This document shows, in pieces, positions 1 to 64,000 of a stretch of DNA of 64,000 nucleotides (its first letter is position 1; every line of letters starts with the position of its first letter). The stretch spans positions 11,036,001 through 11,100,000 of the forward strand of contig NC_073409.1 in assembly GCF_028641065.1 (NCBI RefSeq), read 5' to 3'. The translations under genes and the position numbers were made by a program. The DNA is from Leucoraja erinacea (Eukaryota). The notes below the pieces were generated by a model. That model searched no databases. It saw nothing but the letters and a program-made list of their open reading frames with translations, and had not been told where the DNA came from.

Positions 1-29
1 GCTCCAATTTCCTATGTTCTTTTACTTAC

Positions 30-84
30 AATTCTTCCGAACCCTTGACTCCAAACTTATTTTATTAATCTCTTCTAATTCCTC
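30..84 (-). CDS. HACD3: HACD3 (very-long-chain 3-hydroxyacyl-CoA dehydratase 3) coding exon 5; gene continues past the left edge
   Basis: cag|GAG GAA TTA...AAG AAT T|gtaagt encodes EELEEINKISLESRVRKN, similar to human EEERLNKLRLESEGSPE; in phase with exon 4. Confidence 0.85.
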
Positions 85-268
85 CTGTAAAGGGAGAATA
101 AAATTATGTAATTACATAATAGTTGTATTATGTAAATATCTTCCATAATCTTATAATACGTAGAAATTGGGTTAAAAAGAAAAAACAACAAACAAGTCTG
201 TAAAGCACAAAGTTTATCCGGCTGATCATGAAATATGAGAATACACAAAGTTTCCTCGACAAAATTAC

Positions 269-433
269 CTTTTCCCTAAGTTCTGTTTCAGCATCAGACT
301 CATCCAGCCATCGGTCAAAATCAGGAACTAAGAATATTGGTTTCTTTTCCTGTTTTGTCAGTCTGTCCCACCATTTGCTCTCTATTTTCTTCACCGTGAT
401 ATTTACTTGTCTTTCTGTGGTTTTGAACAGCGG
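269..433 (-). CDS. HACD3: HACD3 coding exon 4
   Basis: 165 nt, tag|...|gtaatt; PLFKTTERQVNITVKKIESKWWDRLTKQEKKPIFLVPDFDRWLDESDAETELREK, the CS/p23-like domain motif of HACD3. Confidence 0.95.
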
Positions 434-1891
434 CTATTAAGGCAAACAATTTTAGAGTAAATTTCCTGTAAATAAAGTTACGTGGCTCAAAATTGAACAA
501 AGACATTCTTATCAAAACTCATACGTTTGTACAGAAACAGAGGAGCTCCATAGAAGAAAGCCTGGAGAACCTGAACATCCCCATCGCTGTATGTAAGAAT
601 TTCATTCTTCCATCGTCAGTACATCAGACAATTAAACACACTTGCCTTTACTTTCGACTTGAAAATACAACAATTTTTTTTTGGAAGTCAAAACCTGATA
701 TCAAATTTTCAGAATCACAAAATAATATTTTTTTTGTAAATTCATTTTCAGGGTCTGGGCATTAAATGCTGGCTATTTCTAATTGCCTTTGTGAAGACAG
801 TAGTGAGCCACTTCTCAAACTACTGCAGTACTTCTGGTGAAGCTGACCTCACCAGTTCTGATGCTTAGTATTTAGAACCAATGACGACTGAGGGCAGGCA
901 ATATATTTCCACGCTGAAGATGTTATGTGACTGGGAGGGGAAGCTGCAAGTGGTTAAGTTTGCCTGTGGATGCTGCCATTGTCCTTTTGTGGGTGTCATA
1001 ATTTGTATGTTTGGGAACTGCTGTCAGAATGGCTGCAGTGCATTTTGTAGATGATGCACAGAGCAGCCAATGAGCTTCGGTGGAGATGAGAATCTATTCA
1101 TCACTGAAGCTCTGATCTTGTGCTCTTCCGGTTTGTGCGGTTTTTCTATGGTGTGTAACTATGATAATCATTCCAGCATTATGCACACCATGTGAGCAAA
1201 ACAATTTAATCTTACACTAGTCACATCTCCAAAATTACCATTCTAACAGCCTAAACTGATTCTAATCTTTAGATTAATTGCGGTCTTCTTTATAGACGTA
1301 TTCAGATTAACTTAGCCTTCAGATGTATGCTGAGAACCAGCCATTGCGAATGAAGATATGTTGTAGGCACGGTTATGTTATAGATTCAATTGTACATATA
1401 ATTATCGTTTGAAATTAGCAGCAAACCAATATTTATCAAAAAGTGGCTGGAGAGTATGAAATGTTTTGGCCTATAAACTGAAGGACTGAATATATTCAAT
1501 GTTATACCACTTTATTTCCCACTCCCTACACACTAGGGCAATTGACCTATAATCCCACACGTCTTTGGAATGTGGGAGAAAACCGGAGCACCTAGAGGAA
1601 ACTCACGCTATCACAGCAAGGGCGTGCAAACTCCACACAGACGGCACCCGGGTTAGGATCGAACCCGGTTCTCTAGTGCTGCAAGGCAGTTCTGTTATCC
1701 CACTTTCATATTTGTACGTTTCACTGACTGGATAGCACGCAACCAAAGAGCTTTTCACTGTCCCTTGGCACACGTGACAAACTAAAATAAAGATCCTTTC
1801 CAAATTGTGCAAGCCATTAAAAATAATCAACTTTCATTAGGTTACGTGACAGAATTAAAATCAATGCCCGATGTTAAACTACCAGTCTTAC

Positions 1892-1965
1892 CGCAGAATT
1901 CACCGCTTCCAGGAATGCCAAGCGGAATTCATAGGCATTATCTCCTTTTGCTCCATGGCCATGTG
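1892..1965 (-). CDS. HACD3: HACD3 coding exon 3
   Basis: 74 nt, cag|...|gtaag; (A)HGHGAKGDNAYEFRLAFLEAVNSA vs human AQGHGAKGDNVYEFHLEFLDLVKPE. Confidence 0.93.
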
Positions 1966-3914
1966 CTGGAGGTGCAGAAGAAAATTGTTATTAAATGCGT
2001 GACATGCAACACGAGATTACACCCAAATTCCTCTCAGAAGCGACACTATTATCTGGAACACAAAAACTCAAGTAAATAGGAGTAGGAGCAAGCTAACAGG
2101 CCCTTCAAGCCAGCCCCACCATTTAATATGATCATGGCTAATCTATGCTGGCCTCAACTCCTCTTCTGTGAAATTCTCCACAATGCTCTGTTCCTTCATC
2201 GATCAAATATTTATCCAAATCCATTTCTCACGCGTTAGCTTCTACCACACACCCGGGCAGAGAATTCCAAAGATTGACAACCCTCTGCGAGAAGAAATTT
2301 CTGCATAGGTCAGATTTAAACAACCACTCTCTTATCTTGTAGTGATATTCTCCTGTTCGAGACTCTCCCATTCATGAAAAAATCTCAAAATTTAGCCTGG
2401 TATGTCCTCTTACGTTCCAGATTTCATCATCTGTAGTATATTGTTTCCCAGTAGAGTCTTATGTGTTTGGATAAAGTCACTCCTTCTCCTAAATTCCAAG
2501 AAATATAACTGACAATTACAGACTATTCAATCACATTTGGTAGGATAACCCTCACATCCCAGGAATTAGCCAAGTGAATTTCAGACTGAGCCCAATTTAC
2601 TATGTCTTTCATTGGTAAGCAGATCAAAACCATACATAGTATTTCAGATGAGGCTCTATTCACAAAATTGCAACAAAACCTCATATTGTTTTGAACTATT
2701 TGTCAGACACAAACACGATTTTCATTGTATCTGTACCTCATCTTACTTGTGCATATGACAATAAACTTGACCTGCCTGTTAGTTTATTTGTGATTCATCA
2801 CTAGAACACCCAAATCCCTCCGTGTGCTTCAGTGGTCTTCAGTCTCTTTCCATTTAGATAATGATCTGCTTTTTGATTTTATTTGTCAAACTTTGTGACC
2901 TTACACTTCCCCACATTAGAACATATAACAGCACAGGAAAAGGCACTGGTCCACAATGTCTGTGTCGAACATGATGCCAAGTTAAACTAATCTCTGCCTG
3001 CATGTGCTGCATATCCCTTCATTTTCCATGTACCCATGTAAAAGCCTCTTTAGTTTAGTTTAGTTGACAGATACAGCACAGAAATACCAGCGGGCATACC
3101 ATTCAATCATCAGTAACTCTAAAAATGGACTATTGTAGAACTCCATTGGGTCACATTTATTTGGGTTCATTTGGGAAAGGATTGTATTCTTTCGCAGATA
3201 GAGCCAATGAACCTCTCATCTTCCTTAACTAAGTGGAATCTATAATATCCACCAATTTGCTTTCCCCAGATCTACATATTCACAAGGCACAATCTTGACT
3301 ATTAAGAATTTTTTTTAACTTTGTATAAGTACACCTTGTCGGAACAAAAATTATCTACACAAATTGGATGACCAGTGTCTAGACCACTTGACCACTCAAA
3401 AAGAGTGGCCTTTCTTTGCACAGCTACATCATGTGATTTAGAAATCACCCTCTACTTGTAAGTATCAATACTTTCAATGGAAATAGTTTGTTGGCATCAT
3501 CTCCTACTAAATATTTAAACATTTATAAGTATGTGTTTAATGCTTTGAGAACATTATACAACATGTTAATGTTTATTGGGTTGTTTGGTGTTAGACAGGA
3601 TCTGTGTATTGTTGTAATCACTAGGAAGTCAGCGCTCTTGTCCCTTACAGTTAATGAGAATTTATTAGGTGTTATTGTTAAAAGAAACTCACTGCTGCTA
3701 TGAAGAGAGCCAAAAACCCAGCTTACTGCAGTTTAGAGAACATATTTTCTTCCTAATCTCATTATAACTCAACTGTTATGATACCTAGGATAAATGTAAT
3801 TCATCCAGAACAAAACAGAATGTTATTTGAGAGGTCTGTCCATTATACAAAGCTTAAAGATAAACTACAAACCCAATTAAAATTGGCTCAATGCCGAGAA
3901 TCTACCAGTATTGG

Positions 3915-4205
3915 ATTAGTTTAGGTTAGAGAAACAGCGCGGAATCAGGCCCTTCGGCCCACCAGGTCTGCGCCAACCAGCGATCCCCACACATTAACAC
4001 CATCCTTACAATTTTTACATTTACCAAGCCAATTAACCTACAGTCTTTGGAGTGTGGGAGGAAACCAAAGATCTCGGAGAGAACCCACGCAGGTCACGGG
4101 GAGAATGTACAAACTCCGTACAGACAGCACCCATTGTCAGGATCGAACCCAGGTCTCCAGCGCTGCATTCACTGTAGGCAGCAACTCTACCGCTGCGCCA
4201 CCATG
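3915..4205 (-). mobile_element. tRNA-derived SINE, HE1/V-SINE-like, near full length
   Basis: Reverse complement has A-box TGGCGCAGCGG, B-box GGTTCGATCC, central GGTTTCCTCCCACACTCCAAAGAC and a CR1-like tail; related copies near 1525-1695, 12112-12210, 23921-24135 and 57945-58050. Confidence 0.8.
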
Positions 4206-4830
4206 ACGATTGATGCAACTTTTTACTATCATTCCATGTTATGATCTTACGGTTTTAACTTGCACACTGTATACTTTGCTGAATTTAAACACTTGCTTTT
4301 GACCAATTGCATGAATTTGGGTTACAAGCTTTTCCCACAGAATTCATGATACTTAAATGAGCGAGATGTATGTCTTTGCACCTGGACTGTGGTAAAGAAA
4401 CCAAAAACCAGAAACCAAAACTGGTAATTGCAAGAATAGGTATTTCTGAATTTAACTCAAATGCATGGAAATTACAGAAAATTTACACATCTTCCTTTAG
4501 AAGATGAACCAATTTTACAAATATTTTCTACAATTGATCCCCGAACCCCCCCTCCCCCTGCCCACATAATACAAACAAGAGAACATTAACACATACTTTT
4601 TAAACACACTAAAAATAACAACAAAAAGAGACAAAAGGAGACAGACTGTAGGCGAGCGCAACCCACCTGCATGCCATTAACTCTGATCAGAGCATAACTA
4701 CATGACGCATAACACTTTTATAGTACCAGAACTTTTAGTTATTATTTCCCATTAATAAAGATTTGTGTAAGGGGATGTATTATCATGAATCGTCAGGGCA
4801 CAAGAGACCATTAAGCCATTTTAAAATTAC

Positions 4831-4873
4831 CTCTGAAGAAGAGGGTATTTTCAGAGATCGTGACATCAGGTTT
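4831..4873 (-). CDS. HACD3: HACD3 coding exon 2
   Basis: 43 nt, cag|AAA CCT GAT...AGA G|gtaatt; KPDVTISENTLFFR vs human NPAISITENVLHFK. Confidence 0.9.
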
Positions 4874-5189
4874 CTGTTGACAGAGAAAGCAGTTAAATGG
4901 GTGGTATTTACTGCTTACAGTTTCACCAAAACATTCTCCAATTTCATACATTATCCAAGCTAGAGGCTCATCTCTTCCCCTCCCTTACTCACTCTTTGGC
5001 ACGTATGTTACCTCCCTCATTCTTCTTGATGTTTTCAAGAGATAGTTAGATTTAGCTCTTGGGGCTAAAGGAATCAAGGGATATGGGGGGGGGGGGGTGG
5101 AGCAGGAACGGGGTACTGATTTTAGATGATCAGACATGACTGGCTCAAAGGGTCGAATGGCCTACTCCTGCACCTATTTTCTATGTTAC

Positions 5190-5740
5190 TCCGGGGTGCG
5201 CGCGTCTCCCCCTCACTCTTCCCAAGTACGCGCACTGCCTCCCCTCAGTCCTCATCAGAGCGCGCCTCCCTCCCTCCTTTCTCCCCTTTCACCAAAGATT
5301 ATAGAGGAGCTCCTCTCATCTTTGCCTTTCACTCAGCCCCTGAACGCGCCGATACTTCACGTCTCGTGCGCGCGCGCGCGAGAGAGAGAGAGTGGGTGGC
5401 CCGTCCCGCACTCGAGCCGCTTCACCTGCACATCGCTCAGGTCCACCCTGAGAAACAGCTCGCCGTGCCTCTGCGCCCAGTACACGTGCGGAGTCAGGCT
5501 CTGGCCCTGAGGCTGGCTCGGGGCCTGCATCTCGGCGCGGAGAGGAGATGAGATGAGATGACAAGCGGCCGGACTCCGTATCGGAACCGTCGCCTCGCCG
5601 CCGCGCTCCGTCCCCGCTTTACTGGAACAATCTGCACGGCAGACGTGCGCGTCACACGGAGCCGGCGGACCGCCCGCCAGCAGGTGCGCGCACGCACACA
5701 CGCTCCTGGACCGTCAGCTGCCTCTGCGTCCCTTCTTGGA
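5190..5740. promoter_or_regulatory. CpG island / HACD3 promoter and first exon
   Basis: Dense CpG and GC-rich sequence around the HACD3 start, with GCGC-rich motifs upstream. Confidence 0.7.
5426..5530 (-). CDS. HACD3: HACD3 coding exon 1 (start codon)
   Basis: ATG at 5530; MQAPSQPQGQSLTPHVYWAQRHGELFLRVDLSDVQ|gtgaag matches the HACD3 N-terminus LTPHVYWAQRHxELxLRVxLSDVQ; lies in a CpG island. Confidence 0.93.
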
Positions 5741-6129
5741 AGCAGCTTACAATTTTGAGAGCAGCCCTTTGTGCACAGCATGCTCCCAGTGGAATAAATA
5801 TTGGTACTAGTTTATTATTATCACGTGTACCGAGATACACGGAAAAACCTTGTTCTCTCCAGACAGTTCTGACATAACCATACGTGAGTACAACAGGTAG
5901 TGCAAACGAAAGGAGAAAGAAAAATGTGGAATGTAGTGTTATAGCTTCAGAAAACGTGAGACGGAAGGAACTGCAGATACTGGTGTATAAAAAAAAGACA
6001 CAAAGTGCTGGAGTAGCTTCTATGTAAAACATGCAATAGGAAAATGGGAAAATGCACATCTGTTCCCACCACCTCCCCTAGCAACACGTTACAGGCCCTC
6101 GATATTTAAAATAAACTTGCCTCGCACAT

Positions 6130-7835
6130 CTGAATTGAATAACTTGAATTGAATAACCTTTAATAATCCTTTACAGGAAATTACAGTGCCACAACAGCTT
6201 CAAGACAGACATAACACCACACATTTCAACAGATATCTTCAATACATAATAAGTTAAAATTTTTGTGCATTATAAAACCTTATAGCAGCTGGTATACAAG
6301 ACTTCCTATGTCTCTCCGTTTTGCACATTGGTGCAATCAGTCTCTGACTGAAGATGCTGCACTTGATCACCTTCAGGGCGTGGAGTGGGTGAGTGGGGTT
6401 GGTCATTATTGAGCCTAGTTTTTTCAGAGTTCTGGCCTCTGCCACCTGCTTGACCGTTAGTTGCTCTGCCCCAACCACTGAGCCGGCCTTCCTGATCAGC
6501 TTATCCATCTGTTTTTCCGCTATTCGGGCGCCTTCTCCCCAACAGGCCACAGCAAAAAACAGAGCACTGGCCACCACTGAATGGTAGACACTGCACAGTA
6601 GGGGTTGACAGATATTAAATGACTTTAGCCTCCTTAAAAAATACAGTCTACTTTGTCCCTTTCTGTACACCGCCTCCATATGACTCTTCCAGTCCAGCTC
6701 ACTGTCAAGCTGCGCACCAAGGTACCTGTGGTTGGCGACCACCTCCACTCAGTGCCCCTGATGGTGATTGGTGTTGGTTGAGTCCTCCTCCTCCCCCTCC
6801 TGAAATCCACAACTATCTCCTTCGTTTTTTTGGTGTTGAGATGGAGATTATTGTGTGCACTCCACTCCACAAAGTTGTTAATTGTGTCTCTATACTCCTC
6901 CTCATTGCCCCCTTTGATGAGGCCTACAACAGCTGTGTCATCTGAAAATTTCTGCAAAAAGCAGCTGTTGGTGTTATATTGACAATCCGCTGTGTAGATG
7001 GTAAACAGGAATGGAGCCAGCACAGTTCCTTGTGGAGCCCCTGTGCTGCTCATGATGGTGCTTGAGACATTGTTCTGTAGGCGCACATACTGTGGTCTGA
7101 GGAAAAGGTAATCCAAACACCACAGTACCATTAATGGATCCACCTTCATCTTCTCCATCTTCTCCCCTAGCAGTCGAGGCTGAATTGTGTTAAAAGCGCT
7201 AGAGAAGTCAAAGAATGTAATTCTTACAGATGCATCAGGGATGTCCAGATGTGTGTACGCCCTCTGCAGCATGTAAATAAGGGCATCATCGACACTGATG
7301 TTGGGCTGATATGCAAACTGTAAAGGATCCATTTGAGTTGACACACTAGTCCTGAGGTAGGAGAGGAGCAAGTCTCTCAAATGTCTTCATAATATGTGAA
7401 GTGAGCGCTACTGGTCTGTAGTCATTGTGGTGAGTGGGATAGGTCTTCTTTGGGACAGGTACCAGGCAAGATGTTTTCCACAGCCTTGGGACCTTCTGTA
7501 GACGCAAGCTCAGGTTGAACAGGTGTGTTAGGATACCACACAACTCTGAGGAGCAAGTCTTCAGTAGCCTTGGGCTGATGTCATCGGGCCCCACTGCTTT
7601 CCCTGGCTTCAGTCTGTCCAGCATCATCTTGACCTGCGCAGTATGAAGAGTCATAGGTAGGGCTGGTGGTGTAGTAGTAGGTGGGAAGGGGGGACCCCGT
7701 GCAGATGACATCTCAGGAGTATTGGAGAGAGGGAGGGGAGATGGTGAGGAAGCATCAACGGTCAGCAGACCAGGTGGGGGAGGCTGAGATTGTGTTGGGC
7801 AGTCAAATCTGTTGAAAAATCTGTTCAGATCATCT
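6130..7835 (-). mobile_element. 5'-truncated Rex1/Babar-type non-LTR retrotransposon (RT in three frameshifted ORFs)
   Basis: ORFs 7346-7711, 6634-7380 and 6254-6748 join into an RT with KAVGPDDISPRLLK, NDYRPVALTSHIMKTFERL, FFDFSSAFNTIQP, GAPQGTVLAPFLF and LQKFSDDTAVVG; short tandem-repeat tail at 6131-6156. Confidence 0.85.
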
Positions 7836-8830
7836 CCTTTAAACTTTCCCTTCTTAGCCTAAAGATCTGCTCTCTAGTACTTAATATTTCCACCCTACTG
7901 AAAGGATTCTCACTATCTACATCTCTCATAATTGTATGAAATTCTATCAGGTCTCCCCTGTCTCCAGAGAAAACAATCCAAATTTGTTCAACCTTCCCTT
8001 AAAGCTAATGACTTATAATCCATGCAACATCCTGGTGAACCTCTTCTGCACCCCCTCCATATCCTCCCTGCAATGAAAGGACCAGAACTGCACAGAACAC
8101 CTCAAGTGTGGCCTAATAAAAGTTTTTAAAAAGCTCCATGACTTCCAGACATACTTAATGCCCCATCCAACAAAAGCAAACATTCATGTTTTCTACCCTC
8201 ATCTACTTGCAATGTCATTTTCATATAGCTATGGATTTTCACCAGAAGATCCCTCTGCATATCAACACTCCTAAGTGTCCTACATGCAGCATGAATATTG
8301 AATTCTCCAATTATAGATAACCAACATTCCCTGTTCCCTTATTTCTCCTTTAGATCAACTAGATCCTCTCATACACCCAGTGTTTTCCAAACTCAACCCC
8401 AAACCCTAACAATCCATTATAAGTTCCCCTCACATTTGATTTCCCAAAGTACAACTCCAAATTAACAAACTCCCATTAACACCAAATGCCATTTCTCTGC
8501 CATATCTTCAACTGACTATCATGCTGTATCCTTAAACAACCTTCTATCCATAACTGCACGATTTTTGGGGCCATATGCAAACAATAATTAACTCATTTGC
8601 ATTGCGTCCAAGACATTTATATATATCACACACAGCAGAGGTCCAGATATCCCTGTGGAATACCACTGGCCAAAAACCTGCATTTAGAGAAACACCTCTC
8701 CATGAGTACTGTCTTCAATGGCCAAACTAGTTTTGAATCCAGTCTACCAAGTCACCTTGAATCCTATGCATCTTAATCTTCTGATCACCAACCACGAGGA
8801 ACCTTGTCAACTATGTCTCACTGTGGAACT
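7836..8830 (-). mobile_element. Degenerate CR1-type LINE fragment
   Basis: Decayed CR1 RT/3' motifs (ccagaactgcaca..., ctcaagtgtggcctaa, aaaacaatccaaatttg) like other CR1 copies in the window. Confidence 0.55.
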
Positions 8831-9079
8831 TGAAGAATTTCAAAAATCTTTGCTTGCATTGCTCCCCCCATTCCCATTGCGTTTACCTATTCCAGCAAAT
8901 TTCACAAAACGAAGCTTTTTTTTCATTTAATCGATCTAATTCAATATATATATCTAAGTATATTTATAACATTGCAACTATTCTTCTGCGTCATCCAATC
9001 GTTCCTCAACCAGGTTTTAATGAAGTCATTATTTATTGTTTTGCTGTTTCTAGTCATTTTTTTCACACTGTATATTTAT

Positions 9080-9660
9080 TCTGGCGAGTAGGGGCGAGGT
9101 TAGATGAAGGGAGAGAGCGACTGAGGAACCCGGTTAGTCCGAGAGAGAGCAGGTTCCGCGCTAACCTGCCAGGTTTAACGCGGAAGTTCGCGAAGATCGC
9201 CGGTGATTCTTGGCGTTATCCGGGGCTGGGAGGCGGTGGTGAAGATGGAGGAGGAGGAAGCGGGGGCCGGGGCCGGAGCCGGAGCCGCGGCCAGGAACGG
9301 GGCCTGGGCCGCTCTGGAGCCGGGAGAAGGCGCGGGCCAGGCGCCGGCGCCGGGGCCTGGGCTCGGACAGCCTCCTCCGCCGCCGCTCTGTAACTGGCAG
9401 GCGACCCAGAGCTCGGTGCGGGAACGCTTCGCCTTCCTGTTCAACAACGAACTGCTGAGCGACGTCCACTTCGCGGTGGGGAAGGGTCGCGGGGCCCAGC
9501 GCTTCCCCGCCCACCGTTTCGTGCTCGCCGTCGGCAGCGCCGTCTTCGACGCCATGTTCAACGGTGGCATGGCCACCCGCTCGGCCGAGGTGGAACTGCC
9601 CGACGTGGAGCCCGCCGCCTTCCTGGCGCTACTCAGGTGAGGGTTAGTGACCTTTCGGCC
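9080..9660. promoter_or_regulatory. CpG island / BTBD1 promoter
   Basis: CpG-rich; ETS-type GCGGAAGT at 9180-9187 upstream of ATG 9245. Confidence 0.7.
9245..9636 (+). CDS. BTBD1: BTBD1 (BTB-BACK-PHR cullin-3 adaptor) coding exon 1
   Basis: MEEEEAGAG...[31 protein letters not shown]...[25 protein letters not shown]...[10 protein letters not shown]|gtga. Joined CDS of 8 exons is 1440 nt (479 aa + stop). BTBD1 is preferred over BTBD2 because of [15 protein letters not shown] and EYID-like residues and the C15orf40-RAMAC-HOMER2 neighbours. Confidence 0.9.
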
Positions 9661-9833
9661 GATCAGTGGATTTCGGCCATTCATTGTCGCTTCACCAGCG
9701 GGGCCTTGAGACTCGGTTTCAATGTCCACCCTGAAAAGATGCCGGGATTGTCATTTGAGATGAATGATTATTTATCAATAAGCAAGATATGTGAAGCCCA
9801 TCTGCTGTTTATTAAGATCCAAGATCTTTGGTG

Positions 9834-12111
9834 CTGGGCTCTCACTTAACTTTTTTTCTCTGTTTCCAGCAGGGCAACCTAGGCAGTTGTTTAGGTTGCC
9901 AAATTTCAGTTTGGGTGGTCATTTAAGACGGCTTACATGATGCGTGAGATAATGTGCTTGGACAATTATGCTCAATGAAGCATTCACATATTATTTCTGC
10001 TTCAAATAAAGTCACAAACTAAACATATTCACCAATCAAGACATGATAAAAACCACGTGTTTAAGAAGGAACTGCGGATGCTGGAAAATCGAAGGTAGAC
10101 AAAAATGCTGGAGAAACGGATGCTGCTGCGCACGCTGAGTTTCTCCAGCATTTTTGTCTACCTATAATATATACCACAATGCAACAAAATTATAATACAG
10201 TATCTCAACTCTTTTTACATGTTTCAATGAATGCAATTTATATTATTTCTTTCCACTTCCAAACAAAAATGTAGTTGAATTATTCAGCGTATGATGAACC
10301 TCCGTGAGACCAAGCGCATGCTTGGCGTTCGATTCGCACAACACCTCCACTCAGTTCGCAATAACCAACCTGATCCCCCGGTGGCTCAAAACTTCAACTC
10401 CCCCTCCCATTCCGAATCTGATATTTCTGTCCCGGGCCTCCTCCATGGCCAGAGTGAGGCCCACCGCAAATTGGAGGAACAGCACCTCGTATTTCGCTTG
10501 GGTAGTTTACAACCCCAGCGGTATGAACATTGGCTTCTCCAATTTCAGGTAGTCCTTGCTTTCTACCTCCTTCCCCTCCGATTCCCAGCTATCCCACATC
10601 CTACTGTTTCCGCCTCTTCCTTTCTTTTTCCAGCCCACCCCCACCCGACATCAGTCTAAAGAAGGTTCTCGACCCAAAACGTCGCCTATTCCTTCGCTCC
10701 ATAGATGCTGCCTCACCTGCTGATTTTCTCCAGCTTTTTTGTCTGCCAACGGGACCCCACCACTGGCCACATCTTCCCATCTACTCCCCTATCGGCTTTC
10801 CGCAGAGACTGCTCCCTCTGTAACTCCCTGGTCAATTCGTCCCTTCCCACCCAAACCACCCCCTCTCCTGGCACTTTTCCTTGCAACCGCAGGAAATGCT
10901 ACACTTGTCGCTTTACCTTCCCCTTTGACTCCATTCAAGGACCCAAGCAGTCTTTCCAGGTGCGGCAGAGGATCACCTGCACCTCCTCCAACCTCATCTA
11001 TTGCATCCGCTGCTGTAGGTGTCAGCTGCTCTACATCGGTGAGACCAAGCGTAGGCTTGGCAATCGCTTTGCCCAACACCTCCGCTCGGTTTGCAATAAC
11101 CAACCTGATCTCCCGGCAGCTCGGCATTCAACTCTTCCTCCCATTCCGAATCCGACCTTTCTGTCCCGGGCCTCCTCCATGGCCAGAGTGAGGCCCACCG
11201 TAAATTGGAGGAGCAGCACCTCATATTTCGCTTGGGCAGTTTACACCCCAGTGGTATGAACATTGACTTCTCCAATTTTAGGTAGTCCCTGCTTTCTCCT
11301 CCCCTTCCCAGCTCTCCCTCAGCCCACTGTCTCTGCCTCTTCCTTTCTTCTTCCCACTCCCCTCCACCCTCACATCAGTTTGAAGAAGGGTCTCGACACG
11401 AAACTTCACCTATTTCCTTCGCTCCATAGATGCTGCTTCACCTGCTGAGTTTTATTGTCATGTGTCCCCAGATAGGACAATGAAATTCTTGCTTGCTGCA
11501 GCACAACAGAATATGTACAGAACAGGAGATAAAAGTTCAGTGTGTCTATATACCATAGACCATATATATATATATATATATACAATAAATAAACAGATAA
11601 AGTGCATTAGGCTGTTATTTTTCAGTTTGGTGGTGGAGGGTCCACTCTAGTTTAAATTTCATGTGTAATATTTTTGGAGGATCATGAAACCAAGAAGCAA
11701 GAGTTACTCCAACTCCAGGGAGTGATTCTGCGTTGGTTTTTAGCGGTCGCGGCGAGGCGGCGACTGGACAGCAATGGCAGCCAGATCTCCCACAATGCAA
11801 AGGGAGGGAGAAAGTGCCCAGCGCCTACCAGTTGCCGAGGCAGTGCGCATGTGCAGGAGGAGGATATGCAGGCCGTGGCAGTGCGCATGTGCAAGGCCGT
11901 CGGCAGATGAGCGGGTGAAGAACAGAGAGCGGATGGCAGGCAGAGACGGAGAGTGACAGAGAGAGAGATAGAGAGGGGGGCCCCCACTCAGAATTGAACT
12001 GCAGATGTCCCGGGTGCTTGCCAAGCCGGGCAAAATGGCACGGCTTTTAGGTTGCCCGGTGGGACTTTAGGTCACCATTGTCACCCGGGCAACCATTAAT
12101 TTCGAGCCTTG
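9834..12111. mobile_element. Putative non-autonomous hAT-like DNA element interrupted by Penelope-like insertions
   Basis: Imperfect terminal inverted repeats: CTGGGCTCTCACTTAAC at the left end and TTAATTTCGAGCCTTG at the right; repeated GGTTGCC/GGCAACC subterminal motifs at both ends; no clean TSD. Confidence 0.4.
10300..11452 (+). mobile_element. Two tandem 5'-truncated Penelope-like element (PLE) copies with GIY-YIG endonuclease
   Basis: ORF 10705-11259: GTFPCNRRKCYTC...CTSSNLIYCIRCCRCQLLYIGETKRRLGNRFAQHLRSV; the same endonuclease end and 3' repeat occur at 10300-10745 and 10746-11452. Confidence 0.85.
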
Positions 12112-12644
12112 CAATGGCACAACTGGGTGAGTTGTTGCTTCACAACAGTAGAGATCCGGGTTCGATCATGACCTCGGGTGCTGCCTGTGTGGAGTTTGCA
12201 TGTTCTCGGGGGGTGGGAGCTGGGCTCTCAATCACCATAAATTAAATAACGGAGGGGATAAGAATGATCTGTTTAAGGTTTTATCATACCTGTTGCTCTT
12301 GTATAGCTAGATACCGATGTTTTATCTGTTTACATATAATCACAGGTGTTTTGGTTTTGGAAGAGTTTACGTCCCGAGAAAGTACTGCGGTAGGCAAAAG
12401 CATACACATGGAAAATTACTTTTCCACTCTTTAGTTTAGAGATGTCAAATCCATAGCTCGATAACCCAGTCAAAAAATCGAGACATTGAACCATCTTAAA
12501 ACGCTTTGGTTAGTTATCAGGAGTTATAAAACGGTTTAATGCTTAAGAGTGCTCATGTACTAGGAAAAATAATCAAACTTCACGTTGCAATAGCTTAGGC
12601 TGACAACGACAATGACAGTGGGTTGGGGTTATTTTTGATATTGT

Positions 12645-14065
12645 AGAAACATAGAAAATAGGTGCATGAGTAGGCCATTTGATTTGAACCAGCACCGCCA
12701 TTCAATAAAATCATGGCTGATCATCCAAAATCAGTACCCCGTTCCTGCGTTTTCCTCATATCCCTTGATTCCGTTAGCCCTAAGAGCTAAATCTAACTCT
12801 CTTGAAAACATCCAGTGAATTGGCCTCCACTGCCTTCCGTGGCAGAGAATTCCACAGATTCACAACTCTCTGGGTGAAAAAGATTTTCCTCATCTCAGTA
12901 CTAAATGGCTTCCCCCTTATTCTTAAACTGTGACCCCTGGTTCTGGACTCCCCCAACATGGGGAACATTTTTCCTGCACCTAGCCTGTTCAATCCCTTAA
13001 AAATTTTATATGTTTCTATAAGATTCCCTCTCATCCTTCTAAATTCCAGCGAATACAAGCCCAGTCGACCCATTCTTTCCTCATATGTCAGTCCCGCTAT
13101 TCCGGGAATTAACCTGGTGAACCTACGCTGCATTCCCTCAATAGCAATAATGTCCTCAAATTAGGAGGCCAAATCTGCCCACAATACTCCAGGTGTGGTC
13201 TCACCAGTACCCTGTGCAACTCCCTAGCTCCTAAATTAAAATTTGTAATGAAGGCCAATATACCATTAGCTTTAGAAGGAACAGCAGATGATGGAAAATC
13301 GAAGGTAGACAAAAATGCTGGAGAAACTCAGCGGGTGAGGCTGCATCTATGGAACGAAGAAAATAGGCGACATTTCGGGTGGAGACCCTTCTTCAGACAG
13401 AACTTCATTAAGAAGTGACTCGACCTGAAACGTCTCCTATTTCCTTCGCTCCATAGATGCTGCCTCACCCGCTGAGTTTCTCCAGCATTTTAGTCTACCT
13501 GCCATTAGCTTTCTTCACTTCTGCTGTACCTGTATGCTTGATTTCAGTGACTGAAGTACAAGCACACCTAGGATGTTGAACCTCCCCATTTCCTAATCTG
13601 ACACCATTCAGATATTAATCTGCCTTCCTGTTCTTGCCACCAAAGTGGATAACCTCACATTTATCCACATTATACTGCATCTGCCATGCATCTTCCCACC
13701 CACCCAACCTATCCAAGTCACCCTGCAGCCTCATGGCATCCTCCTCACAGCTCACTCTGCCACCCAGCTTTGTGTCATCCGCAAACTTGGATGTGTTATA
13801 TTTAATTCCCTCGTCAAAACCGTTAATATATATTGTAAATAACTGGGGTCCCAGCACTGAGCCTTGCCTGCCATTCTGAAAGACACGTTAATTCCTACTC
13901 TTTGTTTCCTGTCTGCCAATCAGTTCTCTATCTATGTCAATACCCTACCCCCAATACCATGTGCTCTAATTTTGCACACTAATCTCTTGTGTGGGACCTT
14001 GTCAAAGGCTTTTTGAAATTTCAGATATACCACATCCACTGGCTCTCCCTAATCCATTCTACTTT
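12645..14065 (-). mobile_element. CR1-type LINE 3' part (RT and 3' end), interrupted by a PLE-derived insert
   Basis: ORFs LGPQLFTIYIN...SKFADDTKLGG...WQMQYNVDKCEVIHFG, LVRPHLEYC and QRRFTRLIPG...LGLYSLEFRRMRGNLIETYKI...FFTQRVVNLWNSLP. Confidence 0.9.
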
Positions 14066-14534
14066 TCGGGATTGTATCAAAAGTTGGCAACCGATGTTTG
14101 ATGTCAGCTTTTGAAAAGGGAGACACATGGAGCAAGGTGAAGGCATGTAAACCTAGCACCTTTTATGATCTCTTTAAATTAAAATAGCCACAACTACATG
14201 CATTCAGGGATCCTCTCAGTGATCAGTTGTATTAAAGCATGAACATGAGGTTAACTGTAAGATTGAGATTGGTGTGAGCTGGATATTTAATGAATCAATC
14301 ATATTGACATGAATGGGATCAAATTACCCACTGACTGGTTCAATTAAATTTTTAGCATCGTACATGTTTTAATTATTGATTTTGCAATGATATTGTACAG
14401 CGCACTCGTGCAAAGTAGGTGATCAAGTGACAGATTTGGCAAAAAAGATCTGAAATAACTTGATAAGAGAGAGCTATTGTAATATTGATGACAACTGAGC
14501 TTGTTTGTATTGGACTGAGTGCTTATGGAGTGGG

Positions 14535-14720
14535 ATGTTATCTAGGGTCGAGTCCCACGCCAGGCTTGAGCATACGAACATGACTTTGCACTCCCAGTGC
14601 AGTACTGAGAGAGTGCTGTGCTGCCTGAGGTGTCCTTATGCAGATGAAACACTGAGCTGAGGCCCTAATCTGCTGCACAAAGGCATAAATCGCCATGATT
14701 CTAAGAGACTGCTGAAACAG
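14535..14720 (+). mobile_element. Old LF-SINE/Deu-SINE-like fragment
   Basis: GGGTCGAGTCCCAC...CCCAGTGCAGTACTGAGAGAGTGCTG...GATGAAACACTGAGCTGAGGCCC resembles the 5' part of LF-SINE-like elements as recalled. Confidence 0.45.
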
Positions 14721-14948
14721 AATAAAGATGTAAAAAATCCGAGGAAAGTAGAACTTGTGCGATTGGTTGTCATGGACTCGATGGACCGATGGGCTATTTC
14801 CATGCTGTACGTCTAAACTAAACTGAGGAACAACAGGAAACACCTGGATCAGACATTGTTATATTGGGCACTGTACAGACCTGAGACATGTTGCACTGTT
14901 GTAGTACACATCAGTGGAGTTAGAAATAAGATTTATATTTCAGTTTAG

Positions 14949-15263
<315 letters not shown>

Positions 15264-15914
15264 TAAGAATCCTGCTTGCTACTCAGTGATGTTGACATCC
15301 AATGATAATAAGATAACTTGGTCCTGTGACCATTCATACTGAAGATCTACTCATGCCAAATCATGTTTGTGGTAACAGAGGCACACCAGGATACTGCACT
15401 TCATTGCCCCCACTTACCCGGCACTCTCCCTCAGATCTCACCCTAGCAAATGTGACCCAACCCATCAGCCCCCACCCTCCACCACCACTGCCCTCTATTT
15501 CCCCCACCACCCCCAACACCCTGGAAGCTACTACACATCACCATGCAGCCATTGGGACTCTGCCCATCATCTCCTGCACTACGCAATACCCTTGAAACTT
15601 CCCCACACCGTTCCTCTGGATCCTGCTCATCAATCTTCCTCCTCCAACCAACATCCAGAATACACCCCATTCTTCACCCCTAGGCTCCCCCCCCCCCCCT
15701 CGAGCACTCAGGAACCTGCCTGTTCCCACCCCAGCTGCCGGGACCATGATTTTCTACTCCCTTTCCCATCCCTTCCCCTTGCATGGGCTTTCAGTACCTA
15801 TTCCACCTTTGCTAGCCTATGTGTCTGCTTACAGTTTATTGCTCTACAACAAAATTTGATTGCTTTCCAAAGCTCTTTTGTTCTCATTACTTTACCTGTG
15901 ACTCCATGTTTCAG

Positions 15915-16020
15915 GCACGATTGTTTGATGAGCCGCAGCTTGCCAACCTCTGCTTGGACATCATCGACAGAAACGTCGCAGATGCTATCAATGCAGAGGG
16001 CTTCACCGATATAGATCTAG
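15915..16020 (+). CDS. BTBD1: BTBD1 coding exon 3
   Basis: 106 nt, tcag|...|gttagt; [35 protein letters not shown] (BACK domain). Confidence 0.95.
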
Positions 16021-16966
16021 GTTAGTGACTAATGTTCCCCATAAAAGTTAGCTCAAAGGTTCCCTTTAGTTCAGTGTCAGCGATGCAATCCGAATGATAA
16101 CTTCAGCAGGTCTCACTATGCAAAAATGTAGCGCATAGCAGTAAGAGTACCTGTGCTAGAATTCACCACCTTAAAATGCAAAAATGAAATGAATGAACAG
16201 AAATGGCTATCAGTAATACTCAGCACATGTGAATCAGCTCTTGGCTGTTCACTATCTTCCCCTCATGTTGCTCCAGAGTCCAAGATGACAGTGCCGAGGG
16301 AGCACTGTATGCTGCCAGAAGGGGTGGTGCCAGAGAGGGGATGCTGAGGGTGTGCCCCACTGTGGGAAGGCAGATGCTGAGGAAGCACCACGCTATGGAA
16401 GGGATAATATGGAGGGAGCATCGCAGTGTGGGAGGGGAGATACATGCACAGGGAGTGCTGCAGTGCCACAGATGCTGTCTTCCAAATGAGAATGTTTCAT
16501 GGCCCTTTTGCTCTTCTGGAATGGAAGGATGAATTGACCCTTCAGTTTGAAGAAAAGCAGGTTGGTTTTTTTGGTGGAGGCACAATAAACAGCAGATACT
16601 GGAAGCTGAAGCAACAAAAGGCAAACAACAGCCGGATGAAGGATCTCGTCGACAGTCATTGCCTGACCTGCTGAGTTCTCCCAGCTGCTCTTTTTTTGCT
16701 ACTAATTTCCCTCAGTACCCTGCATAATATGTATTACTCAATTAACAATGCAGATGATTGGCTCATGCTCATTGACGGTGGTGTTTTGCACAATACAACA
16801 ATGACTAGACATTTAAAAAAAAAAACTGTTGTCTGTATGGTTTTCATGAAAATTCTTTGGGCAAGATGCTGCAGCAGAAATGCCAGCTTTTCCAGTAATA
16901 CATCGCATATGCAACAGTAACGGAGATTTTGAAGGCTTAGACCATTTTCTCTCCTTCTTCTCACAG

Positions 16967-17164
16967 ACACGCTGTGTGCAGTGCTGGAGCGCGACACGTT
17001 GAGCATCCGTGAGATCCGGCTGTTTGCTGGAGTGGTCCGCTGGACAGAAGCAGAATGCCAGAGGCAACAGCTGCCAGTCACTCCGAGGAACAAGCAGAAG
17101 GTGCTGGGGAGAGCCGTCGGCCTTGTTCGATTTCCACTCATGACCATCGAGGAGTTCTCTGCAG
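16967..17164 (+). CDS. BTBD1: BTBD1 coding exon 4
   Basis: 198 nt, acag|...|gtcagc; [65 protein letters not shown]. Confidence 0.95.
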
Positions 17165-17783
17165 GTCAGCATGAGTTTAACTGATCTTGGAGAGAAAGGT
17201 GATGCAATGGCCATTGGAGCGGAAGGAGATAGCAGCATCACACCGAGTGGGTGGGTAACTGTGAGTCAAACAAACCATGAGCCGAGATCCAACAGTCTGT
17301 TACTGTGGCCAAACAAGTCCGGTTGATTTTTGTTGATGAATAGGTTATTTGGAGTGGGTGTCAGGTTTAAGTAACTACCACGAAGCCTGCTTAGATTATT
17401 TCACAGACCAGAAAAGCTGATTGACCCTATGCTGCGGTTATTACGTTTATCGATTAAAATAAAGGTTTAAAAAAAAACAAAGATTTTAAATCGGCAGTCT
17501 GCATGATTTCTAAGCACCCTTGAAGGAAATGTTGCTTTGTTTTTAGGGATTCCGGTAAACTGCGATGGGGCAGTAGGTTGGAAGGTTAAGGTGACTGAAT
17601 AACTTTTAAAAATAATTAGTTAAATATGTAAATGGACACACTTAAAAGGAAAGAGCTGGAATGTGAGGCTATTTGGAAACACTTGAGCCTCCTACGCATT
17701 GAAATTCTTGGAATGTCGGCCATGCTGCCCGGATAGTAATGGTGCAGTACTAAAAATAATCTGTGTGCGTTCTCTCTGTTCAG

Positions 17784-17976
17784 GACCAGCTCAGGCTGGG
17801 ATACTGTCTGACCGAGAGGTTGTTAATCTATTTCTACACTTCACCTTGAACCCCAAACCACGGGTGCAGTACATTGACCGACCGCGCTGTTGCCTGCGTG
17901 GCAAGGAGTGCAGCATCAACCGCTTTCAGCAGGTGGAATGTCGCTGGGGCTACAGTGGAACAAGTGATAGGATCAG
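17784..17976 (+). CDS. BTBD1: BTBD1 coding exon 5
   Basis: 193 nt, tcag|...|gtgggc; [65 protein letters not shown]. Confidence 0.95.
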
Positions 17977-17994
17977 GTGGGCAACCTACGCTGA

Positions 17995-18870
17995 CTAGCA
18001 AACCTGTGCAGCTACACAACTCTGGCTGTCATATGCCAAAGCATACTTGAAAAGTGTAATGTGTTGCACTTCAGGTGGTTGAATATAAGGGGAAGGTATG
18101 CAGTTAATGGCAAGATCCTTAACAGCATTGATAATCTTGAGGCCTAAGTCCATAGCTCTATGAAAATGGCAACGCAAATAGATAGTGGTAAAGAAGGGAT
18201 ATGGTATGCTTGCCGTCATCTGTCGGGATAGGAATTCGTGGTGCAGCTTTATAAAAATTTGGTTCGGCTGCATTTGAACTGATGTGTGCAGTTCTGGTTT
18301 CCCCATTACAGAAAGTGTGTGGAGGCTTTGAAGAGGGTGTGAAGACATGTGGTATGCTTGCCTTCATCGGTCGGAGCATTCAGTACAAGTCAAGAAGTTA
18401 TATAACGGCAGAGGGAGAGACCTAGTAGACATATGTAATATAAGAGGCATAGATAGGGTAGGCAATCAGAAACTTTTTCCCAGGATGGACATGTCAAAGA
18501 CTATTGATAGGGGACGATCAGCCATGATCACAATGAATGGTGGTGCTGGCTCAAAGGGCAGAAAGGCCTCCTCCTGCACCTATTTTCTGTTAGAGGGTAT
18601 AGCTCAAAGGGGTAAAGCTCAAAGGCGATATGTCTGGCAGGTTTTTAACACAGAGCCTGGCGGGTGTCTAGGGCACAATGCCAGGGGTGTTGGAGAATAT
18701 AGATATGATCATAGTATTTAAGAAGCTTTTAGATAGACACTTGATATGGAGAGAATGGAAGGGATGTGGATCACGTGCAGGCAGAGCAGATGGGTTTAAC
18801 TTGGTATCATGTTCGGCACAGATGTTGTGGCTAAAGGCCCTCCTCCTGTGCTGAGTTTTGTGTTCTATAT
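17995..18870 (+). mobile_element. Degenerate CR1-type LINE 3' fragments
   Basis: Decayed CR1 motifs (gtatgcttgcc-ttcatc, ctgcatttgaac...tgtgcagttctgg, tttaagaagcttttagatagacac). Confidence 0.65.
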
Positions 18871-18945
18871 TAAAGCTTAAATCTACAGGAATGCATTTGG
18901 AAAGTGTCCGGGAAGTAACTGCTTTTCCCATCCTTATGTCTGAAG

Positions 18946-19033
18946 ATTTTCAGTGACGAGAAGAGTGTGTGTCTTGGGCTTCGGACTCTATGGATCTATA
19001 CATGGGCCAACTGACTACCTGGTCAACATACAG
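18946..19033 (+). CDS. BTBD1: BTBD1 coding exon 6
   Basis: 88 nt, gaag|A TTT TCA...CAG|gtgtgt; [29 protein letters not shown] (PHR domain). Confidence 0.93.
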
Positions 19034-19264
19034 GTGTGTGAGATTTCCTGTGGCCAATCGGTGATACCACAAAATATCTTATGTACAGTAAGATTGTAAT
19101 TGGCTTTGATGTGGGGAGGACATGAGACTTGTATCAAGCCCCTACTCCTGCAATCATAATGACTGAAATGTTTAAAATATTATGAATGACTTTGTGCTGT
19201 CCCTTTTTTGTGGCTATTGATGCTACCAATTTGTACACTGGGAGCAAGGTAAGATTTGGTATCC

Positions 19265-19425
19265 GGAGATTGGCTGGGCAAGAGAATGGTGAGAGCTGGT
19301 GAATGGTGATTGGCTGGGCAGGAGCATGGTGATTGGTTGGGCATGAGCTGGTGCATGGTGATTGGTTGGTCAGAGGTCAGTACATGGCGATGGTTGGGCA
19401 GGAGCATGGCCATTGGCTGGGCAGA
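19265..19425. repeat. Degenerate minisatellite (GATTGGYTGGGCAGGAGCATGGT-like units)
   Basis: About six imperfect repeats of gattggctgggca...catggt in BTBD1 intron 6. Confidence 0.65.
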
Positions 19426-19546
19426 AGCAAGGATACAATGTGGGGGCAGGTATGGGGAGTTTGGCTGTTCAGAATGTACACTGAGTGGCGAAGTAGGATC
19501 TTGCGATCATTGATAATTAATGGTGATTTTTTGTCCTTTGTTTCAG

Positions 19547-19690
19547 ATCATTGAAAATGATAATGCAACAATAGCCCAAAATGACACTGGATTTTGCTGT
19601 GATGGATCTGCAAGCACGTTTAGGGTCATGTTCAAGGAGCCTGTTGAGATATTGCCAAATATCGTTTACACTGCCTGTGCCACTCTCAAG
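19547..19690 (+). CDS. BTBD1: BTBD1 coding exon 7
   Basis: 144 nt, ttcag|...|gtacca; [48 protein letters not shown]. Confidence 0.95.
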
Positions 19691-20634
19691 GTACCATTCA
19701 TTGTCCTCAGGATCCTCACAGGCACACTGCTTCCAAACTTGCCCACACGCATCATCCTCACAGGAAATCTTGCCTTCCGTCACTTCTTGGATCCAGCTTG
19801 TTCCATCTTTACTTCCCTCTTCTCCAGAAAGTGTTCCCAGATTTGATAAATGCAAGTCTTGCCAAGGCCCTTTAGGCACTCTGATAACGGATCGTTGTCT
19901 GTAAATCTGCAGTGTGCTTGAGTGCAAGGATACATTAAACTAATTCTGACATTTAATTGCACGTCCTTAAATGCCTTTGAGAAGGTAACATTGAGCTATC
20001 TTTTGAAGTGCTCTAGTCCTTGAGGTATGGGTATAGCCACGTTGGTGTTAGGGATTCTACTTGGCTACTTTACAGCCCAATTATATGAAGATTAAATTTT
20101 CCATTTTCAGGTAACCCGCCTGTTTGGTGCTCTCCTCTGCACACACTTACCTGTCCACCTAGTTTCCTTCTCCTATTGTGTAACTTTCCCATTCTCTCTC
20201 CCACTTGCTTTCATCTGCCTATCATCCCCTCCCATCTGGTTCCATCAATCGCCAGCTAGTTTCTATCCCATCCTGCCTCACATTGTTACAAACTGGCAAT
20301 TTTTCCTCTCTGTTTGTCCTGATGCAGGGTCTTAATCCAAAACATTGACGTACACCTTTAGCCTCCACGGATGCTTCCTGACCCACTAAATGCTTCTGCA
20401 TCACTGTACTGCCCTAAACGCAAAGTTTACAAGGCAGATCCCTTAATAAATGATGTAAAAATTAGTTTATGACAAGAATCGACAGATGATGGTGAAAATT
20501 AATGGACTATAGATGAATCCTTTTATGGATCACCATTTGTGTTGTACATTGCAATCTAACTGAAGCTGTGATCTGGGTCACTATTACCCCTCGAGCAGCT
20601 CCTGACACATTTGTCCCTCTTTTGTCTCTTCTAG

Positions 20635-20796
20635 GGGCCTGATTCTCATTATGGCACCAAGGGATTGCGGAAGGTCCAACATGAGTCATCCGTGACTGGG
20701 ATCAACACCTCCTTTGTCTTTTTCAATGTGCTGGGGAACAATAATGGAACGTCAGTGGAAGATGGGCAGATCCCCGAAATCATCTTCTTCACGTAG
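20635..20796 (+). CDS. BTBD1: BTBD1 coding exon 8 (stop codon)
   Basis: ctag|GGG CCT GAT...ACG TAG; [53 protein letters not shown]. Confidence 0.95.
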
Positions 20797-22283
20797 CATG
20801 GCTTGGAGCACAGGAATTCAATCTCACAGAGTCCATCTGTTATACGCTGGGATTACTGTTTTCTGTTTCATTGCTATTTGTTGATTTCCTCCCTTAGAGA
20901 TGCTGCTCATCACAGGGAAACAGCAGTGAAATTATAGCCAGAGGTAACTTAATGTGAGCTCCTCCTAAGATTTTCAATTTACTGTGGGGCTAGCAAGTTC
21001 CCATGAAGTTTGGCAGAGAATGCTGAGTGGGATATCCCACGATTAAACCAGAAAGCTATACCAGTTGACTGGACTGCCTATGTTCCCATTACAAGTAAGC
21101 AGGAAATTCAGCACCACAACATTGTGTATGAAGAACTTCAAAATGGATGCACTTTCTGCCACAGTTGCACTTTGTTGTCTTATAGGGTATCTGTTCCTCA
21201 CAGAATTATGCTCAGATTGCATTTTCTACTGACCTAATTCTTTTGATCCCAGTTACTTCTTGCTACTTCCCGTTGAGAGCTAATCACTTACCAGGTGCTG
21301 AAGTGCCTGAGGTGCCTACTGACCATGGTCCACCTATCGCAAGCTTCAGCAGAGCGGGGAAAGAGCATCCCTCATCAATCCTAAGTGTTAATCTCCCTTC
21401 CACCACTACTTTACTTATCGCAACCTACCACTAAAGTGCCTTAACTTATTGATCAGGGATTTGACGGGCGGCTAATTTACAGTGTTCCTGCGACTGGTAA
21501 GGGGATTAAGAAGCCACCAGTGAAAATCAATCTAGGCTGCTTAAAATATTATTTGTATAAATTAAATTAGAGCTGAGAAATTAAAGGGTCATCATAGAGG
21601 ATCCTTGCTTTTATAATATGTTTATTGTTGAAGACTAGATTTTTGTTTTTATGCTTTGTCTGCTCCATTCTTTCACCTAATTGTTACAACTTTCTGACAA
21701 ATTGATTCTGTAGAGAATTATTTATACAAAAACACTCTTGCAAAGGAAAAAAATGCTGGTGGAATTTTAAACATTGTTTAATATAAAATAAGTGAACATG
21801 GTATAATCTCTAAAGAATATTTTGCGTCAAGTAGGCACAATTTTAAAATTGGAGTTAAATCTTTGTAGATGGAGTTAGACGTGGGTGATGTCAGGAAGAC
21901 CTTACACAAAGACTAATAGAAATCTAAAATTCTCTACCACAATATGACTAAGCATGCTGGAAGTTCCCCAGGTCTACCCTAGAAACAATGATTTTTCAAC
22001 AGCGATCAAGCGATCTGCTAGACATCTCTTTCTAAATCTGGGGAATCTCTTTTTTTAATATATTTTTCTTTTGGTAAAATGTTAGAAATGCTTGACTTGA
22101 ACTGCATACCAGAGACATAGTATAAAATTAACTGACAGTTGCAGGAGGGACCAGCCATATCAAACGTGCAATTGATATGTTCCAATACTAACAAAATCAT
22201 CCTAACCTGGATATGGTAGTCATCCAAGGCATCAGGGTATGATCTGACCCAAATCTAAATGTTTTTTAAGCCAAAGCATAGTT

Positions 22284-22379
22284 GGGTCTGAAGAAGGGTC
22301 TCGACCCAAAACATCACCCATTCCTTCTCTCCAGATATGCTGCCTGTCCCGCTGAGTTACTCCAGCTTTTTGTGTCTAT
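22284..22379 (+). mobile_element. 96-bp PLE-derived short insertion starting at a hammerhead-like motif
   Basis: GGGT CTGAAGAA GGGTCTCGACCC AAAACATC ACCC..., flanked by the direct repeat CATAGTT (22277-22283 and 22380-22386). Confidence 0.7.
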
Positions 22380-23920
22380 CATAGTTAAGTTCTCTCTGGC
22401 TTGCGATCTGGCAGGGTGATTTGGGCACTTTTTTATTTCATATTGAAGTCCAGGTTGTTGGGCACAATATTTGGTTATTGACTACAATATTGGACCGGTT
22501 ATACTATGCCAGTAATTACTTGAAATGTGTCATGTGTTTTTGTCACTCGTGGTTCATCACTGCAGGATAAATCAATTTACTGGGCAAGTTCTAACTCAAA
22601 TCCCAGGCGATAGTAATTAATTCCACAAGCTTTCGAGTCTAAGGAAGATCCTTTGTAGATGCAAGAGACAGCTAGAGTTCTGAGTGCCCAGCCTGGTTCA
22701 GACAATGAAGGGGTGGGAGATGGTTCTGGACAAACACCAGCTCATCTCAAGGTGGGTATGATGAGTCAGCTGGAGGAAGAAAAGACAAACTCCAAAATAG
22801 TTGTATTTACTTTTCTGCAGGGTGAATGAAATGCAATTTGTAACCTCACTGAAAGTCAAATAATTGCAGATGATAAAAATCCAAAATAAAGATAAAATGC
22901 TGGAAACACTTGGGAGGTCAGGCAGTATCAGTGGAAAGATCTGAACTATTAACTCTTGTCTCTTACCAGTTATTGGGGGGCTGGAGAGTATGGACATGCT
23001 TCGAGTTACAGTCATACATCAATTTCCCTCCTGGGATAAATAAAGTTCGATCGTATCAGAGAAACAGGCTCTTTGGCCTCCCATGTCCATGCTGACCATC
23101 ACATACCCATTGTTTTCTGGGTTTTTTTGTAATCTCGTTTCTTTAGTCTGTGATCCTGATTATTTAGAATATGCGGAACGGGTTGATTCATAGTGTGTAT
23201 GAAGGAACTGCTGGTTAAAACCAAAGATAGACACAAAATGCTGGAGTAACTCAGCAGGACAGGCAGCATCTCTGGAGAGAAGGAATGGGTGTTGTTTTGA
23301 TTGATTTAGGTTGCTTAATAGGATGATCAATTGTCTACCAGTCCCATTACAGACCACGTCAATTGGAATGCCAGAAAGAGAACAATGAAATAAGAATCAG
23401 ATCGGTGAAACGTTTCATGCAAGGTGTGCATCATGGAGTCTCGGCACCACTGGAGTTGAAGGCAATGTAATTTACAAAACAAAAAGTACCAAGGAGTTCA
23501 GCTGTACATCTATGGTCAACTCTTGACTTTTTTTTTAAAAGATACGGAGGATGAAAGTGCTCAGTAAGTCAGGTGGCGTCTACGGAGAGACAAACAGAGT
23601 TAATGTTTCAATGTAATAAAAAGGAACTTAAGATGCTGGTTTATACCAAAGATAGATACAAAGTGTTAGAGTAACTCTGGGTCATGCAACATTGCTGGTG
23701 AAAATGGATAGGTCATGTTTCTGGTTGGGACCCTTCTTCAGAGTTAATGTTTCAGGTATTCCATCAGACCAAACCAAGGTATTGGAGAGAGGATATTTAG
23801 TTTGAAAGTAATTGACTGGATAGTAGTTAGGAATGCAATTGCCAGGAAATATATATTTTTTAAACTACAGATATGAGGTGAATAAGGAACTTCATTGAGT
23901 ATGTATTAGTTATAAGATCA

Positions 23921-24135
23921 CCGGGCAGTCACGGTGGCACAGCGGTAGAGTTGCTGCCTTTCAGCAAAATGCAGCGCCAGAGACCCGGGTTCGATCCCGA
24001 TCTGTATGGAGTTTGTACGTTCTCCCCGTGATCTGCGTGGGTTTTCTCTGAGATCTTCGGTTTCCTCCCACACTCCAAAGACGTTGTACAGGTTTGTAGG
24101 TTAATTGGCTTGATAAAAATGTTAAATTGTCCAAG
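23921..24135 (+). mobile_element. tRNA-derived SINE (HE1/V-SINE-like)
   Basis: GGGCAGTCACGGTGGCACAGCGGTAGAG...GGTTCGATCCCG...GGTTTCCTCCCACACTCCAAAGAC. Confidence 0.8.
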
Positions 24136-25214
24136 TTGGTGATATGCAGAGTACTGCCCTGCCGACTACAAAATTCAGATGGTTCAGAAGGTTATAAAAA
24201 AAGTAATATGGGAGTACTGGAATGTTTGTTGATGTTGGTAAATCCCTGCCCCCCCCCCCCCCTCCCCACTTATGCAGGAGGTGGCTATGGGTTTAGTGGA
24301 TGGACAGGCTGTGTAGATTTCGGAACAAGTCCTTGGTAGCTAAGAAAACCAGACATTTAAGGAAGGAGAGCGAGAATAAACATAACTACTAACCAAGCCT
24401 GACATCAGTAACATGGAAAATGCTGGAAATCTGTTAAGAAAGGAGCAATCGGATTGAACAGAGGAAATGGGGAATGATGAAAGGGAAACCATGTTTGAAA
24501 CATTTGTTGAATTTTATTTGAAATTGTAACTTGCATAATTGATTACGATGCATCAGTTGTAATGTATTTTGACTTTCAGAAAGTCTTTGCACAAGATTAT
24601 TAAACAGCAATGAATAATATGGCATTGGGGGTAATATTGTTGTGGATGGTGGGTTAGTTAATGGATAGAAAACAGCATAGGGATTTTTGAATTGGAATGA
24701 TGTGAGCAGTGGGGTACCACAGAAATCAGTGCCGGTTGTTCATACCTCCATCGTTGATTTGGATAAGGGAATCAAGTGTTATATATGTAAGCTTATTAAT
24801 GATACAACACTGGACACAACAATGAAATAACCTTTCCTTCAATGTTAACAAGCCGAGAGAGCTAGTCATCGACCAGCAAAGGGGATGGTATTGATGCCAT
24901 ACATTGATGCCAAAGTGGCGATTTTTTTAGTTCCTAGATGTAAATATCATCAATACCTTGTCCTGGTTCGACCACATTGACACCGCAGCCAAGAAAGCAC
25001 ACGAACCTCTACATCTTCAGCATTCTAAGGATGTTGTGGTATGTCTCCAATGGCACTTACCAAATTCTACAGATGCACTGTAGAAAACATCCTATCTGAA
25101 TGCGTCATAACTTGGTTTGCAACTGCTCTAACAAGATTGCAAGACATTGCAGTTATGGGTGCAGGTTTTTGTGTCCATCCTCAGTGTAAAGCAGCATCTG
25201 CAGTTCCTTCCTCC

Positions 25215-25440
25215 ACACGACTTCCACCTGCTGTTCCGCCCGCCCACTTCCTGGTGAGTGACGGCGATGTCTGGGCCCGGGGCGCGCGTGCGCGGTGGCG
25301 GCCGGCTGTTGGTTGCGGAGGCCTGGGCGGCGCCACGGGCCCATCAGTCGCGCTGCTGCGGTCGCTGCTCTCACTCTCGGTGCCCCGCCGGCTGGGCGTG
25401 AGGGCCATGCCGCGGCCAAGGGGCAGGAGAATGGTTGGTT
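25215..25440. promoter_or_regulatory. Small CpG island / C15orf40 promoter and first exon
   Basis: CCGCCCGCCC (GC box) and CACTTCCTG (ETS-like) at about 25236-25253, followed by a CpG-rich exon. Confidence 0.65.
25407..25433 (+). CDS. C15orf40: C15orf40 homolog (UPF0235/DUF167) coding exon 1
   Basis: gccATGC context; MPRPRGRRM|gttggt, comparable to human MPKKAGATTK; phase 0 fits exon 2. The start site is less certain than the downstream exons. Confidence 0.7.
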
Positions 25441-27496
25441 GGTGGTGGGGGTACAGGACGAGACGAGATTTGTGGGGTGTAGACACAAGGAACTGCAGAT
25501 GCTGGTTTACAAAATAAGACACAGAATGCTGGAGTCACTCAGCGGGCCAGGCAGCATCTCTGGAGAACATAGATAAATAATTCGGATCGGGACCATTTCG
25601 TCGGGTGTTGTGGTGTGAATGTTTAGGGTGCGGGACGGTTCCAGACAGTCCTCTCCGGGTATTGGAGCGTCGGTTTATGATTCCTGCTTCCGTTCAGGGC
25701 CACAGCGTTTGGTGGGGCAGAAGACAATTGCTGTGGATTTCCAATGATCAGTAGGACGTTGACAAACACTCTTAACAGGGCAGACATGGTGGTGGACACG
25801 TGGAAGCAGATAATGTCTTCAGTGGGTGAGAAATGGGAATAAGCCAAGGACAGATTCTTGGAGGATCAAGACCTCGCTCGCCTCACCCCTTTAAGAGATT
25901 TCTTAAAACATAATCAAATGCTTGGTTGCATATCCTAATATTGTCTTATTTAGCCTTACCTCCAGATGATAACACTCCAGAGCAATGTTTTCGGATGCTT
26001 GCTGTGTTAAAGATGGCTTTGTAAATATCCACTACCTTTATCCTTAGCCTTCAATTCACGATTTCCAATGCAAAACAAAAGTGTTGGAGGAACTCAGCTG
26101 GTCAGGCAGCATCAGTGGAGAAAGTGGACAATGTTTCAATTCTGCTCATCACTTCCCCTCACCTGTATCCACCTATAACGTGCTAGGCTTTGCCCCAGCC
26201 CACCCAGCTTTTCTAGCTTTCAACTCCCTGTGGCAGCAGTTTGATGAAGGATCCTGCCCCCAAAATGTTGTCTGTCCATTCCTTCAACGGATGCTGCCTC
26301 ATCTGCTGATTTTTTCCAGTACTTGTTTTTTGCTCGATTCCAGCATCTGCAATCTCTTGTGTCTCAAATAATGTCCAATTTTTGATTTCTATAAGATTGA
26401 CAGTGTAAAACAGAATTTGATTTATTCCACAAAGCAATCACATTAATTTTAAATTGTATCATGTCCTTATTACAACTCAGAAGCAAAATAGGCAAATTTT
26501 ATCAATCTCACTCCGCCTCCTTTCCCAATAATCCTGCAATTTATGCCTATTAACTCACTTGTCACATGTACTGAGCTACAGTAAAAAAAAACTTTATTTT
26601 GCTTGCTATCCAAGCAAATCATACCACACAGGAGTATGTCAGGTAATGCAAGAGTTAAAAAATGTGGTGTTACAGTTATAGGAAAAAGTGCAGATTAAAA
26701 AAATGTGTAGGGCCACATCAAGGTAGTTGGGAAGATCAGGAATTCATCCATAGCATAAAAGGTTTGTTCAAAAGTCTGATAACAGCGGAGAAGCTGTTCT
26801 TGAATCTGGTGCAATGTGCTTTCAAGCTGTGTATCATGCACCTGACGGGAGAAGGAGGCCTTAATATGGTGGTTTCTTTCGCAAAACAGCATAAAGTTGA
26901 TGGGGGGGGGAAGGAGGTTGGTTTGCGTGATGGATTAATGTAAATTACCAGCACATCTTTGGAATGGGAGGGTATTATGACACATGTGGGAAACCAACAC
27001 TGTCACAGGACGAGTGTGCAAATTCCATAAAGACAAGACCTAAGGTGAACATTGAAGCTGGGTCACCGAGCAGTGAGCCAACAGCACTAACTGCTTCATC
27101 ACCGAGCCATCCTTGTGGAATGATTTTTTGCAGTCATAAGAGTAATTACACCTGGTGTTATTGCATAATATACAAACTGGACAGTTGTGGATTGGAACCA
27201 TGAAACCTGTGGTGTGAGGTGGGAGCAAAATATGAAATAAACTTACTTTTCCTGCTTTATCTAGATGTTGAGGACATAATGTTGTTGTTTAGCTGGTGTT
27301 CCTTTGGCAAAGACTGGCGAAAAGAAGTAACCTGGTTGTACTTTACTGTGAATCACTATTTCAAAACGCACAGTCTCAACAAGAACCTCTATGTTCTGCA
27401 GGGTGACATTAATAAGAGTCTCCAGATTCAAAGGATTGTGTCAGAATTATTCCATCCTTTGAAAAGTGGAATGATGATCAATATTATTTTACTTAG

Positions 27497-27620
27497 AATG
27501 AAGAGAAAGCAAAGGACTCCATATTATCAGCCCCTCAAGGTCCCGTGAAGGTTGATAAGAACGGTTCTGTTCTGGTGGTCATTCATGCTAAACCTGGAGC
27601 CAAAGCAAATGCTATAACAG
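27497..27620 (+). CDS. C15orf40: C15orf40 homolog coding exon 2
   Basis: 124 nt, ttag|...|gtgagt; NEEKAKDSILSAPQGPVKVDKNGSVLVVIHAKPGAKANAIT vs human [27 protein letters not shown]. Confidence 0.93.
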
Positions 27621-28151
27621 GTGAGTGGTTAAAAAAAGTGACTTCTAATTGACATTACACCTCCCTCTCACAAAGGCAAAATAGTCAGGAAGGTGACGAA
27701 GGGAGGAGGGTAGGCGATGAGGGAGAGCTGTGTGTCATACATGGGAAATTATGAAACGGGAAGATGCCAATGACAGAAGCCTGGTGACATGAGACCCATA
27801 ACTATATCTTTTTTTAAAATCTTATTTCAAATTTTTGGCCACCTAGTGCATCTCTGGCAGCATGTACTGGAGGAAATGCTCTTGTGTGACGTGTTTCCTC
27901 CATCAGCTGATTTTCCAACATTTTGATAATTTAACATAAATGACTTGCTCATTTTAAATTATAATCTGTAGGTACCAAACTCTGTTCTTTATATTTAAAC
28001 TTAATCTTGAGTCCTTTGATATTTGGATTTTTTTCACATTATATTGATGTGGCTCGTGACCTTCCCATCTGCAAATGGTGCACTGTTCCCCCAGACTAGT
28101 TTGCTGACATACAGACCGTGATTATCAGTGAATATGCCTTGTATTCTGCAG

Positions 28152-28279
28152 ATATGTCCGAAGAAGCAGTGGGTGTGGCCATTGCAGCACCTCCTTCCGA
28201 TGGAGAGGCCAACACAGAGCTGATTGCCTACCTTGCCAAGGTGCTGCAGTTAAAGAAAAGTGAGCTGGTTCTGTACAAG
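28152..28279 (+). CDS. C15orf40: C15orf40 homolog coding exon 3
   Basis: 128 nt, gcag|...|gtcagt; [43 protein letters not shown] (DUF167 AAPPxDGEAN motif). Confidence 0.95.
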
Positions 28280-29391
28280 GTCAGTTGTTGGTTTAGAGAC
28301 ATTATGCATGCAGGCTTGGTGAGAGCTCTCTAATTGTGTTTGTCCCCTTCCACATCAGAAGAAGCACCAGCTCCATTTACTTCCACTCTGAGAACAGGTC
28401 TCTATGTTGAATGATGGACAGGGGATCCTATCATTACATATTGTGGTCCACAGTTCTGCTCTGCATTGTAAATCAACCCTATATATTGTGGGAGATTAAC
28501 TTTTCATTCTTTAACGTCTAAGTGTTGTTTCTCCAACACAAACCCACTTTACTTTCTGTGCCCGTTGTCTCCATGTATTATGGACCCACTTGGAATGGAT
28601 GGCTGGGTTCCCTTCTTCATTGCCAGTAAAAGGACAAATTGCTGGAGATGTACAACAGGTTCTTTACCATCTTGAGAGAGCAGACTGGCAGATGTCAGTA
28701 ACAGGACAGATTTTATTCCTCTTCACACCACAATTCTTGAGCTCCACAAGCTGACATTAAAGAATTACATATCACAGGTGGCGGCCATTCATATCATACT
28801 AATGGCGGGTCTTTGAAACATTTTTGTCTCACCATATCTATACTGACATTTTAACCCATCTACATTAATCCTATTTGCCAACACCGCGTCCTTATCTGTA
28901 TGTGCCGTGCCTATTCACATTCCTGTCTAAATGTTTTTTGACCACAGTGACTTTGCCACCTCCTCGAGCAAAGAATTCCAGATATCCACTACCCTTGAGT
29001 TTAGTTGGAGTTATGATGTTGAAGGCAGAGCTATAGTCAAGAAATAGGACCCGCCATTATTGTGACAAAAATAGGAATAAGGATGGTGATCCCAAAACAT
29101 GAGAAGGATGATGAACAAAGTCTCTGGTTAGTGTATGAGAGGCATGTACTAATACAAATTATAACAATGTGAATGAGTGAGCCCTGTCCTGAAAGTGGAG
29201 AAATGGCTTTCAGAGGGTCACTTTGCTAGCACACTATCTACTTGATTAGATCATGCAATTCAATTAGATATTTTTTCTCTAGTTGTGTCTTTTTAGTTCC
29301 ATTGTACTATTTCCGTGAGCAACTGGTATTTAATGTTCCATGGGGACATTGGTTTCTTGATTTTCTGATGCTAATCTCTTGACCTTTACAG

Positions 29392-29487
29392 GGTTCCAGG
29401 TCACGTGAGAAGGTGGTGAAGATTCAAACCTTGTTGAGCCCAGAGGAGGTGCACAAAAGACTCAAAATTGCAGCTGTCACAAACTGA
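29392..29487 (+). CDS. C15orf40: C15orf40 homolog coding exon 4 (stop codon)
   Basis: acag|GGT TCC AGG...AAC TGA; GSRSREKVVKIQTLLSPEEVHKRLKIAAVTN* vs human [25 protein letters not shown]. Confidence 0.93.
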   Translation, partial: GSRSREKVVKIQTLLSPEEVHKRLKIAAVTN

Positions 29488-32400
29488 TGTATGTTTGTGC
29501 ATTCAAAGAATAGCAGTCACACTGACCATTAAGTTTAAAGTACACTGTCCAGCCAATTTTTTCTGTTCATTGGTAAAATCTCAGGGATTGAAAGTTGCTG
29601 CTGAGTAGACTAATTGCTACATTGTTAATCTTCCATGACTGACGGTGTGAACATTCATCCGGTGTAACTTAATTCCAGCGGAATGGGATCATTTTGGAAA
29701 GCTGGCTGCGGTGAGGTCAGCAATGGGTGAGATGTCAGTCTTGAGTTTGTGCTCCCTGACCCAGTGGTGCTGGACAAGGTTGAAGACTGCTTTGTGGTTT
29801 AAAAACATCAGGAAAATCTCTTGGCAATATTGAACCCTCATCAACAAAACGCAGTTGATGATCTCATAGCTATTTGTGGAACTGTACCTTAATTGGCACA
29901 TAGGACAATAAACTGACCTTGAAACCTTGATTGACATGGAATTGCTATGTTATTGCTTCCAGGGCAATCAATAGACTTGACATAATGCACAGTGGCATTT
30001 AAATGTGATAATGCATTAAATACGTGCAACATTTCTCTGTCGCCCTAATGATGCGTTGGATAATTGAGAATAGGCTTAATGATTATATAGGATGAATTTG
30101 CAGGAATCATCACCCGAGAGAGGTCGGTTCAAGCAAATTTAATTGACGGATAGGAGAAGGGGAGAGGTTCTGCAACAGGAGTTTGGGAATATGGGTAGCT
30201 GTTTAAAGACCTAGATCTCAAAAGTTGTAGAGAGGAAGTGTTAGACATATTGAAGCGCATTAATGTGGACAAATCCCTCGTTATGGGAAGCAAGGGAGAG
30301 AGTGCTGGGGCTCTGATTTGTGTAACACCTGACGCACATGTGTGGTACAGGAGCGCAGGGGGGTAGCTAATGCTGTTCCCATATTTAAGGACAGTAGAGA
30401 TAAGCCAATAAATTTGTGGGCTGTTGAATGCCCTGGTGTTCGTGTTGGCTTTGCTTTGTACCTGGACACTTCTTAAGCATGCAGTTGTGAAAGGATTTGT
30501 AGGCTGATGAATGATCTAATCTGCTCCACAATCCCCTTTTTCAGTGTGGACTGGTGGGATGGATGGTCTGGTGGTTTTGTACTCGATTCGCTGTAGTTTT
30601 TGACACTGACTATAGAGGGGGCCAGAATCACACTAAAGACTTTGGATTCTGATGCAAGTGAGGATCTGACAGCAACCTGTATAAAGCAAGATACAAACCT
30701 GTATAAAGCAGAGCCAAATGTAAACAGTCCCTGCGTTACATAGAGTTCCATTCTTCAGAACTGTCCTGAAGCTTCTGACCAAAGGTCAGAAATTTTCATA
30801 TTCTACAGCTACTGATATCATATTGCTTCATGTACACTGGCTTTAATTGTATAAGTACATTAGGAGCAAAATGATAACTCGGTAGAGATCAGTCCCATGA
30901 GGATCAATGTAGTTGTCTCTGTGTGGAGCCACAGGAGATGGTTGAATGCTTAAATGAACACTTCTCGCCTGTATTTACATGGAGAAGCTCGTGGAAGTTG
31001 GGCAATTCAAGGAAGAGAACTATCATGTCTTGAAACATATCACTATGACGTAAGGGATGTTAGTGTTCTTGATAATAAACATACGGTTGACTGCAGGAGA
31101 TTTCTTCCAATCACAGGTAGATAAAGCTAGAGGACAGAGATTTAGAGGACTGTGGGACTAAATCTATACTGGAACTTGCATTCAGTTTAATCCATAGTAA
31201 CTCAATAAATATAATCCTTTAAGTAACTGTGTTTGCTATGCTGCAGAAAGGCATAATGGGCCCTCGATGCCTGCTAACTGCCTGCTTTTACTACTATTGA
31301 ACTCCAGAAAATCAAATTCTCTTCTTGCAGGGAAGTTTATTGGAATACATCCACAGCATGAAGGATGACTCAAGCAGCAGCGATATTGTCAGGTTGTCAC
31401 AATGGGAGCAGCCACACTGTGCGTGTGACATCACTGCCTCAATAATTGCTGAGGAGCTGCTGAGTCGTAACATATAATTAGTGCTACGATGAGGCAACGA
31501 GACATACAACAGTGGCAGAGAGATCAGCAAATGTCTTACAGATAAACAACAAAAATAGTCTTAAATATGTGAAAGGTCTAATTTTGGCTTTTGACAACTA
31601 ACCTTAGTTCACTCTTTGTGCAATCCAGGTTTCTGGCTTAATGACAGATTTCTCACTTCAGGGGGAAAAGATGTATGGCTGCAGATTGTACAGCTGACAA
31701 TGTACATCAATAGTTTGTCAAGAAAAGTTAACTTGAATAATAATTTCCTTAACCAAAATAAAAATAACCAACTGCCAGTCTCACTTAGTCACACAATCAG
31801 CATGACTGAGCTTCTGGTTTTCAACATTCAGGATGTGTGGCTTCAAGCCACTCAGAATATAATTATCTTCATATGAAGCATTTATAATTCTTTCCATTTT
31901 ATCTTGGTCAGACTGGAGGATGGTAAACTAAGGTGGTGCCCAGGGGTAAAGTGCAGGACCACTACCCTTTTGATATACTTGGATATTTTTCATACAGAGG
32001 GTGGTGGATATTTGGAACGAGCCGAGGAACATGGTAGAGGGAGAGGTACAATGTTTAAAAGCCACTTAGATAGGCAGATGAATATATGTGTAGGAAGGAA
32101 CTGCAGATGCTGGTTTATACCGAAGATAAACAAAATGCTGGAGTAACAACTGATCAGACAGCATCTCTGGAGAAAAGACGTTTTGGGTTCTAGATTGATG
32201 TGAAGCATGCCAACGTGTAATCTCAATGTCCTCTCTACCTTAACCAAAGGGATCAGATTATCTCAATGTACTTTGTAAGCAATTTGGCTATAGATTTTTT
32301 TTAATTATCACTGTAATCACAATTCAACAATTCTTCATGGCCATATATATCTTCCATCATTATTTTCTTTAATTGAGGAATTGCAAACCTCCTTCCTGTT

Positions 32401-34118
32401 ATTCTCAGGCTCCAAGCCCAGACTGGTTTTGTATTCCCAGGGTCAATATTTATTGATTCACACTGAACCCATAATTCTGACGTGGTTCTGTTATCCAACT
32501 GTAATAAATCTAATTTCTATAGCAAGGCTAGAAATATATCAGCCAGCATCATGCACTCTCAGGAATGCTTTTTTTATTTGTACTTTGTTCATATTTGAAA
32601 GATACAAGCATACAAAAATAAGATATAAACCATATTCAGTGTAAACTAGTCTTCCAGTGTCCATTTGAATATCAATGTCCCGTTTGGTACAATACTAACC
32701 ATTCAGCTACTGGTCAGATTGCTGGTGCAAGTTAATCTCCACAAAGCTTGTAGATGAGAATTAACTAGGGATTAGTCATAGGACGTGAAAACAGTTTATG
32801 TAACCAGAATCCTACTTTTAATAACTGGACAGTACAATATAAAGTTCAGTACCACTTCACAGTGGGGGAGCCGGTGAATCTCCCAGTACTAAAGAACCCA
32901 TGAGGTCAATTAACTTTAAAAAGGTATTAACTTACAAATATCTGAACGCGACTTAGAGTACACATTTTTCAGTTCACCACATCTTCCCTCAAACACCTAC
33001 CACCAGGAGAGTCTCAGTACTAGTTGCCAACCGCAAAGTATGTCAAGGGCAATGGTGTTAAAGCCAGTGGACATGATCACAAAACTATCTTCTCCAAGAG
33101 GGGAAGACTTGTTCAAGTACAGGAGCCTCAGATCTCCCAGTGAAAGATTACTCCCCTCACAGATTGATTGAACACTCACTCTATGTTAAACTGCAACATT
33201 CAGATGGGAAGTGTAGAAATGTCTTTGTTCTTGTTGCTTATCTCATTGCGATATCCTGGTCATTAGTTTCAACCAGTTGCTGTGTATTTGCACACTGGTC
33301 CAGTCCTGGCCATCACAGCCACCAACCATGTGCACATTCAGCAACGCAAGCTCTTGCACAATGGTGCTAAAATTAACATACAATCTAAACAACGATGACA
33401 ACCATCTACAACGGGAATAAACAATCTTTAAAAATCATTAAATTTCTCTTGCATACATGTACGGAAACTAACTGAGGGTAGACACAAAATGCTGGAGTAA
33501 CTCAGCGGGACAGGCAGCATCTCTGGAGAGAAGGAATGGGTGACCTTTTGGGTCGAGATCCTTCTTCATTGATCAAGGAAACTAATTGGTGGGTAAAAGC
33601 CATTATCCTTGGTAAAGAATCACATAACATCAGAATGAGGTTTACATAAGGCTCCATCACACACCCGTCTGTAGGTTCCTGATGTCATTTAATTCTCTGC
33701 CTCATTTTCTCTCATTATATAATCTGATCTCAGATTGCAAATTAACAGGGACTGAGAGTCTCCATTTGGATCCCTGGTGAGGGCGCTGAATCAATGCAGA
33801 ATGAATCAGTGATCTGGAGTTTAACACTCCATATTCTAAATCAGTTTCAGCTAACACCATTGAGCAGCAAAGGAGAGGAATGGTCAAGGTCAGTAACCTA
33901 ACAACTTGCAGCAGCATTTCTCATTCCAGACATCAGCAAATATTAGCTGTAGGAGAGATAAGAGGACTGTTTATGATCAATGTTTGCTGCTGACAGGAGA
34001 GGGGGGGGTCATCCATCCTGTAATCCTGCTCAATAAAAGCATTCAATTTTTTACACAATTGAATACCACAATTTGACCATGTACATGAACTGGTTTAACG
34101 GAGTAACTAACCACAAGT

Positions 34119-34124
34119 TTTATT
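34119..34124 (-). terminator. Candidate polyadenylation signal of RAMAC
   Basis: AATAAA on the minus strand about 210 nt after the RAMAC stop codon. Confidence 0.55.
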
Positions 34125-34331
34125 GCACAGTACCAGGTAGAATCACCCACAGGTGCCACACACAAACCATTAACTTTTCCCCAAACTACCTAACCTACTA
34201 ACAGCAATAATGCCGAAATGGGATTTTTGTAAAATGAGACTGTTGCAATCCACTTAATTCCAATGGCATTTCACCCAGTTGATTGATTCAGTCAGTCGTG
34301 TTTCAGTAAGTAGCGATGGGTGGTTTGACTG

Positions 34332-34470
34332 TCAGTGCGAATTGTTCCCTTGGCTGTACGATTCATAAGAGCCAGATCGATTGCTGCTGCGATCTCTGCC
34401 TTGCCACCGCTGGTTATTTGACCAGTGGCGATTATCACTGTGCCCTCGATGGAATCCATGGTCGTGTGAC
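34332..34470 (-). CDS. RAMAC: RAMAC (RNA guanine-7 methyltransferase activating subunit) last coding exon
   Basis: ttttag|G TCA CAC...CAC TGA; SHDHGFHRGHSDNRHWSNNQRWQGRDRSSNRSGSYESYSQGNNSH*, an N/R-rich region like the RAM RNA-binding region; phase 2 fits the upstream exon. Confidence 0.85.
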
Positions 34471-34519
34471 CTAAAAATTAAAATAGGAAAATCTCAGGCT
34501 GCACTTCTTCCAATCTTGT

Positions 34520-35370
34520 GTACTGCAATCGGTGTTCAATGTGGTCATGGCATCAATTAGCCTACATTCTCAAAGTCATTTGTATATATGACAAGCAACA
34601 AAGGTCCCAGCACCAATACCTGCAGTACACGAAGGGTTACAAATTTCCGGTCAGAAAAACACCCCATTACCACTACCCTCTGCCTTCTATCACCAAACCA
34701 ATTTTTTATCCACTTTGGATACCAAGTGAGACCTTGTAAAAAGCTAAAGTCCATGTCAATCACACAGCGCTCATCAATTTTCTTTGTTACCTCCTAAACA
34801 AACTCAATCAGATTTGAGAGACAGTATTTACTCTGCAACCGTTTACTCTTTCTAATTTATCCTTGGCATTCAAACATAAATCCTGTCCCTCAGAATCTTC
34901 TCCAACAACCTCCCTATCACTGATTCAAGACTCACCAGCATGTTGTTTATAGGCTTATGCCTACTGCCCGTTTAAATATATGGACAACATCATTAGTTAT
35001 CCTCCAGTCTTCTGGTATCTCAGCCATGTAAATATCTCCATTAGAGCCCAACAATCTCTTCCCTTGCTTTGTATCATATCCTGGGATAGATCCCAATAGG
35101 ACCAGGGAATTTGTCCACCTTAATATGTAACAATTTCTCCAACACTTACTCTTTCCTGACACAGACATAGTTCAGAACATCAGTGTGTCCCTCCCCTACC
35201 ACTACATCCTCCACTTCCTTCTCCCTGGTGAAGACCGATGCAGTCTTCATTTAAGATCCTGCTCATATTCCCTGTCTCTGAAAATAAATTTCCATTTTGG
35301 TTCCTATTCTTTGGGGACCCACTCTTTCCTTAGCTACCCTCTTGCTTCTAACACACTTATAAAAGGTTTG
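34520..35370 (-). mobile_element. Degenerate CR1-type LINE RT fragment
   Basis: ORF remnants WIKNWFGDRRQRVVVMGCFSD...VLGPLLLVIYTNDF and IPEDWRITNDVVHIFK. Confidence 0.75.
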
Positions 35371-35987
35371 GGGAGACACAAGAGACTCCAGATGCTGAAA
35401 TCTGGAGAATAAAACAGTTCAGTTTGGGGGATTTTGATATTCCTATTTACGAATTCCACCCCAACTAAGCTTCTTACACTAAGGCAAACCCATCCAATAT
35501 TGGGAGTTAGAACTCCCACGACTACAACCATGTTGTTTTTACTACTGTGATTTGCCTACATATCTGCTCCTGCGGTTTCTGCTCTCTATAGTATAACCCC
35601 ATCAAAATGATGGAGCCTTTCCTATTTCTAGGTTCTACCCATAGGATAACAGAAAACTACTGTGGGCGGGTGATCAATGATCGGCATGGATACGCTAGGC
35701 CTGTTTCCATTCTGTATCTCTAAACCCGAAATAATATCATAATCCCATGTGCTGATACTTGATCCTGGCTCTTCTCTAACCTGTGAGGCTCCCTGAATTA
35801 AAGTAAATGTAGTTAAGCCTACCAGTCCTCTTTTGCTTCCTCCCCATCCCCCGTCTCAGTCTACCCTGCCCTGCCCAATGAACGTATCTTTCTTTCTCAT
35901 TCCCAACTATTTCCCACTCTCCCAAACGCTGTAACACTAACCCATTCATGTTATTTGATAGTTATGTTATTTGCGCAATCTGGGTAC

Positions 35988-36143
35988 CTGCGGTTCCCAC
36001 CGGATTGGCCCATCCAATCCTCTACAATGGGCGGTGGGTCAGTCGCACTCTTCACCATTGCCTGATACTCCGTGTCAGCTGCCGTGAACCGGTGAGCAAA
36101 CATTTCCTCGTAGTCTGGAGCCAGTATTGCTTCACTGGATGTT
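35988..36143 (-). CDS. RAMAC: RAMAC duplicated RNMT-activation exon, copy B (conserved motif, start ATG replaced by ACA)
   Basis: 156 nt, cccag|A ACA TCC...CGC AG|gtaccc; TSSEAILAPDYEEMFAHRFTAADTEYQAMVKSATDPPPIVEDWMGQSGGNR vs human [42 protein letters not shown]. Confidence 0.85.
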
Positions 36144-37086
36144 CTGGGGACAGAAAGTAGGTAGAGGTTTTATAAGAAATAGAACTCTTCAAAATTTGAA
36201 ACAAGACCTCTCTCTGGTAATGCTTAGGCACCAAGATCAAATGTCATCCTATCTCAGACCATTGTAATATTGCAGCTCTTACAGATCTAGGTTGGGGTAA
36301 ATGGCAAGAATCAACAAGTAGCCCGACACTGCTGTGCTTACCCCCTGTCAATCAAGGGGGATAATAGCTGGAATGTGACAAAGCCCAGCCAATAAAGTAG
36401 ACTGTGATGAAAGAAAGCATTATCATGGATAAGCAACAGGAAAGTTTGAATTTCTTTCATCACGGAAGCAATGAAACATGTAGATAATTTCCCGATCGGC
36501 AGAAGGTCTGCCTTTATGTGGAGCAGCCTGGAGAAAGTTCAAAGCGTATGGGGCCAGACTGACCGGATAACCTGAGTGAGGAGCCATGGGCCCCAGCAGG
36601 TCTGGGCCCCACTGCACCAGCCATACAAAGCTGAGGGGGATACACACACACACATCCAACAGACTCCAAGAGGATTTGGGCCAGGTGGGGGAAAGTGGGA
36701 CTGGCTTGATTAGGCACCTTGGTTGACATGGATGTTGGGCCAGTTTCCATGCTGTTTAGCTCTACGAGTCTCCTGGGTAAAAAAAAAGAAAACCTTACCC
36801 TGATTTATAACATTACTGCTGAACTTCCCATTGACTGCCACTTCAATTCTCCATCCCACTCCCACCTACCAGTTTGTGGCCTTCTCGACTGGTGTTAAGA
36901 GGCTAATTTCAACCTTCAGGAACAGCACATCACTTGTCTGGGTATTTTACGGCTTTCAGCACTTAATATTGAATTATACAATTTTAGGTAAATTGATTTC
37001 TGTTCATATATATTAGACGTAACTTCCGCCTGTATTTTGCAACTCAAACATTTTTTGACTAATATTTCCACTTCACTTCTCATAAT

Positions 37087-37290
37087 GGACACAAAATGCT
37101 GGAATAACAGCGGGACAAGCAGCATCTCTGGATAGAAGGGAATGGGTGACGTTTCGGGTCGGAACCCTTCTTCAGACTGTCAGGGGAGAGGGAGACACAG
37201 AAATAAGGAAGTGTAAGGTGTGAAAACTAGTTACTCTAGCATTTTGTGCCTACAGTGTAAACCACCATCTGCAGTTCCTTCCTACTCACT
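37087..37290. mobile_element. PLE-derived short element with inverted ends and an intact hammerhead-like core on the minus strand
   Basis: Reverse complement of 37143-37180 is ACAGTCTGAAGAAGGGTTCCGACCCGAAACGTCACCCA; ends ggacacaaaatgctgga and ctagcattttgtgcct are inverted. Confidence 0.7.
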
Positions 37291-37512
37291 TCCCCTCAAA
37301 CTGTTTCTGTCCCCAATTAAATATATAACTCAACATGATTGGTTCCCACTATAACAACATATTGTATTAGTTCAGTTACATCTGTATCTCCTTCTGACAA
37401 AAACGATTCTAATTTTCCAACTATTTCCTACTGCTTGAGGACTGCAATACTAACCCATTCATATTATTTGCTAGTGTTAAGTCTGACAAGAGTCAGTGCA
37501 TAAACTGGGTAC

Positions 37513-37667
37513 CTGCGGTTCCCACCAGGTCGGTCCATCCTGTCCTCTGCAATGGGCGGTGGATCAGAAGAACTCTTCACTATTTCCTGAAACTCCGCAT
37601 CAGCTGCCGTGTACCGGGGAGCAAGTATTTCTTTGAAGCCTGCAGCCGGTTCTGCTTCATTGGACAT
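37513..37667 (-). CDS. RAMAC: RAMAC first coding exon, copy A (has ATG, diverged motif)
   Basis: Exon 37513-37668, tccag|A ATG TCC...CGC AG|gtaccc; MSNEAEPAAGFKEILAPRYTAADAEFQEIVKSSSDPPPIAEDRMDRPGGNR. Confidence 0.8.
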
Positions 37668-38334
37668 TCTGGAGACAGAAAGTAGGCAGAAACTTTACAA
37701 AAGGTACAACTCTTAAAAATTTTCAAAACAAGGACTCCAAGATCAAATGTCATCCTAGTTGCGATGTGGCAGTTCTTCCAGATCTAGGTTGGGGGTAAAT
37801 GACAGGTATCAACGAACAGGCCCAGAGATTGCAGGGTTTACCCCCCCCCCCCCCCCCCCCGCGTCAATCGGGGGGAATTAATAGTTGGGATTGTGACTTG
37901 AAGCCAGGTTAATAAAGCTGCCTCTGTGGAGATAGAAACAAGTTATCTTGGATGATCAACCGGAAACATTGAGTCTCGTTCTCCACAGATGCAATGCAAT
38001 GTTCGACCTGCTGCCCTCTGGAAGGCGCTATAGGTGCATCAAATCCAGGACAAACAGACTCAGGAATAGTTGCTTTCCGAGAATTATATCTACTATAAAT
38101 TCAAATTCACACATGCACTGACTACACCGCCCAACACGGACTTCCATCTGTATATATGTATGTAGCGCCGCAGAATTTGTGCACCTATTCCCCCCCCCCC
38201 CATCTCCCTTCTGTTTTTTGTTTTTTTTTCTGTTTCTTATTTTTTTGTGCTAAATTGTATGTATGCACTGAGTACGAGCAGCTTTCAGTTTCACTGTACA
38301 TGTATAGTGACAATAAATGGCATATCATATCATA

Positions 38335-38368
<34 letters not shown>

Positions 38369-38552
38369 AACACGTTAACAATCGGTAGAAGATGTGCGTG
38401 TGGGGTCACTGATGGGATAACCTGATTGTGGGGCCGAGAGTCACGGCCGGACCCACTGCACCGGCCACACACGGCCATGATGGTCGAGGGGACACAGCCC
38501 ACACTCCCCAAGAGGGTTAGTTCCCCCGGAGGCCCCAGACCCGCGCTCGAGA

Positions 38553-38680
38553 CCTCACCTCCCGCCGCCGCCGCCGCCTTCCACTGCCGCCGTGTGCGGC
38601 GAACAAATCCGTCCCCGGTCCGCGGCACTTCCGCTCCCCAGGAACCCGAGTCCGTCCGTCACAAGAAAATGTTCCGTCTT
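38553..38680 (-). promoter_or_regulatory. RAMAC CpG-island promoter and non-coding first exon (donor GAG|gtgagg at 38559/38558)
   Basis: CpG-rich; ETS motif CGGAAGTG at 38626-38633 (-); consensus splice donor; no ATG in the exon. Confidence 0.65.
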
Positions 38681-38870
38681 GTGGCGCTCCCTCGGTGCAG
38701 CCTCTCCGACAATGCGGCGCTCCCTCGGTAACGCCTCACCCTCAGTGCGGCGCTCCCTCAGTGCGGCCTCACCCTCAGTGCGGCCTCAGTGCGGCCTCAC
38801 CCTCAGTGCGGCGCTCCCTCGGTACACCCTCTCCCACAGTGCGGGCTAACACCCCCCAGTGCGATGTCCC
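38680..38870. repeat. GC-rich minisatellite (CCCTCAGTGCGGCGCT / CCCTCAGTGCGGCCTCA units, 16-17 bp)
   Basis: About ten imperfect tandem units are visible immediately upstream of the RAMAC first exon. Confidence 0.8.
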
Positions 38871-39409
38871 CTCATCGCCCCCCACCAAATATTCAATGTG
38901 GAATATTTTGGAGGACCAAGAACCAACTGGCAGTCCCTCACCAGCCCCACCAAAGATCCTATAGCGCCACTTTCTCACCGCCTCCTCCACAGTGCGGCGT
39001 TCCCCCTCCCACCCCATCCTTAGTTCTTCCCCTCCCACTCCAGTAAAATTATTCGCTTTGCTTACAAACAGTTTGTACCGATTTCCAATACAGCCCCTGG
39101 ATGCTGATCCCCATTCGGGTGACTGCCCTCTGGTAATTGCGTGGGCTACACTTGCTGTCAACGAGTCCAAGTGCCTTGTTGATCTTGCCCCCTCTTTGCA
39201 AACTGCCCTCCAACCTTCTAGGGTCGTTCAGCTCCTGGAACTCCATCTCTTACAAATGGTTTCAGTTTCCCTTGTTCCACCTCTATACTCCCGCTATGGC
39301 TTCCCGAGCTCTGGAATACTGTCCCTGAACCAGTTCCTCAGTTGTTCTAAATAACTCGGTGTCAAATGTCGCCTGGTCTCAATCTTTCTAATAATGGAAA
39401 AAAGTATAA

Positions 39410-40600
39410 GGTATGATTAGTAATTTTTCAGATGACGCAAAAGGTGCTGTGGATAGTGAATAAGGTTTCCACGGTTACAGCAGTTGGGAAAATAGACAGC
39501 CTAGCAGATTAAATGTAATTACGACAAATGCAAATTGATCAATTTTTCGAAGTTAAATGGAGGAGGGACATATGCAGTAAACGATAGAACATCAGACAAT
39601 CTAAGTCCACAGTTCCCTGAAAGTGGTCACGCAGATAGAAAGGGTAGTTAAGGTTTGCTTGTCTTTATATTTCGGAGCAGCTGGGACATGTGACGTATTT
39701 ACATGCAGCACTTGGAGTACCGTGTGCAGCTCTGATCACCACACCGTCAGAACAATTTGATTATGTTGGAGTGAGTCAGAGGAGATAAGGCTGCAACTGG
39801 AGAACATTAATTATGGGGAGAGGTTGGATAGACTGGGCTTATTTTCTCTCGAGTGATGATGGCTGAGAAGTAACTCGATAGAATTATATAAAATAATGAG
39901 ACGGAGGGTGGATAAGCACTTCCCCATGCTGGCGGTACCAAAAACAAGAGTGTGTAGGTTTAAGCTGAGAGGTCGGTTATTTCATGGGGTATAGAGCTTC
40001 TCGGGTCCAAAACAAGCCCTTTGGACCAACTCATTCATGCTGAAGACCAGTAAAGTTGCCCAATGGAGATGCTCCTGACTCGTATCCCTACAAACCTTTC
40101 CTATCCATGTACCTGTCCAAGTGTCTTTTAAATGTTGTAATTGTACCCACTTTCACCACTTCCTCTGGCAGGTCTGCATGAAAAAGTTGCCCCTTTAAAG
40201 CTTTCTCCTCTCACCTTAAACCATTGTCCTCTAGTTTTAAACTCCACTAGCCTGGGGGGGAAAATGATGGCCAGTCACCTTATCTATTCTCTTCATAATT
40301 CTATAAGCCTCCGTTAAGTCTTCCCTCAAACTCCTATGCTCCAGAGGAAAAAAAAATCCTGGGGAATGATTTTAGGGGTATATTTATTATGCAAACTGTG
40401 GTTGATATCTGGAACACGCTGTCAGTGGAGGTGGTGGAATCAGATACAATTACAACATTGAAGTGCCGTTTAGACAGATACTTAAACTGCATGACATGGA
40501 AGCATACGGTCCAAATGCTGGCAAATAGGGTCTGTTAGCAAAAATACTATTATAGATGAGTGGAAGGGCTGGTTTATGTGCTGTAACTTATGACACTATG
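39410..40600 (+). mobile_element. Degenerate CR1-type LINE with an internal opposite-strand CR1 3' fragment (about 39990-40360)
   Basis: ttttcagatgacgcaaaa (FADDTK-like), cacttggagtaccgtgtgcagctctg (HLEYCVQFW-like) and 3' end motifs. Confidence 0.65.
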
Positions 40601-41599
40601 ATTGATAATGGTTTCTCCACACTGATGGATTCTCCTCTGGAGCTCATCGCGGCCACAGAACATGAACAGCTAACCTGCCCCAAGGTCTTTTGATTCAGAT
40701 ACACGTGGCACGCTATCTCGGAGAGAGAGATTGCATCTCCTTACTGGGTAGAGTATTTGCACAAGGAAATTTCAACATGTCAACCTTAAGGCACTTGCTC
40801 AGTCAAAAATAACATCTCCTGACAGATAAACACAATCTCCATCAGTTTAAAATCCTATGTCTTAAGACAGCAAACCTAAAGTTGCTAAAATTAGGTTGCA
40901 GCAGAATATATCAGAATACAAATGCTCCTGAGCACATATTTTGTTCATACTTTCTGCTCTTATTTGTGTTAAGTTGCCACATAATTCAGTGGACAGTGCA
41001 CAACTCTCCGTTACAATCCACATCAACACATAACAGCTCTCAACAATTCAATCTTCTCAATGATAGGCAAATTCAGAACAGATTTTATTGTCCCCAAATA
41101 GATGTAAAGTTTACCAGACTGTGGCAAGAGCTTTAATATTTCCAATGTATTTGTTAAACTCCAGATTATCTATGGAACAGGAGCAACAGATAGATCTCTT
41201 TGCACAAATTTCGGCACTCAGAGCCAGTTGCTGTTCATTTAACCTGTTCGGTCGTAAGTGTGATTACCTTGAAAGCAAAGTAAGCAAAGCTGCTGAGCTG
41301 GTAACTACAAAAAAAAAGGAACAATGTGTCAGGCAGCATCTGCGGAGGGAACAGGCAGATGACGTTTTAGGTTAGGACCCTTCTTCGGACTGAGATGGAA
41401 ACTGAGAGCAGACCTGCAGGAAAACATAATCTTTATTAATATCAAGACAGTGGGTACAAAATTTGAAAATGTTCCAGTGGAATGGCTTTCTTTCTGAATC
41501 TTGCAGATGAACTCAGTGTGGAATGTACGGATTAAAATTCCAGCGTTCCGGAGGTGCCAGCATTGGAAAGGGGATGCCTTTTCAGAGGAATGTGGCGGC

Positions 41600-43520
41600 A
41601 GCATTCGGGTCTGTGGCACCTTAACTGTTTCTGATACACAGCAAGGAAAGGTGGAGGCAGGGACAGGAGAATCAATAGCTAGAAGGATTGACGAGAACTT
41701 CTGTGACCACGATCGAACTCCAGGATGGTGTAGTGCCTCCTAGTGCCAGGGACAACAAGTGGTTGTAGATCATTCTCAAGGCACAGGGTGAGCAGCCAAG
41801 GGACGTTGGGCATATTTGTACCAACGAGACGGGTAAAAAAAGGAGATGAGTTCTTGCAGAGTGTATCTAGGCAGTTAAGCGGGAGGTTATAAAGCAGAAC
41901 CTCATGGGTAGTCATCTTTGGGTAACATTATTTATTAGTTTATTTTCCCCCCTCTCTTTCCTGTGCCCCATCTGGACCTTTTTCTCCCATTCCCCCTCCC
42001 CTTCCAACTATACTCCTACCTCTGGTTTCACAATTCTCACCTCTTCTATCCTTATCTCACGCTTTTTGGCTTCTCAGCTCTGTGCAACCATCTGCGTATC
42101 AAAAACTGCCCTCACCTGTATCCACTTATCACACACCAGACTTTGTTCTACCCCCACCTCTCTTCCAGCTCCCCCATCCCCACCCCCGCCCACACAATCA
42201 GCCTGAACAAAGGTCCCAACCCAAAACATCACCTATCCATGTTCTCCAGGGCTGCTGCCTGGCCTGGCTGAGTTACTCCAACACTTTCATCGCCTATTAT
42301 CAGTGATGAGTAAGTTGTTGGCGAGGATGCTGAGAGACAGGATCAACATGCAGAGACTTCAGCAAGGTCTTCACAGTAGGATGGACAGATGGTTAGAAGG
42401 GCCAGCTAACCAATTGGATGTAAAATTGGCTTCAAGTTAGAAAACAGGGTGGTGGCAGAGGGTTGGTTTTCAGACTGGTGGTGTGGAACAAGTGGTGTGC
42501 CATCAGTGTCAGGTCCACTGTTGATCATATTTCTCTTAATGAATTGGATAAGAATGCACGTGGCATGGTTAGTAAGTTTGCAGATTACTCTAAAACCGGT
42601 GGTATAGTGGATACTATAGATATTACATCAGGATATCACAACAGGATCTTGATCAACTGGGCCAATGGGCTGGAGTATGGCAGATGGAGTTTAATTAGGA
42701 CTAATGTGAGGAGTTTTGTTTTAGTAGGCCAAACCTGGGCGGGACTTACAAAACAAATGGTAAATGCCCTGGAACGGTTGCAGAACAGAGAGAATTAGCG
42801 GTGCAGGTATATATTTCCTTGAAAGAGACTACGCAGATAGGCAGTGCAGTGAGAAAGGCATTTAGCTCACTTGCTTTCATCAGTCAGGATATTGCATATA
42901 GGAGGTGAGATGTTATGTTACAGCTATATAAGACATTGATAAGGCATTGAGATATACAGCATGAAAACAGGGCCTTCTGCCCAACTTGTCCATGCTGACC
43001 AGGTTGCCAAACCGAGCTGCTGCCCACATTCTTCCATACATTTCACATCCATGTACCGATCCAAATTTTATAATTGTGCCCACCTCTATCACTTCACATG
43101 GAGAGTGAACTTCCACACTGGGCAGTTCATTCCATGTACACATGACCCTCTGTGAGAAAATGTTGCATCTCAGGTCCCTTTTAGCTCTTCCACCCTTACC
43201 TTAAATCAATGCTCCCTAATTTCAGACTCCCTTATTCTAGGAAAAATATTGTGACAATTCACCGTACATGAATTAAATTGAGGTACATTAAATCCAGACC
43301 CCTCATGATTTAATGTACTTCACGAAGGTGTAGGTTTGCAGATGATACTAAGTCCTTAGCCTCCTTTACTCCAGGAAAACGTCTTAGCCTATCCAGTCTC
43401 TCCTGGTAACTCAAACCCTCTAGTATCCGTAACATTCTTGTGAATCTTTAATTCACCCTTTCCAGTTTAATGACATATTATCTACAGTTGGTCAATGAGG
43501 TCTGTACCAGTACACCAAAA
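41600..43520 (+). mobile_element. Fragmented CR1-type LINE (ORF1 esterase remnant and RT remnant) with nested PLE-tail and CR1 3' insertions
   Basis: GESIARRIDENFCDHDR resembles the CR1 ORF1 GDSIVRGIDRRFC motif; NELDKNARGMVSKFADYSKTGGIVD is an RT remnant. Confidence 0.65.
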
Positions 43521-45204
43521 GTGGATTTAGAAGGACTCTTATCCATAACTCTATCAAACGCAAATCTCAATCTTGATCTCAATTATACTCAGAGACTCGG
43601 CTCTCTTGAGTGGAAAGAACTGGTGCCTTTTTTCAAACGTATTACAGAAGGTTTAGGACCTTCTGAACAAAGAAACCTCTGATCTCTTAACCCTTTTATT
43701 CTAAAACTATGCCCAAGATACCATCACAAGGGGAAAGATCCACTTAGATCTTACACCGCCAATCAGTCTTGGGATCTTGCATGTTTCATTAAGATCACCT
43801 CTCATTTTTTTAAAACTCTACTAAGTACAAGGCCCACCCTGAGTAATTGTTCCTCTTAAGTAGCTCATGGAACCATTGAAGAGTACACCAAGTGTCCATG
43901 TGAGCTGAAGCCAAGCTCCCCATCACCTAACCCCACCCCTGCAGTTCTCCTTTCCCTGGCTGCTCATCCTGCTGCTGTTTATATACGATGAGGATTTCTG
44001 CATCCACTATTTGCGACTTCCATAAACAGTAGGTGAAACCTCTATCTCTTTACCCATTGCATTAAAACTATGGCCCCTAAATACTGACCTTGTTACCAAA
44101 TGAAATAAGTCCCTTCTTTCCACTCCATCTGAGCTTCTTGTAATGTTGTATTCCTTAATTAAATCTCCCTCCGCTCCTCTGTCACAAAGGAAGCATCCTT
44201 GATGCAGCTATTCTTTCCAAAGATCTAAACGACTGGTTAATCTGTGCAATCTCTCTTGCTTGGTCACATCCTGCCCTGTGAAGTGAGTGTGCAGGTCTCC
44301 GGCTTTCGTTAGGTGTACACCACATGTCAAGGATAGCACATCTGCCACTGTATTGACGTGAGGCTGAACTAGTGGCCTGGCTGGTCAGTGGAAGCTGTGG
44401 AGCAGCCATGGAGTTATTGTGGGGTGATGTAAACTTCCCCCATGGTCAGAAATTCCTGCAAACGGATTCCCTTCAACTGCCGATTTCACCTGATCATGAC
44501 TCAGAATCAAGGGGGAGAGCAGAGTACCGCAGCAAATAGTTTCCTCGATGCACAGTAAAATCCAACAGATTCAGTGCAGAGTTCAATTTTAAGGTGAAAT
44601 ATTGTGATGGAAATTGTGCTGCTGGATGTGGTTTAAGGGAAAGCAATTAATTCATTCTTTTAGAGCTTTTTATTCAATGTTTCGTGAGGAGGTGGGTTGA
44701 AGAGATAAAAAATTAAGGAGCTCAACGGGGTTTAAAGAATATATATATTGGAAAGAAGGATTCCGTTTGAATTGCTTGTTCTTGCTGTGTGCCTGACCAG
44801 AATACAAGATCTCAGGAATATAGCAGTAGATTTACATTTTCTCAACACCAGTTACAGTGCCTCTGTGGAGCTGATGAGTGAGTGGGCGAGAAAATGTCCC
44901 AGGAAGAACAGCAAATATCTGAGCAGTGGGAATCCCAGTGAAGAGAACAGTGTTTACTGTTAATTATATACAAGCTAAAAACAAAAGATTGCCTCTCATT
45001 GAAAGGCTGAGATACACAGTGAAGGATTCAAGCTTTGTATTTGTGAAAGGAAAGATGAGTGAGCCAGGCCTGGGTGGGGAATAGGTGGGTGATCTAAACG
45101 AGTAAGCAGGCTGTAGTGGATGAGTGTGTGTTGTGTGCGTGTGTGCAGTGGCTGACTGAGATTTTATTAACCCTCTGCAGTAAATCACTATCAATATGTT
45201 CCGC

Positions 45205-46060
45205 TTTTTCTTTTGCCAAAAATAGATTTATTGAAGTATTTACAATACTATTTACAATACCAAATAATTCAAAACAAAACCCACCACCACAATACAAGTA
45301 AAACAAATTTTCCTTAAACAACTATTTCCCTATCCTGATTAAGGATGCATTCCGCCCCCCCGTGGTGCCCAGCGGTCCCAGAAATCCCCCAGGGTGTCTG
45401 TGGACAGCGAGTAGACCCTCTCTAAAACCACCCAGGCACAGACGCAGCCCCGGAAAACGGGCAGGCAGCCTGCTTAAGCAGAGCCCTCTTCCGCCTGGTG
45501 CCGTGACTTGCAGATGGCCAGCTTGGCTTGGCATAGGTGCAACCCAACCAGGACATCTTCAGCCCTACCCTCTCCCCTACGCACAAGGATGGTGGGTGTG
45601 AAGTGCAGCCAGAAGGCAAGAAGCAGCCCCTTTAGGTGTTGGAACAGGGGCTGCAACCTCACACACTCTATGTACACATGAGATACAGACTCTTCCAGTC
45701 AGCAAAAGTGGCTGGTGGCTGTCAAGTCTGTGAGTCGGGAGAGAAACCGGTTGCACGGGACTCCTCGGTGCAGTACCCTCCATCTCAGAATCCATGCGTA
45801 GATGGACCTCCACTGGGGGCCCTCTCACCACCAAAATGCAACACCACCCGGCACTTTATTTCCAGACGGTGGACAAGGGAGAGGAAATACTTGGTGTAGA
45901 GGAGGAGCCCGGACAGGAGACGCCTCTCTTCACCTCAGAGGGAGATGAAGGGTGTCGAGGAAAGGTGGCTCAGGTTGTGTGGGACCAACATGTTATACAT
46001 TGTTTGCTAGGAGTGGTAACATTTTGCTGTGTATTTGACTGCTTGGTGAGTTTGCTCCTC
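45205..46060 (-). mobile_element. Tx1/L1-clade LINE 3' fragment
   Basis: YIECVRLQPLFQHLKGLLLAFWLHFTPTIL...AEDVLVGL...AKLAI resembles the ORF2 C-terminal region of Tx1-type elements; AATAAA and A-rich tail at about 45205-45232 on the minus strand. Confidence 0.7.
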
Positions 46061-46529
46061 CTGGTTTCTTTATTTTCTCAACCTCACACTTCCCTGCTTC
46101 ACTGGGTCTGGGAGGATCACATTCCCTAGGCGGCATCTTGGAATCCAGCAGAATTATTGTATGGCAGTTTCTTGTTAAACCTCCTGACCAATCTCTGGCT
46201 GGAAATTATTGTTATCTAGCCTGGGCACCTGAGATCAAACACAAAGAAATCAGAAGTTGTCTCTCCAGCAACCTTTAATGTGCAGGTTTCCCCAAAGTAC
46301 TCCTACACTTCAGTGGAAAGAGACCCAGTCTATCCAGCCTCTCCTTATAACTCAAATCTTCTGGACCTGGTAAAATCCACATAAACCATTTTTGCACCCT
46401 TTTCAGTGTATTGACATCCTTCTTCCTACCTATATCAGGGCAACCAGAACAAATGTAGTGTTAGCAATGTCTTGTACAGCTACAACATGACTTCCCAACT
46501 ACTGTACTCAGTAGATACAAGGAACTGCA

Positions 46530-47240
46530 TCTACCCTCCCCACCACCCGCTGAGGTGCTTTCCTTTGCAACTGCAAGAGATGTAACACTGTCCCTATACC
46601 TCCTTCCTCACATCCATCCAGGGAACCCAGCAGTCCTTCCAGATGGCACAGAGGCTCATGTGCACCTCCTCTAATCACACTTACTGTATGCAATGTTGCT
46701 GCTATGACCTCCTTTACATCGCGAGACCAAGTGCAGACGCAGCGACCTTTTCGCTGAAAACCTGTGCTCGGTCCACCATGGCCAGTTGGATCTCCCATTT
46801 GTTAACCATATTAACTAACTCTTCCCATTCCCACATTGTCCCATCTGTCCTGGGCCTCCTCCATTGCAGAGTGAGGCTATACGCAAACTGGAGAAACAGC
46901 ACCTCATACTCCACTTGGGTAACTTACATCCCACAAACAACATGTCCGCCCCTCCCTCCCTCCCTCCCTCCGCCCACCCCCAGCCCGGCTGGACCTGCAC
47001 CCATTTCTCCCCTTCCATCTATATTCCTTCCTCTGGCATTCACAATTCACACCTATACTTAACTTTCAAATCTCATATCTTTTGTCTTTTCATTTCTGGC
47101 CTTTATTCAATGATCTGTCTATTAACTCCCACCCCCACCGCCTCCCTGTGTCCACCTATCACTCGCCAGGCTTTGTCCTGCCCATCCTTTCTTGCTGCTT
47201 TCTTTCTCCCTCCCCCATCAACCGAAGAAGGGTTGTGTGG
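46530..47240 (+). mobile_element. Degenerate PLE (GIY-YIG region and 3' repeat)
   Basis: FPCNCKRC-like segment, MAQRLMCTSSNHTYCMQCCCYDLLYI and RKLEKQHLILHLG. Confidence 0.8.
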
Positions 47241-47439
47241 TTTTTTTTTACTGTGCTCAGTACCTGGACCTTTAACGGCAAGGATGTTAAACATCACCTT
47301 TCTCACTCTGTCATCTATCAGGTCACATTCATGGAATGATATGCCTGCAGCCCAGAGTCTCCCTGTTCTACAACACCCCGCCAAGGCCCTACTATTCATT
47401 GTGCCAATACGGGAGATCAGGTGGGTTAAGACGGACTGC

Positions 47440-48390
47440 GCGGAGGTGTTCAGCGAAACGATCGCCGAGCAGAGAAGTTGACACCTAGAACAGCGGATAC
47501 ATAAGATGAGGTTGGAGGAGGTTGGCAAGTGATCCTTTGCCTCACCTGGGAAGACTGTTTGGGTCCTTGGATGGAGTCGAGGGGGGAGGTAAAGTGACAG
47601 GTGTTGCATCTTCTGTAGTTGCAAGGGAAAGTACCTGGGGAGGGGGTGGTTTGGGTGGGAAGGGACGAGTTACCAGGGAGTTTCAGAGGGAATTGTCTCT
47701 GCAGAAAGGGGTGGAGATGGGAAGATGTGGCCAGTAGTGGGATCCCGTTGGAGGTGGCGAAAATGTTGGAAGATTATATGCTGTATGTGACGGCTGATGG
47801 GGTGGAAGGTGAGGACAAGTGGGACTCTGTGCCTTGTTACGAATGGGGGGAGGGGTGTAAGTGTGGAGCTGTGGGATATTGGGGAGACCCTAGTGAGAGT
47901 CTCATCTATAATGGAAGAGTGGAACCCCTGTTTCCTAATGAATGTGGACATCCCCAATGCCCTGGTATGGAACACTTCATCCTGGGCGCAGATGTGGCAT
48001 AGATGGGGGAATTGGGAGTAGGGAACAGACTAGAGTGTTTACAGGAAGCAGTGGGAAGAAGTGTAGTCAAGATATGGAAGTCAGTAGGTTTGTAGTAGAT
48101 GTCGGTCAATCGTGTGTTTTCTGTGACGGTAAGATCCAGAAACGGTAGGGAGATGTCAGAGATGGTCCAAGTGAATTTGAGTGCAGGATGGAAATTAGTG
48201 ATGAAGTTGAAGAAGTCAGTGAGTTCTGCATGGGTGCAGGAGGTAGCACCAATGCAGTCGGCAATGTAGCGGAGGTAGAGTTAAGGGGTGGGACCAGTGT
48301 ACGCCTGGAACAGAGATTGTTCGACCTACCCTACAAAGAGGCAGGCCATCTGGGTCGGGTCCATGCGAGTACCCATAGCTACGCAATAGT
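47440..48390 (-). mobile_element. Degenerate PLE (RT C-terminal region and GIY-YIG start)
   Basis: TDIYYKPTDFH, RVPLVLTFHPISRHIQHIIFQHFRHLQRDPTTGHIFPSPPLSA and TSSNLILCIRCSRCQLL. Confidence 0.8.
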
Positions 48391-48439
48391 TGTCGGGTGT
48401 AGTGCTAGTTAGGCAGTTTGCATTAGTTAGTGGCTGCAT

Positions 48440-48810
48440 TAGTTGAGCTGCCGCCCGGGGGCGCCTCGCCCTCTCTCCCTCCCTCCCTCTTTGCAGCCTC
48501 TACGCTCCGGACTGCAGTCGGGAGGAGAGAGGCGGCGGAGAGAGCCGGAGCTCGGCGTGACATCCACTGGCAGCAGCTCCGCGCTCGGCATGGAGCCGAG
48601 CAACTAACCACACCGCTCGAAGCTACCAGAGCCGTCCTCGGGAGGACAGCGCCTGGCGATGGGGTGAGTCCGGGGCTCCTGTCCGGAGACAGGGAGAGAT
48701 TTTGGCGGAGAAACGTGGTCCGGGAGAGAGCGGTCAGCGCCGAGTGTGGACGGGAAATGCGAGGAGCGCCGAGGGAGGGAGCGCCGCGCTGCCGGCATGA
48801 CTGTTGAGGG
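48440..48810. promoter_or_regulatory. CpG island / HOMER2 promoter and first exon
   Basis: CpG-rich block containing ATG GG|GTGAGT. Confidence 0.7.
48659..48663 (+). CDS. HOMER2: HOMER2 coding exon 1 (ATG GG)
   Basis: gcgATGGG|gtgagt: the 5-nt first coding exon typical of Homer genes; phase 2 joins exon 2 to give MGEQPIF. Confidence 0.85.
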
Positions 48811-49733
48811 GGAGATCGGGCTCTTATTAAGGGATGAGGCAGTGTTGAGGGAGCTGCGCTTTATGGGGGTACAATGTTGAGGGAGTACCATGGTCGTAGC
48901 CAAAGATCCTTGCTATAGGATCTTTGGTCGTAGCGACTGGTGAGGGAACACCAAATATTCCCGAGAGGGGGAGGTGGAGGGGAGGGGAGGGGAGGTCAGT
49001 GTCGAGGGAGTGCCGTGATGTGGGAGAAGAGGTGTCAAGAGCAAGAGAGTGCCATGATCTTTGGTGCCATGTATTATCGCGAATGGTGTGGAGGGAGCGC
49101 CGCGGCGAGGGGGATCTCCTCAGCAGAGTAGACTTTGCGAACTTCTCTGCCTCCCTTCCCCATCCTACAACCACATCTGCACTCTCTCCCCCCCCCCCCC
49201 CCCCCCCCCCCCCCCGCACTCCCACACTCCCCCCCCCCCATCCCGCACCCAGCGTCCGGCCGATGCTAATGAATGTTGTGTTGTTTCATTGAGCTGTGGG
49301 GTTTGAAGCCGCCTCAGTATTGTGACATCATATAATTATATCTGTGGAGCTGTTCAAGTGTTGGTTGCTAAAAATATTCTCCTCAATTAACTGACAATGA
49401 ACGTTTGCCATCCAGCCCAGGCTCCTTCTCTGGAGGTGGTTCGGAAAACATGGGCAGCCGAATAGTAAAAATGGCTCTGGTTTATTTAGAGGGGGAAAAA
49501 ATGGACTTCTGCGCCATTAGTGCCGGTATTTGCTGCTGTCTGGAGAACTTTATTCTGGTGACCGTCGTGTTGTGACGTCTTCCTTCAACAGGTTGTCTTT
49601 CTGACTTCACTCAATGGGATGCCCCCGGCGGCAGAAGGCACTTTATTCCCCTCTCCCTGTTTACAGACAGCCTGGATCTCTTCACCCACGCTCGGCGGTG
49701 GGCTGTGGCAAGATATGTCTCCCACCTCCCCTA

Positions 49734-49918
49734 NNNNNNNNNNNNNNNNNNNNNNNNNNNNNNNNNNNNNNNNNNNNNNNNNNNNNNNNNNNNNNNNNNN
49801 NNNNNNNNNNNNNNNNNNNNNNNNNNNNNNNNNNNNNNNNNNNNNNNNNNNNNNNNNNNNNNNNNNNNNNNNNNNNNNNNNNNNNNNNNNNNNNNNNNNN
49901 NNNNNNNNNNNNNNNNNN
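49734..49918. other. Assembly gap (185 N)
   Basis: Run of N flanked by C-rich low-complexity sequence. Confidence 1.
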
Positions 49919-51424
49919 ACCCACTCCCCCACCCCCTCCACCCACTCCTCTCCCCACTTCCCCACCCACCCCTCACTCCTCACCACCTTAACTTTATAGC
50001 GACTATTTTAAAACCCCGGGTCGAAGCTGCTTTTGGATATGTTTTGATTGCCGAGAGGTACAGTGAACGTCAGAAATAGATTGAGTCCGGGAGGCAGATT
50101 TTGTCCCATATCAGTTTATTTTTTACAGTAGTATCTGTTTTTGTTTGCTGCAGTCTCCCGTGCTGCTTCCAGTCCAACCTCCTACACTTTGAACGTGAAC
50201 AATGCCTCGTTAAATGAGGGTTCTAACAGTCTTACCCAGGTGGTACATGTTTCTGGATGGGCAGAAAAGCAGAGACAAGTTGGGCCGCGCCTGATCCAAG
50301 AACAGGAAAATTTGTTCTGTGCAGTGAGACCCCGCTGTGAAGGCTTCACTCGCGAACGCGACACATCAGATTCCACATTCAACCCAGGTTCACGTCCGAT
50401 GGGAGGCAGGGAAGTGTCGAGCCGGGAGCAGAGGCGGTGTGTTCCCCGCGGGTGGGTTCGCCGTGTGTGAGGGGGAGTAAGAGGAGGTTCCCCCAGGGGC
50501 AAGTGCAGGAAGATGGTGGAGCGGTAGAGGGGTTTCCCTGGGGGGGGGAGTGGAGATGGGGTGACCCCAACATACTGACGTCACCGTTTGCCACAGAGGC
50601 GACAAACAGCACTGGATCCTAACTTTGGGAACCCAGTCCCAGCAACTCCCGCGAATATAACAACAGAAACAAACACATTCCTTGTAATTCCCGGGTTTCC
50701 AGAACTCTATTTTTGAAATAAGGGATGGGATTGTCAGGCTGAAGCGTCGCGGACTGCGTTCATTGGGCTGCCCGCTCAGGTTAATGTCATTCCTCCCTCT
50801 CTCCCACCCCCATCAGCAAGGGAACGACCCGCCCACCTGCATCTGAAGTGACAACTGGCTGCGTTAACCCTTCAACCACCAACGTCTCCCCACTAGGCAA
50901 CTGACCAGTTTACCAACCAGTCATTAATTAATCTCCTTTACAGATAGTCTTGCTATTCGGTTCATTTTGTTTTTAGAGGTCGGGCTGTGTTTGAATTGAC
51001 TCCTGTCGCTACAGCTCAGATGGGCCCGGGCATGCATCAGGGAACCACTTCCTCCCATTGCCTCCACAGTACCCCCCTAGGCAGAGGAAGATTTAAAACT
51101 ATTCCACCCAATCTGGTTCTGTTTAACTCATTGTGTCCAGAGATTAAGGGATTAGAGTCATAATAGGAGATGAGGAGGACATTCTTTAGTCAGGGGGTGG
51201 TGAATCTGTGGAATTTATTATCACAGACGGCTGTGGAGGCTGTTAATGAACATTTTTAAGGCGTAGATGGACATATTATTGAGAGTAAGGGTGTTGGGTT
51301 ATGAGGGAAAAGGCAGGAGAATGGGGTTGAGAGGGGAATATAGATCAGTCATGATTGAATGGTGTAGATGTGATCGGCCGAATGGCCTAACTGTGCTCCT
51401 AGAACTTAAGAACATATCCATATA

Positions 51425-51685
51425 TCATGAACATTGACTCCTCCAATTTCAGGTAGTCCATGCTTTCTCCCTCCTTCCACTCCCCTCCCAACTCTCCCAC
51501 AGCCTACTGTCTCTTCCTTTCTTTTTCCCGCCCCCCCCCCACCCCCCATCAGTCTGAAGAAGGGTCTCGACCCGAAACGTCGCCTATTCCTTCGCTCCAT
51601 AGAAGCTGCCTCACCCGCGGAGTTTCTCCAGCATTTTTGTCTACCTTCGATTTTTCCAGCATCTCTGTAGTTCATTCTTAAACAT
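51425..51685 (+). mobile_element. PLE 3' repeat with an intact minimal hammerhead ribozyme core
   Basis: CAGT CTGAAGA A GGGTC TC GACCC GAAA CG TC at 51550-51581; same tail as the GIY-YIG-bearing copies at 10300-11452. Confidence 0.8.
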
Positions 51686-53155
51686 ATACCTGCCCCAATG
51701 TCTTTTAAATGTTGTTATTGCACCTGCCTCAGCTATTTGCTCTGGCACCTCCTTCCATATACCACAACCTGGATTCTGAAACACTCAACCCCAGGATTTG
51801 TGGGCTTGTCCCTCCCTCTCCCACTGGCAGTCCCACAAGCTCTGGTTTCTCTCTAAAGGTAAACAATTTGCCATTGTGGCTGTACCTTCAGCTGCCAAGG
51901 CTGAGCTCGGAGCCTCTCTCATTTTAAGAAGTTCCTTAAAACCAGCCTGTTTGCCCAGAGTTGCTGTGGCTTGGTGTCAGATGAATCATGTCAGTAGGAC
52001 ACCATCTGTCCCTTAATGATCCCCGTGTGGTGTAAAGAAGAATGTCTGCACCTTTGGTCGACACATCTCCTGCCATGTTATCAGTAAGGTTGAACACTCT
52101 TGGATTATAACACCTCTATTTGCTTCCAAGAAAATAATTGCCTTGTTACCAGGTCAGCTAGTTCTTGTGTTAATGGAGGGAACTGATTTGGAGGAATGTT
52201 AGATTCTGAGCTGCCTCCTGGCACCAGGTCAGAGCTGCTGCCTCCTGTTGTCAGGCTTTTGATCACAGCTCAATGTCCCAGAGCAGTTCAGTAGAGAGTC
52301 AATGTTATTTATAGAGAACATGCCATCGGCTGCTGCTTTGTGTGCGATGGTGATGCAGCTGTGAGCTGGAGGACTGTTGGCGGGCAGTCACGGGCAGCAT
52401 CCTCCCTTCTCCCTCCCCTCCCTCCCTCCCAATCTGTTCCTTCTCTGACCTTGAAACTCCAAAACTGTTTGAACTTGGCAGCCTCAGGGAGGCTGTCTGT
52501 GCCATTGTATGTTCTGTGTGCCATCTACAAATTAGGCTCCTGTAGCAACCAGTGCTGCCATTCTAGCCTCACTGTGGGAAGGGGTGAATTTGATCTGGAT
52601 GGATGCAGCTGGTGATTTCAGATGGATTAGTCGGGCAGTGGTGAGCAGACTCTGCCAGGGACAACTGCCAGCTCCCTGTACACTGGGTTAGGGGGATGGC
52701 ATGAATGCTAGTCTGTTGTCAGTGTGGACCATGAGGTCCGGAGTGGATCATCTTTATCACAGAGCCTTGGTGTACCTGGGTCCAGCCATCTCACTCAAGT
52801 TTCCGGCATCTGTTCTGCTGTCATTCTCTTGCACCCAAAATGGTCCCAGATACGAAATGCCAAGATCATTAATTTTGGGGATTTTCTGTAGCGCTGTCAC
52901 CTGGAGCAGATGACCCAGTGCATCATACTATTCCTGTCTTCATACTTGGATACTGAAAGCAGCAGTGCGCTTACTGCAGGCTCAGTATGTCACAGGAATC
53001 GGAGCAATGGATCAGTACAGCATGACAACACTTACTTATCATTGGCTCTGCAAACTGTTTAATGCCATAGCCAGTCATTAGTGGGTTCCTGCTGGGCAGT
53101 ATGTGGCGCTGATGGATTCTGTAGTTCAGGCCTGCCCTGGCGATTTAATCTGAAC

Positions 53156-53283
53156 GTAGACCAAAGTGCTGGAGAAACTCAGCGGGTGCGGCAGCATCTA
53201 TGGAACTCCCGCACCTGCTGAGTTTCTCTGGCACTTTTGTCTACCTTCGATTTTCCAGCATCTGCAGTTCCTTCTTAAACATA
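53156..53283. mobile_element. Palindromic PLE-derived mini-element with 10-bp TSD
   Basis: Inverted arms gtagaccaaagtgctggagaaactcagcgggtgcgg and ccgcacctgctgagtttctctggcacttttgtctac; direct repeat TAATCTGAAC at 53146-53155 and 53284-53293. Confidence 0.8.
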
Positions 53284-53670
53284 TAATCTGAACACCAGGT
53301 TTAACGAACAATCCATACTCCCTCCTTCCCAACACGTTTGATTGGAAATAGCAAAAACAAAACTAAAAGCATTGCCTTTTTGAAGGTCTAGGCTTTGGTA
53401 TGTGAACTTCTGACTAACTATTCTGCTCTCACCTGCACAGTTGGAGAGAGAGAGGTTAGCAGAAATGAGGTCAAAAAGCCAATGGCAGTTCGCTTCTTAA
53501 AGTCCCCGTTGGTGCTGTTTCGGGCATCACCTATGGGCAGTCATTGCCTAACATCTCCTACCACGCCTTATGCCTACTGTTCAGCAAAGTATGACGTGGT
53601 CCAGCTGATCTCCCACGGTTCAGGTGGACTGTTTACTGGCTGAATCCCTGCTTAAATAGTTCCAATACCA

Positions 53671-54833
53671 CTAGGAATGGACCTTTGAACTGGGATTTCC
53701 GATGAGATAAACAAACCCTGCATTTAGATACTGAGATCATTTAACAGACAAACGAGGCAAGTCTCTGCAACCTTCTGCTGAGAGTTTGGAACAGATCTCA
53801 CACCCAGTGTCCAGTCAGCCTTGATCAAAAACAAAGCAAAAAACATTGAACTTTTTTTGTGGATTTAGTGTTTTTGTGTTGATTGCTGTCCAAAGTACGT
53901 CACCAGCTCAACTGAATGGTTTACACAAGGTTAATAAGTCTTTTGTACACATATCCCTGGTATGTTAGTCACAAGGTGTTTGGAGAATGTCGTTCATGAT
54001 GCAGCCATTGAGCTGTGGAGCCCGGTGAATGTCGATGGGTGGAATAAGGAGGATTTGAAGGGAAGACAGAGGTTGTGGGAATGGAGCGAGATGTCAAGGA
54101 CATCGAAGGAAGAGTCATATTCTTACCCTCAAAGTTTCTCTGAGTTATTGAACTTGATTCACTGCTGGACAATATTGGGAGCTAATATCAAGGCTGTCAG
54201 CAACCTTGTCATACCATGACTTTGGGCTGACCTGCTTTTACAGAGGGTGTGTGGCAATTAATACATCGTGTCTCTCTGTTTGCAGTATCCCCGTACACAG
54301 ACGTACCTCCTCTTCAATAGATGCTCCTTGCTCTCGATTGCCAGAACCTCCCTTGTGCCCCTTTCCCAATTACATGACACTTGACAGCAGCACCAGGTCT
54401 GAGGTGGTTACAGCCCAGACTCTCAGTCTGACACCTCGCCAGGATCTGTGCATCTCCAGCAATGGGGTCAGAGTCGTACAACACAGAACCCCTTCAGCCT
54501 GCCAAGGCCATGCTGTTCTTTTTGTGCATCTCCATTCATCCAATTTGTTGGCATTAGATGCATACCTTGATCCACAGCAGTAAGATTCCATTCAGTTGAG
54601 CTGGTGATGTACTTTAGACAGCAATCAACAAAAAAACACTAAATCCACGAAAAAATCTCAATGTTTTTAGCTTTGTTTTTGATCAAGGCTGACTAGACAC
54701 TGGGTGCGAGATCTGTTCCAAACTCTCAGCAGAAGGTTGCAGGAACTCGCCTTGTTTGTCTGTTAATGATCTCAGTATCTTAATGCAGGGTTTGTTCATC
54801 TCATTGGAAATCCTAGTTCAAAGTCGTTCCTAG
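53671..54833. repeat. Long inverted repeat (arms 53671-53919 and 54588-54833), probable non-autonomous DNA transposon
   Basis: Arms are reverse complements over about 250 bp with scattered mismatches; spacer about 670 bp. Confidence 0.85.
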
Positions 54834-56142
54834 GTCCTTGGGAGTTCCTAGAATTAGACCTACTGAAGATAAATGACCACCTATATATTTCCAAGTAAGG
54901 ATGATGAATGACTTGGAAGGTAGCTACAGGGAATGATTGTCCTTGTACCAACTGCCCTTGTCTTTGGTGGCTGAGCTTATAGGTTTGAGATGTGGAGTCA
55001 GAGGCACCTAAACAAGGAACTGCAGTGCATTTTGTAGAAATGCCACAGATGACAACCATGGTGTGTTGGTGAAGAAGAGAATGAATCTTTCGAGTCATTG
55101 TGGTTTGTTCTGCTTGGTGTTGAGCTTTGAGAAATTTGGGGCAGATTCCATCCTGGACTCCATCCTCCATAACTGGAGCGTATTCCACCACACTTCTGCT
55201 CCTCCCTCACTCCCTGACATCTTCTGTCCCAACTGGCAGAGTGGGCAAGCTCCAAGTCCCAGTAACCTTCCCTCCCTCCTGTCTCCCTGCATCAATAATT
55301 CACAGCACAGCTCGCAAGGTGATCTGATCCCGTCTCTGAATTATTCACTTGGTTGCTCTCCTTGGTGAGGGGGGAAGGGGGGGGGGGGGGGTGGCTTCCA
55401 TTTAAATCCTTCCTCTGGCTTCACTTTTTATCTCGCTGCCTTCTGTCTTTTTCATCTCTAAACTTTGCCCACCCAACAACCAACACAACCCCTCTCAACT
55501 GTATCCTCCTATCGCTTGCTAGGCTTGAATAAAGCCTGCCCCCATTTCCTTTACGTTCCGTGAGCACCTGTGTTTTACAAGTTGGAATCACCATCCATAT
55601 CTCCTGCCCGAAATAACGCACTGAGTCTGAAGAAGGGTCTCGACCCAAAACACCACTTGTCCAGCTTCTCCAGTGATGCTTGCTGAGTTACCCCAGCACT
55701 TTGTGTCCATCACTGGGAGTATTAACTCTCTCAACTGCACCCAGGGGCACTTTCTGCAGCACGAGGCCTTCTGGGTAAGCACTGCCGCCATTGCCGGCTT
55801 GTTTCCAATATAAACTTGAGTGATCATTGTGTTGTGGAAATTACAAACTGCCTTGATTGCGCTGAGTACAGAATTTTTAACGTATGTGCGAGTTTACGTA
55901 ATAGACAATGGAGGACTCGGTGTGGGGGAGGGGAGGGGGGGGGAACAAAGGGGGACCTGGCATGGGGTGTGATTAGTAACTTTGTAAGCAACCTTTATGG
56001 GTGACTATTTGCAAACCTTGGTTATGCAAGCAAAGAATTCAATTCAATGTAAGTTGCTTATTGCGCAAGTTTGGTTGTGTCTGTATTTGCATCTCATCTG
56101 TTGTCGACTCAGTGGTGACCTCCTTCTCCCACTCCATTCCAG

Positions 56143-56299
56143 CGAGCAGCCGATCTTCACCAGCAAAGCTCATGTCTTCCAGATCGACCCCACCACCAAG
56201 AGGAACTGGCTGCCCTCCGGCAAATACCCGCTCACCGTCTCATACTTCTACGATGGATCGAGGAACAGTTATCGCATCATCAGCGTGGACGGAGCCAAG
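56143..56299 (+). CDS. HOMER2: HOMER2 coding exon 2 (EVH1 domain)
   Basis: 157 nt, ccag|...|gtcagg; [52 protein letters not shown]; [13 protein letters not shown] and the gene neighbours indicate HOMER2. Confidence 0.95.
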
Positions 56300-58049
56300 G
56301 TCAGGGGTCAGAGGCAACAAGGGGCCATGGGTTGGCGGCACGGCGGGTGGCTGGACTGGGAAAACGGGTGGGAGAATGTGGAGAGATGGAGAATGGGGGC
56401 GAGGGTGGGAGAATCAGCAGGGCTGAGGAGGCAAGACAGAGGCGCACAAACTGAGAGATGCTTTCACCTGCAGTTGATGTCTGAGTGGACAGGTTTGGTA
56501 ACAGCTGGAGGAAAGTGGCAGAGGTTGGAGGTGGGGTGGGGGTTGGGTGGTTGCTGCATTGGGGGCACGCCCAATAGAAGTGGGGCCTGCAAGGGGGGGG
56601 GGAGAAGGATTGGACCTGAGTGTAAAGGGAAAGACAGAGGAACAACAGGGGTCAAGGGACATTGGGAGTGAGGTTAAGGGCCATAGAGGGGTGGGACAAG
56701 GTGCGTAAAGTCCAGAGTGAGGATGAATGATCTGGAAGGATGAGAGTGGCCTTGGAGGTTGAGACAGAGGGTGGGTAATAGGCCAGGTCCAGGGCAGGTG
56801 GGAGGCTCCGTAGGATGATAGAGGCCTGAGTTGTGGCATTGGAAGCAACAGCAGGGGTAGGATGACGGTGATGCTGAGGATAGTGTTGAATGAACCCGGG
56901 AGAGGCTTTTACCTCGAATGCAATTGGACTGGATGGCTAGGAATAAGGTATCTTTTGCTGTGTTGCCATGGTTACATCATTTTGCATGCTGATATCTCAG
57001 AGCTAAAACAGGCTCTGAAGTGTGTGTGATTTTTGTGGGGGTGTCACAGACCATGGATATAATCTCAGAACAAACATTTCACGCTAAGCCTCTACTGCTT
57101 ATTGACTGCATTCCCTTTACTATGACAATAGACAATAGTTGCAGGAGTAGGCCATTTGGCCCTTCGAGCCAGCACCACCATTCAATGTGATCATGGCTGA
57201 TCATCCCCAATCAGTACCCCGTTCCTGCCTTCTCCCCATATCCCCTGAATCCCCTATCTAGCTCTCTCTTGAAAGCATCCAGAGAACCAGCCTCCACCGC
57301 CCTCTGAGGCAGAAAATTCCACAGACTATGGGGAGGTTAGAGTATGAAAGTGGGCCTTTCAGCCCATCAAATCAATACCAGCCATATCCTTTACCACACC
57401 CCTGCAAATCCTCTCCTGGCTAAGACTAATCAGCTCCTTCAGGGACACTATATTTGGACCCACCTCTCTGTGGCAGATTCCAGACTCCAACAAGCCATAT
57501 GCAAAAGTACAGTGAGGTACAGGTAAATGAAAATCAAGCTTGCAGCAGCATTACTGGCATATAGACTCGGACCACACACTAAACATAAATTAAATATCAT
57601 TTACACCATTTCTGTAAGACATTTTTGAAAGAAACTCGTTTCAACCAACGTCTTGTTTTTTTGCATAATTCTTTTCAAACTCTGTGGTTGTGCAACAGAT
57701 CGTCCATAGTGTTCTGTTGCTGAGATAGGATTAATGTTGTGCAAACCAGTCAAAACCGAATGGTAGTAGGGATGTAGTTGTTCCTGAACCTGGTGATGGC
57801 AGTGGTGTTGGTTTATTATTGCCATGTGTATTGAGGTACAGTGGAATAACTTTGTTTTGCATGTTATCTTGGCATATCATGCCATGCATGAGCACAAGTG
57901 GTAGAGCAGAAGTGAAAATAAATAAGAGTATAAAATATATGGGGGGAGATTAGCCCAGATGGTGGATCTGCTGCCTCGCAGATCAATCCTGACCTCGGGT
58001 GCTATCTGTGACGTCTGCCTGTTCTCCCTATGACCACGTGTATTTTTGC

Positions 58050-61000
58050 CGGGAGTCATAGAGTGATACAATGTGGAAACAGGCCCTTCAGCCCAACTTG
58101 CCCATACCGGCCAACATGTCCCAGCTACACTAGTTCCACTGGTCCATATCCTATCCATGTACCTTGTCTAACTGTTTCTTAAACGTTGGGATACTTCCAG
58201 CCTCAACTACCTCCTCTGGCAGCTTGTTCCATACACCCACCATCCTTTGTGTGAAACAGTTACCCCTCAGATTGCTATATAATCTTTCCCCCTTCACCAT
58301 AAACCTGTGTGCTCTGGTCCTCGATTCTCCCTCACAAAAGATTCTGTGTATCTACCCGATTTATTCCTCTCATGATTTTATACACCTCTAAAAGATCACC
58401 CCTCTTCCTCCTGCGCTCCAAGGAATAGAAATCAGCCTACTCGACCTCTCCCCATAGCTCAGTAGAGAGAATGATGGAGTTGTGAGCGATCTTTGCTAAT
58501 GTTATCTGAGGCCACATGAACTATATTATCCATGGCATTAACATAAATGACAAGAACAGTGGATGGTACCAATCCCTGGGGCATATTGTTGGCCACAAGC
58601 CTCCAATCCGGAAAACAATCCATCACTACCATCTTCTGGCTTTTTCCACCAAGGCAATGTTGTGTGTAATTGGCTAGCTCACCCTGGATCCCATGTGATC
58701 TAACCTTTTAGACCAGCCTACCATGTGAGATCCTGTCAAAAGCCTTGCTGTAGACCTGCCCTCATCATTGAGACACAACACAAGCTAGTCCCATTTGGCC
58801 CACATCCCTCCAAACCTTTCCTATCTATGTACCTTCCAAATGTCTTTTAAATGTTGTTATTATACCTGCCTCAACTCTCTCCTCTGACAGTGCATCCCAT
58901 ACACCCACCACCCTCTGTCTGAATTAGAACAGGATCAATTATTTTGGTCACTGTTTTTAAAAATAAAACCAAAGTCATGAGGCACAATTTCCTACACAGA
59001 AAGCCATGTTGAATGCCCCCCTAATCAGTCCTTGTTGTTCCAAATGCACAAAGTTCCTGTCTCTCAGATTCCCCTCCAGTAACTTGCCCACCATGGAAGT
59101 AAGACTCACCAGTCTGCAGCTCCCAGACATTTCCTTACAGCCCTTCTTAAATAAAGAGGCACTATTAGCCAATTTCCAGTCTTACAGAACTTCTTGTGGC
59201 TAAAGAAATGTAAATATCTCTGCTAGGCCTCGACCTTCCCACAATGTTCCAGGTTGGTGCACCAGGGATTCATCCATCATTATGTGCTTTAAGACTTCCA
59301 GCACCAAAGATCACAGAGCTCCACTCTATAATCTTTGGCCAGCACCACCTTTTTATAATGTGGACATGTTTCAAGACACAATCACAATACACTTCCCTGG
59401 ATTCCCTTCCTTCCACGACCTTCACTGCAGTAAATACTGATGAGAAATATCCATTTAAAACCTTGCCCATTTCCAGTGGCTCCAGAAAGATGAGAGGGGA
59501 AAGATTTGAAAGAAACCGGAGAGGTAGTTTCTTCACACAGATGGTAGTTTGCATGTAGAATGAGCTGCCAAAAGAACATGTAGACGCAGGTATGTTGTCG
59601 ACATTTAAACAGGTGCATGTCTGTATGACTCTGAGGCGTGGATGTATACTATGCACCTATTTGTTCCCCTTGCATTTTGCTTTTAAAGTATTTAATTTTT
59701 TTTGGCGTCTCCACTGCCTTATCTGACAAATATGTACCCTCTTTGCTCTCCTAATTTCACTCTTAAGCATATTCATACAATCCCTATACTCAAGGGATTT
59801 GCATGAGCATAGTTGCCAATATTTAGCAATACACCTTTTTCCTCATTAGAGCTTCAATGTCTCTCATCAACCAAGGTTCTCAAATCCTGCTACTCTGACA
59901 GTTGCATGCTGGCCCTGAATTCCCCCTAGCTCACTCTTAAAAGTCTCCCTCTAGCCAGAATTTTTATAACCTTCTAATGGCCTAAAAAAACAACCTGTTC
60001 CAGTCAAATGCCATCAAAATTAGCTCCTCAAAAGAATTGTCAGATTTATGTGATGTGATTTTCCCCATCGCAAAGCCATGCTGACTATCCCTTATCAGTC
60101 CCTGTCTTTCCAAATGTATGTATATCCTGTCAGATAGAAATTTCTCCCCAATAATTTCACCACTGGCCTGTAGTGACCCAGTCTGCTGCCTTTAAATAAA
60201 GAAAAGACTATCCTAGACTGGGTATAGATGGGATTTACTCATCTTGTCACGTGGCCCATTAAGGAAGAATGACCATAATATGACAGACTGGAAAGTGTAG
60301 AAGTTCAATCCAAAACTAGGATCCTAAATATAAACAGAGGGAAGTACAGATGAATGAATTGGCTGTGATGGGGGTTGGGAGGTTCACTGGAAAGTAATGA
60401 CAGTGGAAGAGCAATAATTAATGTTTAAGGAATCAATGCAGGAACTGAAACAGTCATACATTCCTGACTGGTATTGAAAATATTTTTAAATAACTCAACC
60501 ATGCTGAACAAAAGTAGTTAATGATAGTGTGTAAGGAGGAACTGCAGATGCTGGATTAGTATTGGATCTAATCAGGAGTGAGACCTGATTGCCGAACAAA
60601 GGAGAAAGTGAGCCTCGGGTAGTTTAGATTTCAGCAAAGGACGGAGAAACTGTTCCATAAAATAAAAATACTGTATAAAAGTAGCAGGGAACATAAAAGT
60701 GGATGTATACGGTTTGAAAAAAATGAAGGGGAATAAGGGAGTGACAGAGCAATTAAATATATACAATAGTTCTAGCACCATGGAAAAGGAAGTAACCAAC
60801 CTTCCGGAGATGTTATTGAATAAGAATCTAATCAAGCTGATGAAATGGAGGAAATTGTATTAATAAGTGTATGAGTCTTAAAGCTGATAAACCCCCAGAC
60901 CCTGATGATCTACATCCCAGAAAACAGAAGGAGGCAGGGTGGAGGTGTGGATGAGGAATTCTATAGATTCTGGAACAGTCCCCACTGTTTGATGGCTGGC

Positions 61001-61740
61001 AAATGTAATGGACCAATGTGGGAGGAAACCCCCACAGGCACTGGGAGACTATACATAGACAGCACCAAAGGTCAGAAATGAACTCGGCTCCTGGATTATG
61101 AGAGAGTGGCGCTACTTGTTACCTGCTGCAGCTGTTGTAAGGGAAGGATGTATAATGTAAGTGGTGTTAGATTGGGAAGCATTGATGGACAGACCTTGTT
61201 TACCAGACTCGAGAAGCAAACGTAGGTATAGTAAGTAGTTAAATAGGGAACAGATATGTCGGCCTTCACTGCAAGGTGACTTGAGTCCAGGAGCAAGGAC
61301 ATCTCACAATCTCACCAAGATCTCTGGTATAGTACTCAGTTTTGGTTAGCTCACCTAAGACAGGAAATACCTGCCACAGAGAGATTGCCCAGAAGGTTCT
61401 GACCCCTGGGATGGCAGCATTGTAGCTCTGAGCAGAGACAGAACTGATTGGGTTTATATTCACAGGAGTTAAGAATGAAGGGGAATCTGATTGAAAGTTA
61501 CAAAATCCATTAAAAACATTTTAAAGATATGTTGACAGGTACATGGATAGAAATGGTTTAGAGGGATATAGTCCAAAGGTGGCAGGTGGGACTAGCATAG
61601 ATGGGGCATTTTGGTCAATATGGGCAAGTTGTGCTGAAGGGCTTGATTCCGTGCGGTATAACTCTATTCTGTGTGGCCATGACAGAGAGGGAGGAGGAGA
61701 GAAGATCTTTCCCCTGGTTGGGTGTCTAGAACAAGGGGTG
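58050..61740. mobile_element. Cluster of degenerate CR1-type LINE and SINE fragments on both strands
   Basis: Remnants such as ANSASLFKKGCKEMSGSCRLVSLTSMVGKLLE, EMGKVLNGYFSSVFT and RGSFFTQMVV; several CR1 3' ends. Confidence 0.7.
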
Positions 61741-61855
61741 TGTGGCGGGTTATGGGCCTGTGGGTGGGGGGGTGGAGGGCATGAGGTGAGGTGTGGAGAC
61801 TGTCTTTGTGAGAAGGATAAGCTATTGAATAAGAGCCGAGTGCGTGTTCCTGCAG

Positions 61856-61987
61856 GTGGTCGTGAACAGCACCGTCACCCCCAACATGACCTTCAGCAAA
61901 ACCTCACAGAAGTTCGGCCAGTGGGCAGACAGCAGAGCGAACACCGTCTTCGGTCTGGGCTTCCCCTCAGAGCTGCAGCTGAGCAAG
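61856..61987 (+). CDS. HOMER2: HOMER2 coding exon 3
   Basis: 132 nt, gcag|...|gtgggc; [44 protein letters not shown]. Confidence 0.95.
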
Positions 61988-62201
61988 GTGGGCCCGAGGG
62001 AGGAGGGGTGCACGGGGGGTGGGTGGGGGAATAGAGGGGAGGGAGGAGGATTGCGAGAGGAGGGGAGGGTAGTGGAGGTTGTGGGGGGGGGGGGGGGGGT
62101 GGGAATCGCAGAAGGTGGGTGCGAGAGGCCTCTGATCCTTCAACTAACCTCGTGCTGGGCGTGGTGTCTGCATCCCCCCCCCCCCCATCCCTGTGTTACA
62201 G

Positions 62202-62294
62202 TTCGCCGAGAAGTTCGAGGAGGTGAAGGAGGCGGCGAGGTTGGCGAGGGACCGCTCACAGGAGACGACAGAGAGTTGCAGCACCCACTCCCAG
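62202..62294 (+). CDS. HOMER2: HOMER2 coding exon 4
   Basis: 93 nt, acag|...|gtgcct; [31 protein letters not shown]. Confidence 0.93.
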
Positions 62295-62943
62295 GTGCCT
62301 GACAGAGCTGGGGTCGGGTCGGGTCATGGGCCGAGGAGGGACGGCAATAAGCTCAGTAGCTCCGTGGGCCGGTGACAGTCAGTCAGGATTGGCCCCATAC
62401 CCCTCTCCCCCTGCAGCGATCATGACACAGCATACTCCCCCGCCCCCCCAAATGCACCTCAGTCATTCTGCTGGAGATCTTTTGGGTTCTGATAACAACC
62501 TGCTTTTCTATTTCTCAGGAATGTATTTACCATTACTTGCCTTGGGCTGATCGGCAAGTCTTTGCACTCGTTCATTGGCCAGTGAGTACAACGGTTTAGC
62601 AGCGTTTCTAGTTAAACCTCTGCCCTCGCTGGCCAATCATCTACCTGGCGACCAGTGACTTTATCACTAGTCCCGTCCCACCACGGGCCGTCACTCTCTC
62701 ACTCTCTCGCTGCATCCACCACCCAACCACTCCACACTGCCCTCTCTCCGTTTTCAAAGAGGGGCTCTTACTCCAGTAGCCTCAGCGAGGAACTGGGTGC
62801 CTGGTACGCGCCGGGCATGACAGTCCCACCCATTCTGCAGCTTCACGGGCACATTAACACAACAACACAAGGTAACAAGACCAGAAGACTGAAGGATATG
62901 TTCCTGAGTTGTGGTTTCACCGGTTCTACACTGTTTATTTCAG

Positions 62944-63065
62944 GAGTCCAGTCATGAGGCCCCAACCTCACCACAAGCATCGAGTGTGAATGGAACCAAC
63001 GATGAGAAAGGCGATGGCCCGTCCACCATTGAATCCCTCCTGAGGAGTAACAACCACCGGATCAA
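62944..63065 (+). CDS. HOMER2: HOMER2 coding exon 5; gene presumably continues past the right edge
   Basis: tcag|GAG TCC...ATC AA|gtgagt; ESSHEAPTSPQASSVNGTNDEKGDGPSTIESLLRSNNHRI vs human ESGRETPSSTQASSVNGTDDEK...LKSENDKLK. Confidence 0.85.
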
Positions 63066-63319
63066 GTGAGTCTGCAGAGAGAGAGGGGGGGGGGGGGGTG
63101 TAGAGCAGGGACTTCACTGTCCACCAGCCCCCATCTGGGACTGATGTTTGGCCTCACAACCACCTGCGTGAATTTGAGCCTCTACTCAAACTGAGCACCC
63201 CAGCAATTGCCAACCACCCCATCATTGTGAGCAAACGTCAGTGAGTGGATCGGGTTCACAATCTGGCTATACGATGGGATCGGGTCACCACTATTGGGGG
63301 GGGGGGGGGGGGGGGGCAT

Positions 63320-63860
63320 ATCGTTGTACAGCGCAGAAACTGGCCTGTCGGCACAACTCATTCATGCTGACCAGGGTTGCCCGTCTAAGCTTGTCCTGTT
63401 TTCCAGAGTTTGGCCCATATCCCTCTCGATCATTCCTATCCACATATATACCTGTCAAAATATCTTGTACATTTTATTATTGTACCTGCCCCAACTACAT
63501 CCTCTGACAACTTATTCCAAATAAACATCACCCTTAGTGTGGAAAAAGTTGCCCCTATTAAATCATTACCCCCTCATCATAAAACGTGACCGCCTGGTGC
63601 TTGATTCCCCTACTCTGGGGGAAAAAGACTGCATTCACCCTATCTATTCCCCTCAGTTTTACACACCCTCTATAAGTTCATCCCTCCCTCTCCTGTACTC
63701 TAAGGAATACATTTCTAGCCTGCCATACCTCTTCCCATAGCTCATACCTCGAGTCCTGGCTCTATCCTGTAAATCTTCAAGTACATTGCACTTGGCATCT
63801 ATCCCATAGTAGGCTGACCAAAGCTTAAAACACATAGTATGTCTTGCCCTCTTTTGTCCC
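63320..63860 (-). mobile_element. Degenerate CR1-type LINE 3' fragment
   Basis: MSYGKRYGRLEMYSLEYRRGRDELIEG remnant and CR1 3' end motifs. Confidence 0.7.
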
Positions 63861-64000
63861 ACTGATTTCCTTCCTGGAGGAGTATGCATCTCGATACTCC
63901 TCCAGGGGTATACTTAATCCCAGCTGTGTATATCTGACCTTTGCCTCCCCTTTCTTGATTAGTGCCTCAATTTCTCTCCTCATCCTGGGCTCCTTACAAT

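Follow-up and report, generated by a model that had tools for sequence, protein, structure and literature searches.

The closest described counterpart of the locus analyzed here is vertebrate RAM, the product of RAMAC (FAM103A1), a tiny but essential cofactor of RNMT. According to the accessible part of PMC3898117, GST-RAM fusions bind and activate RNMT, and the human RAM fragments 1-35 and 20-45 bind RNMT without activating it. In the accessible part of PMC5137418 the RNA-binding tail of RAM is predicted to meet RNA exiting the active site, and single or double substitutions in RAM left the activity unchanged. Work on RAM has been confined almost entirely to mammals, where it is known as a protein with a single module.

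Related situations are known for duplicated genes and exons. The DDC model describes subfunctionalisation by complementary loss. Mutually exclusive tandem exons, which arise when an exon is duplicated in tandem together with flanking intron, are treated in PMC3342872; the accessible part of this paper also names constructive neutral evolution and ratchets.

We analyzed the RAMAC locus of the skate Leucoraja erinacea in a window of 64,000 nucleotides, which is the whole stretch of DNA under study (NC_073409.1, positions 11,036,001 to 11,100,000). A previous reading of the letters alone, here referred to as the sequence-only reading, had described a tandemly duplicated RNMT-activation exon and proposed a two-module cofactor tuned by splicing. 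Our analysis leads to a different explanation, which we regard as the probable one. The upstream copy A contributes the ATG and otherwise is likely an obligatory leader undergoing decay, the downstream copy B is likely the working RNMT-activation module, and the arrangement would be the outcome of a neutral ratchet and not a switch for regulation.

Structure of the skate RAMAC locus

This RAMAC ortholog lies on the minus strand and is spliced in the order exon 1, A, B and last exon. The exons A and B are 156-nt tandem copies of the RNMT-activation exon of RAM. The following features were assigned:

38559..38660, minus strand: exon 1, non-coding, 5' end approximate; donor GAG/GTGAGG at 38559/38558
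37669..38558, minus strand: intron 1, 890 nt, mostly the 5' part of the duplicated unit
37513..37668, minus strand: exon A, upstream copy; ATG at 37667-37665, decayed contacts, present in contigs of all four runs
36144..37512, minus strand: intron A-B, 1369 nt, GT-AG; joint 36143/37513 in all four runs
35988..36143, minus strand: exon B, downstream copy; ACA at the start-codon position 36142-36140
34471..35987, minus strand: intron B-last, 1517 nt, GT-AG; joint in three of four runs
34050..34470, minus strand: last exon; 45 tail codons, N/R-rich, up to the stop at 34334-34332, followed by 3' UTR
37414..38524, minus strand: duplicated unit on the A side, comprising intron 1, exon A and about 100 nt of the next intron
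35900..36682, minus strand: duplicated unit, B side, from sequence alignment to the A side

Each of the exons A and B consists of 1 nt, 51 codons and 2 nt, is free of stops and is bordered by an acceptor ending in ccag and a donor beginning with gtaccc. Exon A starts with A-ATG and exon B with A-ACA. The copies differ at 31 of 156 nt and are thus 20% diverged. Together with the last exon (acceptor at 34470) they form a continuous frame of 149 aa, whose product matches RefSeq XP_055517261.1 of Leucoraja erinacea at every residue. Both copies passed the Pfam RAM model PF15320, with 31.6 bits for A and 64 bits for B against a cut-off of 25, and both matched chain C of 5E8J, the RAM chain in the RNMT-RAM structure, with E values of 1.3e-4 for A and 3e-9 for B. 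The product of the last exon is rich in N, R and S, lies within the PF15320 match 63-135 and has a predicted RNA-binding role. The sequence-only reading was therefore right about the identity of the gene, the two exons with intact AG/GT sites, open frames and the motifs quoted for them, the complementary losses of motif and ATG, and the 149-aa frame.

The duplication of the adjoining intron is confirmed as well, and the unit turned out to be larger than had been noted. The intron copies at 37669-37999 and 36144-36476 share 237 matches with 66 mismatches (K2P 0.26; range within the intron 0.26-0.29), and the whole duplicated unit gave a BLAST E value of 2e-62. On the donor side about 100 nt are duplicated (to 37414 for A and to 35900 for B). 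An additional piece at 38396-38524 corresponds to 36544-36682 with a score of 107, compared to a maximum of 56 in 200 shuffles. The unit begins about 35 nt below the exon 1 donor, and its A side includes an unaligned repeat at approximately 38000-38395. Within intron A-B lie the second copy of intron 1 (36144-36682) and, near 37090-37290, a high-copy repeat.

Further repeats were seen in the introns. High-copy interspersed repeats, an (AT)n run and a G run are located at 37090-37290, 35640-35800, 38025-38200, 38340-38365 and 37840-37860, and the repeat stretches showed very high depth in the mapping of transcript contigs. Near 36690 a repeat-like stretch also adjoins the B-side duplicate at its 5' end.

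At the 5' end of the gene, the X1 contig passes from 38577 into exon A, and 15 letters from the end of a GGC repeat stand in between. No ATG is present in 38557-38720 and no transcript contig covered 38661-38800. In the 3' UTR, AATAAA is found at 34124 and contigs extend beyond 34050, the provisional end of the exon. Differences from the window in the 3' UTR (X1 and X3 at 34320-34321, 34100 and 34145; X9 at 34320-34321) represent alleles or assembly errors. About 6 kb downstream, an exon with DUF167 (PF02594) at 28148-28273 on the plus strand is arranged tail to tail with RAMAC. C15orf40 bears DUF167 and neighbors human RAMAC, and we take the exon found here to be part of its likely ortholog.

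A genome search with B returned, among the matches listed, only the places of A and B. The RAMAC locus thus appears to be orthologous and single. The genome matches of RNMT, at least five, were all within one locus. A second RNMT gene as partner for A was considered and dropped, since the five matches listed all belong to that locus.

Splicing of exons A and B

The transcript data were contigs from four of 24 runs, which came from four studies with three organism labels and whose status as RNA was guessed. They were treated as transcripts because the contig joints have GT-AG ends. Assembled contigs of this kind drop rare isoforms.

The A-B joint was found in all four runs and the B-last joint in three, in each case with GT-AG ends. 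In run X1 a single contig of 1336 nt spans exon 1, A, B and last exon, and in run X3 a single contig of 1268 nt spans A, B and last exon. In run X17 the contig with A continues into B; its depth was 373.8 compared to 378.6 for B plus last exon, a weak measure that gives a weak hint of near-full inclusion of A. Furthermore, three Logan contigs of 1.26-1.31 kb encode the 149-aa form. The expectation that A and B are joined in one message is borne out, and mutually exclusive use of the two exons is at variance with the A-B joint in every run.

The contig of run X17 with exon A opens with 24 letters placed at 38440-38463 on the minus strand plus three others, with non-canonical intron ends. This start could reflect the use of another donor within intron 1, or the letters may be misplaced. 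A short way upstream, near 38479, there is an ATG.

The sequence-only reading had suggested that splicing tunes cap methylation: skipping of B would give a weak activator, and skipping of A an N-terminally cut form starting from Met14 of B. Both skip forms are indeed in frame, with 97 aa for A plus last exon and 84 aa for exon 1 joined to B. Tandem exon duplicates are also generally tied to mutually exclusive splicing according to the accessible part of PMC3342872, and RefSeq isoforms of Carcharodon have different numbers of modules. However, neither an A-last nor an exon 1-B joint was among the joints listed for the contigs of the four runs, in which rare forms are dropped, and contigs crossed A-B unbroken in all four runs and B-last in three. 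The codon of Met14 of B is ATA (Ile) in the organism of run X17. A word search with A among proteins of 81-261 aa returned only the 149-aa cluster, although this search was weak and missed the Rhinoraja protein too. We therefore consider splice tuning very unlikely, while low-level or tissue-specific skipping of A or B may occur.

A false duplication in the assembly, which the sequence-only reading had already judged unlikely, can practically be dismissed. The copies are 20% diverged, they are joined in spliced contigs of four studies, and both were found in three skate genera.

Divergence of the copies and the proposed ratchet

The pairwise dN/dS of A and B was 1.18 (24.5 non-synonymous and 6.5 synonymous changes). 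Because this value is based on few sites and is not separable by copy, we turned to a comparison with outgroup residues and with the intron rate. Residues were counted as new if unseen in any of six single-module elasmobranchs, and the neutral expectation was derived from half the intron K2P of 0.26.

In the window, A carried 15 new residues and B six (p=0.078), with approximately 14 expected per copy at the intron rate. The corresponding numbers were 15 and four in Amblyraja (p=0.019), and in Rhinoraja 21 and 17 for two A copies and four for B. Within A, conserved and variable columns were altered alike (6/21 and 9/30, p=1); on the 21 conserved columns the difference between A and B, six against two, was not significant (p=0.24). 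The stem branch of A had a length of 0.30 and that of B of 0.057. Core scores were 49.6 for A and 103.7 for B, with single modules ranging from 86 to 120. In run X17, all six differences in A were non-synonymous, which, like the further contact losses in Rhinoraja given below, indicates that decay continues.

The RNMT-contact positions, as given in the accessible part of PMC5137418, are 7, 8, 11, 15, 18, 19, 25, 26, 29, 32, 37-40, 42 and 43. Six of these 16 positions were altered in A and none in B (Fisher p=0.018), and B equals the single-module rays at all of them. The contact changes of A are F15L, F19Y, Y26F, V40A, W43R and Y11F, to which H17P and E12K are added outside the contacts. Since single-module species also have P7 and I29, these two residues of A do not figure among the changed contacts. 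Y11F is the residue of the solved RAM chain, and F19Y is found in lizard modules. W43 is absent from all four A copies, and both A copies of Rhinoraja have in addition lost R18 and E25, which are polar contacts; A of the window retains R18, E25 and PPI.

The full 52 codons were kept in every A copy seen. No indel separates A from B, compared to 5.7 expected from the flanking intron (P ~0.003; 0.06 for the A lineage alone). Taken together, A appears to evolve at about the neutral rate in its residues with its frame held. Purifying selection on the residues of both modules was not found, A being approximately neutral with its conserved columns unspared. By its own account the sequence-only reading of a functional two-module cofactor would be refuted by neutral evolution of A, and the 15 new residues against about 14 expected come roughly to that. 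Its statement that both exons are needed holds for A as source of the ATG and the frame; for the residues of A it does not.

A could still be a weakened but functional second module, acting through added avidity, through a bridge to a second RNMT, or through competition with B for the groove that damps activation. A still passes PF15320 and matches chain C of 5E8J, and its changes lean conservative (mean BLOSUM +0.31 compared to -0.4 expected, P ~0.06). The human fragments 1-35 and 20-45, which bind without activating in the accessible part of PMC3898117, indicate that partial modules can bind, and the unchanged activity of the RAM substitutions in PMC5137418, as far as its accessible part goes, counts against an inactive A. 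The same holds for Y11F and F19Y as residues of working or kept modules, for R18, E25 and PPI in A of the window, for the full 52 codons of every A copy seen, and for the comparisons of A with B that fell short of significance. Additionally, A is doubled again in Rhinoraja, and lizard models retain two good modules. Against this stand the change of A at neutral rate with conserved columns unspared, the loss of W43 in all four A copies and of R18 and E25 in Rhinoraja, and the upstream copy of mormyrids, which has decayed to a negative core score. On balance we regard a functional A as rather unlikely, and RNMT binding has presumably been lost by A.

The ratchet we favor could have proceeded as follows. 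With an ATG located one base inside an exon of 156 nt, a tandem copy stays in frame. The downstream copy B adjoins the RNA-binding tail and has conserved the RNMT contacts, which suggests that it kept the function. The ATG of B turned into an internal Met and was then lost. From that point on, skipping or deleting A would cost the activator its first 13 residues, and the human fragments truncated at one end or the other do not activate; ACA is not a usual near-cognate start codon. A would thus be locked in because B lost its ATG. Selection would keep the start, splice sites and frame of A and not its residues, in line with the rates. In the protein, B would sit in the RNMT groove and A would hang free as a leader. 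Since GST-RAM fusions work in the accessible part of PMC3898117, and GST is N-terminal as read from the name, an N-terminal leader is likely tolerated.

Distribution of doubled modules and comparison with known systems

Amblyraja radiata (XP_032906311.1) has the same A-B form, with seven residues differing from the window product. Rhinoraja longicauda (XP_078283422.1), a member of the other skate family, has the form A-A-B with 209 aa, in which A was doubled again. Since A-B or A-A-B is present in both families, the duplication appears to be older than the split of Rajidae and Arhynchobatidae. Single-module models were found in seven batoid species outside the skates, including Hemitrygon, Hypanus, two Mobula, Narcine and Pristis, and the event is most simply placed on the skate stem. 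A duplication older than the skates was considered as well. The grouping of A with Narcine and Pristis in the trees speaks for it; a skate-only clade of A and B was not rejected (p-AU 0.08), and this together with the seven single-module species argues against it.

The survey beyond skates combined searches with B (62 matches in a representative protein set) with an HMM scan and covered database gene models only. Multi-module models were present in six lineages: skates, lamniform sharks, lungfish, lizards, mormyrids and hake. The statement of the sequence-only reading that the vertebrate RAMs known to it have one such module does not extend to vertebrates at large, judging by the gene models of five lineages other than skates. 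Among the lamniforms, Carcharodon carries three to four copies and Cetorhinus two, with near-identical modules of 52 aa. Two modules each were found in the lungfish Protopterus, the lizards Phrynosoma, Lerista and Salvator, and the mormyrids Brienomyrus and Paramormyrops. The mormyrids mirror the skates, with Thr in place of the second Met and an upstream copy at a negative core score. In Merluccius (hake) the multi-module model is partial, and Scleropages retains about 27 aa as an N-terminal remnant (shuffle P ~0.004). The models of Phrynosoma, Lerista and Merluccius have odd tails. A 733-aa repeat match was dropped, as it is unrelated to the forward RAM frame.

The RefSeq isoforms of Carcharodon vary in module number, and the lamniform copies may reflect either a recent expansion or the way the genome was assembled. 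The lizard modules are well kept, lie 49 residues apart and form separate m1 and m2 clades.

In trees that left out hake m1 and the Scleropages remnant, a single clade of the twelve upstream modules was rejected (p-AU 1.6e-5). Copies clustered by lineage in lungfish (100/99), lamniforms (99/96) and lizards (94/85), which could also come from gene conversion, and the mormyrid upstream copy formed a long unresolved branch. Decay of the upstream copy was strong in three of six lineages (skates, mormyrids and hake). Lamniforms and lungfish showed slight decay, and two of three lizards showed none or the opposite trend, the upstream copies of Phrynosoma and Salvator having the higher core scores. 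The polarity of decay is therefore not universal. Apart from the lizards as an exception, the database series resembles stages, from near-identical copies (lamniforms, lungfish) over a decayed leader (skates) and a barely recognizable one (mormyrids) to a remnant (arowana). The exon layout described for skates would, judging by the gene models, explain the recurrence in other vertebrates, with the skate polarity repeated in mormyrids.

Extra modules may instead have been favored at their origin, through more stabilisation or activation of RNMT per RAM chain, with a benefit that later lapsed in skates so that A decayed. This agrees with multi-module models in six lineages, with the rejection of one clade of upstream copies and with PMC3342872, in whose accessible part strong recurrence of exon duplication suggests selection. 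However, the recurrence may reflect chance doubling of small symmetric first coding exons, and the near-identical copies of Carcharodon and lungfish may be assembly or model errors. Such an origin is compatible with the ratchet as explanation of the present skate gene, but we hold it to be highly improbable. A bolder and in our estimation unlikely reading is that the module was doubled at least five or six times because a two-module RAM binds two RNMTs or holds one tighter, with lizard RAM truly bivalent and skate A a de-tuned site, still able to bind RNMT, whose effect is to damp or buffer cap methylation. As far as sequences can tell, the lizard protein is the strongest candidate for true bivalence. 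Whether one RAM chain serves two RNMTs could be addressed with the lizard and shark proteins as natural tools, copy A amounts to a naturally occurring multi-site mutant of the RNMT interface, and the recurrent doubling of the RAM module in vertebrates deserves attention.

In the literature searched, with subscription journals lying mostly outside it, doubled RAM modules were not found. The 149-aa form itself is already known as automatic annotation: the RefSeq skate models are named activating subunit(-like) or uncharacterized, and these names are silent on the duplication.

Compared to vertebrate RAM, the skate protein carries the same RNMT-contact module in B followed by an N/R-rich tail. 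It differs in its doubled activation domain, in which the first copy has decayed and the second has lost its initial Met. With 45 aa the tail is short, and it lacks a PY motif, whereas human RAM needs PY-NLSs for nuclear entry. The PY motif is absent from Leucoraja, Amblyraja, Rhinoraja and the single-module Hemitrygon and Narcine, and is present in Pristis and all four sharks listed. The PY-NLS is therefore a human feature that is not kept across the family and has no bearing on orthology. Nuclear import in the PY-less rays must work otherwise. In the stretch 34334-34309 (minus strand), RAM of Leucoraja and Amblyraja stops at a TGA where Rhinoraja and rays read Trp and seven more residues, and the old RAM tail is partly readable past this TGA.

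With the mutually exclusive tandem exons described in the accessible part of PMC3342872, the skate exons share the way they arose, an exon having been copied in tandem along with adjoining intron. In contrast to these, the skate copies are co-spliced, the duplicated exon bears the start codon, and the result is a split of start from activity instead of alternative isoforms. With DDC subfunctionalisation and constructive neutral evolution the locus shares complementary losses that make both copies necessary. Here, however, the copies are two exons inside one frame, and the only evident job of A is to provide the ATG and the frame. Skate RAMAC would thus be an exon duplicate made irremovable without a new function, with the start codon in one copy and the activity in the other, and offers a compact test case for a neutral ratchet versus selection.
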